Shown here: positions 1 to 64,000 of the stretch, one piece after another | How the letters are laid out: each line of letters starts with the position of its first letter | Position numbering within the stretch: position 1 is the stretch's first letter | From: Dimorphilus gyrociliatus | Lineage: Eukaryota; Animalia; Annelida | Length of the DNA: 64,000 bases | Reading direction: 5' to 3' | Assembly (NCBI GenBank): GCA_904063045.1 | Contig: CAJFCJ010000001.1 | Location: forward strand, 496,001-560,000 | Translations under genes and position numbers: made by a program | The notes under the pieces: model-generated | What the model was told of the DNA's origin: nothing | Seen by the model: only the letters and a program-made list of their open reading frames with translations | Databases searched by the model: none

Positions 1-58
1 TGAAAACAAAAAGCGCGTCTAGAAAAGTGTTTAATAAATGCTTTTCCAACTGTTTCAG

Positions 59-1419
59 CCGGTCCTTACTATTGCGCTGAAGGCAACTTATTCACCGCTT
101 TAAACACTTGCATGGGATTCCCCAATGGAATCTATGTCGAGGATTGTATAACTGAAACTGAAAATTTCGCAAGAGAGGGTAGAATTGACCCCACCTCTAA
201 TTTGAGAAATGATAAAGTTTTCATCCTTCACGGAAAGGAAGATCCTACCGTGGGAATTGGTAAAGACTTTTTTTTTATATCTGTCCTTGAACTAAAAAAA
301 ACTTTTTGTTATCCTAAGATGCTGCTGCTAAAGTACGTCAGTATTATGAACATTACGGAGCTACAATTGCCGAAGAACTTAGTCTTTCTCTTGGACACGG
401 TGTTCCAACCACAAATTATGGTATATCTTGCCCAGATACTTCATCACCCTACCTTAATAAGTGTAATTATGAGTACGTTTAGTCGCTCTTTGAGGAAAAT
501 GAAGAAAAGATAATATTGTCTTTTTTTTATATTGTAGCGGTGCTTTCTCTCTTTTGAAGCATATTTATCCCGATATTATTAAACCATCAACTAACCATCA
601 ACTCACTGGAAAACTACTTCGTTATGATCAAGAAGAATTTCAAAAAGATCCAAACGATCATAGCTTTGATGACGATGGTTTCGTGTATGTACCAGCTGCT
701 TGTGAATTAGAAATGAACGATCTGTTTGCTCAAAATGAATGTGAAATTCCTGTTGGTGATCGTAAAAAATGCGGTTTCGATAGTATTACCGAAGAGCAAT
801 GTATTGTCAATAGAGGTTGCTGCTGGCGTCCTGATGGTCCATTTAATTGTTTTGAAAAAGCAACTGCTGATAAATGTGCTGTAAGCGCTAATGATAGAGA
901 GGAATGTGGATTTTCTGGAATCAATCAGACTATCTGCGAGAACGATAGGAATTGCTGTTGGAAAGAGGAGCAGCCTTATTATTGTTTTAGACCTAAGAGC
1001 GGAGGTCCTACTCCTGGAGGAAAATGTAAAGTTCATATGGTCTTTCACGGCTGTCTTCAAGGAAATGAAATGGTTGGCGAAGAATTTGTTCGAAATGCCG
1101 GATATAACGAAATTGCAGATGTTAACAACATTGTTGTTCTCTATCCAGAAGTTGTATCAAATGTCATGCTTGGAAACATGAACGGTTGCTATGACTGGTG
1201 GGGCTACGAGGATGAGAATTACGGTAATAACATAAGATAATTCTTACAAATATGATTTAATTACCAAAAGATATACATATATATATATATAAGTGACTTA
1301 TATTTATATTAATATATGCATATTTATATATTTCTATACATATATATACAGCGGTGAAAGACGGTGAGCAAATGTTGGCTGTATATAAAATGATTCAAAG
1401 AGTTTTGGGTCAAGATTAA
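59..1419 (+). CDS. Poly(3-hydroxybutyrate)/PHA depolymerase-like esterase (circularly permuted alpha/beta hydrolase) with two inserted trefoil domains; 5' end lies outside the window
   Basis: Exons 59-259, 319-472, 538-1223, 1352-1419 join in frame via GT-AG introns. Motifs: (A)GPYYCAEG..ALNTCM; HGKEDPTV (Asp); LGHGVPT (His); CNYDGAFSLLKHIY; GFVYVPAAC...CKVHMVFHGCLQG (oxyanion); AGYNEIADVNNIVVLYP; NGCYDWWGY; YAVKDGEQMLAVYKMI. These follow the order of the Penicillium funiculosum-type PhaZ. The nucleophile Ser box would be upstream of position 1. Confidence 0.9.
740..988 (+). other. Two tandem trefoil (P-type) domains, 740-853 and 875-988, inside the depolymerase
   Basis: CEIPVGDRKKCGFDSITEEQCIVNRGCCWRPDGPFNCF and CAVSANDREECGFSGINQTICENDRNCCWKEEQPYYCF both show the six-Cys trefoil pattern C-x9-CG(F/Y)-x-x-I-x-x-x-x-C-x4-(G)CC(W/F)-x7-CF. 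Confidence 0.9.
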
Positions 1420-2516
1420 GAAGAAAGTACATTTTCATTTAAAAAAAAAAACACAAAAAAAATAAAAAACAGAAGAAGAAGAAGAAGAAGGAGGAGGAGG
1501 AGAAGGAGAAATAAATAAAGAAAAAAAAAAGCTGCACGATCAAATTATCTTTTATTAAAGAAACCTAACAAAAAAAAAAGTAAATATTGTTATACTACGC
1601 ATTTTGTTATAAATAAATTACTCTCTAATAAAATATTCTTTGGTATATAGAATCGAATGTTATGTAAACATATTCATTTATGTTACTATAAATATGTACA
1701 TTGTTTTATCGATTATGGGGAAAATTATCTTAATGTTACGAATTTTTTTCATAATTGAAAGTAGGAAGATTTCTATGATTAGTATGTAACTATTTACAGA
1801 AGAAATCGATAAAATATATACATATATATATATATGTATATATAAACAAATGTACGGCGTAAGGAGTAAGTTAATCAAAATGTCAAATATTTTTCATTAT
1901 AAGCAATTTGCGTAATTAATTACTTCACTATACTCGCGAGTATTGACGTATTGAATTAATGTAAATAATTCCAGTATTACTTGTCTAAAATGCCAATAAT
2001 TTTAATTCTGGTATTACATTTAGAAAATAAATGATAATAATAGATAATATAGACTACTCCGAGCTCAAAGAATACGAAAGGCTTATATTGATTTATAAAC
2101 GCTTCAGTAACAGATAAGTAAATTTGAAAATCCTCTAGGGATAACAGATGGTGTAAAATAAGCAAAAATTCTGTTGCTCTTCCACTCTAATTCGGGTAAA
2201 AGGAAAAATAAGAATATTTTGATAAGTAATTTGACAGATTTAGAAGAGTCAAACATACCTAATAAATAATAATAAATAGTATTAATATAAGGGGAAAATG
2301 ATCAATGCAATAATCTGCATATAGAAATAAAAATCAATAAATAATTATTGAAGTTGCACATGTTAGGCTTAGATTAATTAAGTATTTTCAAGTTCAAAAG
2401 GATAATTCATCTTAAATTTACCTATGTTGTTTTCAATAACAATAACGTATATAATAGAGCTACAAGCAGAAAAAGGAAACAGTTTTTTTTTCTTATTATT
2501 ATAATTAGTATGTTAT

Positions 2517-3063
2517 TTATTTTTTTACATGACCTAAATCATATTTTCCTCTAATACATTTATGTTTTACACCGGGAAGATCTTGTACCTTTCCGCCTCG
2601 AACCAAAACTATACTATGCTCTTGCAGGTTGTGACCTTCTCCTGGCACGTATGCGGTAACTTCTCTTCCTGATGATACTCGCACTCTAACGCATTTTCTA
2701 TTCGCAGAATTTGGTTTCTTAGGTTTTTTTATTAATGTCTTTAGAACAACGCCCTTCATGAAAGGTCGACCATCCATGGCTTTATTCTTAACAATATGCC
2801 TTTTAGGAGGACCATCTTTATACATTTTATATATCATTGCCATCTGATTTTGGCCTGCTTTTGCGGAGACGGCGTCGAAGAGAGTAGCTACGTTTAAATT
2901 ATAAAAGAGAAAATGTTGCCTTTTAAAAATTTAACTATACATCTAAAAAATATTAAAATATTCGTTTATTATTTTTACCGGAAGTTGAAATATTCTGTAC
3001 AAGAGATGATCCCCGATTAATTATTGAAAAGAAATTACGGAAGATATTTGATAAATTTTGCAT
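2517..3063 (-). CDS. MRPS12: Mitochondrial ribosomal protein S12 (uS12m)
   Basis: Exon 1 3063-2979 encodes [28 protein letters not shown] (transit-peptide-like). Phase-1 intron 2978-2888. Exon 2 2887-2517 has [36 protein letters not shown] and [13 protein letters not shown]. Total 151 aa. Confidence 0.95.
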
Positions 3064-3809
3064 GATTCCTATAATTCTTCAAATCTGAGGGAATAATAGA
3101 CAAACAGCATGAGAGTGAGCGATATTTAATAATTATAAGAAAATTAACCGAAATATTTATTTATCTTACCTATAATTACAAAGTAATTTTCTATTATTTA
3201 TTTATAAGACAATGTCTATAATAGAAACGAATAATAACGCTTCTCTCCTTAATTTGATTGTATTAAATAACTGTAGGACGAATGAAAAACTATTATAGAT
3301 GTTTCGGACACCGTAAAAATATTTAGGGATAGATTTTAAATTTCGGCATATAAAACATTGGCCTTTGAACATAATATTATTTATAAGAGGCTTCACCAAC
3401 GTCTGTTTACCTTTATTCTTTTCGTATAATTTACTTAACTTGTGGAATTTTATCTAAATATTAATAATAACTTAATAAATCCTTTTACCAGTATTATTTA
3501 CTTAAACTTTAAATATAGCAATACTATAAAATGAAAAGAATGCGACAATTGTAATTTCGCTTTGATATAGTTGTTATTAATAGCTAATATTATTAGAATT
3601 ATTTATTGCAGTATAAAATATCTATCCAATTTAATAATATAGGTTTAAAAGTTTAAAAAAAAATCCACTTAGTATTGTATTCCATTATAATGCATATGCA
3701 TTTTTTTTTCTATACATTCATTCAAATATACAATTTATAATATAAATGTTAATTTTAGCCGATGGGAAAAATAACGCCCCAAGGTAAAGGGTTGTGTACA
3801 ATATACATG

Positions 3810-3845
<36 letters not shown>

Positions 3846-5956
3846 CATATAAAATTATATATCTTATGCCAAATATTCTATTTATAGCTTAAATATTATT
3901 CAAAATCTATATACTAATATATATATATATATTATTCTTGTCAAAATATTATTATTCAACTCTAAATTCTTCATAAATATATATAGTAAATACCAGCATT
4001 AATGGGGGGAGGGGGAAGAGAGAATACAGGCCTACTTGTTCTAATAACATAGATTTTTGTCAATAAATACTGAATAAATTATTTAGCTGTAGGAAATTTT
4101 CTTACTTAAATATTCATAAACAGAAAGAATACATTTAAATATTAATTATTTAGATATACAAATTTTTGAGATAAATAATCTATCAACTGTATTTATCTTT
4201 CTTTCTTCTTTTATATATTTCTCTTTCTTTCTCTTTTTCTTTCTCTTCTCTCTCTCTCTCTTCATTTTTCATTCTCTTTCTGTCTATCCTTCTCTTTCTT
4301 TATGTCTATATATATATATATATATATAAATCTTCCCCTCTCCATTCTCTCTCTCTCTCTTTCTCTCTTGCACACACATACATACATACACACACACACA
4401 CACTGCGCATAATATATACGCTCGCATTCTATTTTGTCTTTAATATGGAAATTCTATACGATAGCTTTATTACAGTCAAGAATTTAATGAAAAACATAAT
4501 TTATCCTTAAAAAAAGCAATAATCCTATTATAATCAAATGATCGATTTCACACTCGCATAAATTTAGTTGATAAATTACATACATACATAGATACGTACA
4601 TATATATATATATATATATAAGAGAGGTTTGTTTGTAATACATACGCATATACTGTATTCTGCATACTGTATACAGTATAAATATAAACTGTATATATTC
4701 TATATACAATATAAAAAAAAACAAAGATATACTGTACGATGTATACGTTGTAAAATAATAATAAAAATAAATAATGACGATAAAATGAAAGGAATATATT
4801 TTATTGAACTCTTTTTTAATAACAAAAAATAAGTTTTCTTTGTATTGTAAAAAAAGAAAAGAGAAGGAGAAGAAAGGACAAGGGAAGGGGAAAGAGAGAT
4901 ATAGAGCGGGATAGAAAGAAGAAAACAGTGAGGGAAAGAAAGGAATAAAGAGAGATAGAGATAGAGAGTGATAGAAAGAAGGAAAAAAAAGGAAAGAAAG
5001 AAAATAAAGAGAGAGAGAGAGAGAGAGGAAAGGAGAAAAAAAGGAATATTTTATGGGTGGAGTAAACAAAATCTTTATAAATCTAAAAATAGTATTAGAA
5101 TTTTTTCATTAGAAAAACAAAGATCCAAAAATAAAATTATTTAAATAAATATCATCTATATATAATATAAAACATATATTAGATATATAACATAATATGA
5201 TATATTGTAAGTATATCTATTATACATTATAATATATTCTATACCTATATTGTCTAATCAATAGAATTAATTTTAATTTTTAAATAGATTGTGAGCACTT
5301 GAAAAGATGATTTATTTTACTGATTAGACAAAAAAGAAACAGAGAGAGAGAGAGAGAGAGAGAAAGAGTTAAAAAAAGATTTTAATATAATTGCACTACA
5401 CCTACTATATAATATTGTATATTTTAAATATATGTAAATATAATATACTTATTACAACATATAAACAGTTGTCTTTTGAAACTGTAAAAGCAATTATTCA
5501 ATAGTTAATATATTTATCAGCTGTTTTATTTCCCTACGTGACGATTGATTTATAACAAAGATGTTCTTTGTCTTGTAATTTTAAGCTATATCTATTTTAT
5601 GTTAATATAGTCTATATTTTTATGTTTATATATATATATATATATCTGTATAAATGATATAGAGGACAGTACTATATGTGCAAAATATAGATATGTAAAT
5701 ATGCCTGTATTGTAATTCAGATATATACTGTAAAATGCATTTATACAGTTACTTTTATCTATGATCTGTTAATCTAACGTTTTCTATATTTATAAATTAA
5801 TTAAATTTTGTTCTTTTTCACGAGAATTTTATTAAAGAATATATTTAATTTATCAATTTCTTTTATTATTTCCATTATTATATTTATTGATAAATTTTCT
5901 TCCTTTTTGCGTCCTTCTCTCCATCCGTCTCTCTTTGTTTGTTCCTCTCTTTCTTA

Positions 5957-5992
<36 letters not shown>

Positions 5993-6018
5993 TACTCACT
6001 CGCTCGCTCGCTCGCTCT
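5957..6018. repeat. (CT)n / (CGCT)n compound microsatellite
   Basis: CTCTCT run followed by CTCGCTCGCTCGCTCGCTC. (AG)n runs also occur at about 5339-5363 and 28256-28282. Confidence 0.9.
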
Positions 6019-6218
6019 TTCTCCTTTCCTATATTATTGCAGATTGCTTTTTTTTATTTTTAGAATATATCACGTGACATTTGTCCAATTAAAATTTCAA
6101 AGCTATAGAGTAATCGTAGTTAATTATATTGATTTTGTCAGACTTAAAAATTGGAATTCGAGAAGAAAATGAATATTCTATTATATTTATATAAATAGCA
6201 TTGCAAATTAATATATGC

Positions 6219-6221
<3 letters not shown>

Positions 6222-6266
<45 letters not shown>
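6222..6266. repeat. (AT)n microsatellite
   Basis: Uninterrupted AT dinucleotide run. Similar runs occur near 3807-3843, 29200-29225 and 58815-58836. Confidence 0.95.
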
Positions 6267-6271
<5 letters not shown>

Positions 6272-6825
6272 ATAGAAAGATAGAGAATACAGATATAATA
6301 TGCACGCACTTATATATTTGATGATTATCATAAAATTTATTATGATTAGGATATAAAGAAAGAAAAATTGGTCAGTAAAGCTTTTATCCTTTCCTCATTA
6401 AATTAATATATTGCATTATTGCGTAGATTTGAATATGGAGCAGACTAGAAAGAGATAGATAGGAAAAATAGAAGTAAAGAGGGATAAGAAGAAATCCTGC
6501 CAAAAAAATTTGCTGAGGAGAATTAGAAATTTATAAAAAGAAAACATTCTCCATTATATTAAATAACAAAGGAACTCTTTTTCTTTTCTTCATTTCAAAC
6601 TGCAGAGGTAGCTTTACCCTGTTCTTCTTTGAAGAAACATGATATATTCCCCTAGTAAATGACAACATGCATATTTTTTTTGTTTAAAATAATCGTTTAA
6701 TTATTGAAAAAAGTGTAGGCATTCTGCAGGTTACTTTCTTTATATTATGCATATTTTAGTAAGACATCTCCCCCTCGGTGTCAGCTGTTGTTTTCCTACA
6801 GAAAAAGGTTCATAGGACCAAATAT

Positions 6826-6979
6826 AACCGAACTAACCTACGCACCGGTTAAACAATTATATCATACGATTGACCGGTTAGGCACTGCAGAAAATTAATG
6901 TATTTGACCAATGGCTTTCAAAACAACTAAGTAAAATTTATGAGTGACCAGAAAAATAGAAACAATATAGACTTCCGGC
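6826..6979 (+). repeat. Dispersed ~155-165 bp element, copy 1 (paralogous to 27027-27192)
   Basis: AACCGAACTAACCT...CACCGGTTAAA.AATTA.ATCATACGATTGACCGGTTAG.CA.TGCAGAAAATTAA...GAGTGAC.AGAAAAA...GACTTCCGGC is shared with the copy at 27027. Confidence 0.85.
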
Positions 6980-7013
6980 CCAAGTAGAAATACGTGGTAG
7001 ATTATCATAAAAC

Positions 7014-8006
7014 ATGTTTAAATATATCTTTTCGAAATACTTGTTTGTATTATTGTCTGTACCGGTTCTGATAATTGTATATGAAAATAATATGTGGAAT
7101 TTCTTCAACTCAAGAGTTACAGAGGACTCATATCCAACAATACAGGCCATGTTAAAACCAGCTCCCTTGAATGAGACATTATTTGTTTATGGTCGTGGAC
7201 GACTTGGAAATTTAATGTTCATATTCGCTGCCGGCTTAGGGTTGGCAGCAAAAACAAGTAAAACACTTCGTGTTTCACCATATTTTTGGGATAGAGGTCG
7301 GTGTTTCAACATTCCACCTGAATTTATAATGAGAAATAGGTTTAATAAAAAGCTTCAAAAATCTGTTGTGTTAAGAGAAGAACTTCCAAGAAAATTTTCA
7401 TCTTCAATGGTAAAACAAATCAGTCAGGGGATTAATAAACAATGCTATGCTTATGGTTTTCTTCAGTCTTGGAAATACTTTGAAAATGTTGAACATGAAA
7501 TAAGGAACTTTTTCAAACAAAAATTCAAAACAAAGAAAGCTGGTTTAAATTATGTTAACCAGTTGAAAAAGAGTAAAAGGCCTATTGTTGGAATTCATGT
7601 AAGACTTAGAGATACTGCAAATGATAAACGACTAAGGAAAGGAACTAAAGAATATTTTACCACAGCAACTACCTTGATGAAAAAGCTACTGGGAAATAGG
7701 AGACCACTATTTGTGTTACTTACCAACGATCGCCTAAAAGTTCAGGAGCAATTTAAAGAAATGATAGATAGTGAAGAGGCTACTCTTACTCCTGAACATT
7801 TATCTGATCGATGCGTCGAACTCGAAATACTATCATCATGTGATCATACAATCATAACGCACGGGACTTTTGGCTGGTGGGGTGCTTTCTTGTCCAATGG
7901 TTATACAATATATATAAAAAATTATGCAGTAGAAAATTTACTGTTTTATAATATTACTGTACCTGAGGACTTTTTTCCAAAGGATTGGATTGGTCTAAAT
8001 GTATAG
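7014..8006 (+). CDS. Alpha-1,2-fucosyltransferase-like (glycosyltransferase family 11), type II membrane protein, intronless CDS
   Basis: 330-aa ORF with an N-terminal TM anchor (YLFVLLSVPVLIIVY) and GT11 motifs GRLGNLMFIFA, YGFLQSWKYF, IVGIHVRLRD and LEILSSCDHTIITHGTFGWWGAFL. Confidence 0.9.
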   Translation: MFKYIFSKYLFVLLSVPVLIIVYENNMWNFFNSRVTEDSYPTIQAMLKPAPLNETLFVYGRGRLGNLMFIFAAGLGLAAKTSKTLRVSPYFWDRGRCFNIPPEFIMRNRFNKKLQKSVVLREELPRKFSSSMVKQISQGINKQCYAYGFLQSWKYFENVEHEIRNFFKQKFKTKKAGLNYVNQLKKSKRPIVGIHVRLRDTANDKRLRKGTKEYFTTATTLMKKLLGNRRPLFVLLTNDRLKVQEQFKEMIDSEEATLTPEHLSDRCVELEILSSCDHTIITHGTFGWWGAFLSNGYTIYIKNYAVENLLFYNITVPEDFFPKDWIGLNV

Positions 8007-8161
8007 TTATATTTAAAAACAACAAAACAGTATGTTTTATGTATGTTGAATTTTGGCATTCTGAATTTATATAGTAATTTATCAAGTAGGAATAAGATAA
8101 ATATACTGAATAGCAATAATTCCTTCTTTTTGATCTTTATCTTGAATAATCAACATTTCTG

Positions 8162-8820
8162 TTATTTGGAACAGTGTGTTAAAAAACTGAGTCTTAATAT
8201 TTTTTGCAAAGACATAAAGCTACAGTAACATACATGCATATTGAACACTATTTTTCTCACCTTACTGCTAGAATTTTTGAAGAAACATTTGCAGTATAAA
8301 CATAAATACCATAATAATCATTACTAAATGAAATACTATTATTACTCTTCATAATTTTCATTCCCGGAGAAAGTTTTAGTATCGATATTTCATCTACAAT
8401 TTTAGAGGTTAAATGTTTCGTTGAACAGCTGTAAGCTCCTTTCAGATTGTATTGAAAACTATTAAAGTCACGTTCAAATTCAATGGAATGTAAAATCAGA
8501 TAAGTTAGAGATAAATTAGGCAATGCTACAGATTTTTCTTCGATCTTGGAAATGAGCTCGTAAGTTTTGATCCCAAAGAAACCTTTTTCAAATTTAGTTT
8601 CAACAGATAAAGAAATATCTTAAATTACGGTAATAAATTCAGAAAAGTGGTAGGCCCATTGTGGGAATTTGTATAAGATTACGAGATACCGCATATGAGA
8701 AATGATAAAGACCAGGAAGAAATATTTTACGGAAGAAATTGACTTGATGAAAAAGTTATTCATCCTAACAAAATCACTCTTAGTCAATTTCAAATTATTA
8801 ATTAGAATTTTATCAGCATT
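8162..8820 (-). CDS. Uncharacterised coding exons (either a separate gene or the 3' part of the coiled-coil gene at 9103-9908)
   Basis: Open frame from about 8618 to 8260 (DISLSVETKFEKGFFGIKTYELISKIEEKSVALPNLSLTYLILHSIEFER...KILAV). An AG|GTGAGA donor and CTGTAG acceptor lead to SFMSLQKILRLSFLTHCSK*. The 5' structure could not be resolved and no family was recognised. Confidence 0.4.
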
Positions 8821-9102
8821 TTAGAAGAAAGATGAGTATCCTATATTTTTTTTCTGCTTATAAATTTATTTACTCAATTGGTTGATCCTGAGCACTATCA
8901 TCGCGTTATAGTCCTTTCTATATTATGACCTATATTACAACTATTGATCATTTTTCAAGACACTAGACTCTCATCCAAGTTTTATTATACAGAAAATATG
9001 ACTTAAGCAGATATATTAAGAAAATAAGTTTATTACTATTTACAAACTACTTTGTTTTCCATGATAGGCTGAAGTTAATAAAGACTTTGTTGCTTTCAGT
9101 TT

Positions 9103-9908
9103 TCACTGAATAGTTATTCGTTTCCTATAATTCTGCTTTTTTATACTAAAAAAAAGTGAATAACAGAAGTTAGATATGTCGACACGATAAGTTTTTACTT
9201 ACTGATTAATTCTTGCTCTCTTAATATCCTGTATAGCGAGGTAATCTTTACAAAGGGTTGATAATCTTTTTCTACATCCAAAAATCTCAGTTTGAATACC
9301 TATTAGAAATATGGAAATTAAAGTTATTCTGAAAAATAAAACCATTGTAATTAGTTACCTTTAAACTCTTCTCCAAGTGTCTCTCTTTTCTGCCTTGCAA
9401 CGTTTATACGACATTTTAATGATTTAATTATTATTTCATGGTTTTCTAGCTCTCTATTCTCTCGTCGTAAAGTATCTATTTCTGACCAGCAATCTGATAA
9501 ATTTATATCTATTGCAGGTATAGCTAAAGATTTTTTCAACGAATTACACAGTTCCTCATCATAGTCCGCCTGAGCTTCCATTATTCCCATTTGTAATATG
9601 GAGTACTTATCTTTGAATTTTTGCAATAAAGCTTCATTGATTCTCAAATAAATTTCCTTCTTGCCGCAGCTCTTATCAACATCTTTTAGCTTTTGTTCAG
9701 CTTTATTAACTTCTTCCTGAAGAGCCTCACCTCGCTTTTGAAAGTCTTGAATAATATGCTTTGCCTTTTGAACAGCTTCTCCCACTAAAGTTTTAAACTT
9801 TACACATTTAACTAACTAATGAATAATAAACTTACAAGTACGAATTTCCTGTTCATCTTCATCTGAAACCTGACTAATATTCCGTAAGACAGTTGAAAAC
9901 GACTCCAT
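9103..9908 (-). CDS. Uncharacterised coiled-coil protein
   Basis: Exon 1 9908-9836 (MESFSTVLRNISQVSDEDEQEIRT) splices in phase 1 to the heptad-rich ORF from 9784 (GEAVQKAKHIIQDFQKRGEALQEEVNKAEQKL...). A further exon encodes GIQTEIFGCRKRLSTLCKDYLAIQDIKRARIN. The 3' end is tentative. Confidence 0.6.
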
Positions 9909-10591
9909 TTTTCTAGAATACTCTGAAGACGAGCGGATATGGAATTCGTAACGTCATCTGGTTGTTAATTGGTCGTTAATACAATATTTGTTATTGCGAA
10001 ATCAACGTTAGACATATTGTTTTTTCCTTATTTTAAGTGCGAAGGTAGCAGGACATATTTTCGTTTAGAAAACCGAATTCTATATATTTATGAAAGGAAA
10101 TTGAAAAATCTTAAAAATTAATCTATAAATACTTTATTCGAGATATTAATATTAAGAACTTTAGAGGTATATTGCTTTTATATCGACAGGTAATAATGAA
10201 AATGTTTTTCAAATTATTCATGAGAAAACTATTTGTAGTTATTGCGTCATTCCCCTTAATAAGTTGTAAAAAAAATTCATAGAATACGAAAATTGATGTT
10301 TATAATAGATTATTACTTGTGCAATATTTTTTAGGTTGTAAAAAGACTTAGCCTAAGAAGTTATAATTGGTGTGTAGGATAAAATAGCTAATTGAGTTGA
10401 GTACTTTTCACTTCAAGAGTGCCTTGAATCACACTAGATGGCATGCTTTTTATGTTTTAGGTAGTTTTGTAGTTTTATTATAAGTATTGAGTAGATAATT
10501 TTGTTAGACCTATGAACTTTGTTTGTTTTGAGCTGGTTAACATTTGAATTATCTCTTTTATTAGTGTCTAGTCTAAATCTACGAATTCAGC

Positions 10592-12682
10592 ATGAGCTCA
10601 AATGAATCGGATTCAGATGATATGGATTATTATGAAAATACAGAGACAGAATTTGAAACTGAGATTGCTCATACAGTTATGTGGAATAAATGGAAGATAA
10701 AACATCAAACTGATAGAGAGGATTATGAAAAGAATCATAATAAAAACGAGGACAAAGAAAATACAATTTTCTCTCTTGATCTGAGTTTTCATGTTTTGTC
10801 GTCAGAGTTGTTAAGTATTGTTCAAGATGATTCCGATGGTAAAATTCAAGTGGAAGCTGTTGATTATAACGTTTATTTTTGGCAAGTAAAGCTAAGTAAT
10901 TTCTCCGGTTTAATACAGGAAGATATTAAAAATTTAAATTCAAAATGGAGATACGATTACATTGAAATGGAATTAAAGTTTGCTTTTGGTTTGTCTCCAT
11001 TCTATCCCCCTATTATAAATATCAAGAGACCAAAGCTAAAAAATGCGGTCTATCAGTTAATTAGCAATTTAGAAATTTTACAATTGAAACATTGGAATCC
11101 AGCTAAACCTATGAGAGATGTTATACTTTACATACATTCCCTATTAAATGCTGTAGGGCGAATTGATTTAGAGGATAAAAGAAACGACTCGAATGAATAT
11201 CCTGATGGAGCATATTTACAAATTGAAAGACTATTAACTAACTTATCCTCTATATCAGAAATAGATCCTAGAGTCAAAAATGAATTGAAGGCGAAACTGC
11301 CTCCCTATCAATTGTACATTAACCCTTTTGCATCAAATAATCCATCAAGAGCTGATAATTGTGGAAAGCCGAATTTTCCAAATGGGACTGGTTTTAGCTC
11401 CTGCACAGATAGATCCTGGAACATAGATGCCTATTTCATTGCTAAGGAAAAGAGAATAAAAGAAGCTAATGATGTTTTGAAGAAACTTATAAACGAAATG
11501 GAGAGATATAAAGGAAATACGTCAGGTCCAAATGAAATCTTTATTGTAAAAGATAATCTTGAAAAATCTGCTCTTATTCCATTTCTTGATTTCTATCTCC
11601 ATAATGCCACATCGCCTACTGAAATGGACCAAAACGAAAAAATAATGAAAAACGTGCTCATGCTTGTTCAGCATATTGGCAGTAATGATATATGGCGAAA
11701 ACTTCTCATCATTAGCGATGGTCAATCTTCTATTTTGAACAGATTACAAATTTTACATAATTTATATCAAAAATCAAAATCATTCGCTATGTTTGATGGT
11801 GGACTTTTGTCCGAATTTGCTTTACTTTATTCAAAATTAAATTCTGAAATTGAACAAGAAGCTCAAACATTAACTTCAACATCTGAGACGACACTTAAGA
11901 CTACAGAAGAAGCTTATATTGCTGCTCTTAGACAAGAGGTCTTTTGCTCCTGTCATATACCTAGTAATAACACTATGGGATCAAATGATTCTCACAAAAA
12001 GTTATCGTCCTATTCAGTTGCAGGGACCAAACGAATCTGCCATGAATTATCTTCTCTTGAAGAAAGTCTTCCATTGCACTTTTCTACTTCTATATTTGTG
12101 AGGGTAGATGATGAACAATTTGGAACTTTGCGCGCACTAATAACAGGACCAGCTAATACACCGTATGAAAATGGTTGTTACATGTTCGATATAATTTTTC
12201 CAAACGATTATCCATCTAATCCACCTTATGTGAATTTTTTGACAACGGGAAATGGTACAGTCAGATTCAATCCTAACCTATATGTTACTGGGAAAGTTTG
12301 TTTATCACTTCTCGGAACTTGGTCAGGTGAACAATGGGATAAAAGAACTTCAACTCTCTTACAAGTGCTACTCTCTATTCAGTCGCTTATTTTTGTTGAG
12401 GAACCATATTTTAATGAACCTGGTTATCAGTTTAAAATGGGAACCAGTGAAGGTAAACAAGAGTCTGATATATATAACAGGAAAGTTCTTTTTAACAACT
12501 TGAAATGGGGAATTCTTAACAACTTAAAAAATCCGAATGAAATTTTTAAATCGGCAATGCTGACTCATTTCTATCATAAACGAAATCACATCATCAACCA
12601 ATTTAAACCCTATGCTAATGTAAACGATTGGACTAATTTAATTAGCGAACTCAATAAAGAACTTGAAAATCTTAAGATTTAA
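10592..12682 (+). CDS. Ubiquitin-conjugating enzyme with an N-terminal UBE2Q/UEV-like fold and a C-terminal BIRC6-type UBC domain (no BIR); intronless
   Basis: 696-aa ORF. C-terminal UBC: RICHELSSLEESLPLHFSTSIFVRVDD, LITGPANTPYENGCYMFDI, RFNPNLYVTGKVCLSLLGTW (catalytic Cys at 12299), IQSLIFVEEPYFNEPGY. It also has the BIRC6-like FPNGTGFSS..SWNID motif. The N-terminal WQVKL...IEMELKF...PFYPPIINIKRPKL...HWNP segment resembles a UBC fold. Confidence 0.88.
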   Translation: MSSNESDSDDMDYYENTETEFETEIAHTVMWNKWKIKHQTDREDYEKNHNKNEDKENTIFSLDLSFHVLSSELLSIVQDDSDGKIQVEAVDYNVYFWQVKLSNFSGLIQEDIKNLNSKWRYDYIEMELKFAFGLSPFYPPIINIKRPKLKNAVYQLISNLEILQLKHWNPAKPMRDVILYIHSLLNAVGRIDLEDKRNDSNEYPDGAYLQIERLLTNLSSISEIDPRVKNELKAKLPPYQLYINPFASNNPSRADNCGKPNFPNGTGFSSCTDRSWNIDAYFIAKEKRIKEANDVLKKLINEMERYKGNTSGPNEIFIVKDNLEKSALIPFLDFYLHNATSPTEMDQNEKIMKNVLMLVQHIGSNDIWRKLLIISDGQSSILNRLQILHNLYQKSKSFAMFDGGLLSEFALLYSKLNSEIEQEAQTLTSTSETTLKTTEEAYIAALRQEVFCSCHIPSNNTMGSNDSHKKLSSYSVAGTKRICHELSSLEESLPLHFSTSIFVRVDDEQFGTLRALITGPANTPYENGCYMFDIIFPNDYPSNPPYVNFLTTGNGTVRFNPNLYVTGKVCLSLLGTWSGEQWDKRTSTLLQVLLSIQSLIFVEEPYFNEPGYQFKMGTSEGKQESDIYNRKVLFNNLKWGILNNLKNPNEIFKSAMLTHFYHKRNHIINQFKPYANVNDWTNLISELNKELENLKI

Positions 12683-12923
12683 CTTTTACGTTAAAAACTT
12701 AATCTTGTGATTTGTAAATATGTCTAAAAATATTTATTTTGAACTATTAAGCATATTGTGTTTTCTTTAGGTAATTTCTTTCAAGTGATATAGATCGTTA
12801 TCAAATCTAAAGAGAATTTATAGGTTACAGGTGTCCTTTTTATTTGTTAAGTACAACGCTTCAAACCTGTCAATTTTACGTTTTGAAAACTATGGTAAAA
12901 ATATACAAGTCATTCTACTTGGT

Positions 12924-15900
12924 CTATAACTTTCTCTTCTTATGATGCTTATCCGAATGAGAATGTTCACGTTTTCTCTTTTCAGGGGATTTCTTGTGAG
13001 ACTTGTGATGTTTTTTCGGAAGAGGCGGCGCAACTTCATCCAGATCACGTTGCTTATCGGCTGAAAATGAAATAGAGTTAAGAAAAGTCTCTACAGCCTA
13101 AATATTTTTTTACCATTTCTTGCCTCTTCTTCTAACTCATCCCAATCTTTCCCTGATTCCTCTTCACTATCACCTTCCTCTTGAGAGGCACTGTCATCTT
13201 CATTAGACCAATCCTCCTGCAAAGAAAACAATGTACCATTTTTATAGAAAATAATTTTTTGAGCAACTGACCTCGCTTTCTTCCGAACCAGTTTCACTTT
13301 CTTCAACTTCTTCACTATCTGTTGGGTTGTAGGCATCATCTTCAGAGTCTTCGTCGTTGCCGCCACCCTCTTCTTCCGATTCCGGTTCTAAGAATGTCCA
13401 ACCTCCATTTTCCATAAATCCCTCAGGATCATCCACTATGGTCTTCATAATTTTTTGCCAATGTAATGACTGTATACCTTCAGTATAATGAATATCGCAA
13501 CTATTTAACCATTCTTTAACATGATCCAATTGATTCATTGGCACTGAGTTTATATAAGCTACTTTTCTTGTGTATTCCTTGAAAACAAAAACCATATCGA
13601 AATTCTTCAAGTGAAATTGTACTCTTTCAAAATGTACCAATTCTACCTCCTCAAGAGCTACAACAAAAGGGGGCCATTCAACCAAACTTACAAGGCAAGT
13701 AGAGGTTGGCATGAGGAGAACATTAGATCTGTGAGGTGCCCCATGGAAACCCAGTTTGCGGAATGGACTTTCAAATGTTACCTCTCCCTTTGATTGAGCT
13801 TCAGCTTTCTCACAAAAATTTTTAAAAGCCGATTTGAGCTTATGTCTCAATTCTCTTTCAGCTTGTTCAGCTCTTAAATCATCCCTATCGTGCATGTGCT
13901 GATTTTTCCCCAAATCTGTTGTCAATTCTCCTACTTCTGCATAAAACTGAATATCTTGATGCCTTTTACTTGCGAAAAAAATTGGATCCTTCAGATTAAA
14001 ATGAACAATAATCGTAACTTCATTGTCACACGGCTGAAAAAATGCATGGGCAATGTTTGAATATAATATGTCAACTTTATCTCCTCTGACAGATGTATAG
14101 CGGAATCCGTTTAGATGAGCTTCTAATGTCCCTGATAAACGTTTCGAAGTAACACTTGGTCGAATATATAAATCTTTTAATCTAGGTGCAGCTCGAGTTT
14201 CTGATAATTTCAGTGCCTCTTGTTTAACTGTTTGCTCTTTTTCTTTTTGTAGCTGTTCTCGTGCTTTAAACTCCCGTTGCATTTCTTTGACCAATCGATA
14301 AGCTGTTGATAAATTTGTACTCGGTATACTGGAGTCAATAGACGACTTCAAATTTGATGCTCGATAGGTTAATTCTTTAATAAAAGTGGCTTCTGGATTA
14401 TGGAATATAGATCCATCAACTCTTCCTAAGGATGCACCTGGGCAATAAAAATTGATACGCAAGTAAGTGTGATGTCCCTCAACACTTTGGGATACGTTTT
14501 TAACATTAGAAATGTGATACGGAGTCGGTAGTCCTAAAATAGGTAAGACAATCGTATCATATTTTCTGTCTATAAAGATTTGCAAATGTTTGGTTTCACT
14601 TTCATTTGGAAATAGTGAGTCAGTTCCATACGATACGTATGCTTTACGAAGTTTCTTTTGAACGTTTCCAGTCTTCATTCCTTTTATTCTCTCCTTAGCT
14701 TCATCATTTAAACGTTGAGCTAGACGTTTCTGATGAGATAATCTTTTATCTTCATTTGTTGTTTCTGTTCTTGTTCTGCTATCCAGGATCGTTCTACGCA
14801 TGCCACGACCTAAGATTCCTTCCACTTCACCTTCGTCACTCTCACTTGATTCCTCATCTTCCTCTTTTATTTTGACACTAATTGATGATATTTTTTTCTT
14901 GGCTCCGGCTGTTAAACACGTCGCTGGTTCCGACTGGGTATAAAAAACTTTCAGTTAAAGATTTTCAATCAACTTGAACTGTTCTTACTTGATTTACTAC
15001 AACAATGTCACCGAGAAATATGGCAACTTTCTTGCTCTCTTCGTCCTTGGCGGACTTGTTTTCTAAATCAGTAAATCCGACTGCAAGGTTGAAAACCATA
15101 CCTTTTTTTACAACAGCACTACATTTATCGTTAATCACCATGGAACTTTCTCGGAAGTCGATACCAGTCAGAAATCTGTTAAGCAGTTTGCTTTATAAAT
15201 AAAAAGAAAAATATCTAATTATCTCATTACCCTAAATTTTTTGTTAATTTTGATTCTAAGTTCGGCTTTCTTCGTTTTATAAACTGAATGACTCCAGTAT
15301 ATATCTAAATCAAAAATTCGAATGAAGAATCTTTCTTGGGATGTTCTCAAAACATACTTCTCTAATAATAGCTCCATCTACAAGTTTTTCCAAAAGAAAG
15401 TTGATAACTTCTAGAAGGAACTCGTAGTTTGAAGAAGTTTCAGGGGATGGGTTAACTAGATAAGTACGACAAATGCTTGAGCAGTAGTTTTTGTATCTGC
15501 AACATTATACATCGAGTTTTTTCTATACTTAAAAAAATTTATGTAATTGATCACCTGACGCCAAGACAACAAACTATAGATCCAAAGTGTAAAAATTGCT
15601 TATCGCTTTGCATGGAGAATTTCAATTGATAACGGCCTCCACTTTGTATTATTGTGGGAAAAGTTACGTCAACGCTATTAAGATCCACAGAAGTAACATA
15701 TTTCTTATTATGAACAGCTTCATCAACCATTTGGGATAATTTTATATGCTTCATTTTCTTTTAAAAAGTTACATCAGTTATAAGAGTTAAAATTTTCTTA
15801 GTTTGTTTGACTTACTTTATCTCCATCAATAATATCAAGAATCTGAGAACGGAGGTATTTGTGAAGTTCAATAGTGGCAGAGCACGATTTTTTAATAATT

Positions 15901-16688
15901 GATAACTCAGTTTCATCTTTAACAGATAAAATTTTAGCTATTCTTTGGCTAATTTCAACTTGACTAAACTTTTGCTTGTCCATCATATTCTTGAAAGATT
16001 GATAGAATTCATTAGTATATTTTTCTTTGAAATACCCCACTTTCCCTCCGCTTTCATTTAGGACAGTCATTAAAGTTTCCATATTCTTTTTATCCTTGTC
16101 TACCTAGATTTAGAAAATTACAATTATGAAGATAAATGTACTATATTTTTTGTGTGCGTACTTTGTCTCTGTTGATAGTATGAATTGGAGGAAAGCCAAG
16201 GTTATTTTCCTTGTTTGTATCCACTTGCTTGATAAAATCAATTTTCTTTTTACTTGCCAAGAAATGAATGCCAGTTTTGGTCAAGATCATAATAGTATCT
16301 CCTAGATCGTATCCAAAAAGCCATATCTGAAAGTGAAATAAATACTAACTTTCAGAAGCTAATAATAGATATAACAACAATTCACCTGTAAAGACATAGA
16401 TTTGCTGTACACAATGGCTTCGTCTGCCCCAACTGCACAGACGATGGATTCGATTCCATGCAAATCATCATTACTATCAGCGCTCTGAAAAGATAAAAAA
16501 TGTAAAAGAGAAACCTATTGTATCATCGCTCAAGAATAAGAACGCTTGATACAAAACTGGTTTATATACAGAGTTAAGGTGAAATCAAGAGTTCGTAATA
16601 GCAGATATGACAAACTTACACTCCATTTGTTGTAGATTAATCTCATACGACGCTGAAAAGCATCTCTATCCACTTTTGGGTTAGCCAT
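12924..16688 (-). CDS. SUPT16H: FACT complex subunit SPT16
   Basis: Multi-exon. Start MANPKVDRDAFQRRMRLIYNKWS; GYDLGDTIMILT; HLQIFIDRKYDTIVLPILGLPTPYHISNVKNVS; PRLKDLYIRP; GTLEAHLNGFRYTSVRGDKVDILYSNIAHAFFQPCD; FERVQFHLKNFDMVFVFK; acidic tail; ends ...HSDKHHKKRKL* at 12924. Confidence 0.97.
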
Positions 16689-16734
16689 AAAAAACCTACT
16701 GTTCTGCACTCATAGAGCGGGAACACGAATATGG

Positions 16735-16804
16735 CTACCGGAAGTTACACACAGTACTATTAAATATAGTGAGCTGCTTTTAGTTAGAAATTTCAAAATG
16801 GCGG
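16735..16804. promoter_or_regulatory. ETS (CCGGAAGT) and YY1-like (AAAATGGCGG) motifs in the divergent SPT16/TRAPPC2L promoter region
   Basis: CCGGAAGT near 16738 and AAAATGGCGG at 16795-16804, 50-115 bp upstream of the SPT16 ATG. Both are typical housekeeping/bidirectional promoter motifs. Confidence 0.5.
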
Positions 16805-17995
16805 TGTATAGGAAAGTAGTCTCTCTTTCCTTAGGCCTAATGCTTTCGGAAAGTTGATCACTATATTCCCAAGCTGTTGATAAGTAACAAGTATCCACAT
16901 ATATAGTGTACTATTTTCAGGATTTTTTAAAAACATTTGTTAAAATCTTAAACTCTCCATTATATATTGGTATTTGGTTGGAAAGTTCAAAATTATAAAA
17001 AGTATTATTTAGGACTACTACGAGTTTTATTATGAAAAGTAGAGAGTTTGATTAGACTCTTCAAATTAGAGCATATTCTAGGAAGCCTAATAGTCCGCTC
17101 TCAAAGTTGAAATATGTCTGTAAAATTGAATACAAGTGCGAATATGATCAAATAGAATGAACATAAAATACCAAAGTATAACTTTAAGTTGAAGAGGAAT
17201 AAAGACCTAACGATTATCAATTCTATTATATTTTTAAAAAAGCAGGAAAGTCATAACGAAAAGCCTTATCTGTATTCTTCAGCATTGCTAATAATAAACA
17301 TATAAGTAAGTTTATGGAAGAGTAACACCTCCATAACCTGTCATCTCATTATGTGAACTCTTGGTCGATGTTTGAATAGTAACACATATAGTAGTCTAAT
17401 GGGATTGAGCATTTTTTCACCAAAACAACTGTTTTCATGAAGTATTCTTTTACTCGTTTATCACATGAAGCACCTCATAAACTTCTAATATTGAGCCAAA
17501 CAGTCTCCTTAACTTATTACTAAATCTAAAAAGCAGCAAAGATGAGTAATAAATTTTCCAATTAGTTCACAAACACGAATGAAGAACATCGTAGGGATTC
17601 TTAGGTGTAAATTCAATCCATAGACTCTAAAATTTTTACAAGGTCTGCATGGAATTAGTAGTCAAGTTCTAGAAGTAATAGTAATTTTGAATGACTACCT
17701 TTAATTTTTAATTGGTTGCAGTATATCGCTATACAAAAAAAAGTGTAAAGAACAACTTTTTGTGTTCAGCTAAAGTTTAAAAGAACAAAACTCACTCAAA
17801 TAATGTGATGGGTAAGTTATATTTGTAAATGTTGAATCCATTTGGCGTTTCTTTTGCCAGAAAATAGATTTCATTCATCTCAAAAAGTGTTCAATGATAT
17901 TTACAACTGATTGGAAAAAAACACAAGTATGGTTTCCGGAAATTGTATACAGTACTAGTAAATCCAGAGAGCTACTTTCGTCTAGAATTTTAAAA

Positions 17996-18720
17996 ATGGC
18001 GGTTTGTGTTGCTGTAATATCAAAAGAGGTGAAAAATCTGTAATTTTCAATCAGTGTACGATAGCACTTCTTTAAATAAGTGCTTTAAATGATTGCTTTG
18101 TTAAAGATTTTACATACAGTAATATCTGGTTTCCATACTTTCAGAACTCGCCATTGTTTATAAAAACAAACTCGAATGAAAATGAGTTAAATTTTCATTT
18201 CACAGTTCATACATCATTAGACGTTGTTGAAGAAAAAATATCCCCTGGAGCAGGTGCTAATAAAAATAATGATACAAGAGAGTTATATCTTGGTTTATTA
18301 TATCCTACAGAAGATTATCGAGTGTAAGTTAATGCAAATGAAATTAACTAATACTCATTTAGCATATGAAATTCATAGCTTTAATTAAAACAGGTATGGC
18401 TATGTCACAAATACTAAAATAAAATTTGTAATTGTTGTCGAATCTTCAAATACAACTTTAAGAGACAACGAAATTAGATCTGTAAGTTTATAACAAATTT
18501 TATTCTGTATTTATTCTATAGCATCACTTTTCATCCTAGATGTTTAGGAAATTACATTCTGCTTATGTAGACATGGTTTGTAATCCTTTCTACGAACCAG
18601 GGCAAACAATTAATTCAAAGTATGTTCCTTAATTAAATTGTTTTACTTTATTTAATATATTTTTTCTTTTCCAGGTCGTTCGATACAATTGTGAAGTCAA
18701 TGATGATACAAGAAATGTAA
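17996..18720 (+). CDS. TRAPPC2L: Trafficking protein particle complex subunit 2-like
   Basis: Five exons: [11 protein letters not shown] / NSPLFIKT...[14 protein letters not shown]...[15 protein letters not shown] / [15 protein letters not shown]...LRDNEIRS / [27 protein letters not shown] / [14 protein letters not shown]. Confidence 0.95.
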
Positions 18721-19531
18721 AAATAAATACTGTAACTTTTCCAGAATTGCTAGATAAATTCTCATTTTCAGCGAAAAGAAAAAGATAATTATCATATACT
18801 ATATTCGAATAAATCATTCTTTTCTCGAAATAGATTTATTTAAAACAAAAAAGAATAGAACATTTTTTATTCTCTTTATCTAAAGAACATTTTTTCGGAA
18901 GCCTAGATTTGGAATAATTGCCTTTTATCTTTAGAAATGTCTCTTTATGGAAAATTTTTCTTAATTAGAAAAAGTACTTTATTTTTAGTTATAAGCCAGC
19001 AAAATTAGAATAACAATCCAATTATAATCATGTGATTAAAGACATCTTATAAAAAGAAGTTAATCGAAAAGCGTTCCTCGGTGTTAGATATTAGCGCCAA
19101 AGGGAAAAGCGCGCGAATTTCAAAAAAAGAATGATTTCATTCACCAATTGTTTCTCCATTCATATTTTACAAAGAGCATTTATATAGGGCCAATAAAAAA
19201 TGCGTGCGATGAATAATGTATATTTTTTTCTACTTTTTTAAAACTCGGCATGAATTCTTGACAAAAGTTAAGCACGTTTGGGCCGATCGATACTTCTATT
19301 TCATAATTCGATATGCAACATGAAGTGAATAATAAGTTTGCCATTTTAAACGATTTACAAAACTGTGTAGAAAAAAAATCATATTTTCAGTTTGTTTCTG
19401 TAGTCTACATATATCAAACATTTACCTTTGTGAAATATTAATTAAGTAATTTCAAAAAAAAGATACAGGAAAACAAGAGTATTTTCCTTTGGAAATCCTT
19501 ATTCTTGCATCTTTGAGAAGTTATTCTACAT

Positions 19532-19915
19532 TCATACGGTTGCAATAAAGAAAGGACCCTCCAAGTAGCTTTGGGAGAAATTACTTTCATAAGAAGCTGC
19601 TTCATATGAAATAGCTGATACTTCGTAATCATCTTTAATGTAAGCCAAATTTGTAAAAGTTACTCCATTAGACGCCGATACAGGTTTTGGAAAATCGGCG
19701 GGATTTGCGTTGAGAGTGACTCTTTTTCTGCTTGATGGAAATTTTCTGGAAGTGCAGTGAGCTTGGGTCTTCTTCAATTTTATATGATATCTTATAAAAG
19801 AGCCAGCAGTTAAACAGATTAAAGTCAATCCTAATAAACAATATGGTATTAAAAGCAATCTGCTATCGAAACTTGAAGAAGTAGGGCTTCTTGCCGAGAT
19901 TGTATCATTGTTCAT
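19532..19915 (-). CDS. Small single-pass membrane protein with a Tyr-rich cytoplasmic tail, uncharacterised
   Basis: 127-aa ORF with a short N-terminus, hydrophobic LLLIPYCLLGLTLICLTAGSFI, basic stop-transfer RYHIKLKK and a tail containing FTNLAY...YEVSAISYEAASYESNF. It is preceded by a TAG acceptor, suggesting a 5' UTR exon. Confidence 0.65.
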   Translation of the reverse strand: MNNDTISARSPTSSSFDSRLLLIPYCLLGLTLICLTAGSFIRYHIKLKKTQAHCTSRKFPSSRKRVTLNANPADFPKPVSASNGVTFTNLAYIKDDYEVSAISYEAASYESNFSQSYLEGPFFIATV

Positions 19916-20558
19916 TTACCTATTACATTTGAAAATTATACTCAGTGGTGAATAATGGCGCTAGCGTCTGCTTTGAATCGATTTTTCTATATAGATTTAC
20001 TCTTTTTTCTTTCACTTTTCATCAAGATTATCAATCGCCAATATATTGATACTTGTTATCTCAATAAAGACAACCAAATCCATTAAATATATATGCTTTT
20101 AGATGAATGAATCCAGTTGTCAAAAGCTTATATTAAATATTCCAATATATACTGTAAAAAGCAACATTTCATTAACTTTATTAATTTCTATGTGGGGGTT
20201 TACAATATTATAAACTTATTATTTTCACATTAACTGCGAATATTGTATAATTAATGATTTTTTTTAATAAAAAGTTTAGTAATTCATTTTGCAGTTTCTT
20301 TATCACATAAAAAGATATTAAATACTATATATAAATTTTCTGTGTATTTAAGCATCAATCGGAATTTTTTCATTCTTTATTCCTTAACGTACTTGTAACA
20401 AAGGGTGAATGAATATATAAATGCATGAAGAAAAATAAATCAGTGTACCAATTGTGCTGCGTAAATAAAATAGAGGATGAAACCGAATAGCAAATTTTAA
20501 AAAAGACTTTTTCTACATTTGCATATATATCAAACTAATATCATTGAGGGTTACAAAT

Positions 20559-23500
20559 TTAGCATAGATCGCATGTTTTAGCACAATTATCTTTCATTGT
20601 TTTAATAATGTCCGGGCGATTCTTTATCCTTGGATCATCGAAATTGCATAAATGATAACCTGGTGTGTCTCTATAGAAGATACAGGTTTCCTCAGGATAT
20701 AAATCCATGCATGAGCTGGTGACTACATCCAATCTAGTTTCACATCGAGGTCCTGTCCAAAAGTTTTTACATGAGCAACGGAAGCTTCCTTCAGGAATCA
20801 GCTCGCATATACCATTAGGACCACAAGGACTATTAAAACAAGCGGATAAATCTAATTGGCATAGTTTGCCTGTAAAAGGATAACGGCAACTGCAACTAGC
20901 TTGTTTTTGCTCATTTACGACGCAAAGTCCACCGTTTCTACATTTAGGACATGGACCAATCTCGCATAATGCTCCAATGTAATCCGAATTGCAGGAGCAG
21001 ATGGCATTTCCATTATCGTCTACGCTACACGAACCGGAATGATGGCAAGGATTAGACGAGCAGGCATAGTTTTCGCAATTTTTTCCTGAGTAACCTTTCT
21101 TACAATTACATTTAACCTCTGCAAGCAAATAAATTATTATTAAAAATAATCAAAGACATCAATTTATAACATATTTACTATTATTCTCATCTAGACCGCA
21201 ATATCCTCCATTCAAACAAGGATTAGTTCTGCAAGCCTTAATTAGTTCGCACCGATCTCCATAGTAATTTTCCGTGCAGGTGCAATTAAAATCGCTTCCG
21301 TCTACTTGACATTGTCCGTCATTAATACAGGGATTTATGCTACAGGGATTCAGTTCTGTAAAAAATATACATATATATTACAAAACACATTCTTTTCATT
21401 AGGCGCAAAAAGGATAAACCTTCACACAAGAGGCACGTTTTTGAGCATAGCCTCTTCATAAATTCCCTAAAATTAGGTGGTGTGCAAAAACCTGCACCTT
21501 TAAACCAATCACAATCACGTCTTACATCTTTGCAGTTCGAGATAACCGTTTTAGGAGCTTAATATAGAACAAACATTTGATAATTAATTGAAGGCACTCA
21601 AAAAAACCAATTGAAATTTAATTTACAAACATGTTATTGAGGGTGTGCTCGTGATATCGAAATTATTAGTTGGTTTTAAGGTTGTTAATTCAAAGAAAGT
21701 TGTGTCTTCTTGTTTAGTTTGCACTTTGTTATCTGTTGTAACCTCTGGTGTTGTGATTTCTTGAGTTGTAACCTTTTGAGCAGTGGTCTCTCGTGTTGTG
21801 ACATCTTGTGTGCTAATTTTTGTGTTTAACACCACTTGTGTTGTAGAATTACTTTCCGTAGTTGGTGAAGTAATCGATTGGGTGATAGATTTAGTAGCGG
21901 TTTCAGTGAGTGGTGACACTTTTAATAGAATATTAAAGAGAAATATGAATAAAATATTGAAAAGCAAACGTGACATTATAATATACTTCAAAAGAACGAG
22001 ACAAAAAGGCTATAAAAATATGAAATGTTACCTTCACAACGGCTGCCGGTGTAGCCCTTTGGGCACTGGCAGGAATAAGACGTGCCGTTAAGAGCCTGGC
22101 ATGTTCCACCATTCATGCAACTAGTACCCGAACAAGGATTTAACATAAGATCACAAATTGAGCCGGCATATCCTGCTTGGCAAACACAACGAATTGACGA
22201 TTGTGTGACTGGTAGGCAAAGTGCATCATTCTTGCAAGGGTTAAAATAGAAACATAGGTTTCTATTTTCACACTTTTCTCCTTCAAATCCACTTTTGCAG
22301 GTACATTTATAACTTTTTGATACGGAATCAAACTGACAGTCACCGTTATTTGCACAAGGATTAGGAGAGCAAACACCTGTACCATTTCCTAACTCACAAT
22401 ACGGACCTGTATAACCTGCAGGGCAAATACACGTAACAGTTTGATCATCGATTTTTTTGCAAACACCAGAATTTTTACAGCCTTCAAATAACAAACACGG
22501 ATCGACAGTTTCATTGCAAATTTTGCCAGTGTATCCATGTGGACAAACACACTCGAAATCTTCTCCCTTGTTTAAACATTTCGCTCCTATTTTACACGGG
22601 TTAGGATTACATGAATCTTGAACTTTCTCGGAACAAGTTGGTCCTGTATATCCCGATAAACATTCACAGTCATAAGTTCCTTCACTGACTTCTGTGCACT
22701 GTCCATTAACGCATGTATCTAAGCATATATTTGTTAAGCAATTAATGCCGGTAAAAGACGGTAGGCAGATACAGTTAAAAATGTTTCCGATTTGTTCGCA
22801 AGTTCCTCCATTTAGGCACGGATTGATATGACAAACATCGACTTCTTCGCAAAGATATCCTTTATAACCTTGTTTACAAACGCAGGAAAATCCATCACCA
22901 CTCCTTATACAATCACCGCCATTTTTGCAAGGATCGTTGCGACAAGCGTCAGGACCAGTATCACATAAGTTGCATGTAGACGGACAAGTTGTTGCCATAA
23001 TGTCGACATGAGTCTGACAATATCCGCGATTTTCGAAATAGCGACAATCCTCTCTGAAATCAACACATGTCGTTGATGGGGTTGTTCTAGGTGTACTGTC
23101 GCACAGATTACATGTTTTAGGGCATTCCAATTTCATTACATTTGGTCGTAATTGGCAGTAACCGCCTCTCGCATAATAAATACAGTCGTTACGATTGTCT
23201 TTACAATTTGGATTGTCTGTAAGTTTCGTAGCTCCTTGGGTTGTCATTATTAAAGTGGTCATTTCTTTTTTAGATGTCAAATCTAATTTAGTAGTTGTAC
23301 TTTTTTTGGTTGTTGCAGTTGATTGCCCTTGCGTTGTTTTGGTAATTTCATTTTGGGTGGTTTTCTCTGTAGTTCTTTTGCTTTCTGTTGTAGAAGGAAA
23401 TGTCATTGTACTAGCGATTTTCGTTTCCGTCGTAGTTATTGAACTTGTTTGTGCAGTGGTCGACTTTTGATCTGTAGAAGTAATTTCTTTTGTCGTAGAT

Positions 23501-25952
23501 TCAATTGTTGTTGATTCAGTTTCTTTTGTAGTAGTTTCAATTTTTGTAGTAGTCCCAACCTTTGAAGTTGTTTTTTTCGCAGTTGTTACATCGACTGTTG
23601 TACTGAAGGGTGAAAGAGAGGGTGACACAGTTGTGGTTTCTGATTGTGTTGTTGATTCCTCGGTTTTGAAAGGTAGTTCTGAAAATAATGAGTGATAAAA
23701 TTTTGTTAAGAATTTCAGTGTCGTATTTACGGTGGTAATTTGAGTTAAATAACCCATTCCTTCGACAGGTTGCACAACATTTTCCAATAACTAAGGATAC
23801 TGTAAAGCAAAAATGTGGAAAATTTTTTATCATATCTTTACAACCGAATGGTCCCAGGATGTGTCCTTTTTCAATTTCAACGGATTTTTTAAAAGTAGGA
23901 TCATCTTCACAGCCGTCAGGTAAATTAGTTGGAACCTCAACCCTAACACAATCCTTCGGTTTTGGTGTAGATACTGTCCTCTCCACGCATTTTCCTCCAG
24001 AACACCAATGATTTAATCCGCAGGTGGTGCCAGGGAAAGCACCTGGACTGTAAGGTACGCAGCTTTTGAGATTATCTTTGTAGCATCTGAGAACATGACA
24101 AATGTTTTTATCTCCTTGCCCTGACTCACAGAATCGAGAATCAACGTCAACTGTGATTCGACACTGAAGATTTAAATCATATTTTATTCCAAGAGGTGGC
24201 TTCCCGTTGATGTCTGGAATTTCTTGACCATGTTGGCAAGGTCGATTGTAAAGACAAGTGCGAGGATAGCCATCTGTTGTTCCAGTGGCTAAACGATGGA
24301 TTTCCTCTTTCGAGCAAGAACTAAGAGAGAAAGCGTTAGCAAGTTGAGAAACCTCAAGTCTTTCTCCGACAAGTGGTGTCATGAGATATTTGTCATTAGA
24401 CGAACACGAGTTATCCAATCCATCGTGAAAAGCCCCAAGACTATGTCCCATTTCATGAGCAGAGACGAACCAAGTATATACTCCTAATTCTTCAACTGCA
24501 GAATTCGAAAGGAAACTCGTACAAACTCCTCGGTTTATAGCTATTCCAATAAGACTAGGCTTAAAAGTGCCATCTTTAGCACCAACTAAATCATATCTAG
24601 TTATAAATTGTAAATGATCAGGATACGCGTGAGTTAAACCGTTATCGCGTCTATAATACTGAAGTCCCCTTAAAACTTTTTGAGCATTAACTTGTGTTTT
24701 TCTATCAATAAAGTCAAATTTAATAAAGCTGTCATCTGAGTAAACAGTATCTCTTAAATCGGTCAAGCGTCGAGCTATTCGTATTTCCGCTAACCAAACG
24801 CTTATAGCGAAAGAATCATTGTTTGGTGATATAGAGTTGTAAACAGTATCCACAGTGTTTACAATGTGGGCGTAGTCATATTTCAGATTAGCGACAGCTC
24901 TCTGTTCATCTCTATCAGCAAATTGGACGGCTCTATAAAGAATATTATATTAAATAAATACTTTTAAATAACTCTAGTATTATTAATTTATACGTGTAAC
25001 TATTTTAAATGGTATATAAAACATTAATGAGGTTACTTACGCATCCCAGACAGTATGATCGAGTAGGAGCATTAATTCTATATTGTAATCGGGATATGTA
25101 GCTGGTTTTTCTGTTCCACTAGATTTAGATCTGTAGCTAAAAGAATACTCTCCGATAATATGTCCAGTTAAATCCGAAGTACTAACACTATCCGGAACTA
25201 CAAATATTGACATTATGTGAAAATTGGAAATGCGAAACTGTGTGACTTGCTTACTAAATGGATTTGGAACACTGCTGCCAGGTGTGCGAGGAAGGTGAAT
25301 GGGCTTTGAAATGACATGCATAACAGCTAGAATTGCACTTCTTTTCCTCCGACGTCTTCGAACAATTTTACCTGAGTTTAACCTCTCAAGAAGTGACGTT
25401 AGATTTTGCGGGGGAGTATCAGAAGGTTGAATTGGTCTCATATTATAACGTTCGTTTTTATATACAAATGAACCTTTGAATTCTCGGGCAGTTAATGATC
25501 CATACTTTTTTAACTTCATGGATATACTTGAGCTTGTTGAGACATCTCGATAAAAGAAAATATCCTAAAGGAAATTAAAGAAGAAGAGAATAGGGAAAGA
25601 AAATGAAAGACCGATATAAGATTTATGTTTATTGTTAAAATCTTTAAATTAAAAATAGTTACTTTATTTTGAGGAATCTTTAATTTATAATCATCCAAAA
25701 ATGTAACAACAGGATTAGCGTGAATATTTTTAGATTTTGTAAGGTGTAACGTATTCCTTATACCTCTCATAGGAATATCTACATCAAGTTGTTCACCTTT
25801 CACAACTTCTTCAGGAATCACAAATTCCTTATAGTCTCCTGTGGATAAGGTTTAATAAAGAAACTTTTAACAAAAAAAAAACAATTAATCTAACCTTTTA
25901 CAGAGCAAATAAAAATTAATATAAAATAACGAGCAGGTATTAAAATCGCCAT
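20559..25952 (-). CDS. Large secreted M12B (reprolysin/ADAM-type) metalloprotease: prodomain, catalytic, Cys-rich, ShK-like, Thr-rich mucin, 2xShKT, 8xEGF, mucin, ShKT, 5xEGF, ShKT
   Basis: Signal exon 25952-25895 (MAILIPARYFILIFICSVK). Polybasic RRRRRKR; YNIELMLLLD; zinc motif HEMGHSLGAFHD (24457-24422) plus Met-turn KYLMTP; ADAMTS-type Cys-rich QC...C..LRC...GTTCGLNHWCSGGKCV. A 52-nt intron 23730-23679 joins the two overlapping ORFs. Short introns near 22030-21920, 21630-21560, 21420-21360 and 21180-21120 link the remaining ShKT/EGF exons to the stop at 20559. Confidence 0.88.
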
Positions 25953-26158
25953 GCTAATTTCTGGTGGGTGTATATTTTAGTTAAACTTTCATAGTGCCAA
26001 TCATGGCCTATCTGGAGATTGGCCGTTCAAGAAATTTATGAGACGGCCTCTATTCACGTTGCGTGGGTAAAGAATAATGTCAATAAAGAGAAATTTGTAC
26101 AATTTTAGGCTTCTTTGTCTATGGGTCAAAGTTAACAGCTGCAAAACAGACGATTGTT

Positions 26159-26914
26159 CTAATTTTTTAAATCTTTATTCACAGTTTCAACAAGTTCATT
26201 CGTTAAGTTATATATTTGACCATTCCATTTAAAATGTGTCGGCGGCTGTGAATCATCCTCTCCAAATGTAAAATATTTACTCCATTCTATTGCCAGCGCT
26301 GAACGAAGTAGCCCTACTCCTCCTCCATTCTTTGGGGCAGGGTGATATATTCTGCCAGTAGATGGCAACATGCATACTTTTTCTGGTTCAAAGTTAATAC
26401 TAAGTGAATCGTGAAGGGTAGAACCGTACGATAGAAGATCAGAATTTTCTCCTTTTATTACGTGAGTAAATACAATTGGACAGTCATCACACCTAATGTA
26501 ATTCCTTTCACGTCCACAAGGCGAGATAAAAGGAAATTCTTGTTCGAATCTACCGGTGTCATTCGGTTTTAGACGTTCGAAAAAAAATTTCAAAAACTTT
26601 GCATCTGTTTTAATAGTTTCGATAGATTAATAAATCCAATGCTACTCTAAATTCTAAACAACCTTTAAAGCAAGATGTAAAATTTTTCATTTTTGCATCA
26701 TCAAGGAATAGCTGCGTGAAATTTATAAATAGTATTTTAAAGAATTATTTTTCTTAGAATTTTTCGGCATATCCTAATAAATATTAACCTGGCCTTGGTG
26801 ATCAATATAATAAAAGTATTCTCGTATTCTTCCCTCAAAGTATTGACCTTGTATATAGCTAAAAGTCCTTGAAGTAACGAACCGTTTAATTATTGAAAAA
26901 TGGCACGCACGCAT
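26159..26914 (-). CDS. C8orf82: UPF0598/C8orf82 homolog (DUF4505)
   Basis: Exons 26914-26789, 26711-26663 and 26604-26159 give 206 aa: YIQGQ...REYFYYIDHQGQ|LFLDDAKMKNFTSCFK|DAKFLKFFFERL..N.TGR...FPFISPCGRERNYIRCDDCPIVFTH...GRIYHPAP..GGVGLLRSALAIEWS. Confidence 0.92.
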
Positions 26915-27026
26915 TCTGTTTGTTACGTTTTTGATATTTAGCATATTTTGTTTTCGCAATACGAACTCTCGTCCGCAACGTCGTCTGCTATTTTTTTTTC
27001 CGGAAGACATTGCTAAAACCAAGCAC

Positions 27027-27192
27027 AACCGAACTAACCTGAACACCGGTTAAATAATTACATCATACGATTGACCGGTTAGACATTGCAGAAAATTAAC
27101 TACTTAGTTAATTTATTTAACCATTGACTTTTAAAAAAATCGAGCAAATTTTAGGAGTGACGAGAAAAACAGGAACGAGATCGACTTCCGGC
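27027..27192 (+). repeat. Dispersed element, copy 2 (paralogous to 6826-6979), in the divergent C8orf82/sestrin promoter
   Basis: Same ordered blocks as copy 1, including both ACCGGT sites, ATCATACGATTGACCGGTTAG and the terminal GACTTCCGGC. Confidence 0.85.
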
Positions 27193-27610
27193 GCAGCTGA
27201 TTGAAATCATCCGCGACTAGTGCATGAAAATTCGGAATTTTATGGTGAATAAAACGCGATAATAATTTTTAATTTGTATGCTATGAATTATCTATAAGTT
27301 GATTATGATTTCTTCAAGGAAATCTATATAAATAGCTTTATAAATCGTAGTGCTAGTAGAAATTTTCCTGTAGCTCACCATTGGCCTAGATGATTCCCAC
27401 ATAATGGTAATGCAGAGCTCGTGGAAATTTCCTAAACGTTAACGCTTTCTTTAATTAATATAGAAATTAAGGTGGCGGTGGTGATAGTTTATGTGGTTTA
27501 AATGTGATGTATCTAACCGGCACGTTTCATAATTATTTCTATGAAACTTAAAGGAATTAATGATGTAATCGATTTATAGATATTTGTGCGGACAATATCG
27601 AAAAAAGTGA

Positions 27611-28252
27611 ATGGCCAATACGATCGCCAAAGCGTCGGCTCAAAAGTTCTTCGCTTCCTTATTCTCGCGTGACCCTCAAACAAGAAGACTAGTCTTTGAT
27701 GATATTGAACGAAAGTTACGTGGCTGGTGCTTTACTAATAATCACACAGAGCTTGGAACATCTCCAACAAATTCGATAAATTCTGAACAGTCAGACGGTG
27801 ATCATGAAAATCTGCTCAACGAAAGACTTCCAATCCTCTTGAGATTGTCTAAAACCTGCCCCTTTGAGGACGTAAGAAATCGATGCTGTCAATTATTAGA
27901 CGAGTTTCAGGTTGGTAATTATGTTTCAATGTTTTCTTAAGTAACACGTGTGTGTGTGTGTGTGATCTTGACTCGATTCGTATAATGAATGCAAACAGCT
28001 GGAAGAGCAAATGTAAAGATATTTTGTCGATTTACTTAGAAATCGATTGATTAATAAGCCTATACATGCGATTCACATTATGCTATGCAAATTACGTTAT
28101 GCAGCTTAAGAGGAGATCAGCAACTAATAGCTAAACAAAAACTCAGAATAAGATGGAGATGAAAGATTTAAAGGAACGTTTAACAGCAAAGGGAAAATAG
28201 AATAACCGGTAATAGATAGGTTGATAATTTAGATAGCAAAATAGATAGATTC

Positions 28253-28287
<35 letters not shown>

Positions 28288-29335
28288 AAACGAGCAATGT
28301 GAGAGAAAGAGAGATAGGTAGGTAGATAGAAAACCAACCGAGAAAAAATGAGAGGCCTGTTTGACAAATGCGAAGGCCAAAAGCAAGAGTCGAACTGTTC
28401 AGTAATCAGCTGATCGGTATGAAGCGAGCAAGATCTCCAGTTTTGACAAAAAAACGAGTCATGTGGAAAGATTTAAAAGAGAAGGAGAATTATAATCCCA
28501 GACGCCGGCCGAGCGGCAAGTGCTCGCAACTGTGTCGTCTTTTAGAGGTTTAAATTTGAATTAATATATATATTGCATGAGTTATGATGAATATTATTAT
28601 TAGCCTTTGAAAATAATTACATCTCATGAATAATTCATTTCCTTTGGACAGAAACAGGGCGTACGCGTTCCTGATGCCGTCTCTGAAGGACCTAGTTATT
28701 TTCTAGATGCGTCTGAGGTAATTATTTTCGCAATTTTTTTTCTTATCAATATTACTATTATCTGAACAAGTGCGTTCTATCAACAAAAGTGAGAGTATTT
28801 AAAAAACATAAATTCTGAATAATCCACTTTATAACTTACAAAAGTTATTGCGTAATCAATCTTATGCAACGCTATCGACTAAAAATGTTTGGTAAGCATT
28901 AGCAAGGGAATTTGTTTGCCGACAATATCAATAATCCGATTTCTTTCTTTTGGCTCTTTTTACCACTTTAATATCGGAAAAAATAAGCGAATGATTTATT
29001 GTAACAATTGCAGTTTTCAGAGGCTTACAATTGAAATTTTGTAATTAAACCCGATTTAAGTAGGTTAAAAGTGTAACTGATCCTTTCAACTGTTAGTTTA
29101 CTGAAAAACATCTGCCAGATTTTCATATTAAAAGCGTTTATTAGGATGTGAACAAATTTCATTCATTATAATTATGTAATTAATAAATTTATATACAATG
29201 TATATATATATATATATATATATATTGAGTTTAATAATATTTTCAATGAATTATAATGAATTTTTTAATTTCTAAAGTACAAGCACGCAGATACTCATAT
29301 CTATATAGACTTAATGTAAATTTAAATGTATATTA

Positions 29336-29394
<59 letters not shown>

Positions 29395-32039
29395 TTAGTA
29401 TATATATATATATTTGTATATATATACATATAATTACAAAATTCTTTTAATTTGTTTATTGTTTTTCCCTGCTTTATATGACTTTTATTCTTTATTATAG
29501 GTGGTAGGGATAGACACGGATAATGAGGAGGTAAGAACATACGTTAATGTCAAGAACGTGTATGTTTCTTTTCCGTATTATTACCCTCTACTAGATAAAG
29601 CATGATACAGTCCCATGTTATCCTTTATTTTTCTATTTTAAGCGAACTTTGATCGACCTTGTAAAACGTAGTTAAATATTTTTTTACCATCCGAAGCTGG
29701 TGAAACGCAATACATATGCTCATTATACAATACCCGCATGTAGTATTAGGACATCCTTTAAATAGAAAATGCCTATTGACAACAAATATGAAACATATAT
29801 GCTTGTATATAAATTATCTATAAATAACGTATATGCACATGTAAACTTACAAATATAGATGTTAAAGTTTATTCTATTCAGGTAGACCTGCCATATGTAG
29901 ATAATGTTTGTTAGAGATTGATACTTTCACCAGATGTTCAGTTAACTTTAATGGCAATAGTTTTTAAATATGTAAACATTTCTTAGAAAGTGGCTTTATG
30001 GTATTTAATTTGTTTACCGTTCACAACATGAGATAACTTTTAATTAGAATTAAGATAAGGATTTTAGTATGGTTAGAATTTCAAATTTTTTTTCACTAAA
30101 CATTTCAAAGCCTAAATCCTGCTGATGGTGTAAATTGTTTTTCATAAATAATAAAGACGTTTTATTATTTTTAAAACGTCAATTTATTATTTGACATTTT
30201 TATTATCTTATAAAAATTAAGCTTCTTTATACGCTCTATTAAGTTTTGTCGTTTTTTTTGTATTTATAAAAGTATAAAAACCATTTAAATACTATTTTTG
30301 GTTGTCTCTTTTATTTTTAAGCAGACACTTTTTTTATTATGCATTTTCTATCTTCCTCTTTCTTCCTCCTTTTTTTTTGATTAGCATATTTTAAGCGTGC
30401 GTGGATGTACATCTATAAATGTCTTTTAATACAATATGTTGCTTACATTGTCTATTGTCTTAGCATAAATCATAGTTTCATGCATGGACAGTATAATTTT
30501 GTTAAAAATAGAATGTTTAAACAAGATCTATTTATTAGTTAAAATATCCGCAAAAGGGTATAAAATTTAGTAAAACTATTGAATTCCTCTAGACTGCAAG
30601 ACAATTTGTCGAAGCCTTTCTGCACAATAATCGTTTGGAGAATGTGGTTCAAGTGATGGGCTATCATCCCCAGTATTTAGATGCTTTTCAGAAAACTCAA
30701 CAATTCCTGCTTAGGGGAGATGGTCCCTTGCCACACGAATATAGACACTATATAGCTATTATGGTGAGTGGAAACTTTGATTTAAAGTTTACGCCGATCG
30801 TTTAAAAAGATTTATTCTATACGCATCGGCTGACGAACCTTGGCACCTACATTGTTTTCTAACTGATAATAATAACACATCGTATTTGTTTGCTCGAAAA
30901 AAATTACAATCTTTAATTTTGTTTTATAGGCAAGCGCGCGGCACTACTGTAATTATATCGTAAAGTTGCATACCTGCGAATTTATCATGCAAGGAGGAGA
31001 TCCAGAATGGCTCGAGGGTATAGATAAATGTCCAAAGAAGCTACAAGACTTGAACGAATTAAATATGTTAATGGCTCACCAACCTTGGAAGATTAAAGAT
31101 TCCCATATTAAGGATCTAACTAGTGGTCAGCGAAAGTGGACGCTTTCTGAAGTAATGCATGCTGTTGTGCTTCTTGCCCACTTCCATTCGTTGTCGTCAT
31201 TTGTATATGGGTGCGGCGTTTCTCCTGAGCTCGATGATTCGGATGGTGGCTATACTTTTTACCGTTCCAAGGAGGATGGTTCAACATTGTTCGATCCTAG
31301 CTCTTCGTCAGATCCGGAAGTTAATGGCGTTGAGAATAGTAATGAAGAAAAGCCGATAAAAGTCTTAATGGAGAGTATGCGACAGCTGCACGATAATCCG
31401 GAAGCGTCCGTAGAAGAAAAAGTCAAAGCATTTGAATCAATTGATCCGGCATTCGACAAGTCGCCATCCCCACCTCAGTCTGGAGCTCACGAGGAGAGGC
31501 AGCGTAAAGAGCAGAATGCTGAATTTATGAAAAAGTTTATAGACAATCCAGGTTTTGCTTACGAAGATTTCTCACAGAGAGACAGATCAAATAATCCCAC
31601 AACCTTCCGAGCCCAGGATTTTTCTTGGGATGAACAAGGCTTTAGTTTAACCAATCGTTTATATCCTGATCTTGGACAATACTTGGACGAAAAATTTAAA
31701 ATAGCCACAACCTTAACGTATTATACAATGGGCAATAATTTGGATGTAGACACAACTGCATTTCGCCGAGCGATCTGGAATTATATACACTGCATGTTCG
31801 GTATTAGGCACGATGATTACGATTATAGGGAGGTTAATGTTCTTTTAGAAAGATCATTGAAGCAGTATATTAAAACGATAACGTGCTATCCCGAAAAAGT
31901 AACTAGAAATGATTTTAAAGTATTCATGAAAGATTTTAAGCAAAGTGAAAAAGTTCATGTTAATCTCATGTTACTAGAAGCACGTTTGCAAGGTGAATTG
32001 TTGTATGCTCTTAATGCTATTACGAGATTCATGACTTAG
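27611..32039 (+). CDS. SESN: Sestrin
   Basis: Exons 27611-27910, 28658-28717, 30593-30763 and 30930-32039 give 546 aa. Motifs: LLRLSKTCPFEDVR; GVRVP...GPSYF; QVMGYHPQYL; LRGDGPLP..YRHYIAIMASARHYC; ELNMLMAHQPW; WTLSEVMHAVVLLAHFHSLSSFVYGCG; FRRAIWNYIHCMFGIRHDDYDY; SEKVHVNLMLLEARLQGELLYALNAITRFM. Confidence 0.97.
28368..28547 (+). CDS. Putative alternative first coding exon of sestrin
   Basis: ATG-initiated 60-codon frame ending CSQLCRLLE|GTTTAA in phase 0, compatible with the acceptor at 28657 (GVRVP...). It lies in a locally GC-richer part of intron 1. Confidence 0.5.
29340..29420. repeat. (AT)n microsatellite in sestrin intron 2
   Basis: Long TA run with a few interruptions. Confidence 0.95.
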
Positions 32040-34366
32040 TCTCTTTAGCTCCTCTAGTCGTCCATAGAGTGCATGCTTAATATTTTTGTGATTTGGAGGC
32101 CTAATCGTTTTCTTTCTCACTCCTAAGCTCTTCTTATTTCGTATCTCGACCACTTTTTGGAGAGACGAAAGTATTTTACTCGTGGCACAAGTGCTGTTTT
32201 TATCTGATTTGTGAGAAAACGAGAGAACATATTCTTTTATATACCCGTCAAAATAATAAGACAAGAGACAATAAGCAACTTTAAAATAAAAAAAAATTGT
32301 ACCGAAGGTGACGAAACAAATTTTTTGTTCTACTTGGTTTTTTTTTTGAACAATGTCAAAAGTATTGAGTATTAAACGTCAAAATCTAGGGTACTACCAC
32401 TTCAAGTATCGGTACATTGTACACTGTATTTGCCGTATTGATTATTTTATGAGAAATTTTTGTCTTTAACATGTACATTTTTGTATCAATTGTATGGCTT
32501 ACTGCTTTTTATTGGTCGTATCATATCTCAACATGAATATAAAAACAATTAAATATGAAACAAGCAAAACTCTAGTCAAATGATATATTTTGGTAACATA
32601 GAATACAGCATGCCTAGGCTTGGAGCTTTTTCTAGGAAATTCTTGGTTTTTCTAGGTCAATGGAAACTTACTGCGATGCTGCCATCTGTTGACTTTAATA
32701 AACAATATTGATAAAACGTGAAGTAAAAAAACAAAGGAACAAAGCGATATAGCGAGAAGTATTTGCGAAGGGGTATCAAATAGAATTCTTCCGGAGTGCT
32801 CTAGATAGCAGGATATCCTGGATTTATTATAATCTTAATAGTAATAAAACTATGGAATAAAATTAATGACCATAGAGAAGGTCTACTTCCTCTATGACAA
32901 GGAAAAACACTTTATTATATAAAGGGAACTATTATGTATTGGGAAAAATAACAAGACCAAAAAAATAATGACAACAATAGAACAGAATTATAATTAAAAT
33001 TCTTTGCTGAAAACTGTAAATTTCATATCTATAATAAATCTGTCCTAAATCTAGTCTAGCTATCAGATAAAACATATATATTTATACTAATTAAATTGCA
33101 AAACAGAAAGAAACGTTGGACATCTGAGAAACTAACAGCATATAGCAAATAGAAAATAGACGTTAAATAATATGTTAAACGTGACGTAATAGTTATATAA
33201 TATACATATATATTAATGCATGCAATATATATAATATTTTAATAGCGTTTATTGCCATTCTGTTACTTTCATGTCATCTTTTCTTTCAACTTTTTTCTAT
33301 TTTTAGAGTTCAATTATTTTTATTTGTGTTGTCTATTATTTTTCTTTTTTTTGCCGTCTTTCCAATTTGCTATTAAGATATTTGATTTCAAGGTCAGAAA
33401 AGTCATTTTTCAATTTGAATCTTTCGCGTAGGAAGACGTTGAAACATTTACAAAAGAGAAATATACTTATATACATATATATTGAAAGTATAAGTATAAG
33501 AATAAGAAGAAACGAATTGATGATGATGAAAATAGCATAAATGAGAGTGGGAGGGAGAATGGAAGAGTTTAAAATTACGCTAACTTTCGCGCCACATTAG
33601 TAAAATTTAATTTTGATTTCGAAGTGTAGAGATTTAATTTTTTATAAAAAGTATAAGATCTATAGTTCTACCGCATAAAGCTTTATCAGAAGTATGTATA
33701 TGTATACATATGAGCCATTTGCCTACTAGATGAATAGTTACTTCTCTCTCTCTCTCTCTCTCTTCTATAAACTGTTGTATAAATCAAGAAGAGTTCATGT
33801 TTAGCATTTCAATTAGTTTTTTCTTAATAGAAATCTAAATATAGTATGGAAAATACTTGCACTTCAGTAAGATAAGATTTTTTTTTTAATAACCAATAAC
33901 TTGTCTTATGATTAAATCTTATTTTAACTCTTACTTTCATTCTAGAGATTACTTGTAAAGTAAGAAAAAAAAGTTCGTTATTAACCCTTTTATTCCATAA
34001 AAAATCCCTTCTCCTTAACTAAAGGATTTAATCGTTTAGCTAGAAAAGAGAAAGCTCTATATATTTATACATTTATCCTATAAAATACTGTATACATTGC
34101 CCTACTTACTTTTTCTTTATTATCCCTAAATGGATTATTCCATTAAAGTTTAATATAAAACACTTAGGCTCTCACGTTCTTTTAATAAAAGTGCTGACCA
34201 ATGTACATTTTTCTCTTCCACTGTAAGATTTATTATCCCTTTGAGCGAAGAAAACACCTTTAGAAAGCATCTTAAAAGAAAAAACCGGAACAGTCCTCTC
34301 TATATTATTTTTAAATTTCAAATATAGTAATAACATTTAGTTTTTAATAAAAAGAAAACAAAAGAA

Positions 34367-34407
34367 GAAAGAAAGAAAGAAAGAAAGAAAAAGAAAGAAA
34401 GAAAGAA
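34367..34407. repeat. (GAAA)n tetranucleotide microsatellite
   Basis: Tandem GAAA units immediately upstream of the Na/K beta-like gene. Confidence 0.9.
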
Positions 34408-34435
34408 GATAATCTTTTTTTCTTGTTTTTTAAAT

Positions 34436-35769
34436 ATGGAAAATAAAGTTATTTATAGAATTTTCAATAATTAACTTAAATATACTACTTTTTTATAATA
34501 TAAAGAAAATTTTTACTATGTTTAGACAAGAATAAGTCAAGTTGATGATCTTATCGAATCTACTGAAAATGAGACAATCGGCTTAAATACAAAAGAATCA
34601 TCTGCCGATGTTCAAACAGAAAGTTGTACTACGGTTGATAATACCACTTATACTTGTTCATTATCTAAAGATAATAGAAAGATTAACGATGACTTAAAAG
34701 TATTAAATCCACTACCAAACGCTTATCAAAGTTTTGAATTTCAATTTTCGAATGTAATATCTCGAAATAAAAAAAATTGGAAGCAATTCTTTTACGATAA
34801 AGATGATGGTACTTTCCTAAAGAGAACCCCTTTTAGTTGGTTACAAATTATCCTATTCTACGCAATATTTTGGTCTTGTTTAGCCGGTTTTTTCATAGGT
34901 GGTATGAATGTAATCGACAAGTTTTTTGCTAAAGAGCAGCCTAACCTAAATGCCATTAATGGTAATAATAATATGTTAACTACCCCTGGATTAATGATTT
35001 TACCAGAAATGGATATAATAGGTTCATCAGAAACCGCATTTATACGTCTCTTATCAAGAAACTTTTATAGTATGTTTATCTATAATTAGCAAATATTATT
35101 AATAATTTTACTTAACAATAACTTATTAAAGACAAATCAAAGCAAGCGGCAGATAAAATGATAAAGAGATTAAGATCATTGAATAAGACTCTTCGAGTTC
35201 GTAAGAAATGTTCCGATGAAATAATTACGGAATGTAGAGTTTTAAATAGCAATTTTATCCCTTCTGAAGAAGAATTAAGAAATTCTTGGCAATGGACAAG
35301 TGGATTATCATATAAGCCTTACTTTATGTTTCGGTTAAATAGAGTATACTATCTTCTCTCTTCTCAGTCTATTTAATCAATAAATAAGTTAATTTATTTG
35401 GTTAAACTAACTTGAAATTTTCAGGTCCATGGTTGGGAGCCAGAAGAAAATCCGATACTGAATTGTCAGTCAGTAAACGCTAAATCTGGAGAAGAAACTA
35501 ATGAATTAATAGGCCTCGATCGTAAAATATCTATAAACGAAATCTCCAAGGATTGCTATCCTTACTGTTCCAATAATAAAGTTGAAAATCAAAGATATAA
35601 CGATCCATACTTCTTTGTTAGATTAAACTTTAACGAAAGTAAACTCATTCATAAAGATTTCGTTGTAGTCCAATGCAAATTTACAGCGATAAATAGATCT
35701 AGAACTGACAAAGACTTTTTATTTCGCGACGGAGTAAGAGGGATAAGATTTGGAATTCAGTTAACTTAA
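34436..35769 (+). CDS. Divergent Na+/K+-ATPase beta-subunit-like protein
   Basis: Probable exons: MENK / TRISQ...NWKQFFYDKDDGTFLKRTPFSWLQIILFYAIFWSCLAGFFIGG...TPGLMILP / ...YKPYFMFRLNR / VHGWEPE...CYPY...VVVQCKF...GIRFGIQLT*. These correspond to the beta-subunit motifs FLGRTxxSW-TM, PGL, KPCxxxKLNK-IYGWxP and YYPY. The first exon is tentative. Confidence 0.82.
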
Positions 35770-36772
35770 TATATCTTGTTTGCAATGCACATATATAAAA
35801 TTTTATATATAAGTTAATAACTACATGATAATATCCAATTTAAAATAAATTATACTGATTTATCTTTTAATAAGATGATTACACAATAGCATAAAAGAAT
35901 TAAGAAATTTAACAATTATAGGACTATTCAATTATCTTGAATGACCTATAATCATAGAGAAAAACGAAATTGCTACTATTTTTTTTAGAATATAAACTAG
36001 CTGCTAATGAAAAAGTTACAATACGATAATACGCTGATAATATGCTTATGTTATATATGCAGTATAAAACTGTATAGGAACTATGTTATAACAAGAAATT
36101 ATAGTGTATAAAAAGAGAAAAAAAAACATGATAAAGATATTTTAATTATGTATGTTTATTAAGACAAATTTTGTTATTATCATGTTATTTTATTTAGAAT
36201 AATAATTATTAATAATAAAGAATTTATATAATTTCATTGTAGTTTGCTACTTTAGAAATTAGCGAAAGAAAATTGGAGAAAATAAATGAACAAACAGCTC
36301 GTTTATCTTTTATATTTGATGATCATGAAGGCCAAATTCTGTAAAAAGTATTAACGGAATATAAGTCCTGTTTATTGAAACAAATAAAGGCATATCTGAA
36401 AAAAGATTTCTTTAATTGTTATTTGATAGAAAATGTAGATTATTAATCTAGATTACAACCTTTATAAATTCGTTCGTTGTTCGACAGTGTGTTACATATC
36501 TTAATTATGAATTCAAATACTATATTTACTAGATATTAGAGCAAATTCATCTTTTTCTTTATATATAACCAAAAATGTTGTTTATTTTAACAAAAAAGAA
36601 AAATGACAAAAATAGTAGCACTTTAAGTGATCCAGTACTAAAAACCTGAGTTTTATTTTTTCTTAAATTCAATCTCGTATGTCACTGCAGAGAGCAATTT
36701 AAACCAGTATCCATAATCAAATAACCTGAGAAATTTACATGTTCATTTATACAGGAAATACTTTTTGTATAT

Positions 36773-39572
36773 TCAAACGGATATGTCGAATAGCTTCCTC
36801 AATTCTAAAGGCAATTGCGATATCATATGTTCCATTGGGGTCATCGTATCCTTCAGTTGTCCGAATCCGATAAGCATTCTATCTCTAAGCGGAAGATTCA
36901 AATTTTAAGATGAATAATGGAATTTGTACTTGCACTATATGAACTTACCTACTAGCATTATCAAACTCACGAAGGGAATGTTCCAATAATCTCTGAGGTT
37001 TCCTTGTAGAATTGAGAACATCGTTTATGATTTTTGTTAAATTTTTATAACTTTCTGGAGATCTTGTGTCTAAGAATCTAGACAAAAATTATAATAGTTA
37101 AAAGAGAAATGTTAAACGACAACATAGAGGATAAAGAAAGGACAAATATAAAAACCTTTCGTACAACACGTAGCACCATCGAATTTTTTGCCAAATTTTT
37201 TTATTGGCGGCAATTTGTATAATTTGTTTAACTTCGTTTGGTTTACAATGCAGATCGTTTAAAACACGATCTCTAAATCCAATTAGTATTTCGAAGAAAA
37301 TGCCCATTACTTGTTCTACTGTTAAATTGTTGTTTGACATTATAGTTTTCCATTTATCCATAAAGTCTTCAAGCAACGAATCAATCTTCAAGCGTTTGCT
37401 AATTATAAAAAGTATAAATATAATAATTAAACAAATGTGGTAAATTTTATATAAGTATAATATTGTCACTACCTTTCGACTGGATTGATAAGACGTAAAT
37501 AATCAAGAAGCTTTACAGTATCCCCATCCATTCTCAGGTCATTTAGGATATCTTTTGCGTCATGACGACTGACAAAAAGAGAGCCAAATACGGCAATCCA
37601 ATGCCTAAATCAAGTAAAAAAGTTTACTTTAATAAACAAATCACTTTTTGCAATATTTATTAGACATTTAACAAGATAAAATAACAATAACTTGTGCATG
37701 AGTTGAAAGCATCTCTTTAAACTTGTTGGATTCTTTGTTAAAACATCCCTCCATATTTCATCATAGGCATCTTTCATTGCAATTTCAATGAATGTACGAA
37801 AAAATGCAAAGGCCGCTCTCTCTAATTGTACTTCTCTTTCATCAATCTTTAGAAAATATAATTTTTATATTTGTACCATAAATCCTTCTTAATAATACTT
37901 GTTTTAAACATGGTTAGAATATCCCTTACACACTTTTAACTACTTCCTGAGTTTTTCTCATAAACTATTTATCGAAAATATAATGGATTGGATTTCTTTT
38001 AGTTGTTTGTATACAATAAAAGTATCAAATTTTCCATACAATATACCAGTACACATAATATATATAGATAGATGCACGTACAAGTATATACTCCGAGTAC
38101 AAAGTGTATAAATGCGATTTATCTATATATAAATTTATATATATATATATATATAAGTGCATGAAATAAAATAAAATTCTTAGTAAACAGGAAAGAGAAA
38201 AGATACTACTGCAATATATAGTTTACTCATTTTGCAAATAACTAAACTATTCGTAGTTTTATAATTAGTCCAAAATACTTTTAAATTATTCAGACTTTAC
38301 CTTTTGTTTGTTAACTTCTTCCTCTTCCATCTGAGCATCATCGTTAATGTCAAAGTTAATTTTTTCCTCTACACTAACAAATTTACATTTCTTCAACAGC
38401 TCCTTACGAAATTCCTTTATCAAAAAAAAAAAAAAAAAAAACACAAAGAAAAAATAAGTTAATGAAATTTTTAATATGATAAGAAAATCTAAATTAACTA
38501 GTAAATCATTTTGAAGAATGCTAATTGACAAGATAAAGAAAGTGTAAAAGAAAAATAAAAAAAAATATACGAAACCTTTGTTCTATATACTTTCAAGCCT
38601 TGTATAGACGCTTTAATACATAGAGGTTTATCATCCGTCAAAAAAAGTTCTTGAGGTAAAAAACGGAGAAAAAAGACAATTAAAGATTATTTTTTTGGCA
38701 ATGAAAATTTAAATTTATTTTAGCCTTTATTGTTTTATTGTAACTTAGAATCAAATTAAGAAATAGATATGCACCGATTGCTTCCGATTTACAGCAAAAA
38801 AGTATCTTATCGTCATTCTTCAACTTTTTAAGATCATCATTAAGCTACAAAAAAATTAACACAAATCAAACATGTATAAAGAGTCTAACTATTGAATAAT
38901 ATCAGTAATACTTACAGGGTCTTGCCCCTTGAATAATACGTTTGCTTTCGGATTTTCTAACGCCGACAAAAGAAAATTTATAGCCTCTCTAGCTTTTAAT
39001 CGTTTATCGTCTCCTAAACTCCTTCTATCCTTTAAATCATCCAATTCTTGAATCACTATATATGGTACAACAAGTATATAATTGTTGCGATTAATCATCT
39101 TTATTAATTCCAAATCGTTGATATACACATTTGTATCAACAACAATCTTTTTTCCTTTGGATTTTGGCGAATATTGTTTTAAATTCCTATAATTGTGATC
39201 TGTATATTTGGATTGAACTTTTGCATGATTTTCTTCTCTAAGTAGTTGTAGCTCTTTCATAATAATATCATCAGTTTCCATTGGTTCTTCTTCCCGATAA
39301 GAATCGTCATAATCCTTCTTGGTGGAAGATGAGTCTTTTTTTACCAATTTATCTGTCACTTCTTTTATTTTTTTTCTTTTTTTCTTTTCAAGTGTATGTT
39401 TTTTCCCATCTGAATTTTTTGAGTTCGTTTCAATGATAGGTTTATTGTCCTTCCAAACTAACTTAACGCTCTTTGAGGATGCTTTTTTAATTTTTCCGGA
39501 AGACTCTTCCTTAATTTCTTTCGACTTAGCTGTCTCTTTGTGTCTCTTGCTCATCTTATACTCTATTTTCAT
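36773..39572 (-). CDS. SWT1: Transcriptional protein SWT1 / PIN-domain RNA endonuclease homolog
   Basis: Lys-rich N-terminus, then PIN motifs IVVDTNVYI, LVVPYIVIQELDDLK, NDDKIL and FLTDDKPLCIKA. Later exons encode IAMKDAYDEIWRDVL and HWIAVFG (SWT1 C-terminal signature). The last exon ends ...LRKLFDISV* at 36773. Confidence 0.85.
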
Positions 39573-42500
39573 TGAAACACGTCTAAAAAATAAATAAAAA
39601 CGACGATATACTATATATAAAAATTACTTCAAGATTAAAAAGCATAAGATCTATACAAAAATTATGTATCCTAGATAAAAATAACCCAAGTCTTAATTTA
39701 TTCATGAAATAGAAAACAAGTAATAGCGTAGTATATTTAATAGGTAATTGGCAACTATTAGTAATTATAACATCACTAAAAATGTCCAAAAGATAATGTA
39801 CGATTTAAAGCAAAGGTCGAACTTCTGCTAAGTTTTATAAATGTGCGTCGTCTGCCTAAGAAGCTATTCGCTTCTCTGACAAGCAAGCGGTAACATGGCT
39901 TTCGGTCGAACTCTGATAATTTTTTTACTGGCAGGAATTTTAATAATTTGTAAGTTTTTGAATGTCTTGAAAGTGTATTTAAGATTAATTTGTGAATAAT
40001 GAATTATCTAACAGCGGAAACAGCTCCAATTGAGACCGTTGAAATGAAACTAACCGAAAAAAGCTTTAATATTCTTCTTACATATTGTATTGATAGCTGC
40101 TTTATGAAGAGACTTTGTCCCATAAAACACCTTAAATGGTGTAAACATATTATCGATAGAGCAAATAATTAGATTTAGAATTTTTGCTTACCTTTCACCG
40201 TATCTGTTTAAGATGGCTAAAAAGCATTCTTAAACAACGTGTTCGTCAGATCTATATCTTAAATTATATTAACAATAAATATTTTTATTTATTTATTTTT
40301 GCAAATCGAATTGATTTTTTTTTTCAGTTTTAATATTCGTGACTACCCTTTTAAGTTATTCAATTTGTGCTTAAGTTTAGTTATTACCTTAAGTATTTTG
40401 TTTTTAGCCTGATTTTAAGAACAAATATACATAAGATATTTGTTTTTCGGTCACCGACTAAAATTACAATTTTTCTTTAAAAAGTATTGTAATATTTCTT
40501 TTAAAGTTTTTCAAGTTAGAACTTTTAGTGCAAAAGAGAAAAAAACTTAAAGATTGTTACAAAAAACACAGACTGATGTAAAAAAGTAGAACCTAATTTT
40601 AACATCCTAATACGTTATGCAATAAGACATATATATATATATATACTAGAAGAAAATATGTCATCTCTCAAGTGTCCTAAAATTTTGACCAGATGAGTAA
40701 ATTAAAACTTATACAAAAATAGGGAACTAGGCGAATATGAAATGAAATTTTTAATTTATTGTAAAATTTGTAAGTTAATGTAGTAGAAACAAGAATTTTT
40801 AGATAAAAAATCAGTTTTTATCTTCAAAATTATTCATCTACAGATAATGTTTAGCACGAGTGCATAGCATGCTTTAGTGTACTTTAGCATAAAACATGTT
40901 ATTTGTTTTGTGTTCACTGAAAATTACTCTCTTCTTTCTTTCAAAAAATGGCAAATGTCCAGAAAGATGTATTTTTTCGTGCACTATGGTATTGTTTACT
41001 AATTAATTTGAACCGTTTTTTGGTTAGTTACGTAATATTTAATCTCCTCGAAACTTAGATAATAGTTTCAATTATGCTATTTTTTTGAAATTTTAATGTT
41101 AAGTTATATAAGAAGAATAAATCACTTGTTTTGAAACAAAGTTGAAAGTTCTTAAAACGGTGGCCTTGTTTACAATTTTAATAAAAATTCGTCTTGATAA
41201 GAATAGAGAATTATGATATTTTTTAAGAAAATTTAGCTAAAATCCCACGATATTCTCAGTTATCGCCCAACGAAATATGAAAATTTCTACAAAATTCTAT
41301 TTTTAAATCATTATTGTTTACAAGTGTGAAAAATTTCCAAAAAAACCATTACGTAATAATGCTTTAAATACTAACTTCTTGGTACATTTATCACGTTCTC
41401 AACAAGTTAACGAATAATTGCAATATATATTCACTGGCTTCAAAAATTGGGAAATCCCTGTTATTTCCTTCCTTCTGCACAGAAGATTTCTAGAAATTCT
41501 CAAAAACAATTTCCTCTAGTAAATAAGAATCTTAGAAAAAATAACGTTTTTTAGTGTTAATAATGCTATTTTTACATTATATATTTATATAATTGACAAG
41601 GATTAGTATTTATAATAAAATATCAAAATAAATGAGTAGTATAGCTATAGCTAAACATTGTTATAATAGAAAAAAGAAAACTTTCTCTCCCCTATAATAA
41701 AATATTGCAGTATAGTTTTATAAGTATTTTCCAACTCTAAATAGAAAAGGCGATTAGTCTTATTTGTAGATAAAAGAAAGGGAAAACATTCATTTTTAGA
41801 ACAAAAAAAGTAAATCTATAAGATATAGAGATTATTTCGTAACAATATAGTCAAGGTTATTTCTGACAAAATGATATTTTATAAGATAATACATAATTCA
41901 AATATTTTGTAAAGTCACCGTTAACTGTAACTTAAATTCTAGAATCTAATCTTAAATTTTTGACTTGTTTTTCGGAAAAAAAAGTAAGATTGATGTATTT
42001 AATTGAAGTAGCATTTTTTTATTCTTAAGCTAAATCTATTGTTATCTATTTGTATCTATTTGGAGAACGATATAAAATGTTAAAAAAGAGTGCAAAATAT
42101 GGGTTGACAAACGAAATATCAGTTTAAAAACTGTAAAAATTATTAAATTCAAATCTATTCTCTTTATTACTTTTTCAAATTTCACAATACAGAGAATACT
42201 TAAGAGATTATTTATAGATACTTTTATTGTAGAAAAGTCCTTGAATTAGTTTTTAAAAAAGAGTTTTCTTTGATTGGATCACTTACATTTACGTAATAAC
42301 CTTTGTTTTTTTTTAAATACATGAATAATATTATAAAGAAGACAAAGATGTTCGAGATTATCCTTTATTTAAAGGGACTTGACATTTTAACGCATGATTG
42401 ATGGTTTTAATTAGGTAAAGCACGTATATGACATTAAAGCACCTTATAGCACCAGGAACTACTTCGCAAGGAAAGTATCCGATAAATAAATATTTGTGGT

Positions 42501-45499
42501 ATTCATCAACGATATCAATTGATAAAAAAAACGAGTACGTATCGGAAACGAAATCGTCCTCATTTCACGTAGAAATGTGATTCTCGTAAAGATATGTTGA
42601 TTTTTACAACTGTAATCACGATTCTATGTCAGTCAATGTAAATTTAATGTAATTTAGGCTTGTTCTATATAAAGTGTATGTATGTGTCATTTTCAATCTT
42701 TCGTTATATACTATATATATATTCTATAATACTATATATACTAGTCTATAAGTATGCCTGTGGTAAATTGACTTCTTACTACATATCTTACTTATAATGT
42801 ATTTATACTTCCTTTCATATTAATTATATATTAAAGATTACAAAAAATAAAAAAAAAATGAAAAAGAAAACTTATTAATGATCTATAAGTAGCAAAGAGA
42901 TGTTATTTCTCTCCTAAATCTCCCACATTCTTTATTTTATCAAAACGCCATCTAACGAAACCGAGGTAAAAATAATACAAGGAGGCAATATATAGAAAGC
43001 AAAAAAAAAAGAAAGTAGTAAAGAAAACAACAACATAGTTTATAGCCTGATTTCCTTTCACGACGTATACTTGTAAGTTTATCTTGGTGAAAGTTTTTGA
43101 AATATTTATAGTTGAATAAAACATAAGAAGAAGAGAAGAAGATGTAATGGAATTATTTTAAAACTACTGATTAATTATTATCTTGGTTTTCTAGGATATA
43201 AATAGATTTTTCTACATCTTATAAATGGATGGGGTAGATAAGTAAATGTACTAAATATGTATATACTGTAGAATATACTGAATACATTCTATACACATGT
43301 CCTTAGAGCTATATATACAGTATATATATATATTTATATATATACATGCGTGTAGATATATATAGATTCGTGTATATTGTGCATAAATTACAAAATTAAA
43401 CTTATCGTGACGAATGTAGCTGTCCTTTATTTCATACACTATTTACCAAGTTAAACGAATTCGTTACTATTATTACTTTGTTAATAAACTAGTATAATTA
43501 GAAAATGGTCGAGATGTATTAGCTTTCATCTCAAAAAAAGGATTGAGAAAGATTAAATCAAATAGAAATAGAATAATAGACAATAGTCCATTTGATATAT
43601 AGTTTTAGAAGGTAGAGGGCTACCATTTTTTATCATCTTTCCTACAATAACACTGTAGCTTTTCAACTGAATTTAATTCGCATACTGTACATATATAACT
43701 ATATATTTACTTTTGTAGAATATCCCGCATAAATCCATATTTACTGTCACTTTTTATGCTTTCATATTGCAAATAATAATATATTAGTCACTCTGCAAAA
43801 TTTTATTTTCTAAACTCTCAAGATTCTTAGGTATACAACATGATTAAAAGTTTACTGATCCTTATTTTTTTGGGGGTAAATAGTGACCTGTTTATTTACA
43901 AATTTGTTAAATTTCGAACGGAAAACATATACATTACAACTTTTTATATGGTATCGGTCAACGTCCTGTACCATTTAATGAAAAAACTTTATTTAGAAGC
44001 TTACAATCTCTATATGATGTAAATATAACATTATTTTTAAACTAGGCAATTCGTCAATTAACATTTATATTTTTTTCTTTTTAAGAACCAGTGCGTAAGC
44101 GAATTTAGAAACACGATTAAGCGTTCGATTGAACGATTCATTTAACATTTGAAATATTAAAGGTGATGCTTTTTATATCCAGATCTATTTATAACAGAAC
44201 TCTATAGACATGGAGAAAAGATGAGGAACACGACAGAATGAATGAAACAAAGGGAAGAAGAGAGAGAAAAAGGGGGAAGGAGAGACGTAGACAGACAGGC
44301 TTAAAGGCAGAATGAAAGAAATGAGATAGACAGATAAATAGATAGAAAGCAAGAGAAGAGACTTTTAAAGTATCCGATCAATTTTCTAACTGTTAATTTA
44401 AGCAATGTATAACGTATTCCTATGCACGAATCACCGTTTCTTTTTATGTATCGAAATAAAGAAAGTTTTTTTTAACGTATTTTGAGCTTAACAGCCTTAT
44501 TCAGCCTTATTTACAGACGGTTAATAACCTTTCAGAGAACTCAAACATATCATTTGTAAGATATTCTGGCCCCCATATCATCTATCAATTATTGACGGGG
44601 ATATTTTACAAGTGATTTACGGTAAATAAATCTGTTAATAAAATATTTAGATAATAAATCGTTAAAAAATGGGGCAAAGAAAAGTAACAAGAGGATATCT
44701 ACATGCAAAAGTATATGGGTTATGGCCTAAGGATACCGTTTGCTTGGGTTCTTTTATTTATAAAAGAAAATTTCCCGAGTTTGCTAATGAAAAAATATTT
44801 TTTACGTATGTTTTTAATAGACTGCAGGTAAAAGCGTATGTGTAGGCGTTATGGATGCATAAAGTCGACTATCCATAGTAAACTGAAAACGGAAGGCGGA
44901 GAAAAGAAACGCTCAAATAATTTCTTTTTTTGAATTAACTTCCCCTTTGAAGTTTATAAAGATTTATTGTTGACTGTTTAACAGTAATATCTATACAAAT
45001 GTTATAGAACATAAAGTATATAATATCTATATATTGTATAAAATATATATTAGTACATATATTTTATACCCTTTTCTCCGTTATACAGTTTTAATGGAGA
45101 CAAGAAAATTGAACTATAAGAAGCTTTCATTTCGATAAGAATCTGCAAAATTTTAACATTTATTTAAGATTTTAACAAAGATTCTAAATCAGGTGGGATT
45201 CTTTTTGAATGCATAAAAAAAGAAAGAAAATATTGCATCGTAAATGAAAATAAGGAAAACTTTTTATTCCAACTTTCTTCCGTTAATTAACGTGTATTAC
45301 ACCGTTATTATATCATCCGACATTTTACTGCTTGCATGATAAAGCTTTTATTTCCCTAGACTAGTCCTATAACTGTAATTATAAGCATAACTTATTTATT
45401 ATAAATAAGATCAGATCCGTTATGCTGTTTGCCGCTGAACGATTACAACGTAGATTAAGCCTTGTCAATATATGCTAAACCGGGCAACCGAAGAGTTGA

Positions 45500-45525
45500 T
45501 GACGTCATGAAGCACGCTCTATAAA
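45500..45525 (+). promoter_or_regulatory. Full CRE palindrome (TGACGTCA) plus TATA box upstream of the RGK gene
   Basis: TGACGTCA at 45500-45507 and TATAAA at 45520-45525; the ATG is at 45561. Confidence 0.75.
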
Positions 45526-45560
45526 GAGCAGAACGTTACTGCAAAACGTTTACAAGAAAG

Positions 45561-46987
45561 ATGGACGAGTTCGAAACATTCCGAGAGCGTTCTATGAGCG
45601 CGGGTGTTATTAAGTTTAATTGTCATCAAGCTAGACGTAGAAGCTCGTCTCCTCCACCAGCGGAAGCATTTAGACGTCGCTCAAGGACTTCCTCTATGCC
45701 TGCATGCCGCCTCCAGGAGCATGTTGTTGGGTGGACGGAAGAGTTCTTTTATACCAGAGCGAGAAGTTTTAGTACTACCACAAAAGGTGTTATTAAGAAT
45801 TGTGGCGATTCTGTGCGTTTAGCGTCTCAAAATTCCCTGGATAGCGCCTTTACAGAGATCAATTCTAAGTCTTCTAGACGCTCTAGTGTATCGAGGACGT
45901 TAAGCAGCACGGCAACGAGTCAATTGGTACCTAGCTTTAGAGTTATTGTTTTGGGCTTTCACGACGTGGGAAAAACGACTTTGGTCGGTCAATTTATGAC
46001 ATCTGAAGACATTTCAGAAGACGAACTAGACGAAGCGGGTTGGTATTTATACTTAATAAAATAAATCTAATATTGTCTTGTAGGCTTGCATACGTCAATT
46101 TTGAGCAGATGTTATATAGGCAAATTTCATTTTTTCCTTTTAAATATTGATTATTTTGTATATGAAATGAAGCTATTTATAGATCTCGACAAAAGTCCGT
46201 CAAGCGCCGTCACGCCAATTCAGCCTATACAAATCTAAAAATAGGCGTCTATCGAGCTTTAATTAGCCTATATATAATATCTGGCATATTGATCTATTTA
46301 CTGAAAGTTTTAGAGGATAATTATAGCAGTTTCCTATCATATGAGCAAAATTCTTAATCTCTTTTATAATACAGAGTTGGAAGACGAGAAGACTCTCTCT
46401 GTTACGATCGATGGCGAAGAATGCCTGATAAATTTTCACGACAGCCCTTCCGGAGGGGTAATTGAAGGTGTTGAGAGTAGCGACGCAATAATCCTTGTCT
46501 ATTCCGTAACGGATGCTAAATCGTTCTCCTACGCCCTAAAGACTATGAAAGAGATGCAGTTAAATCGTTTTACTCCACCTATTCCACTAATTCTTGTAGC
46601 TAATAAAATGGATGTAGTGAGGAAGCGTGTCATTGCCCAACAAAGTAATTATCTTATATTAGGTTATTTTACGATTTCGCGATCAATAATAATAATTAAA
46701 TTCATCATTTCACAGAGGGAAGAAAAGCAGCAATGGAAAATGATTGTAAATACATAGAAACTAGCGCAACCCTTAAATTCAATGTTGATGAACTACTTGT
46801 CGGACTCATAAAACAAATTCGATCGGCGGAAAGTGAAAGATCGGGGCTAACCTCTGGAACAAGGCCCAGACGTCACAGTTCAAAGGGCCATGTTACTAGG
46901 GCAGCACGAACTGTTTTGAGCAAGTTGGTTGGCAAAAGTGGAAAGTTATTTCGTTCTTGCGACAGTTTAGACGTTATGAAAGAATGA
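45561..46987 (+). CDS. RGK-family (Rad/Rem/Gem/Kir) small GTPase
   Basis: Three exons (about 45561-46038, 46374-46645, 46716-46987). N-terminal R-R-R-S/RARSFS phospho-motifs; G1 FRVIVLGFHDVGKTTLVGQF; atypical G3 (FHDSPS); ILVANKMDVVRKR; CKYIETSATLKFNVDELLVGLIKQIR; RGK-type tail AR..LSKL...KLFRSCDSLDV. Confidence 0.88.
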
Positions 46988-47699
46988 ATTAAGAAGTCTA
47001 TAAACACATAAACAAACGAACAAACAATTAAACAACAAATGAACTATTGCCACATTTACTAAAACTTTTATACCATTTGTACAGTTGATTTTTTCATTAA
47101 GTATTGCTACTATTTCTTTTTCAATTATATGCATTTTGAGTGAAGTTTACCTCAACAGACACAATTTTGATTTAAGGATAGCCAAGAGATAATCTTTGTC
47201 CAAAATAAATAGCAAATACACCAATTTTGAACAATTATTCTCGAAACTATATAGAAATATTAACAGTGTAACAAAAGGATGAAAGTTCAATAACTAGGTA
47301 GACTATTAATATGTAGTAGTAATATACTAATTGATTTTTTTTTCTACTAAAGAACGTAAAAGCAAAAAAAATTTTCCTATCTATATGTCTCTAGTTGCGA
47401 AAGCTTATTAAACGATTGTTAAATATAGCAAAGTTATAGTAACATAGATTAGGTTAACCTCATTTTCAATGCCAACAATATGATAAGCTACCAGCTTATC
47501 GCTTATATCAGAGTAAATTGCAGTTTTTTTCATTACTCCCGGAAGTCAAACCCTTCTCTTTCTTATTCTGTAACTTCTTGTTGTTTCTTCTTATATTCCA
47601 ATAAAGATGGAGTAATTTTTTCCACCTGGAATAATTAACAGTGCACAAAGTTTTAACGATCGTTCTAGTTAACTGTAAAATGTTTCATTAGTGTTTCTC

Positions 47700-49660
47700 C
47701 ATCACTGCTTTGCTCCTTGCTCACTTCACTCTAAATCTTCTTCCTTTTTCTTCTATTTTCTATTACTCTTTTCTTCTGGATCATCTTCTAACTCTTCATC
47801 TTACCCTTCTCCTACTTCATCGTTTTTTTCATCGTCTTTCGTGTGGTTCTTCAATATAGCATCACCCGTAAGGCATATATTCTGGCACCCTGAAGTACTT
47901 TATTCAATCTATGCCGTAGTCCTTCATTTTTAATTTAAGCCGAACTATATCGACGTCCCTCATGTAAATACATTCGATGGTATCATTATAAAAGCTGAAA
48001 TGAAAATAACCCTTGGGTCTATAGTGCTTTATCTTAATGTCGTCGCAAATAAATGACAAGCTTTTTTAAAACAGTGTGAATAATGGGAATAACTTCCTAA
48101 ACGAATCTTTTTTGAAAGCAAAATAAAGAAAAACGGGAAAGCAATTTAGAACAAACAACACTACTTGCTAATTGAAAAGAAAGCAGACCACTTTTGTGTC
48201 GTATATCGTCAGTATTAATAAAAGAATAAACTATCGCGCTTGGCCTGAATCGCGTCGATGATCTCGGATGTCGACTGAATGATTGCAAATGTTGGTCTTC
48301 CCACTACAATAGACGTGCTGAGGATAAATTATTATATAGCTACCCATATAAAAGATCTATATATCCTTAACATCCCAGCTAATTTTGCAACGAGAACGTA
48401 CTGAATCGCAAGCTGCAAAGGGAGCTAATCGGCAATCATCCATACACCAATTTGTTTTCGAATCGCGCTTCTCTCTAACATCCAATTTTCCATTACCACA
48501 TTTAGAATGATCTACTTCCGGCTCAATTCCCAGTAAAAAAATACCTAAAATGTTTTCTCTTTTCCTTGCTGTAAAGTAAAAAGCTCTTCCGGAGACCTTC
48601 CTATGGGAAGTAAAAAGTCCTTCTCAGAACTAAGCTATAAAACTATTTGTTTTATGGCTTTGAGGTTATCGAATGTATCCAAAGAGAAAGAAGACGTCGA
48701 ATGGACTATGTAAATCATCTATATGACATAATCTGATTTTTTTATATTAATTTTAAATGTATGCGTTAAATTAACTTTACTTATACTTGTTAAACTTAGC
48801 GCTGTAGACGCTTGCAGGACTATTAGCCGGGAAAACGACTATGCTAACTTGGTTTTATATATACAGAAATTCCCTAAAAGGGCCTTCTATTTTCACTTTG
48901 TCAAGGTAAAGTAGAGACAGCTTACTTTAAACTGAAAATATGACAGCGAATATCATTTATAATGAAAATTTTGCTAATTTGTAATTTGTGTTGTTAAAAA
49001 ACGTATTCAGAGGATATAATAATGTCTCAATATTGCAGGAAATGTTGCAGAGAACGGAATAGCATTGCTAAAGGACGTCAGTCGACCAAATAGCGCAAAG
49101 ATATAATCCATATTTCCAATAGATTTTTATAAAGGTTTGTTAACAAAGAATTGTAAAGAACACACATATATAGTTCACTGTTGATTTTATTTAATCCATC
49201 AAATTCTCGCTTCTTAAATCTTATTTTATCCATTTTGTCTTTTCTGTTTACATGAAGAAAATTTTAATCTCATAAATATTGACCTCATTGTTGGAATTCT
49301 ATAGTAGAATACGTATTTTGCGGCAACTGATAAGACACCTAGAAATAGATCATTACGAAGAATTGTAATTACTTTTTAGCTCGCATGACCTAACATACGA
49401 CCTTTTTAGAAAGGGGATAATTGCTGTAAAGGGAATCTCTACCAGGAATCTTTTTATAGCGAAGAAAGCGAAAATGCGGTACTTAAGTTAAAAGTCATCT
49501 ATCTACGGAACTGCCTCCAGTAAACCTTTAATGCCATTATCTTTCTTATCTTTTCTTGCCCTTCGCTTTCATTCATAGCATAACCAAATAATTTAATTCC
49601 TAAAATAGGATGAAAAGTTATAAATAGCAAAATGACAGAGAAACAATAACCTGTCTTCAT
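47700..49660 (-). pseudogene. Possible decayed multi-exon gene (signal-peptide-like start, Cys-rich CGNG motif, acidic tail broken by stops)
   Basis: Fragments: MKTGYCFSVILLFITFHPILG... (from 49660); an acceptor-initiated frame IFLLGIEPEVDHSKCGNGKLDVREKRDSKTNWCMDDCRLAPFAAC (about 48545-48360); DDEKNDEVGEG*DEELEDDPEEKSNRK*KKKEEDLE* (about 47900-47700). I could not assemble a continuous ORF. Confidence 0.3.
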
Positions 49661-50291
49661 TTTAGTACATAAGCAATATATTAAAAAAAGAAGGATGAAA
49701 TTCAAATGCAAAATATGATAGGGTCTATTTTTAACATTATGGTTAAATATAGCATATGATAGTGCATTGTTTTCCTTTACGTAGTGCCTATACTCCCAAT
49801 TACAACATACCATTATTATCATCTTTTCATTTTTATCGTATCGCCATCTGTTGGTTGTTATATATATAAGTATTGAATTACTCTGATTCATTTCTATATA
49901 TAGTATTAAAATGTGTAATATCTGTAATGATTTACTATTTCGGCAGGTCAGATTTTCTTGTGAAAATTTTCCAAATTTTATTCGTCTATTATGCTTGCAA
50001 AACACTTTGCAAATGTTATAAAATGAAACAAATACAACAAACAATAGAACCATAAAAGTGAGAAAACAATTTAAACTATGACCCTTTAGGTCCTCTAACA
50101 TTTAAACATACTGATATAAACAAAAACATTGAAGAAGTTTTTAATAGACAAAACATTTTTTTTCTCTTTTTAATCTATTAGGATTGTTTTAAGTGTTTTC
50201 TTCTTTTTTACTTTATTTTTTTTTAAAGAAAAACAGTTAATAGGAACCGCACGAATATTTTGCGCGCCATCTTCATATACACTATATTAGA

Positions 50292-51105
50292 ATGTCTCAA
50301 TATTATAAAAATTCAAGACTGAATGATGATTATCTCAGCATCGATTCAATTATGGCCTCTCAAGAACGAGTGACAAGTACATTTCGAACCAAAATAAGGA
50401 ATTTAGGTTGGTGAAAATACATTATGTTCTTTTCTGACTGTTTATAGAACCCTTATATCGCCCAAATAGGTTTCTTAGATATTGGTTCGGACGCAAGAGA
50501 CTTGGAAGTAGGTGTTAAAATGGAACTACCTTATTGGCTAGCAGCTTTTTTATGTAATAAGAGACGTCAAATAGTGGAGGTGGAAACGCCTAAACAATAC
50601 AGAGCGGGTCAAAGAGAAATTTTAAATGCCGATCCCGTTGTTGTTGATCTTCACAAACTTGGTCCGCACTTTTATAAATTTGGTTCACTATTTTTATCAT
50701 TTCAAATACCAGAATCTCTTAATATTTCACGATGTTTATTAGAGGTAGATATATATATAATTATTCAGTATATAAGCCAAGTCTAATTATAATATGTTAC
50801 AGACTTTTCAAGGCAGATTCAAACACATTATGGATATATCCCAAAATTGTTTAAATGAAGATTTAAGTAAAGTCAAGTCAAAGTTAGATGAATGTGAAAA
50901 AGTGATATTTGCATTAGGACAGGATAGCTTGAAAGATTTTCAGGTAAACAAGTTATTTACTGTATATTTATATATTTAGGAATTAGTGAAAACTGACATT
51001 TTGTTTAAATTTTAACAGAATTGGCAAACTCGAGAATCAGCCAAGTTGAAAGCATCAAAAATGATTATACAACAAAGAAAGAGGAAAAGGAATGAACTTG
51101 ACTAA
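50292..51105 (+). CDS. GINS3: DNA replication complex GINS subunit PSF3
   Basis: Four exons: MSQYY...YLSIDSIMASQERV...LG / FLDIG...GVKMELPYWLA...REILNADPVVVDLHKLGPHFYKFG / TFQGRFKHIMDISQN...KLDECEKVIF / NWQTRESAKLKASKMIIQQRKRKRNELD*. Confidence 0.95.
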
Positions 51106-54100
51106 TGAAATTATTAAATCTGTTTTTTTTAAAAATGTTTTTTTTTTATATTTTTAAAGAGAGTACAATAGCGAAGGGAGAATGTTTCCATTATTTGTCA
51201 TACAGTAGTGCCATCTATTAACTCTATAATTTTATCTTTTATTTACTTTATTGTAAAAACACATTTTTATAAGAACGTCTCAAATCCCTTTTCTTTTTTA
51301 TCTTATCTGTTATCCAATTAGTATTTCAATCAGCGACAAAACTAATGCACTTCTTTTATTATCTTTCTATTACCGCTTGCAAAAACAACAAATACCCACC
51401 CAAAAAAGCGATTTACTACTGGCAAACTGAAAAAAACGCCTTTGAACTTAAACCCGGTCGAAAATAGACTACAAACAAGCGCATCAAAGTAACCCGAATA
51501 TTTTCGCCTTTCATCAAACCGCCTTCAGAGTTGAAAATAGTAGTTCATTACAGCTTCGAGATGGCCGCATTTCAGCAACTCGGCAACCTTTTGAAGCGCG
51601 CATATTGCAAACAGGTGCGCACTAGGCCTAGACAACCCTACAAACCCCCCTCCCCCCTGCCTATTCGTATGCCGCGCGTGCATTTCTTGTCGGCGGGGTG
51701 GATTGTTTATTTTGAAGCGACGCGCGCCTTTGCGAATATTAATTAGCGTGTCGGTAAAGCGCAATAGTAGTAAAGAAGCATTGGAATTCCTGACAAACTG
51801 AAACTTTTTGTATTTAATAAATTAGTATGTTTATAAACAAATATATAAACTCTTTTATCATTTAATACAGAGAAAGAAAATGAAATATACGTTGTAAATA
51901 TATAATAATTTCTCATACGGCTAACTTTACAGTTTTAACCTACAGTTTGTTTACGTAAATTGGGGGAGGGGGGGCTATTTTAATTCAACTATTTGATAAG
52001 CAATCTTATGACTGATTCCAGTATTAGAAGCGAATTATTTTATTTAAAAAAAAACCTTGCACGCGTCTAAAAAATTTAGAGAATGTTTGACACTGAAACG
52101 GTTAAATAAGTTTTGCAGATTTCTTTTTCGCCTAACTACTCAACTAAGCAGTCCGCGCAGTGTATATAGAAAAACGAATGAGAGTGAGTAAACTCGCTGA
52201 TCTATTTCAGATGTTGGACTTTATCTGATGGGAGCTGAGCTCTAATCAACTAAATATGTTTGTCATTGTTGGCAAACACTCGTAAGATTCTTTAGCAGCC
52301 GATAGAAAACCAAATAAGTTTTACAAGTAACCAAAAAATGAGAGAAACCAAAGAGTTTCCCGTTTCGAAGCGCCTTCTCAAGATTTTGGGCCAAAGGGGA
52401 AAAAACGGATTAATTAACACTAATCTACATTATGTATATACAAACGATAACCGCAGGTGTGGCCCTATTTATTTATTTGGCTAAATATCTGACAGCACTA
52501 TTATCTACGGAGAGGACAAATCGCTCGCGTTAAAACTCTAAACAAATCCCGTTTATATAAGCAAATAAACTCCTTCGCAAACTTTTATTTCTCTTAATTT
52601 TACTCATCCGTCATTCATTTATAGACTGTGGGAAGAAATTCTTATCTTTCGTAGGCCTTTTGCGGCGACCACGTGCCTAATTAGCTGAATGCAAACAAGA
52701 TCTTAATTAGTGACCGCCACCTGGTTTCTGTCAAGGCGTTAAGTGGCGATGCGCCATTAACACTCATCTTTGAATGCGTACAGTTTTTACAGGGTAAACG
52801 AAGTAAAAATTCAATAGTTAAAAGGTGTAGAAAACTAAGATGAAAGAGCTTCGTCTCGTTTTGGCAAGTTTAGCTACGAAGTTTGTAAAAACAAGGCGGC
52901 CGGACGTTTGTGCCACCTGTAACAACCAGGTCTGGATAGAATTTCGCGACCGCTGCGAACCTCTTGAGACTTTACTTCTCAGACTGAAAATGTGTAGAAT
53001 ATATAGATTTCATTTCTTTTCATATTTATTTCCGATAAAACCATACCCATGAATTTTGACCTAATTCACCTTCATCACCCTATATACACCTAAGGCAATG
53101 CGAAATGTAGCCTACCATAAATAATTTACAAAACAGAAGGAGTAAATAGGACAACAGATATGTCGTTTAGTATTTAGTAAAAAATAAACAATTTTCTTTT
53201 AAACAATTGTCTATCTAGGCGTATAAGCACAGGACCTAAGGGTTATAGCATTTCGGCTTAAGAACAACAAAATAATATATACGTTCAACACTTGCGCGCA
53301 TTCGTTAAGAGGGTTTAGCGTATAGGCCTAACGAGACAGAAGAGAAAAATAGACAGAAAATAGAGAAAGAAAGGGAAAAAGAAAGAGCAATAGAGTATAA
53401 GAGAGATAGAGGTATCTTTATATGCATGTATGTATGCGTTAGCGCATATGTGTGTTTGCGAGTGGGGGAGAGAAAGAGGGAATGAAAGAAAAAGTTAACT
53501 TGAGAAAATGTTATATTTCTTATCTTCGTTACAGCGACGACCATTGTTTGGCTCAATTTAGCGCTGTCTTGCTGACATATTTAATAGATTTATTCCTTTA
53601 CCCCACCCCTCTTTTTTAAACTCTCCTCCTATTCGCGGAAAACACTGTTTTATGAGGTTAGACTCACTGGGTGGAAGAAAAATCGTTTCTTTGATATCTT
53701 TGCATCAAAAGCCTGATAGACCCTAGGACCTGTAGCCCAGAGATACGAACCGATCCCTTATCGTCGATAAGCGCATCGACCCCTACCTTGTCTAACCATA
53801 AATATAATAAGTCGGCGAAGATGTGTAGAAAATATAAATGAAGTTAAAAAAGGAAAAAAACTATAGGCAAACAAAAATTGGTGTTTTATTGTTTCAAATC
53901 GCCGTGTTATATCTCGTCTATCGCACCTGCAAGCTGAAGTAGGTGGCGATTAGATTGTTTGATTTTCGCTTTTCTCACGAAATATATACGGCTATATAAG
54001 GGAAATAATAAACTAACAAGGTCGACGATAAGTTTGACCTATGTTGGGGAAGCTTCAAACGGTTTTGGACCTAAATGGTTTTCTTTTCTCCGTAATCGGA

Positions 54101-54729
54101 CGCCTCGGACGTCGTTAATCATTCAAACGCGTTGACGCGAAAATCGTCATGGTCCGCTAAATGTTTGTTAAAGTCGAAAGCTGAGTTCCCAATCTATGTT
54201 TAAATCGATTTTACACTCGTTTCCTTTAATGCGAATTGCAGCTGATGAGTTTTAAAGATATTTTACATTAATACATAAAAAATTATATAATAGGCTGAAA
54301 AAATAATTTATTGCATAATTATCTCCGTTCTTATATATGTATAGATATATAAGACGTAAATTTTTTGAGCACATATAAATACATTTCAACGCATAAAAAG
54401 TCTTTGAATACATATATTTATATATACGGTAAATTGACCACATATATCTTAATATATATATATATATATACTATATATATGTATATGTATGTATATATAG
54501 ATAAAGATATAGATATACAGAATATATATACATGTATGCTGATTTATAATATACATATATGTATATATATTTAGATATATATATATATGTACTCTTCTGT
54601 CTATCTCTCTTCTCTGTACAATATTATGCAGACCTCTACACCGAAATTATACGAAAACGGACTTACAAACAACAGGCGCGACAAAGACAAACAATATGAC
54701 AGGAAACAGAGAATCCTGAGAAAGTTTTT

Positions 54730-55206
54730 TCAGTGATTACCATTCATTCCCCAAGCGCCTTCCATCCGCCATACGGAAAAGGCATAACTCAAACGTTCGT
54801 GGGCTACATAGGAACAACTAGCAGGCATTTTTACTGAATGGTCGGATTCGTCGCTTCTTAAAACTTGATATAAAAAGTCTATGTAACGAGTCGCCAATTT
54901 TAGTGTTTGAATTTTCGATAATTTATCACTAGGTAATGTCGGAATAATTTTTCTTAATTGCGAGAAGGCGTCGTTTAGCGATTGCGTCCTCTGTCGTTCC
55001 CTTACGTTGGCTAGGGAACGTTGCTGTGTCATATCGTCGTAGCATTCCTCCTTCCGCCTTTTTAAAGAAACTTCGGATGTTGCACGGCGTTGTCGTTTTC
55101 TCGATGGTTTTTGTTCCAATAGGTGAGATGAATCAAATTCAGGAGAGCTTTCTAAGGAAGAGCTTTCAGGGATCATAGTCATATTCTCTTTATAATTCCC
55201 GGTCAT
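54730..55206 (-). CDS. twist: Twist bHLH transcription factor
   Basis: 158-aa ORF: [55 protein letters not shown] plus the WR motif [16 protein letters not shown]. Confidence 0.98.
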
Positions 55207-55260
55207 TGTAGGTATTTTTTATTATTTCTAAATCCTGACACCAACCGAAATGAACTATGA

Positions 55261-55326
55261 CTTATACGCATCTGTATATCGTTAGGTTGGTTCTAAACGT
55301 TGTTGATTGGTTGGTAAGCGGCCAAT
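55261..55326 (-). promoter_or_regulatory. Putative twist core promoter: TATA-like TATAAG and two CCAAT boxes
   Basis: Minus-strand TATAAG at 55266-55261, about 55 bp upstream of the ATG. CCAAT boxes at 55310-55306 (minus) and 55322-55326 (plus). Confidence 0.55.
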
Positions 55327-55988
55327 GAGAAGCTCTGAGGTGCGGCTAGACTTCCGTTATCGATATCGTCGTCGGCTTTTCGATCTTATCATTCTCTCTG
55401 TTTTCTTCCACGCACTATCAGCGGGTCCTTTGATGCCGGACTCGTCTAAAGCTAGTTTTTGTAGCGATTTACTCTTATCAGCGTTCCGGCTTTGTAGTCT
55501 CGTTTGTCGCGCAAGGAGGCTGATAACCTCGAACAAACAAAAAACCCTTCCCGGTGTTATCATTACAATATTTCTAGATATCGGCTCCTTTTTTGTTATT
55601 CTTTAAATACATTTCTCGGATTACGATAATCTTTGTTTAATAAACGTATTGACTATTTGTTTTTGGACGAGAGGAAGAAAGACGAGGAATGAAAAAGGGG
55701 CAAATTAATTCTCCCCTTATCGGTCGTGAAGAGGAAACGCAAAGTGCGTACACGTGACGACCGACGAAAAGAATGATGGCACCCACCTGCATCGTACGTA
55801 TCCCCGCGGATTCCTTATCAGGCGTCGTTGCCTTATCGGAGCCTATCAATCATTCTAATATATCAGCGGCGAAACGCACGTCGAAAGTGATTCTCACTAG
55901 ATGGCACACTCATGAATGATCAAGCCGCTGAGTATTTTATTTTTAAATTTTCTCTTTTAGCTACAAAAGTTTATTTTCTTTTATTTAT

Positions 55989-57523
55989 TTATTTATTTTG
56001 TAAAAGTGATTGTAAATCGTTCTCTTCTTCATCGAGTAGTTTCATACCATGAGATCGTAGTTTCATGAGATAATCCGAATGGAAATATCCATCAGTATAA
56101 TCCATAAACTTTCTATAATCATCCTGCAGCTCCTGTATAATAATACAAATATAAGAGAAAGTCTAAATATTTAAGTGTAGTCTCTTTAATTACTAATTAA
56201 AAATATTAGCATAAATACATTTATATAACTTTATTATATATACCTTAAAATCCGATTCCACTAAATACTTCTTATCTTTCAAATCTTCGAACCTCTTCTC
56301 TAACCTTTTAAACCTGTTGAAATGAATGATTTAGAACAAGATAAACTATATATAATTTACATATTTGGTGTACTATGCACTATGTAGATTAAATGTAAAA
56401 CAATTTGATGTATGTCGTATAGTACTTGAAAAATTAACCAGATACTGAACTCCTACAGAGAGTGTGTCAAAGGTTTGAAAGCTTTTAACATAATTTATAC
56501 ACGTTCGTTTAAAACTGTACATTGTTTTTTTTAAGTAATTACAAGATAATTAAATAATTACTTTTCCTTTTCAATTTCAAGTTTTTCCTTGTGTACAAGT
56601 GTTAATTTATTCAATTTCTCTTCAGTTTCTCTTTCGCATTCCTCTTTTGTCTTATCTATTGCCTCTTTTATTCTTTTTTTATTCATTTCCTGAGTAAATT
56701 TTATGTTTTTTAAAATGATTGATTTTGCACAAGTACGTTTTTTATTGGACTTACTCTAGCTTTAGTTAGGGCCTCAGCTACAGCCAATTCTTTCTCTAAG
56801 ATAAATTCTTTCCTTTTTGTTATTATATTAAAAGATATATATATATATATTTATATTTGTATATACTGTATATTGATTTGTAAATATTATGATAAGAAAT
56901 ACTACTTTAGCTGATTTTCAAGTTCTCTTCTTGTTCTTTCCATATTCTCTTTTGTGATCCTTTCAAATTCCTCTTGTTGGAGTTTTAATGCCTCTTCTTT
57001 TTGAATATTGCAACGCCTAAAATATATATTTATTTATATATGTAAATAGTATATATAAACTTAAAAAGAAGAAAGGAATCTCTCTAAACCTTTCAATATC
57101 TTTTTTTCGTTCTTCTTCTAGAATGCTTCGTTCGGTCATTATTCTTTCGTAATGTTCTTTAAGAAGAATTCTCTGCCTTTCAACAGCATGATTTTTCTCC
57201 TGTAAAAGCTCAACCTCCTGATCATGAAGAGCTTTTGATAATTCTCTAGCAAACTTTTTGTCAACATTCTCTTTTACACATTCATTATTTGATAATTTCT
57301 TTTGATCAGACCTGGGAGAACTTTCAGAAGTATTCTTTTCAATTAGTCCTAAAATAGTTATTTAGTACTTATTTGATTTTCATTAATAATTCATTATTTA
57401 TTATAAATTATACGAACCAATTATATTTTCGTGAGTTACTCTTTTGGTTGTTAAAGCTGTTTTATTTATTATTCTTTCAAGGCAATCATACTTGTTTGTA
57501 GTTTGATATCTTTCAGCACACAT
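55989..57523 (-). CDS. Glu/Lys-rich coiled-coil protein (C-terminus loosely reminiscent of C6orf163-like proteins)
   Basis: At least seven in-frame GT-AG exons: MCAERYQTT... / GLIEKN...ELSKALHDQEVELLQEKNHAVERQR... / RCNIQKEEALKLQQEEFER... / KEFILEKELAVAEALTKAR / EMNKKRIKEAIDKTKEECER... / FKRLEKRFEDLKDKK... / ELQDDYRKFMDYTDGYFHSDYLMKLR...QNK*. A further 5' exon near 57610-57720 is possible. Confidence 0.75.
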
Positions 57524-58767
57524 TATGATTTCAATTCATTTATATATGTATATATAATATCTATATATATAAATGTATAGTAGAGATAATTGATGTATCT
57601 ATATTTTTATATTAAAGGATTATCTTTAACAGACAATTCATAATTGTTCTTTTCCTCAATTAAATCGGGTGAATAAGAACTCAACGGAAATTGGCCTCGT
57701 TTCCATGGAGTTGCTACTTGTTACCAAGAAGAATCATTAAATATCTTTTATGTCTTCTTATATCAAAAGGGTGATCGTTATCAAATAATAAATTTTTATC
57801 TTTATCTCTAACTTGTCATTAAAATTTCATAAAACAAAAGAGAAAGAAAATAAACTCTCAGGCATTTTTGTGAAAAGCAAAACGTGCTAAAAGTTATCTT
57901 TTAAGAAAAAAAATTCAAAAAAACCGTTAAATTAAGTATAGATTTATTTCAAAGAAAAGAAAACTTGATATTTTTCGCACTTGACAAAATTTTCACTTGG
58001 AAAAGAGTAAAACAGTAACACGATCTACTTTATTATATCCAGGCAGTAAAATGGGTAGATTACGCCATCTATCGTGTAAAATATTAAAGATAAAATATTT
58101 CTCTATACTTTTTGATTTATTGAAATATATCTATATATACATATCTAAACCCGCATGGTATAAAAAATTATTATGTTAATAAAATAAGGTTTCCCTATTT
58201 ATTCTATTTTGTAAGAGATTTTTTTTTAAAAAGAAATAATAGTAATTGAAATTTTCTACTTTTTACCACAAATGACAAATTATATATACGTAACTGAAGT
58301 AATAATTAGAGCCAGAAGAAGAAGAAGGAGGAGGAGGAGAAGAGGAGAGAGAGATAGAAAGAGAGAAAAAAGAGTATGTTATATTTTATGAATACAATAC
58401 TATAAATAGAAACACACCTGCAAACAAAACGTTTCTCATTTTTATATTTTTTTAAAAGAGGGAAAGAAAAGGGAAAAAGAGAAAGCGTTAAAAAGAAACT
58501 TACTCACTTTTAATATATCTTTGATAGTCACGACATTTTTCACAAATACGGTGTTTATAGAAAAAAAGAGAGAATTTTAAACATATGCTTTAAATTTATT
58601 AAAAAGAACATTTCAACATGTTTTTATCCTATTCTATTTATAAAAACAAAAGAGAGAGAGAGAGAGACAGAAAGAGAAAGAAAGGAAGGAGAGAAAAGAG
58701 AATGAATAATTATGTAAAAATTTCTTTCTCGTTCTGTTTTAGTTGGATGGTGTTCAGTTGAAATAGA

Positions 58768-60713
58768 ATGAATACTCTATTGAAATATATTTACATAACT
58801 TCCGGTTATTTATAATATATATATATATATATATATTTATGTCATAAATTATATAGTAGTACTGTATATACTAATATATTTCTGTCTTTTATTTTAGTAT
58901 TTGTAGCAACTATTGGAAGGATAGCAGTTATTAATAGTTTCACAATCAAGGATGACTCGACGAAATCATCATGCAGTATAAAATAGTTATTCATTTGCTT
59001 TAAACATACTTATTTCTTATTAATAGATGTAGATACAAACTATAAAAAATTCTGTGGCTGTCCAACTTCTTCGACCGTTATGTGTTTTAATAAAGGATTA
59101 AATTCATTTCCTAAACAATTACCATGGAGATCAACATCACTTATTCTTGGAGGGAATAATATCGGGATTATTAGACCCTATTCTCTCGTATCTGGTTCAT
59201 TGGTATATAGAATTTCTTACAATTCAATATAGTAAACTAATTGAAATATTTCCCTTTATACTAGAGTTATGTTAGCCTATCAAATAATGGAATAATGTCG
59301 ATAGAACCCTATGGTTTATCTGGATTGTATTCATTAGTGTATTTGTAAGAGGAGTTTTTAAATATGTTAAAAGAAAATTAACAATTCAGTCTATTTGTAT
59401 ATAGTCTGTAATTTTGTTTTTCCCTTTTCAGAGTTTTAAATATGAATGAATTAAAGAAAATTGAAAAGTATACTTTTTCTGGTTTAAAGAAGCTGAAACA
59501 TCTGTAAGAAAAATATTAATATTAAAGATTTGCTTTATGTTGTATAGTTTCTTTGTAGAAACTTGGAAGAGAATCTTATAAAATATATACACGAAGATGC
59601 TTTTAAAGAACTAACTAATCTACAAAAACTGTGAGTAATTAGTTGTCCCTTTATTCTTTAATTATATTTTACCTATACATAGACTGTACTATTTTATTGC
59701 AGTACTGTAAAGAATAATCCGCTATCAACCATAGCGGAAAAGACATTTCAACTAGAAACGTTATTCTTTTTGTAAGTAAGAAAATAACTACTAAACAAAT
59801 AATTTATGCGCTTAAAAATTGTATAGAAACTTGGAAGATTGCCAAATTAAGTGGGATTCAACTTATCAGCTTCTTATTCGAAGAAGTTTGAGAACTTTGT
59901 AAGATATTAATGTTATAATATATATAAACTGTAATCTTAATTATGATTATTTTATTATTCCAAACAGAAAACTTTTGAATAATAAAATTTCAGGTATCGG
60001 CTCAAAATTTCTACCTAATGATCATCGAATTATTTCATTGTAAGATAATGAAATAGGCTTAATTTTGCTATCATTTTATTATAATATGTATTTTTTATTA
60101 TTATTTATCAACCAATAGAAATCTTTATAATAACGAAATTAAGGAAATCTCACCTAATTTTTCAATGAATGACATAAGTTATATGCAAGTAGTGAATATT
60201 GAGATAATCTTCTCTTTATTTATATTGTTTATATTCTATAAAGGAATGTATCTAGAAATGAATTGACGGAATTTTCACCTAATCTCTGCCGAAAAACAGC
60301 TTCTGGCTATACGGACTTGTTTGTATTTTAATGAATTCTATCAAGAATTTCAACTAATTTCATAATTTATAGAGATCTTTCATATAATAAAATAACGGAA
60401 TTGAAAGAGAACAATTTCATAAATTGTAACTTATACAAACTGTAAGAATATTAATAAATAAATTAATTAATTAAATCTATTGATAATTTATTCATATATA
60501 GGAATTTAAGAGGTATGGATATACATAATTTCAATTCAAATATGGTTAAAAATGGTAAAATAAGCTATTTGTAAGCATATTAATATTTTTCTTAATATAA
60601 TAATTCATACAGTGTAACTAAATTTTTAATATTTCTATCTTAACAGCTATGTGAAAAATGGAGAACTATGCGGAATAGTTGAAAGTTATGAATGTAAAGT
60701 ATATTTGGATTAG
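58768..60713 (+). CDS. Secreted leucine-rich-repeat protein (signal peptide, LRRNT, about 10-11 LRRs), resembling an LGR/RXFP-type ectodomain without a 7TM region
   Basis: About 14 exons. MNTLLKYIYITS|VFVATIGRIAVINSF; CGCPTSSTVMCFNKGLNSFPKQLP (LRRNT). Then roughly 66-75-nt phase-2 exons, each one LRR (SLSNNGIMSIEPYGLSGL, NLEENLIKYIHEDAFKEL, DLSYNKITELKENNF). Ends YVKNGELCGIVESYECKVYLD*. Confidence 0.82.
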
Positions 60714-62908
60714 AATGGTCCTAATTGAAAGATTAAAGTCTGAAAATGATGTAATAAACAAATACTTACAAATAAATATATATATATATATATTATATCG
60801 CTTTCGTTGCAAAATGTTCAAGTGCTTTATTTTTAATTTAAGGCTTATAGATGGCAGCAGACACAATAAAAATATATAGAACGAGACTCTTCTTATTATC
60901 ATTACAAACAAACTTTGAAAAGTAATAATATTACAAAGAAAAGTACTATACGAAACAAACTCTTGGTTAATTTTCTTTAAAAATGAACACTTTTAGGGTA
61001 TCACGCTAGTTCTATAGGTTAATTAGTACATTCTATGATAATCATTCACTATCCTTCTCCCTTTCCCTTACTTGGTGGATTAAATAGAGAAAATATGCAT
61101 TTCTATAAAGAAACATTCCTACGTATACAGCGATATATAGTCAAAAAAGAGAACCATTGCATTACTATTTAAAGAATTCTAAGTAAAAAAAAAATAAGAA
61201 AAAAATAGTCCTTTTATCAATAAAGAACAGCTAATAATTTCTCAATATATTTACTAAAAACCTCTTTTCTAAACAAAACAATGCAATCTTTAATATTGTT
61301 CATAAACTATATATACATATATATACTGTATTTATATGTATTAAATGATATTTAACCTATTATCTTTGTATAAAATCAATCTTTCTCTATTTATTTTAAT
61401 TGAATACACTAAAAAAGCAAATAAGAGAAGGAATTTGAAAAAAAAAACTGATAAAGGAAAATATTTCTTCAGTTTAGAAATAGTTGCAAGACTTTTTTCT
61501 TTCTTATTATTACTATTGAATTGAAATAATTGCTTTCCCACATATGTTTATTGTATAGAGGAGACAGTTTTAATTAACTAATTAGTAATTTACGCTTTTT
61601 TTTATTTAACCTTTGAATTAAATAATTATTAAAACTGGTTAGTTAAGTATTTAGAATTTCAATATTTTTTTCTTACAGATTCGCCCATGAATTCGAATAA
61701 AGAATATGTATATAAAGGAATTTCTATTTGGGGCAATAGTGTATTCACTAGCTATTTGAACACGATTACACGTTAAAGCCCTCCAAATGACTCCTTCAAA
61801 TAGAATTGTAGAAGAGTCACGATAAAAATAAGAAAAAATCCTTAAACGTAAAAAATTATTACTAATTGATATTAAAATGACATTATTGTGTAATATTAAA
61901 CATTGTGTAAATAGTTTTATTTAATAGTTTTTTGCTTTGCGTAGCAAGAATGCTCTAAAGTCATATTTAAAGAATAATAATTAATTTAGCCAGATTCTAA
62001 GTTATTAAGTTATGTTTAAGAGTTCAAAGTTTATAGATAGTTAAATATATTTATAGAGAAACGGTTAAAAAAATTAATTTTCTGGCCAAAAGGTGGTGTT
62101 TAGTACAAGGCTTTTTATAGGTGTATCATTTCTAATTATTTAATTGACAGCTTAAAGAATATACTTTATCAATAGAAATACGATAGTTTTAGAATATTCA
62201 TGCATTTTCATGTCAATCATTTATTCTATAGTTCTGTCAATTTTTCTTATTTCTTTCATCGATTAAAACGATCATCAATTTCATTTTCTTAAAAATGTTC
62301 AAACTATTCTATATAAAAACTTTACAGTATAATAAAGAAAAGATTTTAGAAATGGAAAAAGCAAAGAGGAGAGAAGAACAAAAGCAAAAACCTTTTAATT
62401 TTCTTTTCTTTCTCAAAGATAATGAGTAAAGAATGATTATTCATTAGATAACAACTAAAAGAGATAGCTTTTTCTCTTTTCGCAAGTGTTATATACTGTA
62501 TATATATATATATATCTTGGTTGAGAAAAAGATAACGTATAATATATAAACTATTGTGTAAAAGCTTTTAACATTTGAAACATACAAAAGATATTCATTT
62601 GACCCTCTTTATGTAACATTTATCAAACTCTCATCTTACGAATTCCCTTATATTACCTTTTATACTCGAATGTAACCCATTCTTTCTTTATTAAAAGCTA
62701 TAAATGATTGTGATTAACAATCTCGTTATGATTGAAGCAAATTGTAGATAATAGTATAGGAAGAAGCGAAATAGTTTATATCTTAAGGTTTATTTAAAAA
62801 ATTCACTATGAACTTAATTTCGTTAGCAAACAATTTTTCTTAGGTTATAAAACACGAGAAAAAACTATTCCAACTTCCAAATACAATAATTAAAACTACT
62901 TTTATTGC

Positions 62909-64000
62909 TCACTGGCAAATCCATGATATAAGCTGATCAGCGGCTTGATTAACTTCATTTTCCCTCCTCACTCTGTATACATGAGAACTATCTGGATCTG
63001 ATGCCATTTCGTTTGCTTCATTCATATTTGCTACAGATTGTTTTTGAGGATCATCAAGCGCAACGACAAACACTTCTATATTTCTTTGCCTCATATTTCT
63101 TGCTTCATTTCTTGTATTTCCAGCCTGGAGAGTGATAATTATTAATTTAGTTATATATAGTATATTTTAAAAATTGCCATATTCAACCCTACTCACGTTG
63201 ACGTTGGATTTGGCATCGGTAAAAATTATTGCTACATTATCCGAGCCACCTCTATCGCCTCTTCCTCCGTTAAATACATTGTTATAAGCTAAACGAATGG
63301 ATTCAGCCGCATTCGTTCTTCCTCCAGTTGTACTCCAAGCCAATGAGTATAAGGGACCAAGTTTATTATCATAAGTATTTAGATAAAAGTTGACTTCTGC
63401 TCTATCCGAATACGAAACCATTGCGAATCGGAATCTACCGTTTTGCATTGGAAGTCCATGGATAACTCTTTTAATAATATTTCTTGTAACGTTAAACAAA
63501 TTATCTACGGATCCCGACACATCAACAATGAAGGTTACGTCTTTTGATCTTGAGCATTGACGATCACATCTTTCTCCTCCCCAACTTCCTTGACATCTGC
63601 AGTTAAAACCGTACAACATATCGTCACATTGAGCATTGTTTCGGCAAGCACCATTACATTCATTTTGGTTGTTACTGAATGCAGTAAGAACAGTTGAACG
63701 ATAGTTGGAAAGTTCAGATTGACTACGAATTTGGATAATGTTGCGATCCCATGGTTCACTAGCGATTCCTCTGACTTCTACCCAGTTAACCATATTTCCG
63801 ATTGATACAACAGTTATGTGGATACCCTTTATTTTTGAATTGATAGCTTCAGGTATAGTTTGAGCGGCATTGATGTTTGAGCTTCCATCGGTAAATACTA
63901 AAGCGTAATTTGGAAATTGACTTCCCGATCTATCGCCATTACCACTTGTAAACATTGTTTGGTGCATCACTCTCAAAGCTTCGGCGGTATGTGTTCTTCC
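62909..64000 (-). CDS. vWA-EGF-vWA extracellular matrix protein (matrilin/collagen VI-like modules); 5' end lies outside the window
   Basis: ALVFTDGSSN...KGIHITVVSIG...IASEP (vWA end); ECNGACRNNAQCDDMLYGFNCRCQGSWGGERC (EGF); DVTFIVDVSGSV...FAMVSYSD..T.GRTNAAESI...AIIFTDAKSN (vWA with MIDAS DxSxS). Splices at AAC|GTGAGT to the final exon AGNTRNEARNMRQRNIEVFVV...SWICQ*. Confidence 0.9.

Follow-up and report, generated by a model that had tools for sequence, protein, structure and literature searches.

What are two trefoil domains doing inside the catalytic domain of an animal enzyme related to fungal polyester depolymerases, and how did they come to be there? The locus lies at the start of the window, a stretch of 64,000 nucleotides from the annelid Dimorphilus gyrociliatus, in which positions 59–1419 of the forward strand hold the last four exons of DgyrCDS95. 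The gene product, P0154, has 431 aa, and residue numbers throughout refer to it; the part encoded in the window is residues about 64–431 only, the putative signal peptide and the GxSxG serine lying upstream. This is a genuine, expressed and rare architecture for which we found no earlier description; its elements are the following (all on the forward strand).

59..259 (+): exon, residues ~63–130, with GT/AG borders; RNA contigs X18 and X20 join 258 to 318
241–243 (+): codon GAT of the predicted catalytic Asp124, in ...VFILHGKEDPTV, a near-invariant column
319..472 (+): exon, residues ~130–181, with GT/AG borders and spliced RNA contigs
396–398 (+): codon CAC of the predicted catalytic His156, in ...LSLGHGVPT, a near-invariant column
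538..1223 (+): large exon, residues 181–410, spanning the hairpin with its trefoil insert and the oxyanion and CYDWWGY motifs, supported by RNA contigs
677..703 (+): first hairpin strand, GFVYVPAAC, ending in the near-invariant Cys236; AF2 strand E227–232
704..1024 (+): 107-aa insert, residues 237–343, consisting of an N-terminal linker, trefoil 1, a short spacer, trefoil 2 and a Gly/Pro linker
740..853 (+): trefoil 1, residues 249–286, six Cys, with Lys before Cys2 and Asn before Cys6 (Pfam stretch 249–287, regex and alignment)
875..988 (+): trefoil 2, residues 294–331, six Cys, with Glu before Cys2 and Tyr before Cys6 (regex and alignment)
989..1024 (+): linker RPKSGGPTPGGK, whose last codon, K343, is the point to which the phase-1 intron of other animals maps
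1025..1054 (+): second hairpin strand and oxyanion motif, C344-KVHMVF-H351-G352-C353; AF2 strand E344–350
1352..1419 (+): last exon, ...AVKDGEQMLAVYKMIQRVLGQD and a TAA stop, with no further domain; RNA contigs run over 1351–1435

Judged by its sequence and modelled fold, P0154 is a type-2 PHA/PHB depolymerase (PHAD), that is, a putatively secreted, circularly permuted α/β-hydrolase with a single catalytic domain like that of Penicillium funiculosum PhaZ (2D80), and with relatives in other animals for which activity has lately been demonstrated. The N terminus, MFRATLVLFTLVNLSFSQ..., is hydrophobic and signal-like as assessed by eye rather than with a signal-peptide predictor. The lipase box G35-I-S37-A-G39 precedes the oxyanion motif H351-G352-C353, in the order seen in 2D80; the predicted triad S37, D124 and H156 occupies columns that, over 137 sequences, are conserved to 90% or more, and the oxyanion motif likewise falls in near-invariant columns. 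The flanks of the insert match chain residues 164–215 and 217–293 of 2D80 by phmmer (E 1.9e-15), and the core of the AF2 model (pLDDT 95–99) matches 2D81/2D80 in Foldseek with an E of 1.7e-28 and a TMt of 0.88. Pfam detects the Esterase_PHB family only with the full-length protein (PF10503, 25.5 bits, cut-off 23), the single small exons at 61–258 and 321–467 giving no match. The gene model and its automatic Pfam hits were already public (CAD5110723.1 / A0A7I8V7Y6).

The first-pass annotation had described an animal enzyme that ends in ...QRVLGQD-stop and lacks a C-terminal binding domain. The annelid source, the GT/AG introns and the spliced transcripts bear out the first part, and the exon translation and the full protein the second. 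Its premise that an animal PHA depolymerase is a novelty in itself is out of date: Zeidler et al. describe such enzymes from Olavius algarvensis, Lumbricus rubellus, Folsomia candida and Amphimedon, among others, and hydrolysis of PHB/PHBV to 3-hydroxybutyrate is demonstrated for other animal PHADs (PMC13642032, Aug 2026).

The more specific claim, that about 107 aa with two complete six-Cys trefoils sit at 704–1024 between GFVYVPAAC and CKVHMVFHGCLQG, all in one exon (538–1223) and in place of a short loop of PhaZ-type enzymes, held in every part. The translation of this exon is 100% identical to residues 182–409. PF00088 (Trefoil) matches the 107-aa piece twice (62 bits, gathering score 21; E 4.5e-17) and reaches 52 bits in the full-length, Esterase_PHB-positive protein, the outcome that a profile check had been expected to give. 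Both trefoils follow the pattern C-x9-C-G-x9-C-x5-CC-x8-C and would be expected to have the disulfides typical of the domain, between Cys 1–5, 2–4 and 3–6. Modelled alone with AF2, the insert reaches moderate confidence (pLDDT 64–79 in the trefoil blocks); its best structural match is porcine TFF2 (1POS; 100 columns, E 1.9e-5), and its single trefoils superpose on TFF1/TFF3 at an rmsd of 1.5–1.9 Å.

This TFF2-like cassette sits on two linkers of ~12 residues at the tip of a β-hairpin (strands 227–232 and 344–350), between the conserved Cys236 and Cys344 and nine residues upstream of the oxyanion-hole Cys353. Cys344 is invariant, and its segment aligns to ...CSLHVALHGC of 2D80. As the two flanks align to 2D80 on either side, the insert substitutes for the turn of a few residues found there. 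In the full-length AF2 model, the pLDDT of the insert is below 50, too low for the model to place the cassette relative to the core.

Across 245 PHAD homologues that contain the motif, the two Cys are 4–6 aa apart in 227 and 7–14 aa apart in 12. Two of the longer spacers are regex artefacts, one of 45 aa probably reflects a faulty gene model, and only P0154, P0001 and P0002 contain trefoils. Likewise, a search of 1.84 billion representative proteins yielded only two further sequences with a trefoil insert, so the architecture is not widespread: one is a close relative with two trefoils, the insert being carried by an independent genomic contig (L001), and the other is a Tara Oceans fragment with one (P0002), for which the source on record is MERC ERR550532 only, with no contig encoding it. 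A homologue search with the insert alone returned no candidate, and one with residues 222–372 returned only P0154 itself, under a length filter that left out the fragments P0001 and P0002; a profile scan of metagenomes (alignment A5) found only an unrelated sequence with two trefoils and a GH13 amylase (L007). We used alignment A1 and dropped A2, which lacked the extra full-length PHADs and misaligned the insert. We found no description of a trefoil-bearing PHAD in the literature, and the main text of the 2026 paper on animal PHADs makes no mention of a trefoil or insertion (PMC13642032), in agreement with the earlier statement that no description of the architecture was known.

The five trefoils have an unusual 38-aa format in common, and that of P0002 is identical to trefoil 2 at 22–23 of 38 positions and to trefoil 1 at 17 of 38; the trefoils of the trefoil-bearing PHADs thus appear to share one origin, a point in favour of the reading that we adopt below. 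In the tree, these proteins group with the PHAD of the annelid Owenia, inside the animal PHADs, and the stem branch of the pair formed by Dimorphilus and L001 is long (0.87, catalytic domain). Accessory modules of other kinds occur elsewhere in the family and provide a parallel for targeting: a PHAD from a public read assembly (P0243) has a C-terminal chitin-binding peritrophin-A module, and the bacterial PHADs P0239, P0253, P0030 and P0117 have fn3/binding domains.

The insert is also retained in RNA. The block 538–1222 is unbroken in assembled, spliced transcript contigs of two runs (X18, depth 426; X20, depth 56), which confirms that it lies in one exon, and no skipping of the trefoil segment is seen at contig level. 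Near-identical pieces spanning the junction of trefoil 2 and HGC occur in two metatranscriptomes. The insert evolves under purifying selection: in the comparison with L001, at a dS of 0.7–1.5, dN/dS is 0.15 for the insert, 0.04 for trefoil 1, 0.13 for trefoil 2 and 0.07 for the remainder, and all 14 Cys are preserved.

Where the cassette came from is suggested by its position. Trefoils are class 1-1 exon modules, and a new observation is that the insertion point coincides with a phase-1 intron conserved across an annelid (Owenia), a mollusc (Patella), an echinoderm (Patiria) and a frog (Xenopus): in these four phyla, it interrupts the codon homologous to that of K343, the residue with which the insert ends. 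Together, these two points make exon shuffling followed by intron loss the likely origin, in line with the domain-shuffled enzyme first proposed. The cassette has no flanking introns today in either species (none within 538–1223 of the window, none within 1132–1811 of L001), so the case for shuffling is one of position and phase, and the later loss is suggested by six ancestral introns that are missing from DgyrCDS95. Four of the gene's intron positions and phases are shared with other animals; in view of these, of the grouping with an annelid PHAD and, for contamination, of the gene's place on a 3.6-Mb contig, we rejected both horizontal transfer from bacteria or fungi and contamination. In our reconstruction, one class 1-1 trefoil exon would have been shuffled into the ancient phase-1 intron, which splits the codon before the second hairpin Cys, a tandem duplication of the trefoil in the Dimorphilus line would have followed, and the introns on either side would have disappeared as the genome became compact.

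As for function, we consider P0154 to be best explained, with a probability of roughly 0.55, as a PHAD in which a shuffled TFF2-like cassette acts as a glycan-targeting module. Fold topology and conservation suggest that a Cys236–Cys344 disulfide would close the cassette in the manner of the terminal disulfide that links the N and C termini of TFF2 (PMC7350206), and that the cassette would project from the sheet where the oxyanion strand begins, on the edge facing away from the catalytic crevice, so that catalysis would remain intact. The trefoils would then serve as a protease-stable, lectin-like targeting module, taking the part that C-terminal binding domains play in bacterial enzymes and holding the enzyme on a glycan matrix, whether mucus of the worm's gut or surface or envelope debris of lysed bacteria, at which it would meet released PHA granules. 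We infer the tethering to mucus or bacterial glycans; that dinophilids immobilize a PHA depolymerase on such a matrix, be it mucus of the gut or epidermis or remnants of bacterial envelopes, by means of an internal TFF2-like cassette is a tentative proposal, with the odds somewhat against it.

Against this explanation stand the low pLDDT of the insert in the full model, the lack of introns beside the cassette today, the long branch of the catalytic domain and the replacement of the TFF glycan contacts. In vertebrate TFF1–3, two residues hold GlcNAc-α-1,4-Gal by their side chains, an Asp/Asn immediately preceding Cys2 and a Trp immediately preceding Cys6; 6V1C shows no other side-chain contact (PMC7221086). 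Both positions are replaced in the cassette, by Lys and Asn in trefoil 1 and by Glu and Tyr in trefoil 2, and loop 3 is two to three residues shorter than in other trefoils. Because both contact side chains are replaced, specificity for GlcNAc-α-1,4-Gal should not be assumed and the cassette should not be filed as a lectin for this ligand; it may bind another glycan.

The same replacements fit a ligand-free cassette, the alternative that survives best and that we nevertheless consider unlikely, in which a disulfide-rich, protease-resistant addition aids stability, folding or secretion in the digestive lumen. TFF peptides are protease-resistant, and the 14 conserved Cys and the purifying selection are also what such a role would predict, but a tandem module that stands on its own between two flexible linkers is an odd means to this end when hundreds of homologues are stable with a turn of 4–6 residues, and the low dN/dS at non-Cys surface positions of both trefoils suggests a binding surface.

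Ranked below this, and improbable in our view, is a cassette that binds the polyester itself, replacing the C-terminal substrate-binding domain of bacterial dPHAscl and raising adsorption to PHA granules. The loss of the canonical glycan-contact residues and the aromatic YY kept in loop 3 of trefoil 2 would agree with it, but the trefoils are rich in charged E, D, K and R, and we know of no trefoil domain that binds a hydrophobic polyester. Although P0154 has no C-terminal binding domain and bacterial type-2 enzymes have fn3 and binding domains (PMC2666664), single-domain animal and fungal PHADs of ~330 aa degrade PHB without one (PMC13642032).

We give lower weight again to the idea that the enzyme has changed its job, such that a fast-evolved catalytic domain has switched to a different ester, perhaps the O-acetyl groups that mucin or bacterial glycans bear, and the trefoils deliver it to the glycan. 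Given the long branch of the catalytic domain (0.87, on the stem of Dimorphilus and L001), a substrate change in the Dimorphilus lineage is possible. The Esterase_PHB family includes acetyl-xylan and feruloyl esterases (PMC12103068), and trefoils are found together with enzymes that act on glycans, among them GH31 (PMC7350206) and the GH13 amylase of L007. However, P0154 retains the triad and the oxyanion motif as well as most of the near-invariant PHAD columns, PHB depolymerases remain the best structural and sequence matches, and P0154 groups inside the animal PHADs.

Finally, we regard it as very improbable that the insert is present by neutral chance, arose through an error of assembly or annotation, or is removed by splicing. 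The low AF2 confidence of the insert in the full-length model is all that speaks for this, whereas its retention at high depth in the spliced RNA contigs from both runs, presence in both L001 and P0002 and a dN/dS of 0.15 at a dS of 0.7–1.5 refute artefact and neutrality.

Animal PHADs were recognized only in 2026 as a route to bacterial carbon stores, and P0154 indicates that domain shuffling has reshaped this family in one lineage at least. The protein offers an unusually clean natural example both of a class 1-1 module that would have landed in a conserved phase-1 intron and of a disulfide-rich module tolerated at a hairpin tip within an α/β-hydrolase core. If the proposed immobilization on glycans is true, this would be the first trefoil module inside a catalytic domain and the first matrix-anchored animal enzyme harvesting a bacterial storage polyester, and, with the peritrophin-A parallel of P0243, attachment to the matrices that line the gut would be a solution reached by PHADs more than once. 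If the trefoils target the enzyme at all, they open a way to learn how, and at which site, this microscopic bacterivorous worm digests PHA, add an invertebrate trefoil whose ligand can be tested, and supply a natural design for putting binding modules into polyester hydrolases; if they are inert, they are a well-documented curiosity of a few taxa only.

Set against known systems, P0154 combines familiar parts in a different arrangement. With the animal PHADs it shares a type-2 domain, in which the lipase box comes before the oxyanion motif; their signal peptide has a putative counterpart in its signal-like N terminus, and DgyrCDS95 resembles their genes in bearing introns, four of them at ancestral positions, and in its homology to P. 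funiculosum PhaZ; the animal enzymes described in the main text of the 2026 paper are, however, single-domain proteins of ~330 aa (PMC13642032), whereas P0154 has 107 aa with two trefoils inside the catalytic domain. The P. funiculosum enzyme (2D80/2D81) has the fold (TMt 0.88), the motifs YVP..C, C.LHV.LHGC and NGCWDW and a single catalytic domain without a C-terminal binding domain in common with P0154, but at ~24% identity and with a turn of a few residues in place of the trefoil cassette. TFF2, or spasmolytic polypeptide (1POS, 2PSP), has the same two tandem trefoils (6 + 6 Cys) and a bracketing Cys pair, 14 in all, and matches the insert in sequence (E 8.6e-7). Unlike the cassette, which forms a loop within an enzyme, TFF2 is secreted as a peptide of its own, and in the trefoils of P0154 loop 3 is two to three residues shorter, loop 2 one residue longer, and the Asn/Asp and Trp are replaced. 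GH31 α-glucosidases (sucrase-isomaltase, maltase-glucoamylase and lysosomal GAA) likewise join a hydrolase of storage or food polymers to one or more shuffled trefoils (PMC7350206), and the insert has weak matches to the GAA trefoils, but their trefoil lies N-terminal to the catalytic domain rather than inside one of the unrelated α/β-hydrolase fold. Bacterial extracellular dPHAscl, like P0154, combine a catalytic domain with an accessory, presumably targeting, module on flexible linkers, but theirs is a C-terminal PHB-binding domain behind an fn3 or Thr-rich linker (PMC2666664), and that of P0154 is an internal pair of eukaryotic trefoils.

The gene, DgyrCDS95, belongs to Dimorphilus gyrociliatus, a miniature marine annelid, and lies on a 3.6-Mb contig; its 431-aa product (P0154; CAD5110723.1 / UniProt A0A7I8V7Y6) provides the residue numbers used here. 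The spliced translation of window 59-1419 (+) is identical to residues ~64-431 of this protein and, as the window covers these residues only, exons 1-2, with the putative signal peptide and the lipase box, lie upstream of it.

Exons of DgyrCDS95 in the window
59-259, + strand, exon, GT/AG borders
319-472, + strand, exon, GT/AG borders
538-1223, + strand, exon, GT/AG borders
1352-1419, + strand, last exon, stop included, GT/AG border

At 1240-1350 and 1436-1520, the last intron and the 3' UTR consist of (TA)n/(TATA) repeats, A-runs and a (GAA)n(GGA)n tract, which read placement passed over as repetitive. About 1.1 kb downstream of the PHA depolymerase gene, on the opposite strand, a single-exon ORF of 108 aa (2517-2843, -) matches Ribosomal protein S12/S23 (PF00164, 101 bits); it is probably the nuclear gene that supplies mitochondria with their S12 protein.

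Exon 538-1223 runs from GFVYVPAAC(236) through 107 aa to C(344)KVHMVFHGC(353)LQG. Pfam Trefoil (PF00088) recognises this insert (window 704-1024, residues 237-343) twice, at 62 bits (gathering score 21), and the full-length protein also passes PF10503 Esterase_PHB (25.5 versus a cut-off of 23). In phmmer searches of the PDB, the insert matches porcine spasmolytic polypeptide (TFF2) over both domains, and its flanks align with the PHB depolymerase of P. funiculosum (2D80/2D81; E 1.9e-15), where query 1-56 corresponds to chain 164-215 and query 159-226 to chain 217-293. The insert therefore stands in place of a tight turn. The two Cys are separated by 4-6 residues in 227 of the 245 homologues bearing the YxP..C...C.LH..HGC motif, and only P0154 and two relatives, P0001 and P0002, carry trefoils between them. 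On these grounds, the first-pass annotation, which placed two trefoil domains inside the catalytic domain of a PHA depolymerase (PHAD), between GFVYVPAAC and CKVHMVFHGC, was right in all particulars.

The architecture is well supported and taxonomically narrow. HMMER, run exhaustively over 1.84 billion representative proteins, retrieved 1813 relatives with E no higher than 0.001, of which only P0001 and P0002 scored better than 1e-30; the best 150 include three multi-trefoil proteins without a depolymerase domain (P0045, P0051 and P0058), and additional targeted searches of proteins and metagenomes found no further trefoil-bearing PHADs. P0001 is the orthologue encoded on L001 (SRR23372229), a 2-kb genomic contig from a separate read set, and is 83-85% identical, with six exons arranged as in DgyrCDS95, both trefoils, and a spliced product of 428 aa with a putative signal peptide and a GISAG box. 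P0002, a 140-aa fragment from a Tara Oceans data set (MERC ERR550532), has one trefoil at the identical site (YIPSGC-TEKTS-[trefoil]-...-CKLHVVFHGC). All five trefoils share an unusual 38-residue format, with loop 2 longer by 1 residue and loop 3 shorter by 2-3 residues than in other trefoils. That of P0002 is identical to trefoil 2 at 22-23 of 38 positions and to trefoil 1 at 17 of 38, which points to a single insertion and, after it, either a duplication in tandem or, in the P0002 line, the loss of one copy.

The cassette is expressed and under selection. Spliced contigs from two Logan runs (X18, 2017, 1621 nt, word depth 426; X20, 2020, 1053 nt, depth 56) cover blocks 59-258, 318-472, 538-1222 and 1351-1435; the trefoil segment is retained with all three introns removed, and the contigs leave room for a rare skipping isoform. 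Near-identical fragments across 784-1136 occur in two metatranscriptomes (X1 and X2, labelled as 'coral metagenome' and another coded organism); as these differ from DgyrCDS95 at 1-6 positions, Dimorphilus or a very close relative is present in those samples and expresses the gene there. Between the Dimorphilus and L001 orthologues, at dS 0.7-1.6, dN/dS is 0.15 for the insert (0.04 for trefoil 1, 0.13 for trefoil 2) versus 0.07 for the remaining protein, and 14 of 14 cysteines are conserved. Purifying selection thus acts on the cassette.

Judged by intron position and phase, the evolutionary mechanism of the architecture appears clear. Exon borders mapped from the genome loci of four animal PHAD genes place a phase-1 intron in the codon just 5' of the second hairpin Cys in all four: A239 in Owenia fusiformis (annelid), K247 in Patella vulgata (mollusc), N255 in Patiria miniata (echinoderm) and R243 in Xenopus laevis, each corresponding in the protein alignment to Dimorphilus K343, the final insert residue. 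TFF domains are as a rule encoded by single class 1-1 exons and belong to the shuffled modules (Hoffmann review, PMC7350206), and placement of such an exon in a phase-1 intron would preserve the reading frame. Dimorphilus keeps ancestral phase-1 introns at ~22, 63, 130 and 410 and lacks the ancestral introns at 159, 196, 207, 343, 357 and 401; the missing introns around the cassette are therefore in keeping with general intron loss in this gene. A phase-2 intron at residue 181 (window 472/538, NYD|GAF) has no equivalent in the four mapped genes, whose closest introns are phase 0, at Dimorphilus residues 159, 196 and 207; it is either an intron gained in this lineage or one that has slid. The Dimorphilus and L001 PHADs cluster with Owenia PHAD, two environmental sequences and P0002 (support 90), consistent with vertical descent within annelids rather than microbial transfer.

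In an AF2 model of P0154 (137-sequence alignment), the catalytic core is predicted at pLDDT 95-99 and matches 2D81 at TMt 0.88; the cassette is at pLDDT <50. When the insert is modelled by itself, from 14 sequences with tandem trefoils, its two trefoil blocks are at pLDDT 64-79; its best PDB match is TFF2 (1POS; 100 columns, E 1.9e-5), and its single trefoils superpose on TFF3/TFF1 at 1.5-1.9 A. Strands 227-232 and 344-350 flank the insert, the latter leading directly into H351-G352-C353; since this oxyanion motif is at its C-terminal end, the insert would, going by alpha/beta-hydrolase topology, exit the sheet one full strand away, at the edge opposite the crevice. C68, C80, C167, C178, C236, C344, C353 and C398 are near-invariant in the family. 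Esterase_PHB proteins are reported to have a conserved disulfide close to their active site (PMC12103068), which most likely explains C353 and C398, and a C236-C344 disulfide, suggested by proximity in sequence, would staple the hairpin. With that putative pair, the cassette has the same 14-Cys arrangement as TFF2, in which a disulfide also joins the two termini (PMC7350206).

Animal PHADs are reported from 66 species in nine phyla, with PHB/PHBV hydrolysis demonstrated for gutless oligochaete, earthworm, springtail and sponge enzymes (Zeidler et al., Nat Ecol Evol 2026, PMC13642032). In the alignment, DgyrCDS95 has its catalytic residues intact, and PHA depolymerase activity would be the default expectation. 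For the trefoils, targeting of the enzyme to a glycan or matrix would be the most likely role. The TFFs of vertebrates are lectins that contact GlcNAc-alpha-1,4-Gal through two side chains only, Asp/Asn preceding Cys2 and Trp preceding Cys6 (PMC7221086). In their place trefoil 1 has Lys and Asn, and trefoil 2 Glu and Tyr, so that this specificity is not to be assumed for the cassette; trefoil 2, where one of the two is still acidic and the other aromatic, may bind some sugar. Beside glycan or matrix targeting, three live rivals are that the cassette binds PHB directly, that it purely stabilises the enzyme, and that the enzyme has neofunctionalised; its long branch would leave room for a specificity shift. 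A neutral insert is excluded by the selection data (dN/dS 0.15, 14 Cys kept).

Every accessory module in other type-2 PHADs lies at the C terminus, and the presence of such modules lends weight to a targeting role for add-on domains in this enzyme. P0243 (427 aa, Logan) carries, after a Thr/Pro-rich linker, a C-terminal chitin-binding peritrophin-A module (CBM_14, 33.5 bits), of a kind familiar from arthropod peritrophic-matrix proteins, which suggests that another lineage, too, anchors PHADs to gut matrices. In two further proteins, P0151 (700 aa, Logan) and P0152 (611 aa; Styela clava LOC120344730), a Ser/Thr-rich linker connects two full PHAD catalytic domains arranged in tandem. The JGI metagenome contig Ga0307389_10048576 encodes (L007:87-1907, +) a GC-rich protein of 606 aa that has a signal peptide and, at its N terminus, two trefoil domains on Pro/Ser linkers; judged by its motifs, the remainder resembles the catalytic domain of a GH13 alpha-amylase, and the protein would be a further trefoil and polymer-hydrolase mosaic outside GH31.

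The enzyme family is not new, and a public gene model with automatically assigned domain matches already exists. The first-pass annotation knew of no description of the architecture, in agreement with a literature search that found no paper mentioning PHB depolymerase and trefoil together and with the main text of PMC13642032, which contains neither 'trefoil' nor 'insertion'. Bacterial type-2 PHADs bear fn3 and binding domains at the C terminus, whereas the trefoils of DgyrCDS95 are internal. Among the trefoil mosaics of the TFF literature (ZP1/ZPB, GH31 glucosidases, frog mucins, APEG and betagamma-CAT; PMC7350206), there is no alpha/beta hydrolase, nor is any of them described there as an insertion inside a catalytic domain.
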